Virus record (IMG/VR): IMGVR_UViG_3300002461_000190
Strand: one strand, 5' to 3'
DNA length: 41,775 nt
DNA from: a virus
The position numbers were made by a program, and so were the translations under genes. Below the pieces are notes generated by a model. It was not told the origin of the DNA. It ran no database searches and was given only the letters and a program-made list of their open reading frames with translations. Positions 1 to 41,775 of this stretch are shown here, piece after piece; position 1 is the first letter of the stretch, and every line of letters starts with the position of its first letter.

Positions 1-94
1 CGATAGCCGCCCTGGAAAGCCCCCGGACGTCCGCCGCGACGCTGGCGCGCCACTTCGGATTCGATGGGCTGGAAAGCGACGGGAAGGTCCGCTT
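1..94. repeat. Terminal overlap, identical to 41682-41775 (circular closure or terminal redundancy)
   Basis: Direct comparison of the first and last 94 nt shows them identical. Collapsing them keeps the host-specificity ORF in frame. Confidence 0.95.
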
Positions 95-1562
95 CGTCAT
101 GCGGGGCCGCGTCCCTTCGACGACGATCACGCCGGACGATATGATCGCCTCTGACGATCCCAGAGGGGAAATGTTCGAACTGACCCGGCAACAGACGACC
201 GACCTTCCGCTTGCGCTGAAATGGGCGGTTGTGCGGTCGGATGAAGATTACGATCCGGCCATGGTCGAAGCCCGGCGGATCACGACGGACACGACCAGAA
301 CCGCCGCCGAGTCCTTCCCCGTGGCCGTCCCGCCGGTCGAGGCGGAACGCCGTTGCAAGCGCGCATTGTTCGAAGCATGGGTCGGGATCGAAAACCTGAT
401 CTTCGCCTTGCCGCCGTCCCGCATGGCCCTGGACCCGACCGACGTTATCCTTTTCGATCACGATGGGCGGCGGACGGAATTCAGGATTCAGACGACGGCG
501 GACGAAGTGTCCCGGCGCCTTGAAGGGATCAGACAGGATCGCTTCGCCTATGACCTTCCGCCGGGCAAGGCGCGTCCGTCGGGCCTTCTTCCCCCGACGA
601 CCTTCGGCCCGCCGAATGTTGCGTTCATGGACATTCCGCAACTGACCGACGCGATCCCGGCCTATCAACCCTATATCGCGGGCGACGCCGACCCATGGCC
701 GGGAAGCCTTGCGGTCGTCCGTAGCCCAGCCCTGGACGGCTTCACCCTTCAGACCTTGGTCAACCGGCGGGCGACCATGGGAACGCTTGTCGCGGACCTT
801 CCGCGCGGCGTCTTCGGCTACTTCGACCATAACGAAATGATCGTCGACGTCGGGGTCGGGGCGCTTGCCAGCGTGACCGACGTCCAGCTTTTCGGCGGCG
901 CGAACGCCTTCGCGGTCGAAGTGGCGCCGGGCCTTTGGGAAATCCTTCAGGCCGGACAGATCGAACTGATCGACGTCAAGCGATACCGCATGACGCGGCT
1001 TCTTCGGGGCCAGAAGGGGTCAGAACATCGCATGGCGTCGCCCGCGCCCGCTGGCGCCCGCGTCGTCGCCCTGGACCTGTCGGTCTATCCGCTTCCGGTC
1101 GCGGACGTCGAAGTCGGCTTGCCGTTCAACTGGCGAGTCGGCCCGGCGCCCAGGCCGATCAGTGACGACTCCTATATCGCGACCGCCTTCACGCCAGCGG
1201 GCGAGGGCTTGCGCCCGTTCGCGCCCTGTCACGTCGGGCAACCGGCGCGCGAAGGTCACACGCCGGGCGACTACCTGATCCACTGGAAACGGCGGGATCG
1301 GGCGCTATCGGCGGACTCCTGGGAGTCCGAAGAAATCGTTATGTCGGAAGCGTCGGAAGCTTACGAAGTCGATATCCTGAACGGGACGACCGTTGTCCGG
1401 ACCTTGACGACGGCGGTCCCGTCGGTCCTCTATACCGGGGCCATGCAGATCGCGGACTTCGGAAGCTTGCGGGGGCCTGGAACCCAAGTTCCGATCCGCG
1501 TCTATCAGATATCGGCGCGGCTTGGTCGCGGCGCGCCAAAAAATGAGGTTCTGACCTTCTAA
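1..1562 (+). CDS. Host-specificity / tail-tip protein (RcGTA g15-like), C-terminal part of the gene that starts at 38942 and crosses the junction
   Basis: The frame is continuous through the overlap (..YAIAALESPRTSAATLARHFGFDGLESDGKVRFVMRGRV..). The ORF-track entry 99..1562 is the same frame. Stop TAA is at 1560-1562. Confidence 0.85.
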   Translation, partial: IAALESPRTSAATLARHFGFDGLESDGKVRFVMRGRVPSTTITPDDMIASDDPRGEMFELTRQQTTDLPLALKWAVVRSDEDYDPAMVEARRITTDTTRTAAESFPVAVPPVEAERRCKRALFEAWVGIENLIFALPPSRMALDPTDVILFDHDGRRTEFRIQTTADEVSRRLEGIRQDRFAYDLPPGKARPSGLLPPTTFGPPNVAFMDIPQLTDAIPAYQPYIAGDADPWPGSLAVVRSPALDGFTLQTLVNRRATMGTLVADLPRGVFGYFDHNEMIVDVGVGALASVTDVQLFGGANAFAVEVAPGLWEILQAGQIELIDVKRYRMTRLLRGQKGSEHRMASPAPAGARVVALDLSVYPLPVADVEVGLPFNWRVGPAPRPISDDSYIATAFTPAGEGLRPFAPCHVGQPAREGHTPGDYLIHWKRRDRALSADSWESEEIVMSEASEAYEVDILNGTTVVRTLTTAVPSVLYTGAMQIADFGSLRGPGTQVPIRVYQISARLGRGAPKNEVLTF

Positions 1563-2527
1563 TGGAAACGGTCCTGAATTTGTTCATGGCGCGACACTTA
1601 AGTCAGCGACAAGCCGAACGGGCTATGGAATTCATTCTGGCCCCGGAAGAATTTCAATTTAGGGCATGGGAGGAAGCTTTTCTGCGGGCGATCCTCATTG
1701 ACGGCATGAAGCTGGAAAAGGCTGAGCGCAAGTTCAAGTTGCCGCACAGATCGGCTAAAGCATTCATGGCGCGACTTCTGGAAATGGCCAAGGAAGAAGT
1801 TCGCCCCTGTGCCCCAATCCCGGAAGATTCGGAAGGCATCGGCGAGGATTACGCCGATCTTTTGCGGCGTGACGCCCGGAATGACGTCCAGACCTTAGTC
1901 TATCAGCTTTCGCTTGGCCCGCTTCAGGCGAAGTTTCTTGTGATCCTAGAAGCAGCGGAAGGGCGGATGGTTCACAAGGATAGGATGATGCTGGCACTTT
2001 ATGGCGACCGGAACCATGATGACACGCCGTCAACCCGGATCATCGATTCCGTTGTCTGTGCGACACGGAAGAAGATTGCCGGAACCGGCTTGCGGATCGA
2101 GAGACGCGACGGCGGCTTCGTGCTAATCGGCAAACTGGACAACGCCCGCCCGCACCTGTCGTCCTGTCCGCCGCCGCGCGAATCTGTTGGCCTTGGAGGC
2201 GATCCTGCCCGGCTGGCGCATGTATGTGGCCTTGATCCGGTTCAAATCCTGACCTTGGCGGCAGAATTCCGGCTGGCCCCGTTCGAAGCCCGCGTTCTGG
2301 CGATTCTGAAGAATGCAATCGTGACCCCAACGCCGTTGAACTATGTCCTTGCCGCCCTTGATTACAAGCGGCGCGGCGAAATTGTGTCCAGAGTTGGCCT
2401 TTCGGTCTGTCTTTGTAAGCTTCGCAAGAAACTAAAGCCGTTCGGCGTGGGTATTAGAAGCGTTGGCGGAAGCAATCATGCGGATGGTGCAATCGTGCTG
2501 AAATGGCCGGACGAAGCTTGGGAATGA
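1562..2527 (+). CDS. Receiver-less DNA-binding protein with two tandem OmpR/PhoB-type winged-helix (Trans_reg_C-like) modules and an N-terminal HTH-like segment
   Basis: Two segments fit the OmpR C-terminal pattern: LSLGPLQAKFLVILEAAEGRMVHKDRMMLALYGD..TRIIDSVVCATRKKIAGTGLRIERRDGGFVL and FRLAPFEARVLAILKN..VSRVGLSVCLCKLRKKLKPFGVGIRSVGG. The ATG overlaps the g15 stop (TAATG). The region is about 47-50% GC by hand count on two 60-nt lines. Confidence 0.6.
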   Translation: METVLNLFMARHLSQRQAERAMEFILAPEEFQFRAWEEAFLRAILIDGMKLEKAERKFKLPHRSAKAFMARLLEMAKEEVRPCAPIPEDSEGIGEDYADLLRRDARNDVQTLVYQLSLGPLQAKFLVILEAAEGRMVHKDRMMLALYGDRNHDDTPSTRIIDSVVCATRKKIAGTGLRIERRDGGFVLIGKLDNARPHLSSCPPPRESVGLGGDPARLAHVCGLDPVQILTLAAEFRLAPFEARVLAILKNAIVTPTPLNYVLAALDYKRRGEIVSRVGLSVCLCKLRKKLKPFGVGIRSVGGSNHADGAIVLKWPDEAWE

Positions 2528-2569
2528 GTTTGGCGCGCCTTAGTTGACTGTGGTAGCATGGACAACACA

Positions 2570-2597
2570 TTGGATAGGGTCGCCCACCAGATATAGG
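2570..2597 (+). promoter_or_regulatory. Possible sigma70-type promoter for the lysis cassette (TTGGAT-N16-TATAGG)
   Basis: Hexamers read directly in the intergenic gap between 2527 and 2687. They are a weak match only. Confidence 0.25.
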
Positions 2598-2686
2598 GGA
2601 AGACGCCATGATCGCCCTTGCATTCTGTCCCCACCTATGGTTGAAAGAGGGGGCAACCGCGAACCGCCTAAAGAGGGGAATCCGGC

Positions 2687-3046
2687 GTGGCCGATCCGAA
2701 CCCGCCGCCCGATCTGGTCGGATGGCTTTTCACCCCGGAAGGCAAGGCGGCAATCGCTGGCGCGGCTGGCGGAATTGTCCGATGGGTCACGCTTCGGGAA
2801 CATTGGCGGGACGGGCTTCTTTCGCTTCTGGTCGGCGCGATTTGCGCGATCTACCTGGGACCGCTGGTCGCCCCGTTGCTGGAACCGACAATCGGGAAGA
2901 TCGCCCCGGACTCGGACGGCGCGGGCTTTTCGTCGTTCGTCGTCGGCTTGGCCGGGATCAGCCTTTCGGGCTTCCTGATCGACTTGATCCGCGCCCGTCG
3001 GGCCGGGACCAAGGGGCGCCGCAATGAACCGCGCGATCCTGAATAA
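2687..3046 (+). CDS. Holin candidate
   Basis: GTG start with SD AGAGGGGA 7 nt upstream. Hydrophobic segments LLSLLVGAICAIYLGPLVAPLL and FSSFVVGLAGISLSGFLIDLI, with a basic C-terminal tail RARRAGTKGRRNEPRDPE. It lies immediately upstream of the endolysin. Confidence 0.6.
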   Translation: MADPNPPPDLVGWLFTPEGKAAIAGAAGGIVRWVTLREHWRDGLLSLLVGAICAIYLGPLVAPLLEPTIGKIAPDSDGAGFSSFVVGLAGISLSGFLIDLIRARRAGTKGRRNEPRDPE

Positions 3047-3134
3047 GATGATCCGGCGCGAAGCCCTTTACTGGACTATTGGCCTTTTTGGCGGGATCAT
3101 GTATCTTGCCGCGACGTCCATTCTGGGAAGCTGA
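3024..3134 (+). CDS. 36-aa single-TM peptide overlapping the holin 3' end (holin partner or antiholin candidate)
   Basis: Hand translation gives MNRAILNKMIRREALYWTIGLFGGIMYLAATSILGS followed by a stop. It is below the ORF-track size cutoff. Confidence 0.3.
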   Translation: MNRAILNKMIRREALYWTIGLFGGIMYLAATSILGS

Positions 3135-3149
3135 AAAGGGGCTTAGGCC

Positions 3150-3779
3150 ATGACCTACACCGTCCGCGATCAACAGGCCCGTTGCGCCGCCCTGGGCTTC
3201 TGGCCCGGCCCTATCGACGGGAAGCTGGGCAAGCGGACCAGCGCCGCGATTGAGGCGGCGACCGAGTTCCAGCGCGAACGCGGCAAGCCCCTGTTTCATC
3301 CGTCCGGCCTTCACCGCGTCCACTGGCACTGGACTGTCGGTTGGCACAAGCCGAACCCGGCGGACCGGAAGCACTATCACGCCATTTTCACGGGCGCGGG
3401 CGAAGAAGTCCTTCTTCACGATTGGGACAAGCTTCTGGCCCATACGCTGAAGGCGAATACCGGCGCGATCGGGCTTTCGCTTTGCGGCATGGTCGGGGCC
3501 AATGAACGGCCCTTCGACCATGGCCCGGAACCGATCACCGAAGCCGCGCTGGCGGCGCTGGCGGTCCGGACGGCGAAGCTTTGCGTCCAGTTCGATATCC
3601 CGGTTTCGCGCTGGTCGACCCTGAGTCATTCGGAAATTCAGCCGTCGCTTGCGATCCCGCAGCGCCAGAAGTGGGATATCAACTGGTTCCCCGGCCTGGA
3701 CAAGCCGACGGACCCGATCACCGCCGGGGACCATATCCGCGCCATGGTTCGCAAGGAACTGGTTCGGTTGGCACAATGA
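3150..3779 (+). CDS. Endolysin: peptidoglycan-binding domain plus N-acetylmuramoyl-L-alanine amidase (PGRP/Amidase_2-like)
   Basis: The N-terminal LGFWPGPIDGKLGKRTSAAIEAATEFQRERG fits the PG_binding_1 pattern. The rest (HRVHWHWTVG..HYHAIF..AHTLKANTGAIGLSLCG..LSHSEI) is amidase-like. Confidence 0.7.
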   Translation: MTYTVRDQQARCAALGFWPGPIDGKLGKRTSAAIEAATEFQRERGKPLFHPSGLHRVHWHWTVGWHKPNPADRKHYHAIFTGAGEEVLLHDWDKLLAHTLKANTGAIGLSLCGMVGANERPFDHGPEPITEAALAALAVRTAKLCVQFDIPVSRWSTLSHSEIQPSLAIPQRQKWDINWFPGLDKPTDPITAGDHIRAMVRKELVRLAQ

Positions 3780-3979
3780 CCGACCGGGCGGACCTGGAAC
3801 GGCCCGGATCGGGCGTCTATGCAAGCGGGGGCGTCCTTCGCCCGCGTGTCGTTTTCCATGTGACCGGCGGACCCGCGACGGAAGATCGTCCGCGTCCGCT
3901 GATCCATACCGTCGACGGCCCCGGCGCAAGCCGGAACATGATGATTCAAGCAACCATGAAAAGGGGAAGTGAAGAATGA
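3776..3979 (+). CDS. Hypothetical protein in the lysis cassette
   Basis: ATGA overlaps at both junctions (3776-3779 and 3976-3979). I recognised no family. Confidence 0.35.
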   Translation: MTDRADLERPGSGVYASGGVLRPRVVFHVTGGPATEDRPRPLIHTVDGPGASRNMMIQATMKRGSEE

Positions 3980-4245
3980 AGCTTACGCTGAACGGGTTTC
4001 ACAATATCGCAAACGTCCTGATCGCGCTTTCGGCGGGGATCACCGCCCTTCTGATCGCGACCGGATGCGAACCGCTTGCGACCGGGGCGCTGGATTGCGC
4101 GAAGTCGTGGCTTGATCCGAAATGGACCGCCGCCTTTGCTTCTGGGCTGGCAGTTGTGAAGTCGGTCGCGAACGTCGTCCGCGACGGCTTCGGCGGTCTT
4201 TTCAAGGTTCAGCCGCCGGTCGTCCAGCCCCCGGCCCCGAAGTGA
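3976..4245 (+). CDS. Small membrane protein in the lysis cassette
   Basis: N-terminal TM segment IANVLIALSAGITALLIATG. It is translationally coupled on both sides. Confidence 0.5.
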   Translation: MKLTLNGFHNIANVLIALSAGITALLIATGCEPLATGALDCAKSWLDPKWTAAFASGLAVVKSVANVVRDGFGGLFKVQPPVVQPPAPK

Positions 4246-4502
4246 ACGGCTGGCCCGTTTACGCCCTGGTTTTCCTGACCATCGCCGCGCTTGTCGTGGC
4301 GCTGGGCAGGGCCAGCCGGGGCAAGGGCGCGGCACAGGCGGAAACCAAGGCCCAGGAGCGCCAGAACGACGCGCTTCGGGCCGATCAGGGGGAAGCGAAT
4401 GAGATTGAGCGCAAAGCCGATCTGGCCCGCCGTGGCGGGGTTTCTGCTATTGACGTCCTGCGAAAAGCCGGTCGCCTTGGAAAGCGCCCCGGCGCGGACT
4501 GA
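4242..4502 (+). CDS. i-spanin candidate (Rz-like)
   Basis: GTG start overlaps the upstream stop (GTGA). It has an N-terminal TM segment WPVYALVFLTIAALVVALG followed by a charged helical region. The o-spanin candidate overlaps its 3' part. Confidence 0.55.
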   Translation: MNGWPVYALVFLTIAALVVALGRASRGKGAAQAETKAQERQNDALRADQGEANEIERKADLARRGGVSAIDVLRKAGRLGKRPGAD

Positions 4503-4653
4503 GTCCTTCAAGACAGGTTGCCGCGAACTGGCCCGCGACTTCCCGGAATGGTATGAAGACGACCCGCCGGAACGCCTGGAACAAGGCGCGCGGTTCGTCC
4601 TGGTCTTCGAAGCGGTCTGTCCTGGATCGCTGGCCCAGAGCGGGCCGCAATAG
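4399..4653 (+). CDS. o-spanin candidate (Rz1-like lipoprotein)
   Basis: MRLSAKPIWPAVAGFLLLTSC has a signal peptide and an L-T-S-C lipobox. SD GGGGGAAG lies upstream. The gene starts inside the i-spanin in another frame. Confidence 0.6.
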   Translation: MRLSAKPIWPAVAGFLLLTSCEKPVALESAPARTESFKTGCRELARDFPEWYEDDPPERLEQGARFVLVFEAVCPGSLAQSGPQ

Positions 4654-4662
4654 ACAGGATCG

Positions 4663-4691
4663 GCCCGGCGCTGGGCAAGCTGGCGCCGGGC
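4663..4691 (+). terminator. Perfect 9-bp stem hairpin after the spanins (GCCCGGCGC..GCGCCGGGC), with no T-tract
   Basis: Read directly from the sequence. The lack of a U-tract makes terminator function uncertain. Confidence 0.3.
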
Positions 4692-4740
4692 ATAACCAAG
4701 CGGCGCCGCTGGCCCGCAACATCAGGAAGGAACGGAACCC

Positions 4741-4929
4741 ATGGCAAAGAAACCGAAGACGGTCTTCAAGGTCTTTGACGGCGCCGGAAACGTCGTCGGC
4801 GAGGCTGACAACGCGAACGACGCGGACGCCGTTGTCGAAGATCACCGCGCCGCCGGACGCGGGCCGTCCTACGTCCGGGAAGTCCCGGTCGAAGAACCCG
4901 AAGCGCCCGTCGAAGGCGCGGGGCAATAA
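4741..4929 (+). CDS. Hypothetical small protein
   Basis: SD GGAAGGA upstream of the ATG. The composition is protein-like. Confidence 0.5.
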   Translation: MAKKPKTVFKVFDGAGNVVGEADNANDADAVVEDHRAAGRGPSYVREVPVEEPEAPVEGAGQ

Positions 4930-4960
4930 GCCCAGAAGGGCAGGGGATGGGGGCAGGATC

Positions 4961-4999
4961 GGGGCGCGAGGGGAAACCTTCGCGCCCCGAAACTATTTT
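4961..4999 (+). terminator. Rho-independent terminator candidate
   Basis: GGGGCGCGA..TCGCGCCCC stem followed by GAAACTATTTTG. Confidence 0.5.
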
Positions 5000-5007
5000 G
5001 CGGCGAC

Positions 5008-5044
5008 CCCCTTGCAAGCAAGCATAAGCAAGCATAGGTTAGGG
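5008..5044 (+). promoter_or_regulatory. 37-bp promoter-like element, copy A (TTGCAA-N17-TAGGTT, containing a tandem AGCAAGCATA decamer)
   Basis: CCCCTTGCAAGCAAGCATAAGCAAGCATAGGTTAGGG is identical to 6036-6072. An ATG lies 6 nt after the putative -10. Confidence 0.55.
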
Positions 5045-5046
5045 AT

Positions 5047-5223
5047 ATGAAAGCCAAGATGGGAGTCGACCAGATGAAAGACCCGGACAACCTTCCAGCC
5101 GATCTGGCCCGGCGCATTCGCGAAGATCACGCCGCATATTTTGCGGCGGAACGGGCGCGCGACGCCGAACGCCTGCAAGAGTATCAGGCCGATTGCCTTG
5201 CATCATGGGAAGGCCGGAAATGA
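5047..5223 (+). CDS. Hypothetical 58-aa protein, first gene of accessory cassette A
   Basis: Hand translation gives MKAKMGVDQMKDPDNLPADLARRIREDHAAYFAAERARDAERLQEYQADCLASWEGRK. The stop overlaps the next ATG (ATGA). Confidence 0.45.
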   Translation: MKAKMGVDQMKDPDNLPADLARRIREDHAAYFAAERARDAERLQEYQADCLASWEGRK

Positions 5224-5393
5224 CCGCGTTCGATCTGTTTCAACGGGCTACCTGTCAGATCGCCGAAGGCGCCCGCGCCGCCGCGATCAAGTCGCTGGAC
5301 AAGGCGATCCAGAAGATCGACGCAAACGGGGTCGACGCGGAATTGCGCCCCGATCTGGTCGACTTGCGCGATAGCCTGAAGGTGACGGCGTGA
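5220..5393 (+). CDS. Hypothetical 57-aa protein
   Basis: The internal ATG (MTAFDLFQ..) of ORF 5193..5393 overlaps the upstream stop. Confidence 0.45.
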   Translation: MTAFDLFQRATCQIAEGARAAAIKSLDKAIQKIDANGVDAELRPDLVDLRDSLKVTA

Positions 5394-6022
5394 TCGCCGC
5401 CCTTTTCGTCGACGACGGCGGAAGCTATTTTGGACTTTCCGGCGTTGACCCGTGGCCGGAAGCCCGCGACGCCCGCCGCTACGCTGGGCCGTGGCCCGCC
5501 GTGGCGCACCCCCCTTGCCAGCGATGGGGCAAGCTTTGGGCTGGTCAGCCGCTTTACATAAAGCAGACCGGAATCCGGAAGGTGAAGGGCGACGACGACG
5601 GTTGCTTCGCCGCCGGTCATGCCGCGATCAAGAAATGGGGCGGCATTCTGGAACACCCATGGGGGAGTCACGCTTGGGCGCACTTCGGGCTGAACAAGCC
5701 GCCCCGCGCTGGCGGATGGATCAACGCCGACTTCGAAGGCGGCTGGACCTGTTGCGTCGAACAAGGCCGATATGGTCATTACGCGCGCAAACCGACGCTT
5801 CTTCTGGCGTATCATTGCGACCTTCCGGAACTGGATTGGGGGATCAGCGAGGCGCGCCTTGATCCGGCTATCGTCGAACGCTTGGGGCTGGAAAGAGCGA
5901 AGCGCCGGGGCGAGGTCGCCGCTAAGGGCGGCGGAACCGATAGCGCGCCCAGGATCGGGACGCCGGTCCCGTTTCGCGATCTTCTGATCGGGATCGCAAG
6001 GACCGCAAAGCCGCCGCGCTGA
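5390..6022 (+). CDS. Protein of unknown function with C5-cytosine-methyltransferase-like motifs
   Basis: ALFVDDGGSY (motif I-like), VAHPPCQRWG (PCQ motif IV-like) and GILEHPWGS (ENV motif VI-like position). GTGA overlap with the upstream gene. Confidence 0.45.
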   Translation: MIAALFVDDGGSYFGLSGVDPWPEARDARRYAGPWPAVAHPPCQRWGKLWAGQPLYIKQTGIRKVKGDDDGCFAAGHAAIKKWGGILEHPWGSHAWAHFGLNKPPRAGGWINADFEGGWTCCVEQGRYGHYARKPTLLLAYHCDLPELDWGISEARLDPAIVERLGLERAKRRGEVAAKGGGTDSAPRIGTPVPFRDLLIGIARTAKPPR

Positions 6023-6035
6023 TTTTCTTCGCTTG

Positions 6036-6072
6036 CCCCTTGCAAGCAAGCATAAGCAAGCATAGGTTAGGG
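6036..6072 (+). promoter_or_regulatory. 37-bp promoter-like element, copy B
   Basis: Exact copy of 5008-5044. It is followed by AGGGGAACAAGG and an ATG at 6081. Confidence 0.55.
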
Positions 6073-6080
6073 GAACAAGG

Positions 6081-6536
6081 ATGAAAGGAACCCACACCAT
6101 GAACCGCCCTTACGGATACCATGTTTTGCAGCGCCTTCAGGAAGCCCGCGACGCGATCCGGTCGCCCGCCGGTCATTCGCCAGCCCTGATCGCCGATCAC
6201 CTTCGGACTATGGACTTGCACGGGACGGACGCCGACCAGCTTCGGGCGAACGACTTCCGCCGCGATCATGGGCTTCCGGATCAGTTCAGCATGATCCCCA
6301 AGCCCGGCCCGGTCATTGCCGCCCCGAAGTGGACGTCGGAAGGCCCTTTCAGCGCGGCGGACAGGTTCCCGAAGCTTCGGCCCCCGGCAAGCCCTAAGCC
6401 GCGCGCTGGCGGCGTTCTGGCGCGCCTTCTGGCCCGCGTCGGGCTGATCCATACCGGCGGCACCAGCGCGCGTTCTGGGCTTCGCCGTGGCGAGGTCGCG
6501 GCGATCCTGAAATCCGAAACCGAAGGGAACGAATGA
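6081..6536 (+). CDS. Hypothetical protein, first gene of accessory cassette B
   Basis: ORF directly downstream of promoter copy B. An alternative ATG is at 6099. Confidence 0.5.
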   Translation: MKGTHTMNRPYGYHVLQRLQEARDAIRSPAGHSPALIADHLRTMDLHGTDADQLRANDFRRDHGLPDQFSMIPKPGPVIAAPKWTSEGPFSAADRFPKLRPPASPKPRAGGVLARLLARVGLIHTGGTSARSGLRRGEVAAILKSETEGNE

Positions 6537-6787
6537 TCATGCCCCATATCAGCAAACGCGACTTGGCCCGCCTTCGCGAAATTGCCCGAACCGCTACCAT
6601 GGAAACGGCGGGCTTTTGCTTCCCCGCTGAAAAGATCACGGCGCCGCGTGATACGTTCGGCCCCATGGAAGAAATGACCATCGACGAACTGATCAAGGTC
6701 CGGACCAAGATTTGGCGGGATACTTGGATCGTCGACCCCCTTACGTCGATCATAAACAAGATCGAAGGGTTCGGGGGTCAGGAATGA
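6533..6787 (+). CDS. Hypothetical protein
   Basis: Start overlaps the upstream stop. The composition is protein-like. Confidence 0.5.
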   Translation: MIMPHISKRDLARLREIARTATMETAGFCFPAEKITAPRDTFGPMEEMTIDELIKVRTKIWRDTWIVDPLTSIINKIEGFGGQE

Positions 6788-7173
6788 GCCGCCGAATCCG
6801 CTTTGGCGCGGTCCTGAAGCCGGTCGCCGACTTCGAAGTCGCCCCGCACCGTTACCGCTGGGACGCCGTGACGCCGGACGATCTGGCGATCACGCCGAAA
6901 GAGGTCCGGGAAGCCGCGCCCTACAAGGTCGGGGAAGTCGTGTATGAGGCGCACGGCGAAGGGTTCCGGCGGGCCTATGTCCATGCGGTTCAGATCAAGA
7001 TGGGCTTCGACGGCTTCTGGCGGGAACAATACGCCGTCTTTCCGGAAACCAAGGCCGGACGCTGGTCGAAGCTTTATCACATCACCCACCCCGGCCCTAT
7101 CCAGCGCGGATATCAGCGGGCCGGGCTGGCGCCAGAAATGCCGGTCGAAGGGGGGAAGACCAATGCGTCTTGA
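6784..7173 (+). CDS. Hypothetical protein
   Basis: The internal ATG (MSRRIRFGAV..) of ORF 6712..7173 overlaps the upstream stop (ATGA). Confidence 0.5.
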   Translation: MSRRIRFGAVLKPVADFEVAPHRYRWDAVTPDDLAITPKEVREAAPYKVGEVVYEAHGEGFRRAYVHAVQIKMGFDGFWREQYAVFPETKAGRWSKLYHITHPGPIQRGYQRAGLAPEMPVEGGKTNAS

Positions 7174-7483
7174 AGTCGAAGACCTTTCACCAGATCGCCT
7201 TCGGCGCCGGTTGTGGACCTTCAGTCTGGGAAGCGGGTTCCTGATCCTGGTCCGGTTCGCCAATGAGGATCGCCCGACGCCGCGTCACAAGTTCCGGCCC
7301 GTGGCAAAGTGGGAGTCGAGCGACGAACGGGCCTATAACTCGCAACTGAAGCGCCCGGAGTCGATCCCGGCTTGGGTCGTCGACGAAGCACTGAAGAAGC
7401 TTCCGCCGCCGGTCGTAACGGTTGGCTGGGGATTACCGCAGGCGAAGGCGACGATCACCCCGGAACCGAAGGGCTATCCGTAG
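7163..7483 (+). CDS. Hypothetical protein
   Basis: The internal ATG (MRLEVEDLSP..) of ORF 6944..7483. Its 3' end overlaps the convergent gene 7455..7757. Confidence 0.45.
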   Translation: MRLEVEDLSPDRLRRRLWTFSLGSGFLILVRFANEDRPTPRHKFRPVAKWESSDERAYNSQLKRPESIPAWVVDEALKKLPPPVVTVGWGLPQAKATITPEPKGYP

Positions 7484-7757
7484 CCGCCGCCCGCTTCGCC
7501 CGCCGCGCCGCCGCCCGCCGCTTCTTCACGGCGTCCGCCTTGAACCGCGCTTCCATCATTGGCCAATAATTCAGCCGGGCGGCTTCAGCGGCGCGCCGGA
7601 CGATTTCTTCGGGGGGGATCGGGATCAGCCCGGTTCCCTTGCATTCGTTGCACGACACCGGATCGCGGATGATCCGAGTCAAGTCCAGCCCTTCGCGCCG
7701 AAGCGCGCAAGCGGGGCAAGGTTCGCAATTTTCCTTCAGCGTATGGTCGACCATCAT
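7455..7757 (-). CDS. Small zinc-finger protein (DnaJ-type CxxCxGxG-like motif)
   Basis: MMVDHTLKENCEPCPACA..VSCNECKGTG. SD GGGGGG lies upstream, and the ATG overlaps the stop of 7754..8143 (ATGA). Confidence 0.55.
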   Translation of the reverse strand: MMVDHTLKENCEPCPACALRREGLDLTRIIRDPVSCNECKGTGLIPIPPEEIVRRAAEAARLNYWPMMEARFKADAVKKRRAAARRAKRAAATDSPSVPG

Positions 7758-8414
7758 TCGCCCCCCGATAGATGCTTGATCAGCGCGGCGGCGCGCTGGG
7801 CTATGTCTTGCCCGGCGGGATCGTTGTCGAACCCGAAACGGTCGCGGATCATGGCCAGTTCTTCCAAGGTGAAGGCGGCGGGCGCGCGGGTCGCGGGATA
7901 AACGGCGCGCATGATCACTTGCCGTTCGCCGTAGGACGGGAATCGGTTCTGATAGGCCATGATCCGCGCCGACAATTCGAAGCCCGCCCGCGCCCCGTCC
8001 AGCCCGCCCCGTTCGAACGTCCAGCCTTCGGCGATCATTGCCGCGCGAAGGTCGTCGATCAGCCGAAGGCGATCCGCGTCGTCCCAAAGAAGATCGGGCC
8101 AAAGGTCGCGTTGCGTGAGTCGGCGATTGTGAAGCGCGACCATCTTCGCCCCCTTCGCCAGCGCCCGCGAAAAGACCGCCAAGGGGCGCGCTGGGCTTTG
8201 CCGGGGGCGTAGGGGCGGAAAGGGCCGGGATCGCGCTGGCGGGCCGTTTTTCGGGGGTCTGGCGCATGATCCGGGCATAAGCCGCCAGAAGGTCGCGGAT
8301 AGTGTCAATCTGGACGATCTTCGGGGCGACGCCACGGGCGAAGAAGTCCCGCCCCAACTGGTCGCGCGATAGAAGCGCCAAGGCGCGGGCTTCGGTCAGA
8401 TTGCGGTTGATCAT
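7455..8414 (-). CDS. ORF starting MINRNLTEARAL.. whose frame has no stop until 7455; only the N-terminal ~90 codons look genuinely coding
   Basis: ATG at 8414 with SD GGGGGA and an ATGA overlap with the HNH gene stop. Downstream the frame runs through two better-supported genes as Arg-rich sequence. Confidence 0.3.
   Translation of the reverse strand: MINRNLTEARALALLSRDQLGRDFFARGVAPKIVQIDTIRDLLAAYARIMRQTPEKRPASAIPALSAPTPPAKPSAPLGGLFAGAGEGGEDGRASQSPTHATRPLARSSLGRRGSPSADRRPSRGNDRRRLDVRTGRAGRGAGGLRIVGADHGLSEPIPVLRRTASDHARRLSRDPRARRLHLGRTGHDPRPFRVRQRSRRARHSPARRRADQASIGGRMMVDHTLKENCEPCPACALRREGLDLTRIIRDPVSCNECKGTGLIPIPPEEIVRRAAEAARLNYWPMMEARFKADAVKKRRAAARRAKRAAATDSPSVPG
7754..8143 (-). CDS. Hypothetical protein
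   Basis: Start MVALHNRRL.. with SD AAGGGGG. The composition is protein-like, whereas the overlapping frame is Arg-rich. Confidence 0.55.
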   Translation of the reverse strand: MVALHNRRLTQRDLWPDLLWDDADRLRLIDDLRAAMIAEGWTFERGGLDGARAGFELSARIMAYQNRFPSYGERQVIMRAVYPATRAPAAFTLEELAMIRDRFGFDNDPAGQDIAQRAAALIKHLSGGE

Positions 8415-8806
8415 TCGAATTCCCCCGGACCCGTGTCGGTCCTGTCTTCGTCCGGGAAGCATTGCCCCGGCGCTGGGCATGGGTCGAAAAGGTCGGGGAT
8501 TGCCAGCGCCGCCCGGCGGCGGGCTTTGACCCCCTTCGCCCGGTTCGGGGCGTCGAAGGTGTTATGGCACTTCTGGCACCACGCCCGAAGGTTCGCGTCG
8601 TCGACGTTTTCGGGCGTATGGTCTAAATGGGCGACCGTGATCACGACCTTTGCCCCGGTCACGGGATGCGGTTCCCCATGCTTCGCCCGGCAATCCGGGA
8701 AGGCTGGCGATCCGACGCAAGCCCAACCCGCCGCGTCCTTGATCCGGGTCGCAATGGCTGGCCAGTCCGCCGGATAGCGGTCGCGTTCTTCAGCCCTGAT
8801 CGGCAT
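8411..8806 (-). CDS. HNH endonuclease
   Basis: ..VAHLDHTPENVDDANLRAWCQKCHNTFD.. Start MPIRAEERDRYPADW with SD GGGGG. An alternative upstream ATG is at 8911. Confidence 0.75.
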   Translation of the reverse strand: MPIRAEERDRYPADWPAIATRIKDAAGWACVGSPAFPDCRAKHGEPHPVTGAKVVITVAHLDHTPENVDDANLRAWCQKCHNTFDAPNRAKGVKARRRAALAIPDLFDPCPAPGQCFPDEDRTDTGPGEFE

Positions 8807-8903
8807 GATCGACCCCCACGAAAAGAACCGCCGCCTGAAGGTCCGCGACCTGTTTTCGAAGCGCCATATTGTCCGACCAAAGGCGGGAATTCGTGAGTCG
8901 TTG

Positions 8904-9014
8904 CTACCCATATCCGGCGACAAGGGTTCTGGCTTCGGCGACCAAGATCGGATCGACCCCGGCGGCGGCGAGTCGGTCCGCGAACGAAAGGCTTCGCTTC
9001 GTATGCTTAGACAT
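8904..9014 (-). CDS. Possible 36-aa peptide
   Basis: Hand translation gives MSKHTKRSLSFADRLAAAGVDPILVAEARTLVAGYG followed by a stop. The ATG is adjacent to the upstream stop. Confidence 0.25.
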   Translation of the reverse strand: MSKHTKRSLSFADRLAAAGVDPILVAEARTLVAGYG

Positions 9015-9198
9015 GATCGCCCCTTCCCTTGCCCTGACCGGGCCGCAAGTCGAACCCGATCTTCTGGCGCGGCGGCAAGGGGAACGGGCGACCGTTCGGA
9101 CCCAAGACCCGCGAAAGCGTCGGCGGCTGGTCTTCGATTGCTTCGGTCGCGTAAAGGAAGCCGCCGCCGTCCCAAGGGTCTTTGATTTCGGTCGCCAT
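9007..9198 (-). CDS. Hypothetical small protein
   Basis: TAATG overlap with the upstream gene. Confidence 0.45.
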   Translation of the reverse strand: MATEIKDPWDGGGFLYATEAIEDQPPTLSRVLGPNGRPFPLPPRQKIGFDLRPGQGKGRGDHV

Positions 9199-9431
9199 TA
9201 TCGCCCCCCGTCGTCGCCGGGCGTGATCGTTATTTGATCCGCCCTGACCTTCGCTTGCACGTCGACGAACGGCGTCGGGCTGGCGTCGCCGATTTGTCGG
9301 ACTTCGATCAGGGACGCTTCGACGGTCATTCCCGCCGCCGCCGCGCTGGCGATATGCTGATTCAACTGGCGCGCGGCGGCTTCGATAAGAAGGGTCAACG
9401 CCTTCGCGGTTTCATAGGGGATCGGCTTCAC
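9198..9431 (-). CDS. Hypothetical small protein
   Basis: GTG start (VKPIPYETAKAL..) with SD GGGGG and a GTGA overlap with the upstream stop. Confidence 0.45.
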   Translation of the reverse strand: MKPIPYETAKALTLLIEAAARQLNQHIASAAAAGMTVEASLIEVRQIGDASPTPFVDVQAKVRADQITITPGDDGGR

Positions 9432-9796
9432 GACTCGCCCCCTGTCTTGGCGGTCGAAACGAAGACCTTCTTCGATCCGCAAGCCGGGCAACACGCCTTC
9501 AGCGCAAGCTTTGCGACGTCGGCAAGGTTCATGGGAAGTTCGGCGACGACCCAAACCGTCGCGCATTCGCCGCAACGGGCGTCGAACGTCTTCCCGGTTC
9601 CGGGCGGGGGCAGGACGCGGGGTTGCGGAACCCCTTCGACCGAACCCGACATGGCTTCGACAAGCGCCTTCCCGTCCCTATGACGCCAGCGCGCGGCGGC
9701 GGCGGCGGCGGCGATTTCCGACCGCCGCGACGGGGCAAGCTTTGCCGCCCGCGCCGCGCCGCCCGCCGATTGTTTGCTTTTCGGTTCTTCGGTCAT
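9428..9796 (-). CDS. Zinc-ribbon protein, paralogous to the N-terminus of 10134..10562
   Basis: CGECATVWVVAELPMNLADVAKLALKACCPACG resembles CGPCGHVWTVASLPLHMGALALACARATCPGCG in the other gene. Confidence 0.55.
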   Translation of the reverse strand: MTEEPKSKQSAGGAARAAKLAPSRRSEIAAAAAAARWRHRDGKALVEAMSGSVEGVPQPRVLPPPGTGKTFDARCGECATVWVVAELPMNLADVAKLALKACCPACGSKKVFVSTAKTGGES

Positions 9797-10137
9797 TGTG
9801 TCGCCTTCCTGTCTTTCCCGTTGATCGTTGCGCCGCGTTTCATGGCGGCGGCGCTGGCGGCATATCCCGCGCCCCTTGGGTCGCCGTCTTCCGACCAAAG
9901 CCCGCCGGAATAGATCGCCAAGCCCTTGTCCCGAAGTTGCCGAAGGATCGCCCGGACAAGTTCGACCCCGATCCCGGTTTCGTCGCAAACCCGCCGGAAC
10001 CCGACGAAGTTCGTTTCCGGGGTCCGACCGCCGACGTCGATCAGGACGGCAAGGACCGCCCGTTCAAGAATCGCAATGGCGACGACGGTCGGGATCGGGC
10101 AAGGCTTGGCTTCGGGAATGTCGTCCGGTTCCATCAT
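9793..10137 (-). CDS. Winged-helix-like protein, paralogous to the C-terminus of 10134..10562
   Basis: ..FVGFRRVCDETGIGVELVRAILRQLRDKGLAIY.. resembles ..FVDFRPISAELGVDYDTTRAILRRLKERGAIL.. in the other gene. Confidence 0.55.
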   Translation of the reverse strand: MMEPDDIPEAKPCPIPTVVAIAILERAVLAVLIDVGGRTPETNFVGFRRVCDETGIGVELVRAILRQLRDKGLAIYSGGLWSEDGDPRGAGYAASAAAMKRGATINGKDRKATQ

Positions 10138-10562
10138 GCCGCCCCTTCTTCCTTCGCGGCATATCCGCCGCCTTCAAGGATGATTCCAATATCCCCGCCC
10201 CCGAAGTCCCATTTTGTCAGGATTGCGCCGCGTTCCTTCAGCCGACGAAGGATCGCCCGCGTCGTGTCATAGTCGACGCCAAGTTCGGCGGAAATCGGCC
10301 GGAAATCGACGAAGGGCTGATCCGGGTTCGCGTCGCGGCGACCCTTCAGGAAGAAAAGCGCCGCCGATTCCAGCGTCGCCACGGCGGCGGCGGGCGACCC
10401 GTCCAGTTCGACCGAAAGGGACATTGAACCGCCGCAACCGGGGCACGTCGCCCGCGCGCAAGCCAAGGCAAGCGCCCCCATGTGAAGGGGAAGGCTGGCG
10501 ACCGTCCAGACATGGCCACAAGGGCCGCAACGCCCTTGCACGGGGCCGGACGCGGGCGTCAT
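10134..10562 (-). CDS. Zinc-ribbon plus winged-helix fusion protein
   Basis: N-terminal CxxC..CxxC ribbon followed by an HTH-like C-terminus. ATGA overlap with the next gene. Confidence 0.55.
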   Translation of the reverse strand: MTPASGPVQGRCGPCGHVWTVASLPLHMGALALACARATCPGCGGSMSLSVELDGSPAAAVATLESAALFFLKGRRDANPDQPFVDFRPISAELGVDYDTTRAILRRLKERGAILTKWDFGGGDIGIILEGGGYAAKEEGAA

Positions 10563-11551
10563 GGGCGATCCGCCGCAATGGGGGCGCGAAGCCCTAGGAT
10601 CAAGCCCAAGACGTCCGGGCGGACCCCCGCCGTCGGGTTGCCCCGGATCAGAAGTTCTTGAACGTCCGGGGGAACGCCGTCGCGCGCCAAGGCGATCAGG
10701 ATCGCCGCCCGCTGGTCGACCGGATCGACGCGGATCGACGCGGGTTCAAAGCCGGGATCGTCGCCACGCGCCGAAAGGCGATCCCCCCGTTCGATTTCCG
10801 CCAAAATCAACGCCGCCCCGCGAACAAGATCGCGGCGGGCTTTTTTGGGCTTCCACCATTTTGCAAGCCAAGGCCAGAACAAGGGGGTTTGACCGCCAAG
10901 GCCCGCCCCCGCGTGAAGGGCATAGCAAGCGCCCGCCCGCGCCAGTTCCCCCGCCGGAAGCGCGTCGTCGCGGTCGGTCGTCCAGCCTTCGCCTTCGACT
11001 TGCCGCGCCCGTTCGGCGGCAATGTCCGCCAGCGCCGAAGACCTGAAGACCGAAGGTTCGTCCGCTTCCCGGATCACCGGGCGTTGCGGATGATCGAAAA
11101 GCATGGCCGAAAGGTCGTTCGCAATGTCAAGCGCCCGGTCGACCGCGACAAGACCGCGCGCAATGGGGTCGCCGTCGACGGGGGCGGCAAGCCGGACGAT
11201 CCGCCCGTCGCGGCGCGGTTGACCGTCGAAGGCGTGTCGCCATGCCTGAAGCCATAACATGCCGCCCCGGCGGATCGCAGAAGCTTCGTGAAAGGGGCGC
11301 GACCGGAATTCGGGGTCGAACGCCAGACAAGCCGCGTCGACGACGAACGAATTCGGTTCCGCCCAACCCGACCCAAGGCCGGGCGCTTCGGGGCTGGACG
11401 TGTAGGGGGCGAACCCGATCCGCCAAGCCGCCAGCCAAGACTCGCCTTCAGCCATGACGACGGCGGCTTGAACCGCCGGGATCAGTCCGAAGTCGTGACG
11501 AAAGGACATGCAGGCGGATTCGATCAGGGATTGGGAAAGTCGTTCGGACAT
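10559..11551 (-). CDS. Hypothetical protein with an internal N-terminal duplication and a conserved-looking C-terminal module
   Basis: SACMSFRHDF..WLAAWRIGF repeats as AACLAFDPEF..WLQAWRHAF. The C-terminus reads ERARQVEGEGWTTDRDD..GELARAGACYAL..WPW..WWKPKKARRDLVRGAALILAEIERGDR. SD GAAGGA lies upstream. Confidence 0.55.
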   Translation of the reverse strand: MSERLSQSLIESACMSFRHDFGLIPAVQAAVVMAEGESWLAAWRIGFAPYTSSPEAPGLGSGWAEPNSFVVDAACLAFDPEFRSRPFHEASAIRRGGMLWLQAWRHAFDGQPRRDGRIVRLAAPVDGDPIARGLVAVDRALDIANDLSAMLFDHPQRPVIREADEPSVFRSSALADIAAERARQVEGEGWTTDRDDALPAGELARAGACYALHAGAGLGGQTPLFWPWLAKWWKPKKARRDLVRGAALILAEIERGDRLSARGDDPGFEPASIRVDPVDQRAAILIALARDGVPPDVQELLIRGNPTAGVRPDVLGLILGLRAPIAADRP

Positions 11552-11562
11552 GGCCGATTCCT

Positions 11563-12306
11563 TCAGTTCGGGGTTTCAATGCGGAAGGTCGTAACAGTGA
11601 CCCAAGGGTTCGCGGCGAAGGCGTTGTCGCCGTGAATAGAGTTCCAAAGGCGGACGAAGGCGTCGCGCGGGGTTTGTTGCCAGTCCGCCCAAGCCCAACC
11701 TTCGTTATCGGTTCCGGGAAGACCGTCGCGGTCGGGAATCCCGAACTTGCGGAACCGCCCGTCCTTCGACGCCGCCGCGATCCCTTCGGCTTCGGCTTCG
11801 ATTGACGTCACTTCGTCCAGCCGTTCGAAGTCGACGTCTTCGACGATCAGGTTCAACCGGGCGTCGGCGCGGAACATGAACCGCGCCGGGCGCTTATAGA
11901 TCGTCGGACGCGACCAATCGTCGGCGCTGGGCGGCGGTCCTTGGCGCGCCGTGATCGGATAGCGCGGCGGGTCGAAGGTCGCTTCAGACATGGCCACAAA
12001 GCGAAGCCGGGGGCGCTTGCCGTCTTGCGGCTTGGTCGGGTCGCGTTCCCAACATCCGAACTTGAAATGGGTTTCCCGGACCCAAAGGCGGTCGTCCTTG
12101 GCATAGGGGGGCGCAAGGAAAAGAACCGCGTCGTCCGATCCGACGCCAAGGCCGGGCCAGTCCCAAACGAACTTCCCCCGCCCGGTCCTGAAGACCGTCG
12201 CCCCTTCGGGCGGCTGGACCTTCAGAAGCCGCCGGGTCTTATACTTCCGCCCGGCAAAGATCGCCGAAACCATAGCGGGCGAAAAGGCGATCCCGTGATC
12301 GGTCAT
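11563..12306 (-). CDS. Hypothetical protein, possibly with an ASCH/PUA-like N-terminus
   Basis: Start MTDHGIAFSPAMVSAIFAGRKYKTRRLLKVQPP (ASCH-like opening). ATGA overlap with the upstream gene. Confidence 0.45.
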   Translation of the reverse strand: MTDHGIAFSPAMVSAIFAGRKYKTRRLLKVQPPEGATVFRTGRGKFVWDWPGLGVGSDDAVLFLAPPYAKDDRLWVRETHFKFGCWERDPTKPQDGKRPRLRFVAMSEATFDPPRYPITARQGPPPSADDWSRPTIYKRPARFMFRADARLNLIVEDVDFERLDEVTSIEAEAEGIAAASKDGRFRKFGIPDRDGLPGTDNEGWAWADWQQTPRDAFVRLWNSIHGDNAFAANPWVTVTTFRIETPN

Positions 12307-12521
12307 TTGCCCCGCCCCCGTTTGAACCCACGCCGGAACCCGGCAAGGAAGGCCGATCCCGCCCGCGCGGCAAACACGGCGACGAAGATCAGTCCGACGA
12401 AGGAAAAGCCGAAGACTGGCCACCATGCCAGCCAATGCCAGCCAAGGAAACGAACCAGATCGGCGGCGAAGGCCGCGACGGACACGACGACCCCAAGGGT
12501 CAAGACTTCGCTTCGGTTCAT
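12303..12521 (-). CDS. Small two-TM membrane protein
   Basis: VLTLGVVVSVAAFAADLV and WWPVFGFSFVGLIFVAVFAA, with a basic tail. Confidence 0.55.
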   Translation of the reverse strand: MNRSEVLTLGVVVSVAAFAADLVRFLGWHWLAWWPVFGFSFVGLIFVAVFAARAGSAFLAGFRRGFKRGRGK

Positions 12522-12820
12522 GCCGCGCCCGCCCCGTCCCCGTCGCCATAGATCGCGGCGACCCGTTCTTCCTTCAGGCGGCGCGCTTGTTCGCTGAAGC
12601 GGTCCGCGTTTTCGGTCAGGACTTGCGCGACAAGTTCGGCGAACTGATCAGCATTCCCGGCGGCTTCGGACACGATCAGGACCGGAAACCGCATGAAGAA
12701 CCGTTCGCCCCCGGTCGGAAGCTTTTCCGGGGCGTCCCCGAAATAAATCCCGATCCGCTTCGCAACCTTCGGAATCCCAATGGTCGTCCCTTCGGCGGAA
12801 AAGTAAGCGTGATCAGCCAT
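12518..12820 (-). CDS. Hypothetical protein
   Basis: Coupled ORF in the leftward operon. Confidence 0.5.
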   Translation of the reverse strand: MADHAYFSAEGTTIGIPKVAKRIGIYFGDAPEKLPTGGERFFMRFPVLIVSEAAGNADQFAELVAQVLTENADRFSEQARRLKEERVAAIYGDGDGAGAA

Positions 12821-13133
12821 TGGAACCCCCTTCGGTGCTGGGCGTCGTCGCTTCCCCGACCGGGACCGTCTTCAGCGTGAATTCGTTCCCGTGAAGGTGA
12901 ACCCGGACCAAGGCTTGATCCGCGTCGGTCGGGGGGCGGTCGACGAAAAGCCCAAGGGCCTTCGCCAGTTCGATTCCGGGCTGGACCATTGCCAGCCAAG
13001 CTTCGCAATCGGCGGCGGTCAGAAGGTCCGCCCAGCATTTGGGGCAAGCCTTCCCGATCAAGTCCCGGCTGATCGCTTCGACGTCTTCGACGTGATCGCA
13101 ACCGGGGGCGTCGCATTTGAGGAATTCAGGCAT
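12813..13133 (-). CDS. Cys-rich small protein
   Basis: Internal start MPEFLKCDAPGCDH..CPKCWADLL. Confidence 0.5.
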   Translation of the reverse strand: MPEFLKCDAPGCDHVEDVEAISRDLIGKACPKCWADLLTAADCEAWLAMVQPGIELAKALGLFVDRPPTDADQALVRVHLHGNEFTLKTVPVGEATTPSTEGGSNG

Positions 13134-13683
13134 TCGAAACCCCTTCGGCGCTGGGCGCTTCGTCGACCTGATCGGCGGGCGGCGGCGCGTTTTCAAGGTG
13201 GACGGGATGGTCCAGCGGGAACCGGGCGCGATGGGACGCAACCCCGGACTCAAGCGTCGGATGGCCCTTGCAAACGCTTCCGCCTTCAGGGGGGCGGGCG
13301 CGCGAATGAAGGATCAGGCGAAGGTTCCGCATATTGGGCGAAATGCTGATCCTGATCCCGGCGTCATGGGCAAGGAAGACAAGATCGGTCAGTCCCCGGA
13401 AGTCGCGGGTCGCCAGTTCATGCCGCCAATTCAGGCAAAGCGAGTCGTCCCGCCATTCGACCGAATCCCATTCAATCGGGGCGTTGTAAATGCCGCCCCC
13501 GACGACCCCAAGGATCGTGAAGGCGCGGCGATGGAAGTCGTTCAAGGCGTCGGGCGCGCCATGCCAACCCCGCCGGGCGGCGGCGGCTTTCTGATCGCGC
13601 GGCGACGGCTTCCGGCGCTTCGCATATCCGATATTTTCTTGGACCCAACCCGCATGATCCATTGCGTCATAACCCATTGTCAT
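13126..13683 (-). CDS. Hypothetical protein
   Basis: Protein-like ORF coupled to its neighbours. Confidence 0.5.
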   Translation of the reverse strand: MTMGYDAMDHAGWVQENIGYAKRRKPSPRDQKAAAARRGWHGAPDALNDFHRRAFTILGVVGGGIYNAPIEWDSVEWRDDSLCLNWRHELATRDFRGLTDLVFLAHDAGIRISISPNMRNLRLILHSRARPPEGGSVCKGHPTLESGVASHRARFPLDHPVHLENAPPPADQVDEAPSAEGVSNA

Positions 13684-14048
13684 TCCCTTTCCGCGCTGGG
13701 CGCGTTGGACGTTTGAAGATCGGGGCGGTCAGGTGGAGTCTGACCGCCCCGCCCGGAACCTTGGCAGGAGTCCGGGTCGGGGGCGGCGTCTAACACAACG
13801 TCCCGCCCCCTACAGTCGCCGAAGCGACCACCCCGAAGGGTCTGTTTGGCGTGTCCGACGATCTGACCGACGACACGCTTCGTCACGGAACGGACAACGG
13901 TCTTCGACCCCTTGTCCGTCAAATAGTCCGGATGCGACCGGAAGGCGTCGACGACCGCGCCTTCGACCAAGTTCCACAAGCGGACGTGATCGGCGTTCTT
14001 CAGGAACGCGGCGTCCTTGCGGGAAGGGCGGCGGACGGGCTTCACCAT
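13680..14048 (-). CDS. Hypothetical protein
   Basis: ATGA overlap with the downstream gene. Confidence 0.5.
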   Translation of the reverse strand: MVKPVRRPSRKDAAFLKNADHVRLWNLVEGAVVDAFRSHPDYLTDKGSKTVVRSVTKRVVGQIVGHAKQTLRGGRFGDCRGRDVVLDAAPDPDSCQGSGRGGQTPPDRPDLQTSNAPSAERE

Positions 14049-14281
14049 GAGTCGGGCATCGCTTCAGCCTGAAGGACCGTCGCCGCGATCTTCGCCGGGG
14101 CGTCCTTCAGCGTCCAGCCAAGCGCCAGCGCCAGAAGGAAGGCGACGATCAGCCCGGCGACCCGGACCTTCTGGCGGTTGCGTTCGCGGATCGCTTCGCG
14201 GTTCATGCGTTCAAGCGCGACGCCGAAGCGCGACACTTGGTAAGCGGCGTTCCGAAGGTCGCGGCGGGGATCGGGGTTCAT
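14042..14281 (-). CDS. Small single-TM protein
   Basis: Internal start MNPDPRRDL.., with TM segment VAGLIVAFLLALALGW. Confidence 0.45.
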   Translation of the reverse strand: MNPDPRRDLRNAAYQVSRFGVALERMNREAIRERNRQKVRVAGLIVAFLLALALGWTLKDAPAKIAATVLQAEAMPDSW

Positions 14282-14286
14282 GCGAT

Positions 14287-14577
14287 TCAATCCTCTAAAA
14301 GCGCGGCGATCACTTGCGGCTGAAGACCGCAATCGCCGCAGACAAGGCGGGTCGTCGTATAGGCCGGGACGGAAAGCGGTTCGTCCCCGGTCAAGCGAGA
14401 CGCCAGCGCCGGGCTTCCGGTCGCGGCTTCAAGGTTGGCGACCCGGCGGATCGCGTCGTCGTCGAAGGCGTGAAGCGTCGTCGTCACGCGGTAAAACTGA
14501 AGCCCGGCGTTCCCGACCGGGTTCCCGCAAAAGGCGCAAGGCTGGAATTCCGCCTTCTTCAAGCCCGGCGCTTTCAT
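14287..14577 (-). CDS. Small protein with two CxxC pairs
   Basis: CAFCGN...CGDCG. Confidence 0.5.
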   Translation of the reverse strand: MKAPGLKKAEFQPCAFCGNPVGNAGLQFYRVTTTLHAFDDDAIRRVANLEAATGSPALASRLTGDEPLSVPAYTTTRLVCGDCGLQPQVIAALLED

Positions 14578-14786
14578 GCCGCGAACCCTTCACGGCGAAC
14601 CGCGATCCGAAGAAGGCGGGCGCGTTCGAAGTCGATCCAATCGCGGGGGCAAGCCAAGACGGCTTCGCAAGCGGTCAGGACGGCGGCGGCGGGCTGGACG
14701 GGCCGGGCAATGACCTGAAGCGCGGCGTCGCGGTCGGTCAGATCGGCGGGGGCGCGGCAAAAGCCGTCGGGGGAAGCGTGAAGCAT
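14574..14786 (-). CDS. Hypothetical small protein
   Basis: SD GAAGGA upstream. ATGA overlap downstream. Confidence 0.45.
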   Translation of the reverse strand: MLHASPDGFCRAPADLTDRDAALQVIARPVQPAAAVLTACEAVLACPRDWIDFERARLLRIAVRREGFAA

Positions 14787-14843
14787 GATCGGCGATCCTT
14801 CGGGGTTGGGGACGCCCCCGCCTTGGGGGCGTCGGGAAAGCGC

Positions 14844-15074
14844 CTATTCGGCGGCGGACTCAAGGTTCGTGATCGCTTCGTCGGCGGCGTCATAGGCCGA
14901 TTGAAGGGCGTCGGCGGCGGCTTCGGATGCTTGCCCCCGGTCGCTTTGCTGAAGGCTTTCCGGCATGGCGTCGAAGGCGTCGCGTTCTTCCGACTGAAGG
15001 TCTTCAATCTGACCGCGAAGGTCTTCAAGGGCTTCTTTGATCTTTTCGATCCGGGCACGGCGGTCTTTGTTCAT
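14844..15074 (-). CDS. 76-aa acidic coiled-coil-like protein, copy 1 (paralogue of 23632..23862); first gene of the long leftward operon
   Basis: MNKDRRARIEKIKEALEDLRGQIEDLQSEERDAFDAMPESLQQSDRGQ.. It differs from copy 2 at 3 residues. Confidence 0.7.
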   Translation of the reverse strand: MNKDRRARIEKIKEALEDLRGQIEDLQSEERDAFDAMPESLQQSDRGQASEAAADALQSAYDAADEAITNLESAAE

Positions 15075-15251
15075 GGTCGTTCGTCCCTTTGGTTTGGCCG
15101 CGCTGGGCGGCGGTTGGGGCGAACGTCGCGCGGGCTATGCCAAGCAAGCGTCGTCGGTCGCCTAGCAAGCAATCTAAGGACGAACGACCAATCCGTCAAC
15201 CGGGCGCAAGCGGTCCTTGACAAAAAAAGGCCATGCGTCCAATTTGCGCGA
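15075..15251. promoter_or_regulatory. Divergent early control region
   Basis: Non-coding gap between divergent operons. It contains TTGACA(15217)-N17-CAATTT(15240) with an ATG 6 nt later, AAGCAAGC at 15142 and AGCAAGCA at 15164, and a 12-bp perfect inverted repeat at 15075-15086 and 15178-15189. Confidence 0.6.
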
Positions 15252-15467
15252 ATGGACGATAAAAAGCTTCTGGACGAAATCGAAACCTATTGCGGGGCTT
15301 CAGGAATGAAGCCTTCGACCCTTGGGCTTAAATCCTTGGGGAATAGTCGTTTCGTCGACCGCCTTCGTCGGCGGATCGTGAAGTCTGAAGAAGACGCGAC
15401 CGCCGTTCGCGCGTTCATGCGGGACAATCCGCCAGCGCCCCGCCCCGCGATTCGTCGCCGGAAGTGA
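15252..15467 (+). CDS. Cro/Ner-like small DNA-binding protein candidate
   Basis: MDDKKLLDEIETYCGASGMKPSTLGLKSLGNSRFVDRLRRR.. It is the first rightward gene, has an HTH-like segment, and has leaderless geometry. Confidence 0.5.
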   Translation: MDDKKLLDEIETYCGASGMKPSTLGLKSLGNSRFVDRLRRRIVKSEEDATAVRAFMRDNPPAPRPAIRRRK

Positions 15468-15522
15468 CGCTGGATCACCGCCGCCCCTGACCGGGCGGCT
15501 TGCGCCTTGAAAGGGCTTCGCC

Positions 15523-15720
15523 TTGGAACATATCGTCCAGTTTTTCGCGTTCGCGCACCTTCCCCCACACCTTCAGGCGATCAGCAAGCCGTTCGCGGAC
15601 CTTGCCGATCAGATCGTCGCCACGCTTCCGAAGAACCCGGAACGGACGGTCGCCCTTCGCAAGCTTCTGGAATCGAAAGACGCGGCAGTTCGCGCGGCAA
15701 TCGCCAATCCGACCGAATAG
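15523..15720 (+). CDS. Small helical protein (predicted two helices) with a ..ALRKLLESKDAAVRA motif
   Basis: TTG start with SD AAGGG 7 nt upstream. The sequence is FAFAHLPPHLQ..LPKNPERTVALRKLLESKDAAVRAAI. Confidence 0.45.
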   Translation: MEHIVQFFAFAHLPPHLQAISKPFADLADQIVATLPKNPERTVALRKLLESKDAAVRAAIANPTE

Positions 15721-15729
15721 GTCGTCGCC

Positions 15730-17049
15730 ATGACCAAAGAAGCCGAAGACGACGATCTTTTCGTCGAAGCTTGCGCCATTGCCCGACGTGACGGGCGGGC
15801 GTCCAATACGTTCCTTCAATCCGCCTTGGGGATCGGGACCGGGCGCGCCCGAAAGCTTCTGGCGCGCATGGAAGCCGCCGGGGTCATATCCCCCGCCGAC
15901 GCCTTGGGCGCGCGGACGGTCTATTCGACCGCCAGCGCCCCGCCAGCGCCGACAAGCGATCCGGACGACCAAACCCCCGGCGAAGCGCCAGCGCCCGCCA
16001 GCGCCCCGCCTATCGACGCGGGCGACCAATACGCGGAAGCCGTCCGCTTGGTCCGGGCGAACCCGCATTCCTTCGGGACGTCGTTCCTTCAGCGCCGAAT
16101 GGGGATCGGATACAATGCCGCCGCCCGGCTGGTCGAACGCATGGAAGACGAAGGCGTCGTTTCACGGGCGAACGCGGTCGGGAAGCGGTCGGTTCTTCCG
16201 CTGATCGAAGCCGCATTTCGGGAAGCGGCAAAAGACCCGCGTCACGCCGAAACATTGGAAGCCGCAAGGGAATTGCGCGACCGCAATCTGAAGCAACCCA
16301 AGAAAGGGGAAATGAGAATGGACGACGTAACGGAAGACGGCGACGACGAAGATCGGTTCGGCAATGGCAAGCCGAAGAACGTCCAAGCGCCGGGAAGCAA
16401 TCTGGTTTCGGGCGAAGAACTTCGGACGATCTTCGAACGGATCGAAAAGGTCCGTCACGACAAGGCGAAGCTTGGCGACGTCGAAAAGGAAATCTTCGCG
16501 GAACTGAAGTCGCGGGGATACGACGCCGCCGTCGTTCGTCATATCCTGAAGCGTCGGACCCTGAAGCCCGATCAAGTCGCCGAATTCGAGTCGATCACCG
16601 AACTTTATATGGCGGCGGTCGGGATGCTTAACGAACCCCCGCTTTTCCGTCACTTGTCGGGCTTCGGCGTCGATCCGGCGGTCAAGGAGTCGGTTGTGGC
16701 GGCGCTGAAGATGATTGCCCCAATGGACGGCGATATCACGATCAAGGCCGGGCCGGGGCCGCGCTTGCGGATCACCCGGACGAAGGAAGGCGTTCACGTC
16801 GAAGAAGTATCGGACGCCCCTTGGGCGACCGTTCCCGGCGCTGGCGGCGACGTTCCCGGAAAGACGCCCCCGGCGGCGGTTCCCGACGTGAACGACGACG
16901 GCGCGTTCTTGCTTGGGAAGGAAGCCCGGAAGGAAGACGTCCCGGTCGTCCAGAACCCCTTCCCGTTCGGCGATCAGCGTCGCCGCCATTGGGACGAAGG
17001 TTGGCGCGAACAAGACGGCGGGGACGGGTTCGGGGGCGGCGCGTCGTGA
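15730..17049 (+). CDS. Multidomain DNA-binding fusion: 2x FtsK-gamma-like winged helix, a GapR/DUF2312-like domain, and a C-terminal Rmf-like motif
   Basis: FLQRRMGIGYNAAARLVERMEDEGVVSRANAVGKRSVL (FtsK-gamma pattern), plus a more divergent first copy. ELRTIFERIEKVRHDKAKLGDVEKEIFAELKSRGYDAAVVRHILKRRTLKPDQVAEFESITELYMAAVGM (DUF2312 pattern). NPFPFGDQRRRHWDEGWRE (Rmf-like). Confidence 0.7.
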   Translation: MTKEAEDDDLFVEACAIARRDGRASNTFLQSALGIGTGRARKLLARMEAAGVISPADALGARTVYSTASAPPAPTSDPDDQTPGEAPAPASAPPIDAGDQYAEAVRLVRANPHSFGTSFLQRRMGIGYNAAARLVERMEDEGVVSRANAVGKRSVLPLIEAAFREAAKDPRHAETLEAARELRDRNLKQPKKGEMRMDDVTEDGDDEDRFGNGKPKNVQAPGSNLVSGEELRTIFERIEKVRHDKAKLGDVEKEIFAELKSRGYDAAVVRHILKRRTLKPDQVAEFESITELYMAAVGMLNEPPLFRHLSGFGVDPAVKESVVAALKMIAPMDGDITIKAGPGPRLRITRTKEGVHVEEVSDAPWATVPGAGGDVPGKTPPAAVPDVNDDGAFLLGKEARKEDVPVVQNPFPFGDQRRRHWDEGWREQDGGDGFGGGAS

Positions 17050-18068
17050 CGGCGCGCCCCTTCGCCCGCCTTTCCCAATTCGGCGAAGTCCTGAAGGGGG
17101 AAGAAGCGGAAGAACCGATCTTGGCGAAGGGCGTCGCGTCGTCCCTTCTGGAATGGCTGACCGAAATTTGGGAAGCCGAAGCCCTGAAGGCCGTCGGTCT
17201 TTCGCCCCGTTCCCGCGCGATCTTTCACGGTCCGCCGGGGACGGGCAAAACGACGCTGGCGCACCACTTGGCCGGGCGGCTTGGGCTTCCAATCGTCTTG
17301 ATCCGCCCGGACCGGATCGTCGATTGCTTCGTCGGGTCCAGTGAACGAAATATCGGCGGACTTTTTGACGCCGCCCGCGACAAGAAAGACGGCGGCGAAG
17401 GTCCGGTCCTGTTGTTCTTCGACGAATTCGAAGCTTTGGCGAAGAAGCGCAATGTCGGCGGATCGGACGGCGGCGGCGCGGTCGCGGCGGGGAACCGCCT
17501 TGTCGACGTCCTTCTTCAGCGGTTCGATTCCCATTCCGGCTTCGTCATTGCGGCGACGAATCACGGGGATCATTTGGACCCGGCGATCTGGCGGCGGTTC
17601 GATCTTCAAATCCGGATCGACGCCCCCGGTCAGTCCGAACGGGAACGCATTCTGGCGCGCTATCTTGCCCCATACGGGCTTCCGGGGGATCGCCTGAAGG
17701 AACTTGCCTTCGCCTGTGAGACGGCGACCCCGGCGCTTCTTCGCCAGCTTTGCGAAGGGCTGAAGCGAAACCTTGTGATCGGCGCGAAGCTTAAATGGGA
17801 TATGACCCGCGAAGCGACCTTCGACCGCGTGATCGCCGCGATTGAACCCCACGCCGACGCCGGGAAGCCGCGCCTTTGGGCGCTTGGTTCTGGCGACGCG
17901 GCGGTCCGTCAAATGCCTTGGCCGTTGCCCCTTGCGGCGGATATCCCCGCCAGCCCGCCAGAAGCGCCGCCCAGCGCCGAAGGGCCAAAGGTCGTCACCT
18001 TGCACCCGGCAACCGGGAAGGGCCGTTCTGGGGCCGCTGGCGAAGCCGGGAAGGGGGGTTCGAAATGA
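17046..18068 (+). CDS. AAA+ ATPase (classic AAA family)
   Basis: Walker A GPPGTGKT, Walker B LLFFDEFE, and ..VIAATNHGDHLDPAIWRRFD.. GTGA overlap with the upstream gene. Confidence 0.8.
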   Translation: MTARPFARLSQFGEVLKGEEAEEPILAKGVASSLLEWLTEIWEAEALKAVGLSPRSRAIFHGPPGTGKTTLAHHLAGRLGLPIVLIRPDRIVDCFVGSSERNIGGLFDAARDKKDGGEGPVLLFFDEFEALAKKRNVGGSDGGGAVAAGNRLVDVLLQRFDSHSGFVIAATNHGDHLDPAIWRRFDLQIRIDAPGQSERERILARYLAPYGLPGDRLKELAFACETATPALLRQLCEGLKRNLVIGAKLKWDMTREATFDRVIAAIEPHADAGKPRLWALGSGDAAVRQMPWPLPLAADIPASPPEAPPSAEGPKVVTLHPATGKGRSGAAGEAGKGGSK

Positions 18069-18406
18069 CCCGAACCCGCCTTCCTGATCGCCGCCCGTCG
18101 GTTTGGTTTTCGACCGATTGGCAAGGGCATGAATTCGCCGTGACGGTCGGTCTTGATCCGGACACGGGCGCGCCCTTGGAAGTCTTCGCCAATGCCAAGC
18201 GCGGGGCGATGCACTCCACCATTGCGGACGCGGCGGTCTTGATTTCGCTGGCGCTTCAGCGCGGGGCGACGATCCCCGATCTTCGGCGTTCGCTTCTTCT
18301 GGAAATGACCTTCGACGGGTCCGAAGTCCCGGCAAGCCCAATCGGCGCGATCCTTGAAGCGGTCGAAGTCGGGCTGGCCAAATTGCAAGCGGGGGAAGAC
18401 GCATGA
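18065..18406 (+). CDS. TSCPD-like domain protein (resembles the stand-alone C-terminal domain of class II RNR)
   Basis: RLPDRRPS..FAVTVGLDPDTGAPLEVFANAKRG..AAVLISLALQRGATIPDL. ATGA overlap. Confidence 0.55.
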   Translation: MTRTRLPDRRPSVWFSTDWQGHEFAVTVGLDPDTGAPLEVFANAKRGAMHSTIADAAVLISLALQRGATIPDLRRSLLLEMTFDGSEVPASPIGAILEAVEVGLAKLQAGEDA

Positions 18407-18828
18407 AGCCGCCAGTTCCCCCGCCGGGCCTGAAGACCTTCCCCGCCCCGAAGAAGCGCCGGGGGACGCCCGAAGCGGACTTTCAAAGGGCGCTGGTCCG
18501 CGATCTTCGGGCGATCCTTCTTCCGCCGTTCGTCCTTCACCATTCCGCGAACGAAGTCCGTCGCGGCGGGCGTGAAGGCCGGATCGCGCAAGGGATCGCC
18601 GAAGGAATGGGGGTTCACCCCGGCTTTGCCGATCTGGTTCTTCTGTCGGCGAAGCAATGCGTCTTCTTCGAACTGAAGTCGAAGACCGGGACGCTTTCCG
18701 AAGATCAGATCGACTTCCGGGATTTCGTCCGGGGGCAAGGTCACGGTTGGGCGCTGATCCGGACGCTAGACGAAGCCTTGGCGGCGCTGAAGGCGTTCGG
18801 CATTCCGACAAGGATCAGGCGGACATGA
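18403..18828 (+). CDS. VRR-NUC domain nuclease
   Basis: EADFQRALVRDL..HSANE..GMGVHPGFADLVLL..FFELKSKTGTLSEDQIDF..GHGWALIRTLDEA. Confidence 0.7.
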   Translation: MKPPVPPPGLKTFPAPKKRRGTPEADFQRALVRDLRAILLPPFVLHHSANEVRRGGREGRIAQGIAEGMGVHPGFADLVLLSAKQCVFFELKSKTGTLSEDQIDFRDFVRGQGHGWALIRTLDEALAALKAFGIPTRIRRT

Positions 18829-19106
18829 CAATTCAGGAAAACGACTTCTTTCCCGATCTGGACGTCGCCGCCGCCTATCGCGCCCAGCGCGGCGCGACGG
18901 ACGATCAGCGCCGCATTCTGGCGCTTGAACGGCGGGTCCGGGAACTTGAACTGGCACGATTGAACGACGGGCGCTTGGCGGGCCTAGAAGCCGCCGCCCA
19001 GCGCCGGGAACTGGCGGCGCAAGGGGACGCGATCCTTTCCCTTTGCGACCGTCTGGACGCATTGCAAGCCCGCCTAGACGGGCGCGACGGAAAGGCGACG
19101 ACATGA
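18825..19106 (+). CDS. Hypothetical coiled-coil protein
   Basis: ATGA overlaps at both ends. Confidence 0.5.
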   Translation: MTIQENDFFPDLDVAAAYRAQRGATDDQRRILALERRVRELELARLNDGRLAGLEAAAQRRELAAQGDAILSLCDRLDALQARLDGRDGKATT

Positions 19107-20032
19107 GTCACGAAGGAACGAATTGGGCAATCCGCCAGAAGGGTTTGAAGCCCGCGACGAAGCTTGTCCTTTGGTATCTATGCGACCGACACAACCCGGA
19201 CTTTGGTTGCTTCCCGCGTCAAGATCGGCTGGCGGCTGAAGCCGAAATGTCGGTTTCGTCCTTGAACGATCACCTTCGCATTCTTGAAGAACGCGGGCTG
19301 ATCCGCCGGATCAAGCGTTCGGACCCGAAGACGAAGCAACAGCTTTCGACCCTCTATATCTTGGGGTTTGAAGATCGGTTCACACTAAACCCGGTTCCGA
19401 ATTCCGGAACCGGGCCTGAAGGCGACGATTTGCCCGGTTCTGTGGATAACTACGGGGAAAACGGGGGGTCCGGCTCCGAAAAGCCGACTCCGGAAACGGA
19501 CCAAAAGCCGACTCCGAAATCCGGAACCTATAGTAAGACTGTAAGAGAAAGAACCAGTAAAGAAGAAGACGCGGGCGCAAGCGCAAGCGCGAACCCCCAA
19601 CCGTTCGCCATGACCGAAGCGGGGATGGACGAACTTCTTCGGATTGCTGGTCACGATCCCGACGGCGAACTTCCGTCGTGGTGGCAAGGGCAGATTGCCG
19701 CCGATCACGTCGCCAGATGGAACCGCGATCACGGGTTCACCGAAGCCCGAATTCTGTCGGTCGCGCGGGAAGCCCGGAAGGGTCACGTCCAAGCCTTGCA
19801 AGGTCCGAAGGGGTTCGATGCGGCAATGAAGAAAGCCGCGAAGACGGCGGCGCAACCCGTCACGGCAAAGCCCGGAACCCCCGAAAGCATGGATCAGCTT
19901 TGCGCGTTCTATGCCGAAAAGATCAACGGGCCGGGCTGGTTCCCGACGTCGCTTCGGTCGGACATTCGGGCGGAACTGATCGGGCGGAAGATGGTCACGC
20001 CGGAACGTATGCGGGAAAGGGGTTTGCAATGA
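19103..20032 (+). CDS. Replication initiator candidate (N-terminal winged-helix/HTH, lambda O-like role)
   Basis: NWAIRQKGLKPATKLVLWYLCDRHNPDFGCFPRQDRLAAEAEMSVSSLNDHLRILEERGLIRR, followed by a low-complexity, lower-GC linker that contains DNA repeats. Confidence 0.6.
   Translation: MSHEGTNWAIRQKGLKPATKLVLWYLCDRHNPDFGCFPRQDRLAAEAEMSVSSLNDHLRILEERGLIRRIKRSDPKTKQQLSTLYILGFEDRFTLNPVPNSGTGPEGDDLPGSVDNYGENGGSGSEKPTPETDQKPTPKSGTYSKTVRERTSKEEDAGASASANPQPFAMTEAGMDELLRIAGHDPDGELPSWWQGQIAADHVARWNRDHGFTEARILSVAREARKGHVQALQGPKGFDAAMKKAAKTAAQPVTAKPGTPESMDQLCAFYAEKINGPGWFPTSLRSDIRAELIGRKMVTPERMRERGLQ
19390..19560. other. Candidate replication origin embedded in the initiator gene
   Basis: 10-bp perfect inverted repeat CCCGGTTCCG-aattc-CGGAACCGGG (19390-19414). 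TCCGGAA occurs three times. A 14-bp direct repeat AAAAGCCGACTCCG is at 19479 and 19503. An A/T-rich stretch lies at about 19525-19568. Confidence 0.4.
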
Positions 20033-20466
20033 ACGGGAAAGCTGAAGCGTTCGATCCGGGTTTCAAACCGTCGTCCCCGCCGGGGCGGATCAGCGTCGAC
20101 GACCTTCGCCGACTGGTCAAGGCCGGGTCGACGACGGGCGCGATTGCGGCGTTCTTCCGGGTCCAACCCCCGGCGGTCACGCGGGCTTGTCACGCGAACG
20201 GGATCACCCCGCCCGGTCGCGGCGCGGGGGCTGGCGCTGGCGCTTCGCCCTTGGCCGCTACCCTTGCCCCCGAAACCGAAGAAGCGCGTCCAGCGCCCGC
20301 CCCTGAAGCGCCAGCGGTCGACCCGACGCGGGCGGCGCTGATCGCAACCGGGGGCCGGGGCGCGGACTTGTCCGAATGGGCGGCGGCGCATGGGAAGACG
20401 ATCACCCAAGCCCGCCAAGCATGGTTCGCCCTTCGCCTTCCCCTTGTCCCGAAGAAGGGTTCCTGA
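20029..20466 (+). CDS. HTH protein, possibly GcrA-like at the N-terminus
   Basis: GSTTGAIAAFFRVQPPAVTRACHANGI and ADLSEWAAAHGKTITQARQAWFALRL. ATGA overlap. Confidence 0.4.
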   Translation: MNGKAEAFDPGFKPSSPPGRISVDDLRRLVKAGSTTGAIAAFFRVQPPAVTRACHANGITPPGRGAGAGAGASPLAATLAPETEEARPAPAPEAPAVDPTRAALIATGGRGADLSEWAAAHGKTITQARQAWFALRLPLVPKKGS

Positions 20467-20468
20467 TC

Positions 20469-21071
20469 ATGGCAAACGACTGGAACCTTCCGACGACCGA
20501 AGGCGGTTTCGATTTCATCATGGAGGACCCGCCTTGGCACTTCAAAACCTTCAGCCCGAAAGGCGGGGGCAAGTCCCCGCAAGCCCATTACCGAACGGAA
20601 CCGCTGGACGTGATAAAGGCGATCCCGGTCCGGGACGTCGCGGCGAAGGACTGTCTTCTTTGGCTTTGGGCGACCGGGGCGAACCTGCCCCTTGCCCTTC
20701 AAGTCGTCGAAGCTTGGGGCTTCCGTTATTCGACCCTTGGTTATTGGGGCAAGCTGACCAAGACCGGGAAGATCGGGTTCGGGACTGGATACGGTTTCCG
20801 ATGCGCGGGCGAACCGATTATCCTTGCCCGCCGGGGGAAGCCCAAGAACGAACGGACCGTCCGATCCCTGATCATGGGGGTTGGCGGTCCGGGGTCGGGC
20901 CGCGCCCATTCCGAAAAGCCCGAAGAAGCTTACGCCGCCGCCGAAAGGCTTATGCCGAACGCCCGGCGGCTGGACCTGTTTTCACGAAAGACCCGCCCCG
21001 GCTGGACCGCCTTTGGCGACGAAGCCGGGAAGTTCGACGCCGCAATCCGCAACCTTGACCTTGGAGAATGA
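20469..21071 (+). CDS. MT-A70 family N6-adenine DNA methyltransferase
   Basis: FDFIMEDPPWHFKTFS (DPPW catalytic motif), with the rest of the family pattern (..LWLWATGANLP..AWGFRY..). Confidence 0.85.
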   Translation: MANDWNLPTTEGGFDFIMEDPPWHFKTFSPKGGGKSPQAHYRTEPLDVIKAIPVRDVAAKDCLLWLWATGANLPLALQVVEAWGFRYSTLGYWGKLTKTGKIGFGTGYGFRCAGEPIILARRGKPKNERTVRSLIMGVGGPGSGRAHSEKPEEAYAAAERLMPNARRLDLFSRKTRPGWTAFGDEAGKFDAAIRNLDLGE

Positions 21072-21075
21072 GACA

Positions 21076-21357
21076 ATGAGCCTTGACGAAAACACCCCCG
21101 ACGCCCGGCGCTTCCCGATCATGGGCGGACGCGACCGCGCCCTGAAGTCCGTCGACTGGTCGGTCGCCGAACAAGCCCGCGAACAAGCCCTGACCAATCA
21201 CGGGCAAACGCTGGAACAACTGGCGGCGCGGGGCGGGCTGGACGCCCGCGAACTTCTGGCGGCGCTGAAGGGCGAACGCTATTCGGGGAAGCTGGCGCGC
21301 CTTGACCTGAAGGACGTCGAAGATCAGATCGGCGAATTCGGGGGGGCTGAAGAATGA
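21076..21357 (+). CDS. Hypothetical protein
   Basis: Internal ATG (MSLDENTPDARRF..) of ORF 20881..21357. Confidence 0.5.
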   Translation: MSLDENTPDARRFPIMGGRDRALKSVDWSVAEQAREQALTNHGQTLEQLAARGGLDARELLAALKGERYSGKLARLDLKDVEDQIGEFGGAEE

Positions 21358-21887
21358 CCGAAGCAATCCTGATCGTCGAAGCCCGGCTGGCGGCGGCTGT
21401 CGTCGTGATCCGGTCGATCCCGTCGTCCGCCGACGTCCTTCAGATCGACGTGACCGATTGGCCGGGTTGCGTCCTTGAAACGCTGGACGCCGCCCGCCTT
21501 TATCAGACCGCCCGCCGGGCTATCCCGACCGAAGAAGCCTTGGACGACATGCGGGCCGCTATCGCATGGCTTGGCCACCTTGAACCAGAGGAAGCGGAAC
21601 TGGTTTGGCTTCGGGCTTCTGGCCAGCCTTGGCGCTATGTTTCGCAGAAGACGGGATGCGTCCGCCCGAAGGCTTGGTCCAGATGGAAGGCGGCGATTGC
21701 CAAGATCGCGCGGCGGGCCAAGGTCCGGGCCAAGGCCAGCCCGCCCAAGCCCAAGACCCAAGCCGCGTCGAAGAAGGAAGGGACGGGCGACGCGACGACG
21801 GTCGTCGACCCGCTTCCATTGTTCGGCGCGCCGGGATCGGGGGGCGGTCCGTTGCCCCCCGCCCCGGTCCCTGCCCTGCCCCAATAA
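21354..21887 (+). CDS. HTH protein (sigma-70 region 4-like); late-gene regulator candidate
   Basis: EEAELVWLRASGQPWRYVSQKTGCVRPKAWSRWKAAIAKIA. It is the last gene of the rightward early operon, just before the repeat-rich region. Confidence 0.4.
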   Translation: MTEAILIVEARLAAAVVVIRSIPSSADVLQIDVTDWPGCVLETLDAARLYQTARRAIPTEEALDDMRAAIAWLGHLEPEEAELVWLRASGQPWRYVSQKTGCVRPKAWSRWKAAIAKIARRAKVRAKASPPKPKTQAASKKEGTGDATTVVDPLPLFGAPGSGGGPLPPAPVPALPQ

Positions 21888-22021
21888 GGGGGGGGCGCGC
21901 GGAACCGGGGGGGATAGGCGGGGGCGCGAAGCGCCGAAGTCTTTCGGTCACGGTCAGGACGACGGCGACGAAGAAGCGGACGACGAAGACGAAGCCGCGA
22001 CCGTCGCCCCTGACCGCCCCG

Positions 22022-22120
22022 CCCCCGATCCCCTGCCCCCGATCCCCTGCCCCCTATGCCGGGTCGGTCGGGGATCGGCGGGCGGATCGGGTCGGGATCG
22101 CGGGCCGATCCGGGTCGATC
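22022..22120. repeat. Tandem 14-bp repeat (CCCCCGATCCCCTG x2) facing a set of inverted GGGATCG-type repeats; 7 GATC sites within 94 bp
   Basis: Read directly. GATC occurs at 22027, 22041, 22073, 22085, 22096, 22107 and 22117. Confidence 0.7.
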
Positions 22121-22225
22121 AAGGGGGGGGCCACCCCATGCCCCCCCGGTCTTAGGTTCTTCCGCGCCCCCATACTATGCGGGGGGCGAAAGCGCGTTAA
22201 GTCCCTAGTGTGAAAGGATTTTATT

Positions 22226-22267
22226 GGGTTTCCAGTTGGGGTTTCCACTTTGGGTTTCCAGTTTCCA
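22226..22267. repeat. Phased array GGGTTTCCA x3 at 13-bp spacing, followed by GTTTCCA and degenerate copies
   Basis: Copies start at 22226, 22239, 22252 and 22261. Degenerate TTTCC and GTTTACA follow at 22277-22289. Confidence 0.8.
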
Positions 22268-22345
22268 GCCGGGCAATTTCCGGTTTACAGTTGCCGCAAC
22301 CGACCGGACGAAGCCTTCGATCCGGCAATCTTCAAGGGGCCAATC

Positions 22346-23050
22346 TTGCGAATAGACATGCGCGATCCGCGCGACCTGATCCCGTATCACCGGAACGCCC
22401 GGACGCATTCCGACGAACAAGTCCGCCAGATCGCCGCGTCGATTGCTGAATTCGGTTTCGTGAACCCGGTCCTGATCGACGACCGCGACGAACTGATCGC
22501 GGGTCACGGGCGGGTTCTGGCGGCGCTGGCGCTGGGCTTGGCGGAAGTCCCGGCGATCACCCTTTCGCACCTGTCCGACGTCCAGCGCCGGGCGCTTGTG
22601 CTGGCGGACAACCGGATCGCGGCGAACGCGGGCTGGAACGAAGCGATCTTGTCGCGGGAACTGGCGGCGCTTCAGGACGTCGGGTTCGACCTGACCGTCG
22701 TCGCCTTCACCGATCAGGAAGTCGAAGACCTGTTGAACGGGTTGGAAGACGGCTTCTTCACGGCGTCGACGACGCTTGCCCCAATCAACCCCGCCGATCT
22801 TCTAGGGCGCTATGACGAACCGCCCGGCGCGCCCTTGCCGCCCGCCGACGCCGATCCCGATCCGGTCGACATGGAAAAGCCCGGCGCGGTCGATCTTCCC
22901 GCGCCGGGCTTCTATTTGGTTCCGGTCTTCGTCGACGCGGACGGGGTTCACCCGGCGGAACTGGCGGGCGATCCGCCGCAACTTGTCCGGGCGGCGGTCG
23001 ATCAGCCGAAGACCCAATGGCAAAAGGCGACGACCTTCGCGCCCCAATAG
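22346..23050 (+). CDS. ParB-like nuclease domain protein
   Basis: LIPYHRNARTHSDEQVRQIAASIAEFGFVNPVLIDDRDELIAGHGRVLAA. TTG start with SD AAGGGG. An alternative ATG is at 22358. Confidence 0.8.
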   Translation: MRIDMRDPRDLIPYHRNARTHSDEQVRQIAASIAEFGFVNPVLIDDRDELIAGHGRVLAALALGLAEVPAITLSHLSDVQRRALVLADNRIAANAGWNEAILSRELAALQDVGFDLTVVAFTDQEVEDLLNGLEDGFFTASTTLAPINPADLLGRYDEPPGAPLPPADADPDPVDMEKPGAVDLPAPGFYLVPVFVDADGVHPAELAGDPPQLVRAAVDQPKTQWQKATTFAPQ

Positions 23051-23166
23051 GCCAGCGAAAGGACGACGACGACCGCCGTCCCTATCGCCGACGCGACCGG
23101 GTTCGGCTTGCCCCAACCGCCGCCCGCCGGGACGCCGCATTCCGCCTTTTCGTGACCGCCCGCCAT
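23002..23166 (-). CDS. Small TM protein
   Basis: MAGGHEKAECG..AIGTAVVVVLSLAYWGAKVVAF. It overlaps the 3' end of the ParB-like gene convergently. Confidence 0.4.
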   Translation of the reverse strand: MAGGHEKAECGVPAGGGWGKPNPVASAIGTAVVVVLSLAYWGAKVVAFCHWVFG

Positions 23167-23168
23167 GA

Positions 23169-23378
23169 TCAGTTCCCCGCGCCAAGGTCGGGGGCGATCA
23201 GCCGTTCCAGAACGGCGACGGCGCGGCATTCAAGCGGGTTCGGAACCTGTCCGCCCGCGCTTGCGCCAAGGATCGACGCCTTCAAGTCGGCGATCAGCGT
23301 TCCGACGACCTGATCGCGGGCGGCGGCGATCCGCGCGATCCGCGCCGCGATCCGGTCGTCTAGGGTTCCTTCGGTCAT
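23169..23378 (-). CDS. Hypothetical small protein
   Basis: Coupled ORF in the leftward mini-operon. Confidence 0.45.
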   Translation of the reverse strand: MTEGTLDDRIAARIARIAAARDQVVGTLIADLKASILGASAGGQVPNPLECRAVAVLERLIAPDLGAGN

Positions 23379-23578
23379 TTACGCGACCCCTTCAGGTTCC
23401 GTTCGCGGAACGCGGCGTCGCCTTCGCAACACCGAACCGCGTCCGCGTGATCGCGGAAGACGCCGACGACGGTTTCGCCTTCCAAGACTTCGAAGCCTTC
23501 AAGCGCCGCCAGATCGTCTTCGGGGTATGCTTCCGGGTTGCGCCGGATCGTCTTCAGGGGATGAACTTTGACCGACAT
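23375..23578 (-). CDS. Hypothetical small protein
   Basis: Start MSVKVHPLK with SD GGAAGGA. The longer alternative runs to 23635. Confidence 0.45.
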   Translation of the reverse strand: MSVKVHPLKTIRRNPEAYPEDDLAALEGFEVLEGETVVGVFRDHADAVRCCEGDAAFRERNLKGSRK

Positions 23579-23631
23579 TCGGGGTTCCTTCCGGGGGTTG
23601 GGGCGCGGCTTGGTCGCCGCGCCGGGGCTGA

Positions 23632-23862
23632 TCATTCGGCGGCGGATTCAAGCGAACTGATCGCTTCGTCGGCGCTGTCATAGGCGGACTGAAGGGCGTC
23701 GGCGGCGGCTTCGGACGCTTGCCCCCGGTCGCTTTGCTGAAGGCTTTCCGGCATGGCGTCGAAGGCGTCGCGTTCTTCCGACTGAAGGTCTTCGATTTGA
23801 CCGCGAAGGTCTTCAAGGGCTTCTTTGATCTTTTCGATCCGGGCGCGGCGATCTTTGTTCAT
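23632..23862 (-). CDS. 76-aa acidic protein, copy 2 (paralogue of 14844..15074); first gene of the leftward mini-operon
   Basis: About 93% nucleotide identity to copy 1 (16 mismatches in 231 nt by hand alignment). Confidence 0.7.
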   Translation of the reverse strand: MNKDRRARIEKIKEALEDLRGQIEDLQSEERDAFDAMPESLQQSDRGQASEAAADALQSAYDSADEAISSLESAAE

Positions 23863-23943
23863 GGTCGTTCCTTTCGGGGTTTGACGATTGGCCTAGATTT
23901 TACCGGGGAAGTCGCCATAATGGCCAAGCCCGCCGGGTCGTGT

Positions 23944-23978
23944 AGCAAGCATATAAGCAAGCATTGCGACCAAGCAAG
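23944..23978. promoter_or_regulatory. AGCAAGCAT motif cluster upstream of terS
   Basis: AGCAAGCATA-t-AAGCAAGCAT-tgcgacc-AAGCAAG. It is related to the 37-bp elements at 5008 and 6036. Confidence 0.45.
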
Positions 23979-24006
23979 GGGGGGGCGCGAAAAAAGGTGT
24001 AAGGGC

Positions 24007-24642
24007 TTGGCGAAGACGGGGATCGGGATTCGGGAATATGCGCGGCGGCGGGGCGTAAGCCATACCGCCGTCGGCAAGGCTATTCGGGACGGGCGGATCA
24101 CGGTCGAAGCCGACGGATCAATCGACCCGGCGAAGGCGGATAAGCAATGGGACGCCCAAACTAACCCCGCCATGCGCCGGGGCGCGGCGGCACACGCCAG
24201 CGCCGCGACCGTGGCGTCCCTGACCCGCGCCGCGACCAAGGCGGTTCCAGCGGCGGCGCTGGCGGCGGTTGACGAAGCCCTGAAGGACGTCGATCCGGTC
24301 GCCCCGCTTGCTGGCGGCGCGCCCGCGAACGGCAACCCGGCGAACCCCGAAGCCGGGACGTTCCTTCGCGCCCGGAACGCGAACGAAGTCCTTCGGGCGC
24401 AAACCGCGCAACTTCGGCTGAAGAAGCTTGCCGGGGATTTGGTCGACCGGGACAAAGCAACCGGGATGGTCTTCGAACTTGCCCGGCGCGAAAGGGACGC
24501 TTGGCAGAACTGGCCACCGCGAGTCGCCGCGAACATGGCGGCGGAACTTGGCGTCGACGCTCACAAGATGGAACTTGCCCTAGACAAATTTATCCGAATC
24601 CAACTGGCGGAACTGGCCGAAATCAAGTTGGACCTTCGATAA
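24007..24642 (+). CDS. terS: Terminase small subunit (Nu1-like, N-terminal MerR-type HTH)
   Basis: GIREYARRRGVSHTAVGKAIRDGRI. TTG start with SD AAGGTG 7 nt upstream. The upstream ATG at 23917 would make the motif cluster coding. Confidence 0.6.
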   Translation: MAKTGIGIREYARRRGVSHTAVGKAIRDGRITVEADGSIDPAKADKQWDAQTNPAMRRGAAAHASAATVASLTRAATKAVPAAALAAVDEALKDVDPVAPLAGGAPANGNPANPEAGTFLRARNANEVLRAQTAQLRLKKLAGDLVDRDKATGMVFELARRERDAWQNWPPRVAANMAAELGVDAHKMELALDKFIRIQLAELAEIKLDLR

Positions 24643-25133
24643 TGGACCTATTCACCCAATCGACCGCCGTCTTTTCAGATTGCCGCCTTTACCGCTACAC
24701 CTTGCGGCGGCGCTGGTCTTCCGGCGTCTTGGGCGGCTTCGTCATGCTGAATCCATCGACCGCCGACGAATTCAAGAACGACCCGACGATCCGGCGTTGC
24801 ATGGGATTTGCCATGCGTGAAGGCTGGGGCGGGCTTCTGATCTTGAACCTTTTCGCCTTCCGGGCGACCGACCCAAAGGATATGACGAACGCCGTCGATC
24901 CGGTCGGGATCGAAAACGACCGATTCCTGATCGAAGCGTCGAAAGAGGTCGACGGGCCGCTAGTCGCCGCATGGGGCGCGCATTGGCTGGCGGTTGAACG
25001 GTCGAAGGCGGTCGTTTCCATGCTGTCTAGGCCGCTGGTCTGTCTTGGGAAGACCGCCGCCGGAAGCCCGCGTCACCCGCTTTATATTCGGGCTGAAGCG
25101 CCCCTGATCCCCTACGCCGGGGGCGCGACATGA
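24642..25133 (+). CDS. DUF1643 family protein
   Basis: FSDCRLYRYTLRRRW..FVMLNPSTADEFKNDPTIRRCMGFA..GWGGLLILNLFAFRATDP..GSPRHPLY. TAATG overlap with terS and ATGA overlap with terL. Confidence 0.7.
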   Translation: MDLFTQSTAVFSDCRLYRYTLRRRWSSGVLGGFVMLNPSTADEFKNDPTIRRCMGFAMREGWGGLLILNLFAFRATDPKDMTNAVDPVGIENDRFLIEASKEVDGPLVAAWGAHWLAVERSKAVVSMLSRPLVCLGKTAAGSPRHPLYIRAEAPLIPYAGGAT

Positions 25134-27130
25134 ACGCCGCCGCGCCGCGCCAGATTGAGGAATTCGAAGGGGCGTCCGCGATCCGCGACGCATGGCTTCA
25201 GGGGATCGCCCCCGACGCGACCCTGACCGTTTCCCAATGGTCGGACCGTCACCGGGTCTTGTCGTCGCGGGGCGCGTCGGAAGCGGGGCCATACCGGACC
25301 GCCAGAACCCCTTACATGCGGGCGATTATGGACGTCCTAGGGCCGGGCGATCCCGCCCGCCGGGTCGTCTTTATGAAGGCGGCGCAAGTCGGCGCGACCG
25401 AAGCCGGGAACAACTGGATCGGCTTTGTCATGCACCAAGCGCCGGGGCCGTTCTTGGCCGTCCAGCCGACGACCGACCTTGCCAAGCGCCTTTCGCAACA
25501 GCGCCTAGACCCGCTGATCGAAGAAAGCCCGGTCTTGCGGAACCTTGTCCGGGCGGCGCGGTCGCGCGATTCCGGGAATACGACCTTCGGGAAGAAGTTC
25601 CCCGGCGGCGTCCTTCTATTGACCGGGGCGAATAGCGCCGTCGGCTTGCGTTCCATGCCCGCCCGTTGGGTCTTCCTAGATGAAGTCGACGCCTATCCGG
25701 GCGACGTCGACGAAGAAGGCGACCCGATCACCCTTGCCGAAGCCCGGACGACAAGCTTTGGCCACCGTTCGAAGCTTTTCCTTGCGTCGACGCCGACGAT
25801 CAAGGGCCTAAGCCGGATCGAAAAGGAATTCGAATTGAGCGATCAGAACCGCTATCACGTCCCTTGCCCCCATTGCGGCGGGCTTCAATGGCTTCAGTTC
25901 GAACGCCTGAAATGGGACAAGGGGAACCCCGATTCCGTCGTTTACGTTTGCGAACATTGCGACGAACCGATCCACGAACGCCACAAAACGGCGATGATGT
26001 CAGAAGAAGCCGGGGCCTGTTGGCTTCAGACTGCCCCGGAAGACGTCCGCGCCAAGGCCGAAGCCGCCGGGATCGTCGGGTTCCATATCAGCGCCCTTTA
26101 TTCGCCCTTGGGTTGGCTGTCATGGGCGGACATTGCGCGGAAATGGGAAGCGGCGGCGGGCGACGACGCCCAACTGAAGACCCTGAAAAACACGCTTCTA
26201 GGCGAAACTTGGCAGGAAAAGGGCGAAGCGCCGGACTGGCAACGGCTCTATGAACGCCGCACCGCCCGGAAAATGGGATCGGTTCCAGCCGGGGCGCTTG
26301 TCCTGACCGCCGGGGCGGACGTCCAGCGCGACCGGATCGAAATTGACGTTTGGGCTTGGGGGCGGAACCTTGAGTCTTGGCTGGTCGATCACGTCGTTTT
26401 CGAAGGCGACACCGCCGGGGCCGAAGTCTGGAAAGACCTGTCCGGGTTCCTGTCGACGACTTGGGAACATGATTTGGGAACCCGCATGGCGCTTGCCCGG
26501 CTGGCGATTGACTCCGGCGACGGCGCGACGACGAACGCGGTTTATTCATGGGTTCGGGCGGCTGGCAAAGGGCAAGTGATCGCAATCAAGGGCCGGGAAG
26601 GCTTCGACCGTTCGACGCCCGTCGACGGGCCAAGCTATGTCGAAGTGACCGAAGGCGGGCGCAAACTGAAGCGCGGCGTCCAGTTGTGGAACATTGCGAC
26701 CGCCGTCTTCAAGTCGGAAACCTATCGCTTTTTGCGGCTGGTCGCCCCGACCGACGAAGACCTTCAGGAAGGCGTCGAATTCCCGTCCGGGTTCATGCAC
26801 CTTCCCGCCGGGACGACGGCGGAATGGGTCAAACAGTTGACCGCCGAACAACTTATGACGGTCAAGACCCGGCGCGGGTTCCAGAAGCTAGAATGGCAGC
26901 AAATGCGCGACCGTAACGAAGCCCTAGACTGTCGGGTCTATGCGCGGGCGGCGGCTTGGCTTATGGGGATTGATCGTTGGGACGAACGCAAATGGGGCGG
27001 GCTTGCCGCGCAACTGGAAAAGGGCCGGAAGGATTCGCTTCCCGCTGGCCAGCCGTCGCGCCCCGCCGCCGCCCCGCCCGCTACGCCCCGAAAGCCCGGC
27101 ATCTTGGGCGGTCGGAAGAAATGGTTCTAA
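25130..27130 (+). CDS. terL: Terminase large subunit (GpA family)
   Basis: 666 aa. The N-terminus (..SEAGPYRTARTPYMRAIMD..VVFMKAAQVGATE..) and overall layout are typical of lambda GpA-type terminases. Confidence 0.85.
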   Translation: MNAAAPRQIEEFEGASAIRDAWLQGIAPDATLTVSQWSDRHRVLSSRGASEAGPYRTARTPYMRAIMDVLGPGDPARRVVFMKAAQVGATEAGNNWIGFVMHQAPGPFLAVQPTTDLAKRLSQQRLDPLIEESPVLRNLVRAARSRDSGNTTFGKKFPGGVLLLTGANSAVGLRSMPARWVFLDEVDAYPGDVDEEGDPITLAEARTTSFGHRSKLFLASTPTIKGLSRIEKEFELSDQNRYHVPCPHCGGLQWLQFERLKWDKGNPDSVVYVCEHCDEPIHERHKTAMMSEEAGACWLQTAPEDVRAKAEAAGIVGFHISALYSPLGWLSWADIARKWEAAAGDDAQLKTLKNTLLGETWQEKGEAPDWQRLYERRTARKMGSVPAGALVLTAGADVQRDRIEIDVWAWGRNLESWLVDHVVFEGDTAGAEVWKDLSGFLSTTWEHDLGTRMALARLAIDSGDGATTNAVYSWVRAAGKGQVIAIKGREGFDRSTPVDGPSYVEVTEGGRKLKRGVQLWNIATAVFKSETYRFLRLVAPTDEDLQEGVEFPSGFMHLPAGTTAEWVKQLTAEQLMTVKTRRGFQKLEWQQMRDRNEALDCRVYARAAAWLMGIDRWDERKWGGLAAQLEKGRKDSLPAGQPSRPAAAPPATPRKPGILGGRKKWF

Positions 27131-27148
27131 CAAACGAAGGGAAAGAAC

Positions 27149-27352
27149 ATGGCTTGGACACAAGGCGAACTGGACGCGCTGAAGTCGGCGTTCGCGCAAG
27201 GAACTTTGGAAGTGACATTCGAAGGGAAGCGTGTCAAATATGGCGACGCAAACGATCTTTTGACGCGCATTCGTGCGATTGAAAGCGAGATCGCCGCCGC
27301 GTCAAACCGACCGCTTCCGGTCGCTGGCAAAGCGGGCTTTCGTCGGGGATAA
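27149..27352 (+). CDS. gpW-like head-tail joining protein
   Basis: 67 aa between terL and portal. WTQGELDALKSAFAQGTLEVTFEGKRVKYGDANDLLTRIRAIESEI fits the gpW pattern. Confidence 0.6.
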   Translation: MAWTQGELDALKSAFAQGTLEVTFEGKRVKYGDANDLLTRIRAIESEIAAASNRPLPVAGKAGFRRG

Positions 27353-27355
27353 CGT

Positions 27356-28948
27356 ATGCAAACCAAGCCTTTGACCGTCCGCCTTGGGTTCGTCGACCGC
27401 GTGATCGGGGCGTTCGCGCCCCGTGTCGCGGCGCAACGCTACGCGGCACGAATCGCGCTGGCGAACCTGACTCGCGCCTATGACGGGGCGGCGAAGGATC
27501 GCGGGACAAGCGGTTGGCAAACGTCCAACAAAGCCGCCGACGCGGAAATCGGCCCGGCGGCGGCGCTTCTTCGGGACCGGATGCGCGATCTTGTCCGGAA
27601 CAACCCGACCGCCGCCCGCGCGGTTTCCGTCCTTGTGAACAACATGGTCGGGACCGGCATTCGCCCCCGCGCCAAGACCGGCAAAAAGGCCCTGGACAAG
27701 AAGATCGACGCCCTTTGGACCGAATGGTCGGCGCAATGCGACGCCGACGGACATACGGACTTTCACGGGCTGACCGCGCTGGCGGTTCGCGGCATGATCG
27801 AAGGGGGCGAGACTTTCACGATCCGCCGTCCGCGCCGCCGGTCGGACAAGCTGGCGGTTCCGCTGCAATTCCAGATCATGGAAGCGGATCACCTGGACAC
27901 GTCCAAGAACGAAGAAATTGTCGGCGGGTCCGGGCGGATTCGCCAAGGGATCGAATATGACAAGATTGGGCGCCGCGTCGCCTATCACCTGTTTCCGGAT
28001 CACCCCGGCGATTCGAACCCGATCAGCGGTCGAAGCCTGACTTCGGTCCGGGTCGACGCCGCCCGCGTCCTGCACCTGTTTGAGCGCCAGCGGACCCAAT
28101 CGCGGGGCGTCCCGTGGGGAACCCCGGCGCTTCGGGCCTTGCGCGACGTCGACGACTGGCAAGCCGCCGAACTGGTTCGGAAGAAGACCGAAGCTTGTCT
28201 GGTCGGGATCGTCTTCGGCGCGGACGAAGAAAACCAATCCATCGCGCCCAAGGTCGAAGACGGGCAGGGGAATGAGATTGAACAATTCGAACCCGGTCTG
28301 ATCGCTTACGCGCGGGGCGGCAAGGATATCAAGTTCAATCAGCCGGGGTCGACCGCCGGGGTCTACGAATGGCATTCGGTCATGCTGCATATCATCGCGG
28401 CGGGCTGGCGCGTCCCTTACGAACTGTTGACCGGCGATCTGAAACAAGTGAACTTTTCGTCGTCGCGGGTCGGGCTTCAGGAATTCCGCCGCATGGTGGA
28501 GTCGTTCCAGTGGCAAGCGATTATCCCAATGTTCTGTCAACCGATCTGGGACGCCTTTATCGAAGCCGCATACACCGACGGAAAGATCGACGTCGCGAAG
28601 GCTGGCGTTGAATGGGCGCCGCCGCGCTTCGAATCCGTGAACCCGCTTCAGGATGCTTCGACCGATCTTCTAGAGGCCCGCGCCGGGTTCATATCGCCGC
28701 AACAGGCGATTGCGAAACGCGGCTATGACCCGAAGGAAGTCCTGAAGGAATGGACGGAATGGGCGAAGCTGACCGACGGGGCGAAGCTGGTCTTTGATTC
28801 CGATCCCCGGCTTGTGTCCAAGGGCGGTCAGGCCCAGGCGACCGATCCGCTGAACCTGGACCCGGACACCGGGGAACCGAAACCAAATGACGGCGAAGGC
28901 GACGGCCCGACGAAGCCGGACGCGGAACAAGAGGACTCGAAACCATGA
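27356..28948 (+). CDS. Portal protein (lambda family)
   Basis: 530 aa. ..YDGAAKDRGTSGWQTSNKAADAEI..LRDRMRDLVRNNPTAARAV..VGTGIRP.. fits the lambda-family portal pattern, and the position is right. Confidence 0.85.
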   Translation: MQTKPLTVRLGFVDRVIGAFAPRVAAQRYAARIALANLTRAYDGAAKDRGTSGWQTSNKAADAEIGPAAALLRDRMRDLVRNNPTAARAVSVLVNNMVGTGIRPRAKTGKKALDKKIDALWTEWSAQCDADGHTDFHGLTALAVRGMIEGGETFTIRRPRRRSDKLAVPLQFQIMEADHLDTSKNEEIVGGSGRIRQGIEYDKIGRRVAYHLFPDHPGDSNPISGRSLTSVRVDAARVLHLFERQRTQSRGVPWGTPALRALRDVDDWQAAELVRKKTEACLVGIVFGADEENQSIAPKVEDGQGNEIEQFEPGLIAYARGGKDIKFNQPGSTAGVYEWHSVMLHIIAAGWRVPYELLTGDLKQVNFSSSRVGLQEFRRMVESFQWQAIIPMFCQPIWDAFIEAAYTDGKIDVAKAGVEWAPPRFESVNPLQDASTDLLEARAGFISPQQAIAKRGYDPKEVLKEWTEWAKLTDGAKLVFDSDPRLVSKGGQAQATDPLNLDPDTGEPKPNDGEGDGPTKPDAEQEDSKP

Positions 28949-31005
28949 ACAAGCCTGTGAACCAGAAGACCTTCGACCTTCCGCTGATCGGTCGCGCCGC
29001 GACGGTCAACGAAGCGTCGATCAACACCGAAGAACGGACCGTCGAAATTGTCTGGACGACCGGCGCGGTTGTCCAGCGCGTTCGCTGGGAAGGCTGGGAC
29101 GACCGGATCGACTATGACGAAGAACTTCTGGTCGACGAAAACGCGATCCGGCTGGAACGCATGAACGGGCCGGTCGGGATTCCGTTCCTGGACTCGCACC
29201 GTTCCTGGGGAACCGAAAGCGTGATCGGCGCGGTCGTCCCCGGTTCGGTCCGGATCGAAGGCGGCGCGGGCTATGCCACGATCAAGCTGTCTTCGGCGCC
29301 CGGTTGCGCCGACGTCGTTCACAAGATCATGGAAAAGACGATCCGGTCCGTTTCGGTCGGATATCGGGTTTACGAATACAAGATCACCAAGAAAGAGGGC
29401 ACCCGCGAACTGTGGCAAGCCGTCGATTGGGAACCCATGGAAGTTTCGGCGGTCGCCATGCCCGCCGACGCTGGCGCGGTCATTCGGTCCGCCGCCGCCG
29501 ACGGCGCGAAACCCGCGCTTCACCCTTGCCTTGTCACCCGGCAAGATCAACCCGCCGTCAACCCGGCACAAACCAGAGGAAAGAGCATGAACCCCAAGGA
29601 CACCCTTCCGGGCGGCGACGACGATCAGACCCGCGTTGCCCCCCCTTCGAACCCGAACGTCCAGTCCCAGGCCCCCGCCGCCCCGTCCGCCGACGCGATC
29701 CGCGCCGACGTTCTGGCGACGACCACGACCGTTCTGGACCTTTGCGCCCGCCATGGCCTGGAACCGAAGTTCGGAACCGATCTGATCGGCAAGGGCCTGA
29801 GCCTGGACGTCATTCGCGGCGCCATTCTGGACAAGATCGCCGAGCGTGACGCGACCGGCGGTCGGACCGGCGAACCCGTATTCGCCCAGGTCCGGGGCGA
29901 GGCGGCGAACGACGTCGCCTTCCGCGATGGCATGGAAGAAGCGATCATGCACCGGGCGAACCCGCAAGCGGTCACGCTGACCGACAAGGGTCGCCAGTTC
30001 CGGGGCCAAACCCTGATCGAAATGGCGCGCGACGCGCTGAACCGGGCTGGCGTCAACACGCGCGGAATGTCCAAGCTGGAACTTGCCGGGGCCGCGCTTG
30101 GCATCGGCGGCGGGCTTCAGGGCCGTTCGGCTGTCGGCTATCATGGCGGTTCGGACTTCCCGCTGGTTCTGGCGAACGTCGCGAACAAGACGCTTCGCGC
30201 GGCTTACGAAGGGACGCCCCGTTCGTTCGTCGCCTGGGCGCGTCAGACGTCGCTTCCCGACTTCAAGCTGGCGTCCCGGACCCAGCTTGGCGGCGCGCCC
30301 GATCTGGTCCGCGTCCCCGAGTCCGGCGAATTCAGCTATGGGACCATCGGCGAAGGTCGCGAGACCTATCAACTGATCACCTATGGCCGGATCATCGGGA
30401 TCAACCGCCAATCGCTGATCAACGACGACCTGGACGCATTCACCCGCATTCCGGCGGCGTTCGGCGCTTCGGCGGCGGACCTTGAGTCCGATCTGGTCTA
30501 TTCCGTCCTTCTGGCAAACGCCAACATGAGCGACGGGAACCCGCTTTTCGGCGCCACCCATGCGAACGCGGGGACGGCGGCGGCGATCACCGAAGCGTCG
30601 CTGGCGGAAGCCTATCGCTTGTTCGGGAACCAGCGCGGAATCGAGGGGCGGCAAATTTCCGTCCAGCCGCGCTTTATCATCGTTCCGCCCGGAACCCGCT
30701 ACGTCGAAGCGAAGAAGAACATCGCCGCGACGACCCCCGCCGCTGTCTCGGGCGTGAACGCCTTCGCCGGTATGCTGGAACCGATCATGGAACCCCGCCT
30801 GATCGGGACGCCCGATCCCTGGTTCATGGCGGCGGACCCGGCCCGCGTCGATACGGTCGAATATGCCTATCTTGAAGGTTCGAACGGCGTCTACACCGAA
30901 ACCCGCCAGGGCTTCGAGGTCGACGGGATCGAAATCAAGGCCCGGCATGACTTCGCGACGAAGGCCCTGGACTGGCGCGGCCTGTTCCGGAACGCTGGCG
31001 TCTAA
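28945..31005 (+). CDS. Prohead protease (HK97/S78-like), linker/scaffold and major capsid protein in one ORF
   Basis: The N-terminus has protease-like ..FLDSHR.. and ..SVSVGY.. motifs. The C-terminal ~400 aa is capsid-like (..PWFMAADPARVDTVEYAYLEG..GIEIKARHDF..). There is no stop between them. An internal in-frame ATG at 29587 has SD GAGGA. Confidence 0.75.
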   Translation: MNKPVNQKTFDLPLIGRAATVNEASINTEERTVEIVWTTGAVVQRVRWEGWDDRIDYDEELLVDENAIRLERMNGPVGIPFLDSHRSWGTESVIGAVVPGSVRIEGGAGYATIKLSSAPGCADVVHKIMEKTIRSVSVGYRVYEYKITKKEGTRELWQAVDWEPMEVSAVAMPADAGAVIRSAAADGAKPALHPCLVTRQDQPAVNPAQTRGKSMNPKDTLPGGDDDQTRVAPPSNPNVQSQAPAAPSADAIRADVLATTTTVLDLCARHGLEPKFGTDLIGKGLSLDVIRGAILDKIAERDATGGRTGEPVFAQVRGEAANDVAFRDGMEEAIMHRANPQAVTLTDKGRQFRGQTLIEMARDALNRAGVNTRGMSKLELAGAALGIGGGLQGRSAVGYHGGSDFPLVLANVANKTLRAAYEGTPRSFVAWARQTSLPDFKLASRTQLGGAPDLVRVPESGEFSYGTIGEGRETYQLITYGRIIGINRQSLINDDLDAFTRIPAAFGASAADLESDLVYSVLLANANMSDGNPLFGATHANAGTAAAITEASLAEAYRLFGNQRGIEGRQISVQPRFIIVPPGTRYVEAKKNIAATTPAAVSGVNAFAGMLEPIMEPRLIGTPDPWFMAADPARVDTVEYAYLEGSNGVYTETRQGFEVDGIEIKARHDFATKALDWRGLFRNAGV

Positions 31006-31103
31006 GGCGCCCCTGGGGGCGCTGGCCTGACCGCCAGCGCCCTTCCCTGATCCACCCATAGGACGAAGGCAAGAACGCCAGTCCCCCCGCAACGGAGTCG
31101 AGA

Positions 31104-31427
31104 ATGAAAAACTTTGTATCGTCCGGCGATACCCTCGCCGTCACCGCCCCCGCCCAAGTCGCGGCGGGCGGCTTTGTCCGCGTCGGCGCCCTTCAGGGCA
31201 TTGCCGCAAACGACGCTGCGAACGGCGCTGAAGTCGTGATCCAGATCGGCGGCGTCTATGACATGGTGAAGACCGCCGCCCAGGCTTGGACGCAAGGCCA
31301 GCTTCTTTACTGGTCGGGAACCGCCGTGACGAACGTCGCGACCGGCGCTGTCATTGGCTGCGCCGCCCGCGCTGAACTTGCGGCGGCGACTGTCGGTCGC
31401 GTCCGCCTGAACCCGATTGCGGCCTAA
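31104..31427 (+). CDS. DUF2190-like head decoration/cement protein candidate
   Basis: 107 aa, Gly/Ala/Val-rich beta-type sequence directly after the capsid gene. SD GGAG. Confidence 0.5.
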   Translation: MKNFVSSGDTLAVTAPAQVAAGGFVRVGALQGIAANDAANGAEVVIQIGGVYDMVKTAAQAWTQGQLLYWSGTAVTNVATGAVIGCAARAELAAATVGRVRLNPIAA

Positions 31428-31429
31428 GC

Positions 31430-31744
31430 GTGACCGCTTTCGATCTTGCGGCGAAGGCAATCCTTGCCGACGCCAACATGGCTTCCGACGCGATCTATCG
31501 CGCCGGGGGCCAAGGCGCGGGCGTGACCGTCCGCGCTATCCGCCGCGCCCCTGACCGGGCGGCGACCTTCGGGGACGGGCGGTTTCTGTCTGACACGGTT
31601 CTTCTGGACGTCGCCGTCGCGGATATCCCGACGCTGGAAAAGGGAGACACGTTCCAGCTAGGCGCGGTCGTCTACACTGTCCGAAGCGATCCGGCCCGCG
31701 ACGTCGAACGCTTGTTCTGGACCGCAGAGGTCCGCGAAGAATGA
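31430..31744 (+). CDS. Head-tail joining / head completion protein candidate
   Basis: Call based on position and size. GTG start. Confidence 0.45.
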   Translation: MTAFDLAAKAILADANMASDAIYRAGGQGAGVTVRAIRRAPDRAATFGDGRFLSDTVLLDVAVADIPTLEKGDTFQLGAVVYTVRSDPARDVERLFWTAEVREE

Positions 31745-32385
31745 AGGGCACGATCAAGATTGACGGCGACTTCCGGGCGATCTTCGGGACTTCGATCCTT
31801 GAAGGAAAGCGGGCCGTGACTCGGGCCGTTTCGACCGCCGGGGGATCGCTTCAAGGCGCATGGCGGGGCCAGATCGCAAGCGCCGGTCTGGGATCGCGGC
31901 TTCAGCGCACCATTCGGAAAAAGACCTATCCAGAGAACGGGACGTCGCTTCGGGCGGCGTCGCTGGTCTGGTCGAACGCCGGGAAGATCGTCGACGCCTT
32001 CGAACGGGGCGTCACGATCCGGTCACAGAACGGCTTTTATCTGGCGATTCCGCTTTCCGCCGCTGGATCAAGTTCCGGCGGAAAGCGCATGACCCCGGCG
32101 ATCTGGGAACGGAAGACCGGGCGGCGCCTGACATTCATCTTCCGCAATGGAAAGCCCCCGCTTCTGGTCGATACCGGGACCGTCACGCGGGCCGCGCCCC
32201 GTGTCGCCTTCGGGGAGAAACAGCGCGAACGCCGGGGCTTCAAGAACCGGACGATCCCGATCTTCGTCGTGAAGCGGACCGTCAAGCTTCCGAAGAAGCT
32301 TTCCCTTATGGCGGCGGCGGGCGCGGCACAGTCGCAGATTCCGGCGCTGATCGTCGCAAACTGGCAGGAAGGCCGGACACAATGA
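31741..32385 (+). CDS. Virion structural protein (HK97 gp10-like tail completion candidate)
   Basis: Call based on position. ATGA overlaps at both ends. Confidence 0.4.
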   Translation: MKGTIKIDGDFRAIFGTSILEGKRAVTRAVSTAGGSLQGAWRGQIASAGLGSRLQRTIRKKTYPENGTSLRAASLVWSNAGKIVDAFERGVTIRSQNGFYLAIPLSAAGSSSGGKRMTPAIWERKTGRRLTFIFRNGKPPLLVDTGTVTRAAPRVAFGEKQRERRGFKNRTIPIFVVKRTVKLPKKLSLMAAAGAAQSQIPALIVANWQEGRTQ

Positions 32386-32804
32386 GCAAACGGGAAGACG
32401 TCCTTTCGGCCCTTCTGGCGCTGATCACCGGCAACGCCGCCGGGGCGACCGTCCTTCGCAACGAAGCGTTGCCGACGCGGATTCCAGCCGGGGGGCTGGT
32501 CATTCTTCGCGACGGCGATCCGGGCGAACCGACGGTCACGCTTTCGCCCCTGACCTATATCTATGATCACCTTGCGGACCTGGAAATCATCGTCCAGAAT
32601 TCGGCCACACAGGAAACAGAGTTCGACGGGATTTGCGTCGCAATCGGCGCCCGGATCGAAGCGGATCGGACCCTTGGGGGTCTTTGCGATTGGGTCGAAG
32701 GGCTTGCCCCGGAACCCGCTGAAGTAATCACTGAAGGCGGCGAACCCATGAAAGCCGCTATCGTCGCAATCCGGCTGACTTACGCCACAACGAGTCCAAT
32801 CTAG
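32382..32804 (+). CDS. Tail terminator-like protein
   Basis: Internal ATG (MSKREDVLSALLALI..) overlaps the upstream stop. It lies immediately before the tail tube gene. Confidence 0.45.
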   Translation: MSKREDVLSALLALITGNAAGATVLRNEALPTRIPAGGLVILRDGDPGEPTVTLSPLTYIYDHLADLEIIVQNSATQETEFDGICVAIGARIEADRTLGGLCDWVEGLAPEPAEVITEGGEPMKAAIVAIRLTYATTSPI

Positions 32805-32817
32805 AGGAGTTAAACCG

Positions 32818-34089
32818 ATGGCCCGCCAACAAGGCGCCCGCGCGCAAATGGTCGCAACCTTTGAAAGCGTTTACGGAACGGCGCCCGGCGCCGGGTTCCG
32901 TCGCGTCCCGTTCGTTTCGACCGATCTGGGAAGCGAACAACCCCTGTTGGACAACGAAGTCTTGGGCTTCGGTCGTGATCCGTTGGCGCCGACCCTGGAC
33001 GCCTTCAGTTCCGACGGGTCCGTCGTGATCCCCATGGACCTTGAGAACCTGGGCTTCTGGCTGAAGGGCTTGTTCGGGCAACCCGTGACCGCCGCCAGCG
33101 TTGCGGCAACCGGCGCGTTCACCTTCAGCGCCCAGCCCGCCGCGAACGCGACGATCACGGTCGCCGGAACGGTCTTTACCTTCGTCGCGTCCGGCGCGAC
33201 CGGAAACCAAGTCAACATCGGGGCCAGCCTTGCCGCGACGCTGACCGCCCTTGCCGTTGCCCTGAACGCCAGCGCGGTTCCCGCTGTCGCCGCCGCGACC
33301 TATGCCGCGACCGCAACTCAACTGACCGTGACGCACGATACCCTTGGCCCGGTCGGGAACGCCTTCACCCTTGCCGCGTCTTCGGCCCCGGCGTCGAACG
33401 CGACGGTTTCGGGCGCCACCCTGACCGGCGGCGCGAACGATCACACCTTCACGTCCGGAAGCTGGACCCTGCCTTCGCTGGCAATCGAAACCCAGCTTCC
33501 CGACGTCCCCAAGTTCAGCATGTTTTCGGGCGTCGTCGTCGACGAACTGTCCTGGGAAATGAAGCGGGCCGGGCTTCTTCAGGCGACCGTGAAAATGGTC
33601 GCCCAGGGCGAGTCCATCGTCGCCGCGTCCGTCGCCGGGGCGCTGGACCCCGACCGGACCTATAAGCGGTTCGGCCATTTCAACGGGTCGATCATGCGGA
33701 ACGGCGTTTCCCTGGGGAACATCACGTCCGCCCGCGTGACCTACATGAACAACCTGGACAAGATCGAAACGATCCGGGGCGACGGGCGGATCGACGGCGC
33801 GGACCCGTCTATCGCGGCTTGCAAGGGCCAGATCGTGACGCGCTTCGCGGACCTGACCCTGTATAACCAAGCCATTGCGCAACAGGCTTGCGAACTGGAA
33901 TTCCGTCACATCATCGGGCCGGGCGAAAAGTTCGTTTATACGGCCCATGCGGTCTATCTGCCCCGCCCCCGGACGCCAATCGAAGGGCCGGGCGGGGTCG
34001 AAGCGACGTTCGACTGGCAAGCCGCCCTGGACACGTCGCCCGCCCGCATGATCACTTGCGTTCTGACGAACGCCGTCGCCAGCTATTGA
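32818..34089 (+). CDS. Major tail (tube) protein with a central Ala/Thr-rich inserted domain
   Basis: SD GAGGAG. It is the largest ORF between the connectors and the chaperones. Confidence 0.55.
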   Translation: MARQQGARAQMVATFESVYGTAPGAGFRRVPFVSTDLGSEQPLLDNEVLGFGRDPLAPTLDAFSSDGSVVIPMDLENLGFWLKGLFGQPVTAASVAATGAFTFSAQPAANATITVAGTVFTFVASGATGNQVNIGASLAATLTALAVALNASAVPAVAAATYAATATQLTVTHDTLGPVGNAFTLAASSAPASNATVSGATLTGGANDHTFTSGSWTLPSLAIETQLPDVPKFSMFSGVVVDELSWEMKRAGLLQATVKMVAQGESIVAASVAGALDPDRTYKRFGHFNGSIMRNGVSLGNITSARVTYMNNLDKIETIRGDGRIDGADPSIAACKGQIVTRFADLTLYNQAIAQQACELEFRHIIGPGEKFVYTAHAVYLPRPRTPIEGPGGVEATFDWQAALDTSPARMITCVLTNAVASY

Positions 34090-34099
34090 GGGAAAGACC

Positions 34100-34558
34100 A
34101 TGATCAGACTAAACGCCACGAACAAGCCCCGGACGATCAGTCTGGGCTATGGCGTCGAAGTGACCGTCGAACCGCTGACGTCGGCGGTCTTCGCCGCCGC
34201 CCGGAACGACCCGGCGGTCCCGGCGCTGGCGAACCCGGACAACCCCGAAGCCGGGGGCGAGGGCCGGGAAGTCGTGACGGTCGCGCTTGTGAAGGCAATC
34301 GCGATCCGCACGATCACCGATTGGAACGGGGTCGGGGACGCCGACGGGAACCCGGTCGAACCGACCGGGGATTGGGTCGGGATGCTTCTGGACCAGTGGC
34401 AGTTCTATGAAGCGTTCAACGCGAAATTCGTCGCCCCCTTCCTGTTGATGCGTCAAGAGGGAAACGGATCAGCGCCCTTGCCGACTGGCACTTCGGAAGG
34501 GGCGCAAGATACTGCGAAGGCTGCGAAGGAATCTGCCCCGACTGTCCCCGAGTCGTGA
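34100..34558 (+). CDS. Tail assembly chaperone (gpG-like)
   Basis: It lies immediately upstream of the tape measure gene. It contains the slippery heptamer G GGA AAC at 34459-34465. Confidence 0.6.
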   Translation: MIRLNATNKPRTISLGYGVEVTVEPLTSAVFAAARNDPAVPALANPDNPEAGGEGREVVTVALVKAIAIRTITDWNGVGDADGNPVEPTGDWVGMLLDQWQFYEAFNAKFVAPFLLMRQEGNGSAPLPTGTSEGAQDTAKAAKESAPTVPES

Positions 34559-34821
34559 ACCAGCCCCAAACCGTCGAAGGCGCGGCGGTTTGGGAATTGT
34601 TCGTCGCAATGACTGGTCAGGTCCGCGTTGCGCGCGGCCTGATCACCGGAGTCGACGCTGGGGCCGTCTTCCAAGTGGCGGACTCGCTGGGCGTGAACAA
34701 GTTCGTCTTGGCCGAGTTTTTCCCAAGCATAGAAGCCGCTATTGTGCGATCAATGAACGAAGCGATCCGCGAGAATAGCGAAGGCGACGGCGGGCTTATA
34801 GGGATGATGGAAGATGGCTGA
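34555..34821 (+). CDS. Tail assembly chaperone T-like part (either an independent GTG start or the -1 frameshift extension of 34100..34558)
   Basis: The ORF is in the -1 frame relative to the upstream gene, and that frame is open from 34411. Confidence 0.5.
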   Translation: MNQPQTVEGAAVWELFVAMTGQVRVARGLITGVDAGAVFQVADSLGVNKFVLAEFFPSIEAAIVRSMNEAIRENSEGDGGLIGMMEDG

Positions 34822-36769
34822 AAAAAGGGTTTCCGTCCGCCTGGGGGTCATTGGCGGGAAAGAGGTCGAAGCGACGTTCGTCGACCTGGGGAACCGGGGT
34901 TCCGCCGCGATGCAGCGGCTAGGGAACGAGTCCGAACAAGCGTTTACGAAGGTCAACACCGCCGCCCGATCCGGGTCCAGCGGGCTTCAGAACGTCGGGT
35001 TCCAGATTCAGGACTTCGCGGTTCAGGTCGGCGCCGGGACGTCCGCGACCCAAGCCCTTGCGCAACAGCTTCCGCAACTTCTGTCAGGCTTCGGGCTTCT
35101 GGGCGTTGTCCTGGGCACGGCGTCCGCGATCCTGATCCCAATCGCGGGCTACTTCTTCAGCGCGGGCGAGGAAGCCGAAACGGCGACCGATAAGGTCGAC
35201 CGGCTGACCGATGCGGTCGGGCGCCTTCAGGATATCAACGCGACCTTCGACGTCGCCGGGATCGACAAGCTGATCGCCAAATATGGCGAACTTGACGCGG
35301 CGGTCGTCCTTCTTATGAACCGGCAACGGGAACTTGCCGAGCGCGAGGCGATCACCGCCGCCCGTGACGCCGGGGCGGGTTTTGCGCCTGCCTTCGAAGA
35401 CGCTTTGGAGTATCTGCGCCAATACGAAGAAGGTCTGAACCGGATCGCGAACAATCCTGGGATTGACCAAGCCGCCGCCCAGGTCGAAGCCCTTGCGATT
35501 GCAAACGAGGCCGTTACCGAAGAATTCGGGCTGACAATCGACCAGATTCAGCAGATGGAAGCCGCCCTTCAGGCCATGGCGGGCGCGGACTCGGTTGCGG
35601 AAATGGCGGACGCGACGGCGACCCTGACCGGCCTTCTGGAAGGGTCCAGCATTGCGACGACGGAACTTGAAGGGAACCTTCTGGCGGCTGAAGACGCCCT
35701 TCGCCAGTTGAACGCGGAAGGCGACGGGATCGGCGGTTGGCTGGGCGCGGCGATTGATTGGGCCGGATCGCTGGGCGCCCGGCTATGGGACGCGGCGGCG
35801 GCGGCGGCGGCTGTCAGGGCGGCGGAAGTCAAGAACGCCCCCGTCATTGGCGGCGGGCGCGGAACCAGCATGGGCGGGCCAGCCCTGGACCCCTACGGCT
35901 TCCGCGCCCAGCTTAAAGCGGACGAAGCGGCGGGGGCGGCGGCGGCGAAGCGGGCCAGCGGCGGCGGGCGTCGTGGCGGCGGCGGCGGGGGCGGCGGCGG
36001 GGGCGGCGCCCGGTCGGAAACGAACGAACTGGAAAAGGAAGCCGAGCGCATTTTCAAGGCGACCCGGACCGAAGCCGAGAAATACGCCGCCGAACTGGCG
36101 AAGCTGGAAAAGATCAAGGCGGCGGGCCTGATCACAAATGACACTTACAACCGCCAGATCGAAGCCCTGGGCGAACAATTCGGCGCCCAAGGCAATATGA
36201 TTGATCAGATTCGGGAAAAGCTGGCGGACTTTGCCAAGGAAGCCGGAAACATCGGCGACGATATTGGCGACGCTCTGGTTAATGCCTTCGACGCCGGGGC
36301 GGACGCCGTGGCCGAGTTCGTGAAAACCGGCAAGCTGGACTTTTCGTCGCTGGTCACGAACTTTATCGCTGATCTGGCGCGCCTTGCCGCCCAGAAGTTT
36401 ATCTTCGGGCCACTGGCAAAGCTATTCGAAGGGTTCTTGGGGGGCCTGGGCGGAGGCGGCGGGCTTTTGGCCGGCATCCTTCACGAAGGCGGGATCGCGG
36501 GATCGGGCGGCGGGCGGCGGACGGTCGACCCGTCGGTCTTTGCGGGCGCGCGGCGATACCATTCCGGCGGGCTGGCGGGCGACGAAGTTCCGGCGATCCT
36601 TCAGCGCGGCGAACGGGTTCTGTCGAAGCAGGAAACCCGCGCATATGATCGCGGCGGCGCCCCGACCATCGTCTTCAATGTGAAGGACGCCGCCAGCGTC
36701 CGCCAGTCGCGTTCCCAGATTGCCGCCGATGCTTCGCGGGCGCTGTCCATGGGAAGAAGGGGTCAATAG
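34814..36769 (+). CDS. Tail tape measure protein
   Basis: 651 aa. N-terminal TM-like segment, long helical repeats, and a C-terminal ..RRYHSGGLAGDEVPAILQRGERVLS.. motif. Confidence 0.8.
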   Translation: MAEKRVSVRLGVIGGKEVEATFVDLGNRGSAAMQRLGNESEQAFTKVNTAARSGSSGLQNVGFQIQDFAVQVGAGTSATQALAQQLPQLLSGFGLLGVVLGTASAILIPIAGYFFSAGEEAETATDKVDRLTDAVGRLQDINATFDVAGIDKLIAKYGELDAAVVLLMNRQRELAEREAITAARDAGAGFAPAFEDALEYLRQYEEGLNRIANNPGIDQAAAQVEALAIANEAVTEEFGLTIDQIQQMEAALQAMAGADSVAEMADATATLTGLLEGSSIATTELEGNLLAAEDALRQLNAEGDGIGGWLGAAIDWAGSLGARLWDAAAAAAAVRAAEVKNAPVIGGGRGTSMGGPALDPYGFRAQLKADEAAGAAAAKRASGGGRRGGGGGGGGGGGARSETNELEKEAERIFKATRTEAEKYAAELAKLEKIKAAGLITNDTYNRQIEALGEQFGAQGNMIDQIREKLADFAKEAGNIGDDIGDALVNAFDAGADAVAEFVKTGKLDFSSLVTNFIADLARLAAQKFIFGPLAKLFEGFLGGLGGGGGLLAGILHEGGIAGSGGGRRTVDPSVFAGARRYHSGGLAGDEVPAILQRGERVLSKQETRAYDRGGAPTIVFNVKDAASVRQSRSQIAADASRALSMGRRGQ

Positions 36770-36770
36770 A

Positions 36771-37397
36771 ATGGCGTTCGACGAAGTTCAGTTTCCGGTA
36801 AACATCAGCCGGGGGGCGCGCGGCGGTCCCCGGCGGAAGACACAGATCGCGGCGCTGGCGAGTGGCGACGAAGAACGGAACGCAAGCTGGTTGAATTCGC
36901 GGCGGGCCTATGACGTGGCCTATGGGATCAGGTCGGCGGACGCCCTAGCGGTCGTCGTCGCCTTCTTCGAAGCCCGCAACGGGATGCTTTACGGGTTCCG
37001 GTTCAAGGACTGGTCGGACTTCAAGTCCTGTCCGCCGTCCGCGACCCCGGCGGCGACCGATCAGGAACTAGGCGCCGGGAATGGCGTCCTGACCGCGTTC
37101 CAGCTTCGCAAGGCTTACACGTCGGGCGCCCGGACCTATTCGCGGGCGATCACGAAACCAGTGTCCGGAACGGTCGTCGTCGCCCTGGACGGGGTTCCGC
37201 AAGCGACCGGCTGGACCGTCAACACCGCGACCGGGATCGTCACCTTCAGCAGCGCACCGGGGATCGGCGTCGCCGTGTCGGCGGGCTTTGAATTCGACGT
37301 TCCCGTCCGCTTCGACTCGGATATGATGGACGTAGCCCTGGACTTCGAACGTCTTGGGTCGATCACGTCCATTCCGTTGATTGAGGTTCGCAAGTGA
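36771..37397 (+). CDS. Distal tail protein (RcGTA g12-like, DUF2460)
   Basis: MAFDEVQFPVNISRGARGGPRRKTQI..NSRRAYDVAYG..FEARNGMLYGFRFKDWSDF. Confidence 0.75.
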   Translation: MAFDEVQFPVNISRGARGGPRRKTQIAALASGDEERNASWLNSRRAYDVAYGIRSADALAVVVAFFEARNGMLYGFRFKDWSDFKSCPPSATPAATDQELGAGNGVLTAFQLRKAYTSGARTYSRAITKPVSGTVVVALDGVPQATGWTVNTATGIVTFSSAPGIGVAVSAGFEFDVPVRFDSDMMDVALDFERLGSITSIPLIEVRK

Positions 37398-38278
37398 CCG
37401 CCCTTGCCCCCGCCTTTCAAGCCCACCTGAACGACGGAACGACGACGCTGGCCTGGGCTTGGCGGATCACCCGGACGGACGGTCAGGTCTTCGGGTTCAC
37501 GGATCACGACGCCGACCTGATCTTCGACGGGACGACCTTCGAATCCGAAACGGGCCTGATCCCGTCGGAAGTCCGCCAAAGCGCCGACCTTGCCGTCGAC
37601 GCCCAGGACGCCGAAGGGGTTCTGACTTCCGACCGGATCAATGAAACCGACATAGCCGACGGGCGCTGGGATAACGCGGACGTCGAAGTCTGGCGGGTCA
37701 ACTGGTCGGACACGTCGCAACGGTCGCTTCGGCGGCGCGGGTCGATTGGACAGATCAGGCGGGGGCGGCTGGCCTTCGTTGCCGAAGTTCGGTCGCTGAC
37801 CCATATCCTGGGCCAGACCGTCGGGCGGACCTATCAACCGAACTGTGACGCGGAACTAGGCGACGCCCGTTGCAACGTCGATCTGACGTCTTCGACGTAT
37901 CGGGCCGAAGGTCTGGTTACGGCGGTTCAGGACGACCGCACCTTCAGGGCGACCGGCTTGGACGGATACGAGTCTGGCTGGTTCGGGTCGGGCTTTCTGG
38001 TTTGGCTGACCGGGGCGAACGCGGGCCGGAAGGCGGAAATCGCGGTCCACACAGCGAACGGGGCTGGCGTGACCTTCGTCCTTCTGGACCTTCCCGTCCG
38101 GCCCGTGGCCGTGACCGACGGCTTTATCGTGACCGCCGGTTGCGACAAGTCGGTCGAGACTTGCGCGGCGAAGTTCGCGAACATCGACTTCTTCCGGGGC
38201 TTTCCGACGATCCCCGGACAGGAAACGGCGCTGCGCTATGCGAACGCGGCGGATGCGAATAAGGGGGAAAACCTGTGA
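37394..38278 (+). CDS. Tail hub protein (RcGTA g13-like, DUF2163/BR0599 family)
   Basis: ..HLNDGTTTLAWAWRITRTDGQVFGFTDHDADLIFDGTTFE.. Confidence 0.75.
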   Translation: MTALAPAFQAHLNDGTTTLAWAWRITRTDGQVFGFTDHDADLIFDGTTFESETGLIPSEVRQSADLAVDAQDAEGVLTSDRINETDIADGRWDNADVEVWRVNWSDTSQRSLRRRGSIGQIRRGRLAFVAEVRSLTHILGQTVGRTYQPNCDAELGDARCNVDLTSSTYRAEGLVTAVQDDRTFRATGLDGYESGWFGSGFLVWLTGANAGRKAEIAVHTANGAGVTFVLLDLPVRPVAVTDGFIVTAGCDKSVETCAAKFANIDFFRGFPTIPGQETALRYANAADANKGENL

Positions 38279-38481
38279 GTGACGCGGACGTGAAAGCCAT
38301 GGTTGACCGCTTCCTGTCTTGGAAGCTTCCGGCGAACTTCGCCCCCGACGCGGGGATCAGTTTCAAGCCGACTTACAACGATCATCTTCCGACGCCTGGG
38401 CGGCATGAACCGACCGGGACGAACCTTTTCAGCGCCGCCCAGGCGGAAGAAATGGTTCGGCATATGCTGGGCCTGAAATGA
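38275..38481 (+). CDS. Hypothetical 68-aa protein inserted between the g13- and g14-like genes
   Basis: GTGA and ATGA overlaps at its two junctions. Confidence 0.5.
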   Translation: MSDADVKAMVDRFLSWKLPANFAPDAGISFKPTYNDHLPTPGRHEPTGTNLFSAAQAEEMVRHMLGLK

Positions 38482-38942
38482 TCGGTCCAGACCGCCCGAA
38501 GATCGTCGCCAGCGCGCGTTCCTGGATCGGGACGCCCTACCATGACCAAGCGTCGGTCAAGGGCGCTGGCGTCGACTGTCTGGGCCTTGCGCGGGGCGTT
38601 TGGCGCGAAGTGATCGGCAAGGAACCGACCGCGATCCCGCCTTATTCGCGCGATTGGGGCGAGACACGCCCGACGGAAGTCCTTGCGGCTGGCGCGGCGC
38701 AATGGCTGGTCCCGATCCCGGTCGCTGAAGCCCTGGGCGGGTCCGTCATTCTGTTTCGCATGGTCCGGGGGGCTATCGCGAAGCACGTCGGAATCCTGAC
38801 CTGGGAAGGGACGTTCGTTCATGCCTTCGAAGGGATCGGCGTCGTCGAAGAACCGCTGACAAAGGCTTGGCGTCGGCGGATCGCCTTCGCCTTCGATTTT
38901 CCGGCGACCGCCGGGGCGGCTGAAGCTGAAGGGGAAGTCTAA
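38478..38942 (+). CDS. NlpC/P60 cell-wall peptidase (RcGTA g14-like)
   Basis: ..SWIGTPYHDQASVKGAGVDCLGLARGVW..AKHVGIL..FVHA.. Confidence 0.8.
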   Translation: MIGPDRPKIVASARSWIGTPYHDQASVKGAGVDCLGLARGVWREVIGKEPTAIPPYSRDWGETRPTEVLAAGAAQWLVPIPVAEALGGSVILFRMVRGAIAKHVGILTWEGTFVHAFEGIGVVEEPLTKAWRRRIAFAFDFPATAGAAEAEGEV

Positions 38943-41775
38943 TGGCGACGCTTGTTCTGGGCGCGGTCGGGTCTGCGGTCGGCGGCTTGTTCGGCGGAAC
39001 GATCCTGGGCCTTAGCGGCGCCGCGATTGGCGGTTTCATCGGGTCGACCATTGGTTCCGTCGTCGACCAGTGGATCGTCGGATCGTTCGCGCCAAACCAG
39101 AACATTCAAGGGGCGAGGCTGGACGCGCTTCGGGTCACGTCGTCGACTGAAGGTTCGGTCATTCCCCGGATATACGGGCGGATGCGGGTCGGCGGGAACC
39201 TGATCTGGGCGACCGACTTTCTGGAAACGGTCAAGACCGAAGAACAAGGCGGCGGCAAGGGCGGCGGCGGCAAGGTCACGACGACGACCTATCTTTATTC
39301 GGCGAACTTCGCGATTGCGCTTTGTGAGGGGCCTATAACCGGGATCGGCCGGATTTGGGCGGATGGAAAGCCCCTGGATCGAACCGGCGTGACAATGCGG
39401 GTCTATCTGGGCGGCGAAGACCAGTTCCCCGATCCGCTGATCGTCGCCAAGGTCGGCGCGAACCGTGCCCCCGCCTATCGCGGGACGGCTTACGTCGTCT
39501 TTGACAACATGCCGCTTGAAGCGTTCGGGAACCGGATTCCGCAACTGACCTTCGAAGTCTTCAGCCCGCTTGCGGACGAAGACACGGCGGAAGGAAAGGT
39601 CAAGGCCGTTACCATGATCCCGGCGTCGGGCGAGTTCGCCTATTCTACGTCGGTCATAAAGAAGACCGGCGCCAGCACCGGATTCGCGGGCGCGTCGGCG
39701 GGGTCGACCGTGGCGATCAACGCAAACGCACAAGCGGACGTCGCGGACTTTGTGGAATCGCTGGATCGGATGGAAAGCCTAGCCCCGGCGGTCGATAGCG
39801 TTTCGCTGGTCGTGTCTTGGTTCGGGACCGATCTTCGGGCCGGGGATTGCGAATTCAAGCCAAAGGTCGACCGTAGGTTTGCCAATGACGGCGGCTTCTA
39901 TAATTACGACGCCATTGCAAACCTGCATTATATTTCCTACGTCGACGGGCTATTTCCGCCGCCCGTCGGTCTTCTTCCCCAAAAGTCAAAACAGCCCTTC
40001 CGCGTCCAGAATACAAGCGGCGGTCCAATTACCGTCGGCGTCTATTATGATGATGAATATTGGTATTCGATAAACCTTGCCGCTGGCGCGACGGCGACGG
40101 TAAACGCCCCGCCCCCGTCTTTTAACCAATGGGTCAAACTTGAGTCCGTCGGCGGTCAGGACTTCAGGGCTTACAGCGACACCGCCGGGCAAGTCGTCGT
40201 TTCAACGTCGCCCTATAGCTGGCAAGTCGGACCGACCGTCCGGGCGACGGCGGACGTCGTTTCATATAGGGAAGGCAAGCCCGCCTTTGGCGGAACGCCA
40301 GCCGACCGAAGCGTCGTCGAAGCGATCACCGAACTTCAGGCGAGGGGAAAGCGGGTCACGTTTTATCCATTCGTCATGATGGATATTCCGGAAACCAACA
40401 CGCTTCCCGATCCCTATTCCGACGAAGCACTGACAGAGGGCCAGCCCCGCTATCCATGGCGGGGCCGGATCACTTGTTCCCCGGCAGCGGGCTTTGTCGG
40501 ATCGGTCGATCAGACCGCGACCGCCGCCGCCCAGGTCGCCGCCTTGTTCGGCAGCGTGACGCCAGCTGACTTCGGGATCACGGGGACGACTGTCAACTAT
40601 TCGGGACCGGCGGGCGATTGGGGATATCGCCGGATGATCCTTCACTATGCTTATCTTTGCGCCGCCGTCGGGGGCGTCAACGCCTTCCTGATCGGAAGCG
40701 AATTGCGGGGGATTACCACGATCCGCGACGCCGCCGGGAACTATCCCGGAGTCGCGGCGCTGATCACGCTGGCGGGCGAGGTCAAGACGATCCTGGGGCC
40801 GGAAGTGAAGGTCAGCTATGCGGCGGACTGGTCGGAATACTTCGGACACCACCCGCAAGACGGGACCGGCGACGTCTTTTTCCACCTGGACCCGCTTTGG
40901 TCGAACGCCAATATCGACTTTATCGGAATCGACAATTACATGCCGGTTTCCGACTGGCGCGACGGCTTCGATCACCTGGACGCCACGGCTTGGCCGTCGA
41001 TCTATGACCGCGACTATCTGCGGTCGAACGTCGAAGGGGGCGAGGGCTTCGACTGGTTCTATGCGACCCTTGCGGATCGCGTCGACCAGATCAGGACGCC
41101 GATCACCGATGGGGCCGGGAAGCCATGGGTCTTCCGCTACAAGGACTTGCGCGCATGGTGGCAGAACCAGCATTTCAACCGGCCCGGCGGCGTCGAAGCA
41201 CTGACCCCGACCGCTTGGGTTCCGGAGTCGAAGCCGTTCTGGTTTACTGAAATCGGTTGCCCGGCGGTCGACCGGGGGACGAACCAGCCGAACGTCTTCA
41301 GCGATCCGAAATCGTCCGAAAGCTTGGTCCCCTACTTTTCGCGGGGATACCGGGACGACGCGATCCAGCGGGCCTATCTGGAATCCGTTCTGGGCTACTG
41401 GTCCGAAGCCGCGAACAACCCGACGTCCGCCGTCTATGGCGAACCGATGATCACGACCGACGAGTCGGCGGTCTGGACCTGGGACGCCCGGCCCTATCCG
41501 TTCTATCCCGAACGGACCGACGTTTGGTCGGACGGGCCGAATTGGGCGCTGGGCCATTGGCTGACCGGGCGCCTGGGCGCGGTTTCCTTGGCGGCGCTGG
41601 TCAGGAACCTTTGCGTCCGCGCCGGAATGCCTGAAGCCCAGATCGACGTTACCGACCTTTACGGGTCAATCGAAGGCTACGCGATAGCCGCCCTGGAAAG
41701 CCCCCGGACGTCCGCCGCGACGCTGGCGCGCCACTTCGGATTCGATGGGCTGGAAAGCGACGGGAAGGTCCGCTT
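38942..41775 (+). CDS. Host-specificity / tail-tip protein (RcGTA g15-like), N-terminal part; the gene continues across the junction to 1562 (about 1433 codons in total)
   Basis: Hand translation gives MATLVLGAVGSAVGGLFGGTILGLSGAAIGGFIGSTIGSVVDQWIV..RIYGRMRVGGNLIWATDF..YLYSANFAIALCEGPI.. followed by a GTA TIM-barrel-like region. There is no stop before the window end, so the ORF track omits it. Confidence 0.85.
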   Translation, partial: MATLVLGAVGSAVGGLFGGTILGLSGAAIGGFIGSTIGSVVDQWIVGSFAPNQNIQGARLDALRVTSSTEGSVIPRIYGRMRVGGNLIWATDFLETVKTEEQGGGKGGGGKVTTTTYLYSANFAIALCEGPITGIGRIWADGKPLDRTGVTMRVYLGGEDQFPDPLIVAKVGANRAPAYRGTAYVVFDNMPLEAFGNRIPQLTFEVFSPLADEDTAEGKVKAVTMIPASGEFAYSTSVIKKTGASTGFAGASAGSTVAINANAQADVADFVESLDRMESLAPAVDSVSLVVSWFGTDLRAGDCEFKPKVDRRFANDGGFYNYDAIANLHYISYVDGLFPPPVGLLPQKSKQPFRVQNTSGGPITVGVYYDDEYWYSINLAAGATATVNAPPPSFNQWVKLESVGGQDFRAYSDTAGQVVVSTSPYSWQVGPTVRATADVVSYREGKPAFGGTPADRSVVEAITELQARGKRVTFYPFVMMDIPETNTLPDPYSDEALTEGQPRYPWRGRITCSPAAGFVGSVDQTATAAAQVAALFGSVTPADFGITGTTVNYSGPAGDWGYRRMILHYAYLCAAVGGVNAFLIGSELRGITTIRDAAGNYPGVAALITLAGEVKTILGPEVKVSYAADWSEYFGHHPQDGTGDVFFHLDPLWSNANIDFIGIDNYMPVSDWRDGFDHLDATAWPSIYDRDYLRSNVEGGEGFDWFYATLADRVDQIRTPITDGAGKPWVFRYKDLRAWWQNQHFNRPGGVEALTPTAWVPESKPFWFTEIGCPAVDRGTNQPNVFSDPKSSESLVPYFSRGYRDDAIQRAYLESVLGYWSEAANNPTSAVYGEPMITTDESAVWTWDARPYPFYPERTDVWSDGPNWALGHWLTGRLGAVSLAALVRNLCVRAGMPEAQIDVTDLYGSIEGYAIAALESPRTSAATLARHFGFDGLESDGKVR
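41682..41775. repeat. Terminal overlap, identical to 1-94
   Basis: Direct comparison. Confidence 0.95.

Follow-up and report, generated by a model that had tools for sequence, protein, structure and literature searches.

Between the tail-tip gene and the holin gene of a Rhodobacter phage of the RcC-cluster type, we find a gene for a transcription-factor-like protein that combines three DNA-binding-type modules, an HTH akin to that of GafA and GafZ followed by two OmpR-type winged helices, and that has no phospho-receiver. Within a small regulator family of Rhodobacterales siphophages, the protein represents a rare doubled form; several members of this family come from phages with tails like those of gene transfer agents (GTAs). 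GTAs are controlled by two regulators, GafA, the RcGTA activator, and CtrA, an alphaproteobacterial cell-cycle response regulator of the OmpR family; GafZ is the GTA anti-terminator of Caulobacter. The window analysed is the whole 41,775-nucleotide viral record IMGVR_UViG_3300002461_000190.

The regulator gene and its neighbours

The original prediction had described a single gene of 321 amino acids, translationally coupled to the tail-tip gene by a TAATG junction. The list of open reading frames (ORFs) shows a single ORF for it at 1562..2527, and the junction is read directly as ttcTAATGgaa. The features of the locus are as follows.

1562..2527, + strand: receiver-less regulator gene, 321 aa, stop codon at 2525-2527 (from the ORF list)
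1560..1564, + strand: TAATG junction, stop of the host-specificity gene and ATG of the regulator gene with a 1-base overlap; translational coupling
38930..41775, + strand: host-specificity gene (g15-like, GTA-type), N-terminal part, continuing at 1-1562
99..1562, + strand: host-specificity gene, C-terminal 487 codons, upstream neighbour of the regulator
2528..2597, + strand: spacer that moves with the regulator, present by alignment in regulator-bearing genomes only; conserved end CCACCAGATATAGGGG
2598..2686, + strand: backbone leader upstream of the holin, conserved in RcBaka and RcKemmy without the regulator; context, not cargo
2687..3046, + strand: holin-like gene (PHROG holin family), downstream neighbour
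3150..3779, + strand: endolysin, Amidase_2 type (PHROG endolysin, E 3.5e-35; Pfam Amidase_2 in homologues)

The upstream ORF encodes the tail host-specificity protein (487 aa, cut, with a TAA stop), which is split across 41775/1 because the assembly is circular, positions 1-94 repeating 41682-41775. Homologues of this protein carry the Pfam domains GTA_TIM, Phage-tail_3 and Rcc01698_C, and it shares 72% amino acid identity with RcBaka gp22 over 1,034 aligned residues; the holin is 85% identical to the RcBaka holin gp26. The start of the regulator is backed by an N-terminus, METV(L/V)xLF, conserved in all four full-length homologues, and the tail-tip and regulator genes also overlap from stop to start, or directly adjoin, in L003, L007, L006 and L012.

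Domain architecture

An N-terminal HTH and two OmpR-type winged helices, with no receiver domain, had been predicted for this protein. The three modules are borne out by Pfam, hhalign, AF2 and Foldseek, and the Pfam receiver family Response_reg (PF00072) is absent at E<=10. The protein divides as follows.

1562..1792, + strand: N-module, five-helix HTH, residues 1-77, akin to the C-terminal HTH of DUF6456 (GafA/GafZ)
1793..1876, + strand: acidic disordered linker, residues 78-105, net charge -6; pLDDT <50 for 78-106
1877..2146, + strand: winged helix 1 (wH1), CtrA-derived, OmpR-type, residues 106-195 (Pfam, NCBIfam, profile, CtrA alignment)
about 2036-2074, + strand: wH1 recognition helix RIIDSVVCATRKK, by alignment with CtrA
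2147..2203, + strand: linker 2, Pro-rich, residues 196-214, not conserved; pLDDT <50 for 201-210
2204..2524, + strand: winged helix 2 (wH2), divergent, residues 215-321 (hhalign, PDB profile, AF2)
about 2390-2443, + strand: predicted wH2 recognition helix VSRVGLSVCLCKLRKKLK

Structure prediction by AF2 gives the winged-helix pattern twice, in residues 106-195 and 215-320, as H-H-(bridge)-H-H-hairpin at 106-189 and 226-314 with pLDDT mostly 85-95; the N-module reaches about 89-96 across 10-residue blocks of residues 1-70, linker 2 is only 0-42% identical among clade members, and the model leaves the inter-domain geometry without prediction (pTM 0.39). Foldseek matches one winged helix, which of the two being unspecified, to the DNA-binding domains of YycF, PhoP, SaeR, CovR, PhoB, ToxR and CadC with a probability of 1.0 and an rmsd of 2.0-2.7 Å over 74-78 residues, every E-value being above 0.05. 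The OmpR/PhoB effector fold places a four-stranded N-terminal β-sheet ahead of helix 1; in the AF2 model this sheet is absent and a helix stands there instead (106-116 and 226-236). Because the protein itself falls under the Pfam thresholds for Trans_reg_C and DUF6456, its family membership rests on homologues and profiles.

The CtrA-type and divergent winged helices

A Trans_reg_C search, proposed as a check of the original prediction, matches one stretch of the protein, residues 116-174 (E 4.6e-5, 23.8 bits against a gathering score of 26.2); the gathering score of this family (PF00486) is passed by the homologues P0001 (28.3) and P0004 (26.8) and by the wider family (41-59 bits). Outside the family, the closest profile matches are all CtrA, and the sole NCBIfam match is Rhodobacterales CtrA (NF045991; 18.5 bits, residues 124-173, with an equivalog cutoff of 350). 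CtrA is nearer to wH1 than is any other response regulator, and the two have the recognition-helix core IID-V-C--RKK in common. The wH1 recognition helix is identical to that of CtrA at 8/14 positions (13/14 in RDJL3), and wH1 differs from CtrA by four substitutions in the specificity region. Given this drift of its recognition helices away from CtrA, the protein is expected to read a site different from the CtrA box; the genome has no CtrA box (TTAA-N7-TTAA) at <=1 mismatch, with 2.0 expected. In contrast to CtrA, the regulator has neither receiver nor phospho-acceptor and carries two winged helices per chain.

The two motifs quoted in the original prediction, TRIIDSVVCATRKKI and CKLRKKLKP, prove to be the two recognition helices. 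The second OmpR-type winged helix is supported by profile-profile comparison and structure prediction, but goes undetected by Pfam throughout the clade. hhalign aligns the C-terminal segment with the family wH1 at 98.9% probability (E 2e-17, 84 columns), and the best PDB profile match of wH2 is a PhoB-family regulator in the right register (E 0.27); wH2 is, as judged by profile comparison, homologous to wH1-type domains. In the protein encoded here, no module is more basic than wH2 (+6), whose CKLRKKL is identical to the distal half of the CtrA recognition helix. Within the clade the wH2 net charge runs from +6/+4 to -3...-5, the acidic values (-3 to -5) belonging to P0003, P0004 and P0005, in which RKK is replaced by TGQK/TNLK. 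Conservation of wH2 peaks in an invariant C-terminal W-P-x-E-A-W motif and in the helix-1 region, not in the recognition helix. The proposal of a triple DNA-binding protein stands as far as the presence of the modules goes, but DNA binding by all three is not assured: of the five clade members, three have an acidic wH2 that has lost RKK.

An OmpR-type winged helix free of phosphorylation control is also found in ToxR, CadC and the SARPs/AfsR, and the fold matches ToxR, CadC and AfsR chains. ToxR, CadC and SARPs act as oligomers on DNA and join their one winged helix to BTA/NB-ARC, membrane or periplasmic domains; we know of no activator of this type with tandem winged helices and a GafZ-type HTH. 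ScpB and RepE, with two winged helices per chain, are the top Foldseek matches over about 200 columns, but at rmsd values of 14-21 Å only the domain order agrees, not the arrangement, and neither ScpB (a condensin subunit) nor RepE (a plasmid initiator) is kin to the regulator in sequence or function.

The N-module resembles the HTH of GafA and GafZ

The N-module carries the signature LPHRSAKA, with R63, S64, A65 and K66 invariant in 22 family members, and its K-L-P-H-R-S-A-K stands against G-W-P-A-R-S-A-K in the C-terminal signature of DUF6456. The protein encoded here has no match to DUF6456 (PF20057, 136 positions, threshold 26.3 bits) at E<=10; P0003 and P0004 score 14.6 and 17.1 bits, and remoter phage members reach 26.8-32.3 bits over positions ~86-135 only. 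An exhaustive HMM search of a library of 1.84 billion proteins with the N-module profile brings up chromosomal DUF6456 proteins (E 1e-5 to 1e-3), and a local GafZ-like HMM matches residues 45-75 of the regulator (E 1.3e-3). A single-sequence model of the N-module (pLDDT 73) has a sigma-region-4/KorA-like fold, which is suggestive only, the Foldseek E-values again all exceeding 0.05.

GafA and GafZ thus resemble the regulator in having a DUF6456 HTH with (W)P(A/H)RSAK and in their association with GTA-type structural genes. The match of the regulator family to DUF6456, however, is confined to the final ~50 positions out of 136, and the HTH is N-terminal in the regulator, whereas it is C-terminal in GafA and GafZ. 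A DnaA-type HTH like that at the N-terminus of GafA was not found in the regulator by Pfam, and the local GafZ-like profile covers residues 45-75 only. GafA belongs to DUF6456 (PMC9765227 Table 1; PMC9638019). The core promoter is bound by both GafA-C and GafZ; GafA touches RNA polymerase with its central region, while GafZ is found together with the polymerase and Nus factors (PMC9638019, PMC11150451). GafA and GafZ are reported to serve in activation or anti-termination of the GTA cluster, with binding to RNA polymerase omega or Nus (PMC6363796, PMC9638019, PMC11150451).

A doubled member of a phage regulator family

The protein is no isolated oddity: a family combining a GafA-type HTH with a CtrA-type winged helix occurs in RDJL-type roseophages, in vB_PmaS-R3 and in RcD phages. 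This family comprises 111 representative clusters in 1.84 billion proteins, with 57 of N-wH, 31 of N-wH+tail and 9 of N-wH-wH architecture. The regulator shows the collinear N-module (80 aa) and CtrA-type winged helix of these proteins, which are about 190-320 aa long, and fits local family HMMs for both (N-module, E 2e-33; wH, E 9e-35); tblastn matches RDJL3 and Paracoccus phage vB_PmaS-R3 over residues 1-190 (E 5e-16), and profile E-values go down to 1e-111 for RDJL-type relatives. Doubled relatives of independent origin exist, Pfam assigning two Trans_reg_C domains each to P0024, P0168 and P0183.

RDJL-type proteins and the regulator are alike in lacking a receiver and in being borne by Rhodobacterales phages, with GTA-like tail genes in RDJL3 and on the L012 contig. 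They differ in genomic position and in what follows the first winged helix: in RDJL3 and vB_PmaS-R3 a sigma-region-4-like HTH, in RcD phages nothing, and in the regulator a second winged helix in place of the C-terminal sigma-70 region 4/HTH_23-like tail. Each of the 20 RcD-type Rhodobacter phages matched has kept a family member, and vB_PmaS-R3 and its relative L013 carry a member with a single winged helix between early and lysis/packaging genes. The 'CtrA-related ORF' of RDJL-phi-1, functionally uncharacterised, was pointed out earlier (Hynes 2016, PMC5026251; Fogg 2019, PMC6363796). Other labels in use are 'CzcR-like response regulator' (RDJL3, vB_PmaS-R3) and 'HTH DNA binding protein' (RcD-cluster Rhodobacter phages).

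Base composition and the genomic slot

A low-GC island of 47-50% had been proposed at 1562-2680. The dip is real, but the figure is not: the ORF has 56.2% GC and the whole interval 56.1%, single 60-nt lines across the region varying from 45 to 70%. Nor does the end coordinate hold, as the gene stops at 2527 and the remainder is non-coding spacer, of which only about 2528-2597 moves with the gene. Even so, the regulator ORF has the lowest GC among all 966-nt windows (mean 63.9%, sd 2.0%; about -3.8 sd), lying 7.7 points under the genome (56.2% versus 63.9%) and 15 points under it in GC3. The codon-usage check suggested with the island gives a regulator GC3 of 0.61 against 0.76 ± 0.03 (minimum 0.70) in 20 other + strand genes. 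Compared with its flanks, the regulator is the fastest-evolving gene in the locus.

The window shares genome-wide synteny, and 90% amino acid identity in TerL, with its eleven nearest relatives among cultured phages (RcBaka, RcKemmy and others). None of these 11 RcC-type phages has the regulator; DUF2793 and Gly-rich fibre-type genes fill the slot. DUF2793 denotes the rcc00171 fibre, the usual place of which is after the g15 homologue (PMC5026251). In its clade the regulator stands where the cultured relatives have their DUF2793 tail-fibre module, with the GTA-type tail-tip gene on one side and the holin on the other, and since syntenic RcC phages carry fibre genes there in its stead, it is swappable cargo. 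The moron-like position claimed earlier is in keeping with this variable slot, the deviant composition and the presence or absence of the gene among close relatives.

The claim of horizontal acquisition fares differently in its two parts: the slot is exchangeable, but a recent arrival is contradicted by four metagenomic relatives, down to 40% identity, with the gene in the same place and at low GC. An independent relative with two winged helices (25% identity) also lies directly 3′ of a GTA-type tail-tip gene. Position and GC deficit shared down to 40% identity, together with the g15-like linkage at 25%, indicate that the association is old, and the function could be tied to the tail or late module instead of being accessory. 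No integrase was found among the scanned ORFs or the annotated RcBaka genes; no lifestyle has been assigned to the RcC cluster (PMC8601537).

Promoters and candidate targets

The picture of an autonomous moron is not supported at the level of signals: 1000-3200 contains no sigma-70-like promoter, no terminator flanks the gene and its start overlaps the upstream stop. Two terminator-like matches lie within the regulator and holin genes, one in each. The spacer at 2528..2597 has no promoter or terminator consensus, and its end motif does not recur elsewhere. The promoter and terminator searches were consensus scans, which alphaproteobacterial promoters may escape.

The GCAAGCA-repeat promoter family looked promising as a regulator target, but it is also present, as is the holin leader, in RcBaka and RcKemmy, both without the regulator. 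Since relatives without the gene have the same backbone promoters, the phage core can do without the regulator; an accessory or host-directed role would fit this, and the sharing of promoters and lysis leader suggests an accessory regulator. On these comparisons of promoters and genomes, host genes or clade-specific sites are more likely targets than the core phage programme.

A model for regulator function and its alternatives

We give about an even chance to a phosphorylation-independent accessory regulator, made late, that joins tandem winged helices to a GafZ-type HTH and acts at a non-CtrA site. The protein would be synthesised late, its gene closing the tail operon and being translationally coupled to the one before it; this timing is deduced from gene position and from a simple scan without consensus promoters. 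As the regulator holds nothing that can be phosphorylated, its activity would be constitutive. The paired winged helices would do the work of the head-to-tail dimer that OmpR/CtrA-type response regulators form on phosphorylation, so that a monomer, with two per chain, could fill two neighbouring half-sites, and the N-terminal GafZ-type HTH would make a third contact, to DNA or RNA polymerase, at the promoter, as is reported of GafA-C and GafZ. Both the DNA-binding mode and the targets are inferred, and with an acidic wH2 lacking RKK in P0003-P0005, a single-chain dimer may hold at most here and in P0001.

The same divergence of wH2 underlies a rather unlikely alternative, in which one or none of the C-terminal modules binds DNA, wH2 is an interaction or auto-regulatory domain and the protein is an adaptor or anti-activator. 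The charge flip among clade members (+6/+4 to -3...-5), the change of RKK to TGQK/TNLK in P0003-5 and a W-P-x-E-A-W tail and helix-1 region more conserved than the recognition helix would all fit; here, however, wH2 is the most basic module (+6) with a CtrA-identical CKLRKKL, and the independently doubled P0024 and P0168 hold two canonical Trans_reg_C domains. Suggested docking partners of such a wH2 are RNA polymerase, host CtrA or GafA, and wH1. Somewhat better placed, although still unlikely, is a phage-internal timing regulator that builds up after translation of the tail operon and acts on the phage genome itself, for example by switching on or boosting the lysis cassette next to it or by shutting off early transcription. 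Its place as last tail-operon cistron immediately 5′ of holin and endolysin, the 70-bp spacer with a conserved end that travels with the gene, the classical late-activator position of the vB_PmaS-R3/L013 member and retention in 20/20 matched RcD-type phages speak for this, whereas RcBaka and RcKemmy keep the holin leader and promoter family without the gene, no repeated operator-like motif joins the spacer to other sites, and the spacer lacks a promoter consensus.

That the gene is instead a recent classical moron, an autonomous acquired cassette with its own promoter (for example in a prophage) acting on host or competitor-phage DNA, as the original prediction had it, we hold to be improbable. 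It would explain the lowest GC and GC3 of the genome, the lack of the gene in the nearest cultured phages, the variability of its slot and the fastest evolution in the locus, but gene, place and GC deficit are the same down to 40% identity, a 25% relative stands behind another g15-like gene, the start overlaps the upstream stop with no promoter or terminator consensus, and no integrase was found among scanned ORFs and annotated RcBaka genes. Least credible is a tail-associated or assembly protein with winged-helix folds, a structural stand-in for the fibre. The gene does fill the fibre slot of its relatives and is coupled to the tail-tip gene, and residues 4-35 match a Pfam tail-assembly-chaperone family weakly (E 0.042); this match is nevertheless far under threshold (14 bits versus 27), all three modules are homologous to transcription-factor DNA-binding domains, and family members in other phages are located apart from tail genes.

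The accessory regulator that we prefer has a more specific form, to which we attach very little weight: a single-chain mimic of the activated CtrA dimer, with a GafA HTH, that would switch on host GTA accessory loci or the CtrA regulon. If so, a phage without a DUF2793 fibre module of its own would borrow host parts (an rcc00171-type fibre, the head-spike) or reprogramme the cell late in infection. In a weaker form of this idea, the family would be the ancestral phage regulator behind the dependence of GTAs on GafA and CtrA.

Domain architecture of the regulator

The regulator belongs to a family of phage proteins that join an N-terminal, DUF6456-type helix–turn–helix (HTH) module (N-module) to a winged helix (wH), and it represents a new variant in which the winged helix is doubled (wH1 and wH2). 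In the ORF list of the window it appears as a single long reading frame, coupled to the preceding one by a TAATG overlap:

99..1562, preceding ORF, whose TAA stop shares one base with the regulator's ATG at 1562 (...ACC TTC TAA TGG AAA..., read from the sequence)
1562..2527, + strand, regulator gene, 321 aa
1988–2527, part of the gene entered in a public protein collection (P0002) as a 179-aa product beginning at internal Met143

The full 321-aa reading is correct, as the N-terminus is conserved in homologues. The GC content of the ORF is 56.2% against 63.9% for the window, the minimum among all 966-nt windows (mean 63.9%, s.d. 2.0%), and its third-position GC is 0.61 versus 0.76 ± 0.03 in 20 other + strand genes. 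The original prediction of a low-GC island thus had the direction and location right, but its estimate of 47–50% was too low.

Pfam assigns one Trans_reg_C match to the regulator (residues 116–174, E 4.6e-5, 23.8 bits against a cutoff of 26.2 bits that orthologues and more distant relatives pass), misses the C-terminal segment and finds no receiver domain. A five-sequence profile of the C-terminal segment aligns with the family wH1 at 98.9% probability (E 2e-17), and its top PDB hit, a PhoB-family regulator, aligns in the correct register. An AlphaFold2 model derived from 22 family members has a mean pLDDT of 81.5 and contains three well-folded modules (residues 1–77, 106–195 and 215–320) separated by disordered linkers, with an identical order of helices and strands in modules 2 and 3. 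Foldseek matched the model to OmpR/PhoB-family DNA-binding domains (probability 1.0, 2.0–2.7 Å r.m.s.d. over 74–78 residues) and also to the tandem winged-helix proteins ScpB and RepE over roughly 200 columns; with so loose a three-domain model as the query, no match reached E 0.001. Together, Pfam, the profile alignment, AlphaFold2 and Foldseek confirm the predicted architecture of two OmpR-type winged helices and an N-terminal HTH without a receiver, and each of the three modules may bind DNA.

The fold of the N-module is less clearly placed. A sequence-profile search of the PDB found nothing for it, and a single-sequence AlphaFold2 model of the module alone (pLDDT 73) gave KorA and sigma domain 4 as the best Foldseek matches, all at E > 0.5, so that these folds are suggestive only. 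A Phage_TAC_16 (tail-assembly chaperone) match of 14 bits against a 27-bit cutoff was treated as noise.

The recognition helix of CtrA is KIIDVFVCKLRKKL, with KIIDVFVCKMRKKL as its counterpart in Roseobacter phage RDJL3. The corresponding helix of the regulator's wH1 is RIIDSVVCATRKKI (8/14 identical) and that of wH2 is VGLSVCLCKLRKKL, in place of which relatives at 40–55% identity carry WKTGQKL or YKTNLKL. The net charge of wH2 is +6 in the window and +4 in P0001, one of the metagenomic homologues, and ranges from −3 to −5 in the other clade members. At the extreme C-terminus (2507–2524, residues 316–321), a W-P-x-E-A-W sequence is invariant in 5/5 clade members while the remainder of wH2 is strongly divergent. 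The doubled relatives P0024 and P0168 have a similar WP after the wing of their first winged helix, and the W-P-x-E-A-W sequence may be a protein-interaction motif.

A phage family related to CtrA and DUF6456

Full-length homologues are rare, numbering only four among 5.8 billion clustered proteins (72, 55, 40 and 39% identity). Profile searches added about 25 proteins of phage type with the same N-module and wH1, among them a 201-aa protein encoded by Rhodobacter phages of the RcD cluster (68 kb) and the 'CzcR-like response regulator' of two further phages; past these, all matches were to CtrA. The sole NCBIfam match, Rhodobacterales CtrA, scores 18.5 bits, far under the equivalog cutoff. With this score and without a receiver, the regulator is not a CtrA; nor is it a DUF6456 protein proper, with which it shares only the HTH third.

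Searched exhaustively with an HMM of the N-module alone, a set of 1.84 billion proteins yielded 111 representative clusters. Strong matches have the module at the N-terminus; weak ones fall in chromosomal DUF6456 proteins, such as those of Roseibium, aligned to their GWPARSAK helix–turn–helix near the C-terminus. The regulator reads LPHRSAKA there; throughout the family, R63-S64-A65-K66 do not vary. The architectures comprise 57 N-wH proteins, 31 N-wH proteins with a C-terminal tail and 9 N-wH-wH proteins, and three doubled members outside the window's clade (P0024, P0168 and P0183) have two canonical Trans_reg_C domains each.

The two 'CzcR-like response regulator' genes are as follows:

9001–9840 of L002 (Roseobacter phage RDJL3)
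9001–9801 of L001 (Paracoccus phage vB_PmaS-R3)

Each product has two matches to a GafA-like profile. It starts with a DUF6456-type HTH, continues into a winged helix whose recognition helix is almost exactly that of CtrA, and ends in an HTH similar to the one found N-terminally in GafA-like proteins. These proteins look like rearranged chimeras of GafA and CtrA. Over all six-frame ORFs of the window, a local profile search detected no additional gene for a full-length GafA or GafZ. A CtrA-related phage ORF has already been noticed in RDJL-phi-1 (PMC5026251, PMC6363796). The literature searched holds no characterization of that ORF and no description of the DUF6456-type N-module, the doubled winged helix or the alternation with RcC fibre genes.

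An exchangeable slot behind the tail-tip gene

The first and last 94 nt of the window (1–94 and 41682–41775) are identical, so that the assembly is circular (or terminally redundant) and its unit measures 41,681 bp; the host-specificity gene spans this junction. The terminase TerL shares 90% identity with its counterparts in eleven phages of Rhodobacter capsulatus YW1 (roughly 41 kb, 64% GC), comprising the six named RcC-cluster phages of PMC8601537 and five later isolates. Gene by gene, the window and RcBaka, a cultured RcC-cluster phage, are syntenic over the whole genome (55–93% amino-acid identity), with the regulator among the few points at which they differ. In RcBaka (gp23–25) and its cultured relative RcKemmy (gp22), the interval from the GTA-TIM-barrel host-specificity gene to the holin encodes DUF2793 and glycine-rich proteins. 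These correspond to the rcc00171-type fibre (DUF2793), which normally comes after the g15 homologue (PMC5026251). No homologue of these RcBaka and RcKemmy proteins exists anywhere in the window, and three metagenomic relatives (L003, L006 and L007) likewise lack the RcBaka gp23–25 module.

The cargo is bounded by the TAATG on the left and by position ~2597 on the right, where a ~90-nt backbone leader (2598–2686) precedes the holin start in all relatives, including RcBaka and RcKemmy. The leader has invariant blocks such as GGTTGAA in genomes whose neighbouring gene is only ~74% identical in nucleotides, and shows no significant RNA fold. All four metagenomic homologues occupy exactly the same place, each with a GC deficit of 4–12 points. 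Identity to the relatives is 72/58/43% for the regulator versus 91–99/78–88/63–79% for its flanks, so by sequence comparison it evolves much faster than they do. In P0024, which is 25% identical and was doubled independently, the gene likewise overlaps the stop codon of a host-specificity gene of GTA type (46% identical to that of the window), and a methylase takes the place of the holin downstream.

The fibre slot of RcC-type phages is therefore an exchange point for unrelated cargo, and the contents of the RcBaka and RcKemmy slots, together with the GC deficit, bear out the expectation of exchangeable cargo of deviant composition. A horizontally acquired moron, if taken to be recent in this genome, does not agree with the linkage to the tail-tip gene, which the four homologues and P0024 reveal to be old. 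The backbone's independence of the gene argues that the regulator is accessory. A second variable region follows the endolysin (~3780–6540), containing other small + strand genes flanked by repeated promoter elements; RcBaka gp30–31 and gp33–36 have no counterpart in the window.

Proposed function and significance

Regulators of the OmpR family dimerize in tandem upon phosphorylation and bind direct repeats in that form. The core promoter is bound by GafA-C and by GafZ; GafA and GafZ also make contact with RNA polymerase, the former via its central region and the latter in complex with Nus factors (PMC9638019, PMC11150451). On this basis, the most economical model is that the regulator acts as a transcription factor made late and active constitutively, in which a covalently joined pair of winged helices would substitute for the OmpR-type dimer and the GafZ-type HTH would add a further promoter or polymerase contact.

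Rhodobacterales gene transfer agents (GTAs) are under CtrA and GafA control, and how a domesticated phage fell under that control has been called a mystery (Hynes 2016, PMC5026251). In the regulator and its family, a single phage polypeptide unites an HTH of GafA/GafZ type with a winged helix of CtrA type; in several lineages it is encoded right behind a GTA-type tail-tip gene, and it is a concrete, testable candidate for the ancestral GTA regulatory module. The regulator may bear on the origin of GTA regulation and seems to offer a natural single-chain 'dimer' of the OmpR-type domain, a naturally occurring test of whether covalently linked winged helices in tandem can stand in for dimerization driven by phosphorylation. 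The current labels of family genes, 'CzcR-like response regulator' or hypothetical protein, are misleading.

Candidate targets and control elements

CtrA boxes (TTAA-N7-TTAA) were rejected as targets, being absent from the window even at one mismatch and from 18.5-kb stretches of vB_PmaS-R3 and RDJL3; their absence from the window is in keeping with the diverged recognition helix. The promoter-like element CCCCTTGCAAGCAAGCATAAGCAAGCATAGGTTAGGG (TTGCAA-N17-TAGGTT), which contains the tandem 10-bp repeat AAGCAAGCAT, and related AGCAAGC pairs occur at these positions:

5008–5044 and 6036–6072, two perfect copies of CCCCTTGCAAGCAAGCATAAGCAAGCATAGGTTAGGG
15143/15164 (region 15143–15170), AGCAAGC pair, intergenic, ahead of + strand genes
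23944/23956 (region 23943–23964), AGCAAGC pair, intergenic, ahead of + strand genes

The pairs precede the operon starting near 15.2 kb (RcBaka gp59 homologue) and the terS operon, and AGCAAGC occurs 11 times in the window against 3.1 expected, 10/11 on the + strand. This GCAAGCA-repeat element seemed ideally suited to binding by tandem winged helices. The same elements are, however, conserved in L006 and in RcBaka and RcKemmy, both of which lack the gene, and they were therefore rejected as operators of the regulator; they are a putative promoter or operator family of the backbone.

Other candidates also fell away. The spacer motif CCAGATATAGGGG / ATAGGGGAA matched elsewhere only Shine–Dalgarno-like sequences, and the spacer that travels with the regulator showed no significant RNA fold (z-score +1.2); no Rfam family was found anywhere in the window. 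A consensus scan showed neither a promoter consensus nor a terminator-like site flanking the gene, against autonomous expression signals, and PADLOC gave nothing meaningful for a defence-system component.

A 237-nt direct repeat (14846–15082 and 23634–23870, 94% identical) bears a small 76-codon ORF on the minus strand (14844–15074 in the first copy). The second copy, near 23.6 kb, sits directly upstream of the + strand terS operon and faces away from it, and the repeat may represent a duplicated small regulator or promoter-proximal gene.

Follow-up and report, generated by a model that had tools for sequence, protein, structure and literature searches.

Two moron-type accessory cassettes behind a conserved candidate promoter/operator module in a Rhodobacter capsulatus phage

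What does an exact 37-bp repeat do in front of two short runs of small genes near the end of a phage's lysis region? The window analyzed here is the whole 41,775-nt stretch of IMG/VR record IMGVR_UViG_3300002461_000190. It is the complete genome, assembled as a circle, of a siphovirus from Rhodobacter capsulatus cluster RcC. An earlier sequence-only reading took the two copies for promoters of two accessory cassettes, co-regulated independently of late transcription, and saw in them its best candidate for an undescribed system, organized as superinfection-exclusion, defence or anti-defence genes usually are. Our verdict is that these are moron-type accessory cassettes behind a conserved, previously undescribed candidate promoter/operator module. 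They look like phage morons tied to late-gene control and not like an independent new system.

The 37-mer CCCCTTGCAAGCAAGCATAAGCAAGCATAGGTTAGGG occurs exactly two times, both on the plus strand, at 5008-5044 (element A) and 6036-6072 (element B), where shuffled sequences lead us to expect 0.00 copies. No further copies turned up in the genome with up to 3 mismatches allowed. The rest of the layout also held as the sequence-only reading had described it. The block lies between the lysis genes on its 5' side (holin at 2687-3046, endolysin at 3150-3779 and small lysis-region ORFs) and a convergent minus-strand operon on its 3' side, whose final gene (7455-7754) overlaps the last cassette gene by 29 bp. 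Copy A comes directly after an intrinsic-terminator-like hairpin with a T-rich tail (4959-5000, plus strand) that closes the late operon and is conserved in relatives. Its stem (4959-4990) has 14 pairs and is followed by AACTATTTTG, and the RNA folds with -36.1 kcal/mol (z = -5.7). Every phage has such a hairpin 10-17 nt upstream of copy A. The relatives have one at that distance before copy B as well (-21.9 kcal/mol, z = -3.5), so that their cassette A has a terminator on either side. In this genome we found no hairpin in front of copy B (z = +1.3), none between the last gene of cassette A and element B, and none past the end of cassette B. A search for a hairpin with a T-run between the elements and their genes found none.

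Each copy precedes a tightly packed run of plus-strand ORFs with overlapping start and stop codons, three after element A (A1-A3) and four after element B (B1-B4). GC3 is well over GC2 in all seven, as it is in genuine genes of this genome. The coding signal is weakest in A1 (GC3 0.57-0.61), a small ORF at 5047-5223 with an alternative start at 5077 behind GGGAG; its coding status is the least certain of the set, and family searches gave zero matches. A2 (5220-5393) is a small helical ORF, called from the ORF list and GC3, with sub-threshold family matches only. B1 (6081-6536, with a likelier start at 6099 behind AAAGGAA) had no family matches and is unique to this phage among those compared. 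The next two genes are conserved in cluster RcC: B2 (6539-6787) belongs to phrog_29142 (5e-11) and corresponds to RcKemmy gene 35 and RcHotPocket gene 37, and B3 (6784-7173) falls in a family of 57 hypothetical proteins. B4 (7163-7483) matches phrog_33971 (2e-12) and has a homolog in RcHotPocket gene 39. PDB sequence searches for B1, B3 and B4 came back empty.

A3 (5390-6022, plus strand) is the one cassette protein for which we can suggest a function. It is a member of phrog_12600 (1e-67), and its homologs, more than 7600 in number, are highly conserved and have no Pfam family. Across 35 homologs P42, C43 and E88 are invariant and Q44 is nearly so, which provides the catalytic Pro-Cys of motif IV and the Glu of motif VI expected of a C5 methyltransferase; Arg133 is also invariant. 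The AF2 model (pLDDT 75, pTM 0.78) was compared with PDB using Foldseek, and the best 50 matches were all C5 DNA methyltransferases, although weak ones (E = 0.014-0.46, TM no higher than 0.37). Against BFVD, the best match was a SAM-dependent methyltransferase (E = 3.6e-3, prob 0.97), and most of the next ones were cytosine methyltransferases. All of these structural similarities are weak (TM 0.26-0.46, with that same best E). A homolog in the Rhodobacter microvirus Ebor is annotated as 'putative DNA methylase'. A profile search of PDB sequences found no methyltransferase, and a Pfam search (E <= 0.1) found no match, PF00145 (DNA_methylase) included.

A3 resembles the orphan phage C5-cytosine DNA methyltransferases in its Pro-Cys(-Gln) motif and its conserved Glu and Arg, and searches with its fold bring up C5 enzymes almost exclusively. 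A3 differs from them in having no canonical AdoMet motif I (FxGxG), no PF00145 match and no target-recognition domain, for which a protein of 210 aa has no space. We regard the evidence for a compact C5-cytosine-methyltransferase-like fold as weak but consistent, and A3 probably serves in DNA modification or anti-restriction. C5-methyltransferase-like proteins are a familiar kind of phage gene for both purposes.

The sequence-only reading saw no recognizable virion, lysis or replication function in these genes, and our homology searches gave nothing informative for six of the seven proteins, the weak methyltransferase-like signal of A3 being the exception. Pfam and NCBIfam searches with all seven were uninformative. 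PADLOC gave no credible match, and its one marginal match was BrxB for B3 (E = 0.017, 13 bits). With these results, and with A3 looking like a C5 methyltransferase, we dropped the proposal of an undescribed defence system.

The accessory nature of the cassettes is better supported. All the relatives examined that bear cassettes (RcKemmy, RcHotPocket, RcKvothe, RcKai, RcBaka, RcDormio and the metagenome/SRA contigs L067 and L071) have the element in two syntenic copies. Thirty consecutive bases of the element are identical to the RcHotPocket copy; over the segment as a whole the identity is 77%. Homology to the relatives ends at 5045 and 6077 and returns at 6036 and 6531, so the novel cargo starts exactly at the 3' edge of each element. 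Neither RcKemmy nor RcHotPocket has homologs of the cargo genes A1-A3 and B1, and cargo varies between related phages in general. Element B of this phage is the A-type copy of the relatives and not their three-repeat B-type; replacement by an exact A-type copy points to recent recombination or gene conversion between the copies.

In RcOceanus, a deletion that begins shortly ahead of element A and ends midway through B3 has removed the two elements together with their cassettes; the 3' half of B3 is retained. RcOceanus forms plaques on its isolation host, and it plaques on fewer host strains (PMC8601537). The cassettes are thus dispensable. This deletion, the mosaic cargo and the breaks at the element edges all support the earlier idea of moron-like accessory cassettes.

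Phage morons are autonomous promoter-gene-terminator units in or after the late operons of lambdoid and other temperate phages. The cassettes share with them a place at the end of the late and lysis region, an upstream terminator (in this genome before cassette A; in relatives also a downstream one), a promoter-like element of their own, variability between close relatives and dispensability. Classical morons are expressed from the prophage and often stand out by their base composition. The cassettes, in contrast, have the composition of the genome (GC 0.61-0.65 over 5000-7500 and 0.639 for the whole), the core of the element is common to the control region of the late operon, and lysogeny is only putative.

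Within element A, a -35-like TTGCAA (5012-5017) and a -10-like TAGGTT (5035-5040) enclose two tandem copies of AAGCAAGCAT (5016-5025 and 5026-5035). Element B is identical, with the -35-like hexamer at 6040-6045, the repeats at 6044-6053 and 6054-6063, and the -10-like hexamer at 6063-6068. Across the phages, the core consists of two or three head-to-tail copies of AAGCAAGCAT, with TTGCAA followed after 16-17 nt by TAGGTT, TAGATA or TATATA; the relatives' copies have one of the latter two. Repeats of this kind stand out in the genome. AGCAAGCATA is its most enriched 10-mer (5 observed and 0.007 expected), with all occurrences on the plus strand in three intergenic places, and GCAAGCAT occurs 7 times where 0.67 are expected. 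The match to the sigma-70 consensus is 7/12 in this genome (TTGCAA 4/6, a 17-nt spacer, TAGGTT 3/6) and stays weak across the phages (7-8/12). A standard sigma-70 consensus scan calls neither this genome's elements nor the relatives' copies. Downstream of the elements, at 6-35 nt, comes an ATG or a Shine-Dalgarno sequence with an ATG. Given the hexamers, their right spacing and the position between a terminator and a gene, it is plausible that the element is a promoter.

We looked for the element outside of these phages with a 28-nt degenerate pattern. Neither IMG/VR nor any of 185,579 bacterial genomes contains it, and for this reason we rejected an origin of the element in a prophage or host; it is present in one 1.1-kb metagenome contig. 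Motif pairs in three unrelated viral contigs (L009, L010 and L012) and in giant-virus tandem repeats were dropped as they had zero proteins in common with this phage. A literature search found the motif in no paper, and promoters are not a subject of the RcC papers.

A third direct-repeat site, TAGCAAGCAT-AT-AAGCAAGCAT, lies on the plus strand at 23943-23964, which is 42 nt upstream of the start of the small-terminase gene (24007-24642, plus strand; 81% identity to RcKemmy gene 5 by tblastn). This gene opens the late operon, which runs from packaging to lysis. The AAGCAAGCAT pair in front of it is an invariant block in 6/6 of the genomes and contigs compared there. The site has no sigma-70 hexamers in register with the repeats, and in the relative L076 the repeats lie upstream, not downstream, of the other conserved block, so the geometry differs between sites. 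No terminator was found between the repeats and the terminase gene. In the intergenic region upstream of this gene, the sigma-70 scan found no other plus-strand promoter-like site, and its sole match was a minus-strand promoter for the leftward gene. We also considered a possible plus-strand late promoter made of conserved blocks (TAGATT, 16 nt, CATAAT); the scan gives that block to the minus-strand promoter instead.

A fourth, weaker site (15143-15170, plus strand) is in the early divergent control region and is conserved in RcKemmy, RcHotPocket and RcOceanus; it has two AGCAAGC cores at a distance of 21 nt. In a sister phage group, whose small terminases are 57-60% identical, the late-promoter module is another one, in which CTTGTA and CAATAT stand 17 nt apart and which contains the palindrome AGCAATATCATTGCT. 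Several contigs carry this module, too, in two copies per genome, so the duplication of late control modules ahead of additional genes is recurrent in this lineage.

The repeat pair at the head of the late operon bears on the earlier claim of co-regulation. Co-regulation of the two cassettes is likely, since the element is common to both, but the pair argues against a regulation that is independent of late transcription. Because the same subsite pair is found at both cassettes and at the head of the late operon, we infer one common regulator, which would be a phage DNA-binding protein that recognizes all three places. The module would be a sigma-70-type promoter frame (CTTGCAA, 16-17 nt, then TAGGTT, TAGATA or TATATA) with two or three AAGCAAGCAT subsites as its spacer. 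It would restart rightward transcription right past the late-operon terminator, with each copy driving one exchangeable accessory cassette, and the two cassettes would be switched together with the late genes. The element would double as the point where related phages swap cargo, and the cargo of cassette A in this phage would include the putative compact C5-cytosine-methyltransferase-like enzyme. Taken as a whole, this explanation has in our view about an even chance of being right.

Multi-promoter late regulons under a single phage activator are one parallel. The C protein of Mu acts at Plys, PI, PP and Pmom, and P2 Ogr and P4 Delta act at four late promoters. As in those regulons, several units here carry one conserved short element at or near -35, and the main late promoter is without good sigma-70 hexamers. 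The Mu and P2 activator elements, however, are dyad-symmetric and at fixed positions, whereas here the repeat is direct and its spacing varies, hexamers accompany two of the three sites, and we found no activator homolog. The subsites are spaced by 10, 11, 12, 13 or 14 bp, which is awkward for a rigid cooperative dimer.

One alternative is that no regulator reads the repeats. The elements would then be plain constitutive moron promoters for host RNA polymerase with a housekeeping or heat-shock-type sigma factor (CCCTTG...CAT-like), the repeats would come from slippage or duplication, and the likeness to the terminase block would reflect common descent of promoter DNA. Most copies do have a -35-like CTTGCA and a -10-like hexamer 16-17 nt apart, each unit sits between a terminator and genes, and the repeats vary in number and spacing as slippage products do. 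But it is the repeat core, not the hexamers, that is invariant across 13 aligned sites. The hexamers are not strictly kept: copy A of L071 has ATGCAA, and its copy B, from which the TATATA unit is gone, retains two repeats but is without a -10-like hexamer. The late site has repeats without hexamers, and the weaker pair in the early control region has the same core. We consider constitutive promoters unlikely.

Quite unlikely, in our judgment, is that the repeats are repressor operators of an immunity type, which would occlude the cassette promoters and the head of the late operon and keep the three units silent early or in a carrier or lysogenic state. The stoperators of cluster A mycobacteriophages are single 13-14-bp sites bound by the immunity repressor, mostly in short intergenic regions with some within genes. 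Like them, the sites here are short, asymmetric, oriented with the downstream transcription in all copies and present at several places in the genome; unlike them, they form just 3-4 clusters of tandem sites, compared with 20-30 stoperators per genome. Repression classically works through sites placed between -35 and -10, as the repeats are here, and the position of the weaker pair, in the early divergent control region, is one at which a regulator gene would control itself. RcC phage plaques are also turbid (PMC8601537). Against repression, there is no integrase or recognizable repressor in the annotations of RcKemmy, RcHotPocket and RcOceanus or in this genome, and the absence of the element from the bacterial genomes searched gives no sign of prophages that carry it. 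Repression differs from our preferred explanation in sign only.

A more far-reaching version of the regulator idea is similarly doubtful. In it, the AAGCAAGCAT arrays would be loading or binding sites of a new, non-Q-like late regulator of RcC-type alphaproteobacterial phages, with a regulon of three promoters, two of which are sockets for exchangeable host-range or anti-defence cargo. One candidate for this regulator is a zinc-ribbon and long-helix protein called 'antitermination protein' in relatives (7455-7754, minus strand), the product of the final gene of the convergent early-left operon. We detected no Pfam, PHROG or PDB-sequence similarity and no Q-like features in this protein, and its AF2 model (pLDDT 74) had 0 Foldseek matches in PDB. 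A homolog in a Cypionkella prophage adjoins a MerR-like gene and an integrase. The only tandem OmpR-type winged-helix protein in the genome (1562-2527) was an attractive candidate, as it has two domains and the element two repeats. It is missing from most motif-bearing phages, and its absence from RcKemmy, RcHotPocket and RcOceanus, which carry the motif, led us to reject it as a general binder.

Regulators that recognize short repeats within late promoters have precedents, which also support the preferred explanation. Two 8-bp subsites in direct repeat make up the Q21 binding element, which is part of a late promoter region (10.1101/651190). The GafZ element of a related alphaproteobacterial system occupies a place between -35 and -10 in the gene-transfer-agent promoter (PMC11150451), and the -35/-10 spacer is likewise filled by the repeats of the cassettes here. 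Unlike in those systems, no Q-, AlpA- or GafZ-like protein is detectable, there is no promoter-proximal terminator past the elements, and the annotated antiterminator gene, which runs convergently with the cassettes, lies some 16 kb away from the late promoter instead of next to it. With no terminators downstream and no sequence or fold similarity for the annotated antiterminator, we rejected a Q-type antitermination unit.

It is very unlikely that the element is mainly a recombination linker, a boundary for cassette exchange by homologous recombination with a secondary role in transcription. Both mosaic junctions at its 3' edge, the A-type replacement of copy B and the differing cargo fit such a role. 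However, a linker does not need internal direct repeats, hexamers or a fixed place after a terminator, nor would it have to recur in front of the late operon, where the cargo is invariable. Promoters are known as cassette-exchange junctions, and swapping is better taken as a consequence than as a rival. Least probable of all is a role of the repeats at the RNA level, in which an antiterminator or other RNA-binding protein would recognize them as nut- or put-like sites on late-operon read-through transcripts: single-stranded RNA would more easily tolerate the variable spacing, the late-site repeats may be transcribed given a start upstream, and a nearby gene is annotated for antitermination, but the cassette repeats come after the terminators to be overcome and not before them, that annotation has no support from our searches, and the element has no stable structure (z = 0.17). 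We also dropped a structured RNA as such, since the element does not fold and scans of the whole genome gave zero Rfam family matches and zero tRNAs.

We return to the preferred explanation, a late-linked control module with two exchangeable cassettes. It does not overturn current ideas, and we see in it a tidy, previously undescribed example of moron organization. For the cluster RcC Rhodobacter phages it offers a first candidate regulatory code, a 10-bp subsite common to the late operon and two cargo slots, in which the element marks the place where accessory genes plug in and swap. The A3 family, with more than 7,600 unannotated phage proteins, may consist of minimal cytosine-modifying enzymes. 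If the repeats do belong to a new late regulator, the cargo of its sockets would include this very large unnamed family of compact C5-methyltransferase-like enzymes.

The two ends of the window are identical over 94 bp (1-94 and 41682-41775), so it represents a complete genome that was assembled circularly. It was placed in cluster RcC of the Rhodobacter capsulatus phages (described in PMC8601537), and its closest member is RcKemmy, which aligns to 61% of the first 24 kb with about 90% identity. We derived the layout by mapping RcKemmy and RcHotPocket proteins onto the window. The cos site is near 22183 by comparison with the RcKemmy ends, and three GGGTTTCCA repeats just after it (region 22170-22270) are likely terminase-binding sites. 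A ParB-like gene and a few leftward genes follow cos. Next is the late operon, which extends from the small-terminase gene (24007) through the head and tail genes to holin (2687-3046), endolysin (3150-3779), a 62-codon gene (4741-4929) and a terminator. Then come both cassettes and a long leftward early operon with its last gene at 7455-7754, so the sequence-only reading was correct in placing them between the lysis genes and the convergent early operon. The final cassette gene overlaps the last early-operon gene by 29 bp (7455-7483) with no terminator between them, and cassette transcripts would therefore extend antisense into the early operon.

The 37-mer CCCCTTGCAAGCAAGCATAAGCAAGCATAGGTTAGGG is indeed present in two exact copies, elements A (5008-5044) and B (6036-6072), both on the + strand. 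Chance would produce none, and there is no third copy within three mismatches in the window. As had been noticed, element A sits just after a terminator-like hairpin (4959-5000) with a 14-pair G+C-rich stem and a T-rich tail, which folds at -36.1 kcal/mol (z = -5.7). RNA folding found no hairpin ahead of element B in the window. Each element also fronts a run of + strand ORFs with overlapping stops and starts. Behind element A are A1 (5047/5077-5223, alternative starts), A2 (5220-5393) and A3 (5390-6022); behind element B are B1 (6081/6099-6536, alternative starts), B2 (6539-6787), B3 (6784-7173) and B4 (7163-7483). All seven have GC3 above GC2, the pattern of real genes of this genome, with A1 the least convincing.

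Two copies occur at the same two positions in RcKemmy, RcHotPocket, RcKvothe, RcKai, RcBaka and RcDormio, as well as in a metagenome contig (L067) and an SRA-derived contig (L071). In the alignment the A-type copy reads CCCCTTGC-AAGCAAGCAT-AAGCAAGCAT-AGATAGGG, with a variant CCCCTTGCAAGCAT-GGC-AAGCAAGCAT-ATATAGGG in RcKemmy and L071, and the B-type copy has a third unit added (...AAGCAAGCAT-ATAT-AAGCAAGCAT...). Every aligned copy keeps the core AGCAA(G)CAT unchanged as two or more direct repeats, with the units 10 to 14 bp apart. In a segment where the window and RcHotPocket agree at 77% of positions, a run of 30 element bases matches without a break, which is a clear footprint of selection. 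The relatives have a three-unit B-type copy at the B position where the window has an exact A-type copy, which suggests a recent event at the element, either recombination or gene conversion.

The repeat is not confined to the cassettes. GCAAGCAT occurs 7 times in the window versus 0.67 expected, and no other 10-mer of the genome is as strongly over-represented as AGCAAGCATA (5 observed, 0.007 expected). Beyond the two elements there is a single tandem pair (23943-23964), which precedes the small-terminase start by 42 nt; RcKemmy, RcHotPocket, RcOceanus and two IMG/VR contigs all have it at this position as an invariant block. This third site lacks TTGCAA and -10-like hexamers. The same intergenic region holds a second conserved block, which a promoter scan calls as a minus-strand promoter for the leftward gene, and no other + strand candidate for the late transcription start is left there. 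It had been proposed that the cassettes are controlled independently of late transcription; we do not accept this, mainly because the core of the element is common to the late-operon control region. With moderate confidence we favor a joint reading: a promoter/operator module after the late terminator, with late-regulator AAGCAAGCAT subsites and a socket for cargo. Each element would restart transcription past the late terminator, and the AAGCAAGCAT subsites would link it to the regulator of the late operon.

A few other features are worth recording. In L076 (1075-1195), a relative from IMG/VR, the AAGCAAGCA pair is upstream of the second conserved block, whereas it is downstream in other relatives, and it has apparently been inserted into a GCCATAATGGC palindrome. 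A DUF1643 gene (E = 2e-37; 24645-25133, +) sits between the small and large terminase genes, where RcKemmy has none. An acidic coiled-coil protein of 76 aa (phrog_4068) is encoded twice, through a 237-nt direct duplication (14846-15082 and 23634-23870, 94% identical). The first copy is found at the early divergent region; the second adjoins the late control region, at a place taken in RcKemmy by an unrelated gene. A weaker pair, made up of two AGCAAGC cores 21 nt apart (15143-15170), occurs in the early divergent control region. On the 3' side of these cores are a perfect TTGACA (15219-15224), 17 nt, CAATTT, 6 nt and an ATG (15254), an arrangement that suggests a leaderless early regulator gene, shorter than the RcKemmy annotation. 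The early gene at 15730-17049 (+) encodes two FtsK-gamma winged-helix domains and a GapR-like DNA-binding domain (Pfam E = 1.7e-31 and 2.6e-19).

A sister phage group, with a small terminase 57-60% identical, has a similar habit with a different sequence. Its late module of about 110 bp consists of direct repeats TGCGTCGC, CTTGTA, 17 nt and CAATAT, overlapped by a palindrome AGCAATATCATTGCT. In several contigs (L164, at 6872 and 7232; L156; L166; L123/L167) the module occurs twice per genome, one copy preceding the terminase gene and the second preceding other genes.

The element copies also have a promoter-like frame, CTTGCAA followed after 16-17 nt by TAGGTT (window), TAGATA or TATATA, but it resembles a sigma-70 promoter only weakly: the window element matches the consensus at 7 of 12 positions, and a consensus sigma-70 scan called neither it nor the copies in relatives. 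In L071 the copy A hexamer is ATGCAA and copy B has lost the whole TATATA unit, which makes the case for the hexamers weaker still. An alternative reading, in which each element is a plain constitutive promoter and the repeats are incidental, we consider unlikely.

We looked for proteins that might bind the repeats. The 7455-7754 (-) product is annotated as an "antitermination protein" in relatives, and is a zinc ribbon with a long helix and only eleven detectable homologs. One of these, in a Cypionkella prophage (L070, 10001-10282), adjoins a MerR-like gene and an integrase. We found no Pfam, PHROG, PDB or Foldseek match and no similarity to Q proteins, so the annotation is unsupported. The last gene ahead of holin (1562-2527, +) encodes 321 aa that include a tandem pair of OmpR/PhoB-type winged-helix domains (Pfam Trans_reg_C E = 4.6e-5; internal repeat E = 2e-4). 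Such a protein would suit a tandem direct repeat, but we rejected it as the general binder since it occurs only in the window and L071 among the motif-bearing phages; the slot in relatives holds DUF2793/glycine-rich tail-fibre genes. By analogy only, there are precedents for regulator sites as short repeats in late promoters: the Q21 binding element consists of two 8-bp subsites in direct orientation (10.1101/651190), and the GafZ element lies between -35 and -10 (PMC11150451). Repressor operators would differ from the promoter/operator module in sign only; we think them quite unlikely.

The joint reading would also make the element a socket for swapping accessory cargo. At the nucleotide level every relative is homologous up to 5045, again only at 6036-6077, and then from 6531 onward, so novel DNA starts at the 3' edge of each element. 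RcKemmy and RcHotPocket have no counterparts of A1, A2, A3 or B1 and carry other small genes in these slots; B2-B4 are shared. The cassettes have the same base composition as the genome. RcOceanus (L005, 24190-24330) is a deletion derivative: its sequence passes directly from a point just past the late terminator to the 3' half of its B3 homolog, and both elements and all cargo upstream of mid-B3 are gone. It is viable, and in the published host-range table it forms plaques on fewer strains than its relatives, from which it differs in other genes also (PMC8601537). The homology breaks at the elements would fit a pure recombination linker as well, but with the core also ahead of the terminase gene we regard that as very improbable. 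Least probable of all is a site acting at the RNA level.

Pfam and NCBIfam gave no informative match for any of the seven cassette proteins, and PADLOC no credible one (its sole hit, B3 to BrxB, was marginal at E = 0.017). A3, B2 and B4 fall in PHROGs families of unknown function, the B3 family is small and consists of hypothetical proteins, and B1, B3 and B4 did not match PDB sequences. A3 has more than 7,600 homologs of about 210 aa, many 75-80% identical across metagenomes, with no Pfam family or model and with Pro42-Cys43, Glu88 and Arg133 invariant. Phages of Caulobacter, Pseudomonas, Ralstonia and Xanthomonas have members of this family, as do microviruses; a distant homolog in Rhodobacter microvirus Ebor carries the annotation putative DNA methylase, and in other phages the gene adjoins Dam, GapR-like and GcrA-like genes. 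With the AlphaFold model of A3 (pLDDT 75, pTM 0.78) as query, the 50 best PDB matches were C5-cytosine DNA methyltransferases only (best E = 0.014), and matches in a viral structure library were mostly cytosine or SAM-dependent methyltransferases (best E = 3.6e-3, probability 0.97). This weak but consistent evidence suggests that A3 is C5-methyltransferase-like, and we stop short of family membership because the structural matches are weak and the protein is not long enough to hold a target-recognition domain.

The sequence-only reading offered the region as a candidate undescribed system. We found no description of the motif itself in the searchable literature; the organization is already known in kind, as morons with their own control element together with a multi-copy late control module. 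Three leads stand out as the most useful: the three-site motif, which is testable, the natural deletion in RcOceanus and the large unannotated A3 family.

Follow-up and report, generated by a model that had tools for sequence, protein, structure and literature searches.

A GapR-type DNA-binding protein and a Cdc48/IetA-like AAA ATPase as a candidate gene pair in phages of alphaproteobacteria

What does a phage do with a protein that combines winged helices of the FtsK_gamma type, a GapR domain and an Rmf-like tail, and which partner does such a protein need? The question is raised by a gene in the window analysed here, the whole stretch of 41,775 nucleotides in the IMG/VR virus record IMGVR_UViG_3300002461_000190. 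A sequence-only reading had placed this gene third in a rightward operon, and two genes do precede it, at 15252-15467 and 15523-15720. Its protein is the orthologue of gp60 from the Rhodobacter capsulatus phage RcKemmy (RcC cluster), where it is annotated "hypothetical protein". The features of the operon are as follows.

15252..15467, + strand: operon gene 1, a small protein, homologue of RcKemmy gp58 (annotated HTH protein)
15523..15720, + strand: operon gene 2, a phrog_1761 protein
15730..17049, + strand: the whole gene, encoding the G-G-R-M-T (gamma-gamma-GapR-M-T) protein of 439 aa, orthologue of RcKemmy gp60
15742..15930, + strand: FtsK_gamma-type winged helix 1, aa 5-67 (E 4e-8 to 2J5O; pLDDT about 87)
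16024..16197, + strand: FtsK_gamma-type winged helix 2, aa 99-156 (E 2e-8 to PDB; also matched in Pfam)
16411..16623, + strand: GapR (DUF2312/UPF0335) DNA-binding domain, aa 228-298, complete fold
16627..16815, + strand: middle domain M, aa 300-362, made up of an EPPLFR linker, a pair of helices and a sheet of three strands; unmatched in Pfam and the PDB
16885..17019, + strand: tail T, aa 386-430, helix-loop-helix of the Rmf/CrpP fold (by profile and model) with the motif NPFPFGDxRRRxWDEGWR, followed by a Gly-rich C-terminal end
17046..18068, + strand: partner gene, a classical AAA ATPase, p97/Cdc48 D2-like and IetA-like, whose GTG start and the stop of the 439-aa gene share the letters GTGA
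18065..20032, + strand: remaining chain of genes with 4-nt overlaps, encoding a TSCPD-like protein, a VRR-NUC nuclease, a small protein of 93 aa and an O-like replication initiator of the HTH_36 type

The gene is a single unbroken ORF. Homologues collinear with it, either 407-494 aa long or shorter and with one gamma domain, occur in 11 cultured Rhodobacter phages and in 42 database clusters, and a missed frameshift is therefore excluded. An O-like initiator, a VRR-NUC nuclease and a methylase make up the gene neighbourhood in the window; methylases, Prim-Pol, HTH_36 and GcrA are the neighbours at other loci carrying the cassette. The 439-aa gene and the adjoining AAA gene are a pair placed in an early operon among replication and DNA-modification genes.

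The GapR domain is complete. PF10073 scored 69 bits (cut-off 22.6) over residues 228-298, covering model positions 2-72 of 72, and crystallised GapR (6CFY, 6CFX and 6CG8) was aligned over 73 residues without gaps, which bears out the earlier DUF2312 assignment. Of the 15 basic positions in Caulobacter GapR, the phage domain retains nine, and it has a similar number of basic residues overall. The score against NF052541, the equivalog model of chromosomal GapR, was 48.9 bits, far under its cut-off of 140; a preference of the phage domain for overtwisted DNA is therefore only assumed. The Caulobacter fold is described as a tetrameric clamp around DNA with a link to topoisomerases (Guo 2018 and Tarry 2019, as cited in PMC12185513 and PMC7824862). 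The full fold of Caulobacter crescentus GapR (CCNA_03428; PF10073/UPF0335; 6CG8, 6OZX, 6JYK) aligns gap-free with the phage domain, and both belong to alphaproteobacteria or their phages. However, the Caulobacter protein stands alone with about 89 aa, whereas the phage version is one domain of a 439-aa protein with M, T and an obligate AAA partner, a setting unknown for chromosomal GapR. Stand-alone GapR homologues are also encoded by phages, namely ORF28 of Erythrobacter phage R34L1 (PMC12185513) and, more remotely, DsbA of T4 (PMC7824862). They are likewise GapR-type DNA binders and presumed helpers of phage DNA transactions, but they are single-domain proteins for which no AAA partner, gamma domain or tail has been reported.

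When the architecture was surveyed in databases, fusions of GapR with FtsK_gamma, with either domain first, accounted for at least 60 of the best 150 cluster representatives at 50% identity (30 G-R and 21 R-G among these best 150). The fusion, called unusual in the sequence-only reading, is hence not rare; the accompanying statement that no gamma-GapR protein had been described agrees with our literature search, in which no paper describing the fusion was found. The commonest relative is a gamma-free GapR-M-T protein of about 220 aa. Gamma copy number differs within the close family, some close relatives having one gamma, and the cassette-bearing phages are mostly without any. Judged from these comparisons, the conserved unit is the GapR-M-T core in phages of alphaproteobacteria, and the FtsK-gamma readers are optional add-ons outside it, one or two of them having been added at the N-terminus in the phage lineage of the window.

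The middle domain M found nothing in Pfam, and a Foldseek comparison of the R-M-T model with the PDB gave nothing significant (best E 0.26). The tail had been called Rmf-like, correctly as to fold and profile similarity, though its sequence scores stay below all curated cut-offs: about 14-20 bits for PF04957 (27.9), 15-19.4 for NF041887 (40) and 16.5 for NF041886 (28). Among 35 diverse tails, NF041887 was matched by 28 and NF041886 by 25 (best E 7e-6). With a profile of diverse tails, Rmf chains were the sole matches in the whole PDB, at E 0.08-0.4; a first profile, made from the close family only, matched no Rmf there. The tail profile retrieved three matches only from a database of 5.8 billion proteins, a result uninformative on other tail fusions. 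The AF2 model of the tail (pLDDT 94-98) superposes within 0.4-1.5 A on stand-alone Rmf-like phage proteins in BFVD (probability 1.00), some of them annotated Rmf; such stand-alone proteins occur, for example, in the small tectivirus GC1. Profile and structure comparison are consistent with an Rmf/CrpP fold for T, though under the sequence cut-offs. The tail shares the helix-loop-helix and the P-x10-W-x3-GW spacing with the small Rmf/CrpP proteins (PF04957, NF041886, NF041887; 6H4N, 2JRM). It differs from them in scoring under the family cut-offs, in being the C-terminal domain of a DNA-binding protein and in its genomic tie to an AAA ATPase, and a ribosome role is unlikely for it.

That tie is the feature which the sequence-only reading had missed. 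In all 38 loci with a tail-bearing GapR gene, the next gene downstream encodes an AAA orthologue (E 1e-51 to 1e-132), which is the case in none of seven loci with a T-less GapR gene; these are raw counts that ignore kinship, with most loci found via the tail motif itself. The pairing holds whatever the domain order (R-M-T, G-R-M-T, R-T-G, R-G-T or R-T). One locus (L050), in which an "R-M" protein precedes the AAA gene, was rejected as an exception: the tail lies in another reading frame and the gene is frameshifted. In the reverse direction, among 50,697 phage records, AAA orthologues occurred only in the 11 phages carrying a tail-bearing gene. The two genes overlap at the GTGA junction in the window, and the same arrangement is present in RcKemmy and in a 44%-identical relative. 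The AAA ATPase is thus, as far as gene order tells, a probably obligate and translationally coupled neighbour of the GapR-M-T core. In three orthologues the AAA protein carries its own T domain (loci L016, L017 and L025), and in one locus (L030) the tail is a separate ORF. These AAA-tail fusions fit a tail that binds the AAA protein, and equally a tail through which both proteins reach a common third target.

The partner itself is of the classical AAA type. It matches p97 D2 at 1e-41 and the PADLOC models of IetA at 4e-53; Walker A, Walker B, sensor-1, the arginine pair and the pore-loop motif are all kept, and conservation of the motifs for catalysis and for the pore loop extends to 35 orthologues. 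It may be compared with IetA of the IetAS system, being likewise a homologous single-ring classical AAA with intact pore loops. In contrast to IetAS, which includes the IetS protease, the phage pair is without one: no IetS subtilisin-like protease was found near the AAA gene in the window or in four other loci (L004, L040, L042 and L050), and the neighbours in the window are the TSCPD-like, VRR-NUC and initiator genes. The removal of rings from DNA by Cdc48/p97 may offer a functional analogy.

The two genes may therefore be read together. We give a rough probability of 0.45 to what seems the best explanation: the gene pair is a conserved phage module in which a GapR clamp serves as the DNA-binding subunit and would be remodelled by a tail-coupled Cdc48/IetA-like AAA ATPase. 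The GapR part would encircle phage DNA, with a preference for overtwisted stretches in front of replication and transcription, where it would help host topoisomerases to act. The gamma winged helices, where present, may raise or direct the affinity for DNA. The tail would couple the clamp to the AAA hexamer, which in turn would remodel or strip the topologically trapped clamp, or proteins bound nearby. Cdc48/p97 extracts ring-shaped proteins from DNA; a similar stripping could keep the phage genome replicable and packageable. A bolder version is more doubtful. It supposes an ATP-driven DNA-clamp machine, in which a GapR-type ring, sometimes steered by gamma domains, is loaded or recycled by the Cdc48-like unfoldase or acts as its DNA-bound adaptor, with the Rmf/CrpP fold as coupling domain.

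The gamma domains invite a different reading. Both segments recognized earlier are genuine: PF09397 scored 108 bits (cut-off 30.6) over two stretches of the protein, each winged helix alone matched the P. aeruginosa FtsK-gamma structures 2J5O/2VE8 (4e-8 for residues 5-67, 2e-8 for 99-156), and AF2 modelled both as winged helices with pLDDT 80-88. The KOPS-contact residues on the E. coli recognition helix we take to be N1296, R1300 and E1303 (numbering after Sivanathan 2006). The recognition helix of gamma-2, IGYNAAARLVERME, keeps N, R and E, and this domain shares up to 66% identity with gamma domains of genuine FtsK; that of gamma-1, IGTGRARKLLARME, shows G, K and A at the same positions. KOPS (GGGNAGGG) occurs at 14 sites in the phage genome (10.5 expected), seven on each strand, and neither enrichment nor strand polarity was found there. 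The emphasis on two KOPS readers is weak, with contact residues in gamma-2 only, one gamma in close relatives and none in most relatives. The protein resembles FtsK/SpoIIIE (PF09397; 2J5O, 2VE8, 2VE9, 5DCF) in two homologous winged helices, but the gammas are accessories of varying number and the motor is missing: no alpha/beta motor (PF01580) was found in the protein or its family, and the adjacent ATPase belongs to PF00004, not to FtsK/HerA. Phages use FtsK_gamma in stand-alone genes and in a TerS-FtsK_gamma fusion of the Bacillus phages Sam46 and Sam112 (PMC8190038). The winged helix in these phages is likewise a host-derived, portable DNA-recognition module, joined there to a small terminase and here to a GapR clamp in an early replication operon. 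A polar GATCACC motif was also noticed; as a target of the gamma domains it was dropped, with nothing linking the two.

On such grounds, the pair might be directed at the host chromosome, with gamma reading host KOPS or binding XerD, the GapR part binding or poisoning the host nucleoid or host GapR, and the AAA protein extracting host proteins so that segregation or replication is arrested. Since KOPS is unremarkable in the phage genome, a KOPS-reading domain such as gamma-2 is more plausibly aimed at host DNA, and the GapR domains could, by inference, form mixed oligomers with host GapR. We nevertheless consider this reading unlikely. Gamma is dispensable across the cassette-bearing phages, gamma-1 has no contact residues, and translational coupling links the gene to those for replication. 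The phages form turbid plaques (PMC8601537) and relatives are prophages, so that a nucleoid-destroying function would be a poor fit. Manipulation of the host nucleoid, one of the roles proposed from the sequence, is thus an unlikely role with no specific support; organization of phage DNA replication or topology accords better with the neighbouring genes.

The homology of the AAA protein to IetA, a defence ATPase, suggests instead a conflict module, i.e., prophage defence, superinfection exclusion or anti-defence, with the AAA as effector or sensor and GapR-M-T as its DNA-sensing partner. The cassette is widespread in prophage-like loci, and its unusually free domain shuffling is typical of conflict systems. 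This remains quite unlikely, given the lack of an IetS-type protease nearby and a position inside an early lytic operon, coupled to nuclease and initiator genes, which is not that of a moron. The AAA protein is 86-90% identical across RcC phages, unlike fast-evolving conflict genes, and a PADLOC identity for the 439-aa protein was dropped, as it had no match.

Very unlikely, in our estimate, is a transcription factor that, as a GapR-homologous DNA ring, brings the RNA polymerase of the host to middle or late promoters, its winged helices giving specificity. T4 DsbA, reported as a GapR homologue and candidate late-transcription activator (PMC7824862), is a precedent, and three DNA-binding domains and early expression would suit the role. 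But it leaves the obligate AAA partner and the Rmf-like tail unexplained, the gamma specificity domains are missing in most family members, and no repeated operator-like motif was tied to the protein. It is highly improbable that the tail binds 30S or RNA and tethers translation or hibernating ribosomes to phage DNA for remodelling by the AAA: it spans the whole Rmf domain with the same fold, and stand-alone phage Rmf-like proteins exist, but its similarity to true Rmf is marginal, it is mixed acidic and basic (WDEGWRE) rather than strongly basic, and its sole consistent genomic partner is the AAA ATPase.

Scarcely credible is activation of XerD so that the phage could enter lysogeny at a dif-like site without an integrase, in the manner of IMEX elements: bacterial FtsK-gamma activates XerD (PMC3130261) and RcKemmy has no annotated integrase despite the turbid plaques (PMC8601537), but no dif-like XerCD site was found in the window with up to three mismatches, relatives with the same or gamma-containing architectures carry tyrosine integrases, and most cassette-bearing phages are gamma-free. 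Ten ORFs of the window that are large or run leftward, several of them probably spurious, were compared with Pfam in search of an integrase and gave no matches.

The coupling of a GapR clamp to a Cdc48/IetA-like AAA ATPase thus remains the preferred reading, and the two-gene GapR-M-T/AAA module is apparently undescribed. GapR is essential in Caulobacter and is, to our knowledge, the only protein that marks positively supercoiled DNA; we know of no partner by which its closed clamp is loaded or taken off. A strictly conserved pair of GapR clamp and Cdc48-like unfoldase would be a testable handle on this loading and removal, and both RcKemmy and its host, R. capsulatus YW1, are in culture and open to experiment. 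The pair also points to coupling to an AAA ATPase as a first functional setting for the Rmf/CrpP-fold proteins, which are widespread in phages and integrative elements but unexplained, and it shows FtsK-gamma as a module for DNA recognition that is shuffled freely among phage proteins. If the mechanism is true, it would represent a bacterial-virus counterpart of ring extraction by p97 and would give a function to the CrpP/Rmf-like proteins of mobile elements.

The open reading frame at 15730-17049 (+ strand) is uninterrupted and encodes a protein of 439 aa. In Pfam, FtsK_gamma is matched in two stretches (108 bits, cut-off 30.6) and GapR_DNA-bd at residues 228-298 (69 bits, cut-off 22.6); an RMF match at residues 405-427 is sub-threshold. 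NCBIfam concurs with these domains and adds a sub-threshold match to NF041887, a 'Rmf/CrpP fold protein' model. The family profile matches crystal structures of GapR (6CFY, 6CFX, 6CG8, 6OZX, 6JYK) and structures of FtsK-gamma (2J5P, 2VE8, 2J5O, 5DCF). Queried singly, gamma-1 and gamma-2 each match P. aeruginosa FtsK-gamma at ~1e-8, and the GapR part aligns without gaps across the 73-residue fold. The four-domain composition proposed in the sequence-only reading is thus confirmed, with FtsK_gamma and GapR above the Pfam cut-offs and the Rmf-like tail below. A split of the gene by a missed frameshift is excluded because many homologues are collinear. The Rhodobacter capsulatus phage RcKemmy is close to the window (94% nucleotide identity across part of it), as are other RcC-cluster siphoviruses, and its gp60, annotated 'hypothetical protein', is the orthologue. 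RcC phages have cos ends and form turbid plaques, and the gene is given no function in the describing paper (PMC8601537). Though such plaques are turbid, the annotation of RcKemmy (MW677517.1; loci L001, L047) includes no integrase; a gene with a ParB-like nuclease domain lies at the left end.

When 1.84 billion cluster representatives were searched exhaustively by profile, 99 proteins reached E<=1e-30. Architectures were assigned by per-domain HMMs to the best hits (150 best 50%-identity cluster representatives), G, R, M and T standing for the gamma, GapR, middle and tail domains. R-M-T was found in 43, R-M in 31 (some being frameshifted R-M-T), G-R in 30, R-G in 21 and G-R-M-T in 7, with a few each of R-T-G, R-G-T and R-M-G; the G-G-R-M-T layout of the target protein occurs in the RcC-like lineage only (two 50% clusters). 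From these counts, the gamma-GapR fusion, called unusual in the sequence-only reading, is frequent among the best hits and has arisen in both orders. Gamma copy number varies among 16 aligned relatives, most having two and several one, and either the first or the second may be missing. Invariant columns are concentrated in the GapR domain, in M (~300-362, opening with EPPLFR) and in the tail, whose motif is NPFPFGDxRRRxWDEGWR. The GapR-M-T protein of ~220 aa is the widespread ancestral unit, to which two gamma modules are added in the target protein. In L050 (GCA_031291645.1 JARLIQ010000129.1, 3001-3655), the 216-aa protein called as 'R-M' runs out of frame at its C-terminus, the tail being coded in another frame at 3392-3655. 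Several database 'R-M' proteins of ~210-230 aa (P0106, P0120) resemble such frameshifted genes; these breaks may come from faulty assembly or from a frameshift that recurs at the M-T linker. One 494-aa member, P0032, carries a ~50-residue Cys/His-rich insertion (…CTAWEDCGHDGICHDPAFCG…) between its gamma domains, absent from other members, which may bind metal.

Tail-only queries match Pfam RMF at E 1e-3 to 6e-3, and among 35 diverse tails NF041887 is matched by 28 and NF041886 by 25 (best E 7e-6). A profile of these 35 tails retrieves only three sequences from the whole PDB at E<=10, all of them ribosome modulation factor (6H4N, 4V8G, 2JRM), in alignments that span the whole domain and keep the P-x10-W-x3-GW spacing. 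AF2, run on 36 sequences, models the C-terminal half at mean pLDDT 83 and predicts a helix-loop-helix tail (pLDDT 94-98) and, for M, two helices with a three-stranded sheet (pLDDT ~90). Searched with Foldseek against the PDB, the whole model gave no significant match; against viral models, dozens of stand-alone phage proteins of 44-70 aa superpose on the tail (probability 1.00, 0.4-1.5 A), two of them annotated ribosome modulation factor. On these sequence, profile and model results, the predicted Rmf/CrpP assignment is accepted at the level of fold. Membership of the Rmf family is not accepted, the RMF and NF041887 matches of the target protein being sub-threshold.

The gene belongs to a rightward operon, in which its place as third gene, as claimed earlier, holds:

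15252-15467, rightward: operon gene 1
15523-15720, rightward: operon gene 2
15730-17049, + strand: gamma-GapR gene
17046-18068, + strand: classical AAA ATPase (PF00004)
next downstream: TSCPD-like protein
then: VRR-NUC nuclease
then: small 93-aa protein without assignment
then: HTH_36 / O-like replication initiator
then: function-unassigned protein, followed by a methylase

Between 15730 and 20466, each gene overlaps the stop of the one before it by 4 nt; the AAA gene begins with GTG at 17046, over the TGA stop at 17047-17049. Tail motifs were used to fetch 27 viral contigs and 6 alphaproteobacterial genome loci (Devosia, Rhodobacter, Pseudogemmobacter, Sulfitobacter and others). An AAA orthologue lies directly downstream on the same strand in every one (phmmer E 1e-90 to 1e-132), mostly abutting or overlapping, with gaps of 260 and 850 nt in two. 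The same neighbour is present in RcKemmy, in a 44%-identical relative, and beside the tail-bearing layouts R-T-G, R-G-T and R-T. No such AAA orthologue was found next to the gene at seven tail-less loci of types G-R, R-G and R-M (L002, L003, L039, L044, L046, L048, L049). L050 was rejected as a tail-less locus with AAA, being a frameshifted R-M-T gene. The count is therefore 38/38 tail-bearing against 0/7 tail-less loci, for which a simple Fisher test gives ~2e-8 on loci that are phylogenetically non-independent and mostly chosen via the tail. In the reverse direction, when 50,697 phage records were searched, orthologues of the AAA (86-90% identity) came up solely in the 11 RcC phages with the tail-bearing gene; every other match, at <=38% identity, is a generic AAA core. 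The ATPase is better conserved (86-90%) than the target protein (65-72%). Across the loci compared, the tail-bearing GapR protein is strictly linked to an obligate AAA partner. Some AAA orthologues have a complete C-terminal Rmf/CrpP-like tail of their own (L016 4663-5754, L017 4684-5766, L025 4648-6774), and in L030 (4040-4692) the R-M and AAA genes are separated by the tail as an ORF of its own, 4462-4692.

The partner is a single-ring classical AAA ATPase with p97/Cdc48 D2 domains as top PDB matches (1e-41). It also matches PADLOC IetA models (4e-53), and no IetS-like protease was found near the AAA gene in the window, L004, L040, L042 or L050. Walker A, Walker B, sensor-1, the WRRF arginine pair and the [F/Y]VG pore loop are kept in 35 orthologues, and because these motifs are conserved it is probably an active polypeptide-threading enzyme. 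In the 708-aa AAA of L025 (IMGVR_UViG_3300036851_000172), ~350 aa are inserted precisely within Walker A (GPPGVGK / ... VVTHN / TTLGHHLA); the insert includes a LAGLIDADG-like segment, LGLMLGDGSF, and looks like a P-loop intein.

The genes that follow the pair, taken over ten diverse loci, encode five methylases (three MT-A70, one C5 and one D12), an HTH_36 initiator, a Prim-Pol primase, a homologue of GcrA, an integrase and a DUF4055 protein. These neighbours, with the initiator and nuclease of the window, place the cassette in an early DNA-replication/modification region of temperate phages. Homologues of alphaproteobacterial cell-cycle and chromosome proteins, namely GcrA and MT-A70 (CcrM-type) methylases, often stand near the cassette beside GapR and FtsK-gamma (L008 5998-6966; L004, L009, L023, L026). 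The RcKemmy orthologue of 18065-18406 is annotated 'ribonucleotide reductase', probably an over-annotation; the 113-aa protein has a weak, sub-cut-off TSCPD-domain match (E 8e-4).

KOPS contacts in E. coli FtsK are reportedly N1296, R1300 and E1303, as attributed to Sivanathan in 2006. The N, R and E residues are retained in gamma-2 (IGYNAAARLVERME) and not in gamma-1 (IGTGRARKLLARME). The phage genome holds 14 sites of GGGNAGGG against 10.5 expected, seven per strand, and no dif-like site was found in the window. The proposed reading of chromosome polarity through KOPS is thus unsupported for the phage genome. For stand-alone phage FtsK_gamma genes the literature gives a 'role still unknown', and it records a fusion of TerS to FtsK_gamma (PMC8190038); this is consistent with gamma as a portable DNA-recognition module. 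Another motif, GATCACC, has 29 copies on the + strand of the window and none on the - strand (both-strand expectation 5.9 +/- 2.2), spread from 3533 to 41101 and over all three reading frames (9/9/11). It is equally polar in RcKemmy (6:0 and 13:0 in two overlapping loci), and this polarity is absent from more distant phage contigs. A Chi-like protective role, with orientation relative to cos, is one possible reading; another is escape from a Type III restriction system by keeping its sites in a single orientation. As a gamma target the motif was discarded, nothing linking it to these domains.

With domain composition, conserved core, tail-AAA linkage, fusion and split variants, intact ATPase motifs and neighbourhood established, a scheme can be proposed. 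GapR acts as a clamp on overtwisted DNA (PMC12185513, PMC7824862), and the GapR part would clamp phage DNA likewise, with gamma modules supplying or steering DNA affinity. The tail would join the clamp to the AAA hexamer, which might remodel or remove the topologically trapped ring or nearby proteins. To this whole scheme we give a probability of roughly 45%. Manipulation of the host nucleoid, one of the roles suggested in the sequence-only reading, is unlikely. A defence or anti-defence module appears rather improbable. A transcription role like that of DsbA, a T4 protein for which homology to GapR has been suggested (PMC7824862), is quite improbable. Ribosome targeting is very improbable and a hijack of XerD hardly credible.

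Full-text literature searches revealed no description of a gamma-GapR fusion or a GapR-AAA pair, in agreement with the claim that no described protein joins gamma and GapR; stand-alone GapR of phages appears in the literature as an 'auxiliary' gene (PMC12185513). Judged by its sequence, the target protein is a predicted DNA binder of the GapR family, distinguished by a new accessory module and by its obligate partner ATPase. The gamma-GapR fusion is less unusual than first thought; the conserved clamp-plus-unfoldase cassette offers a real lead that can be tested in a phage-host system available in culture.
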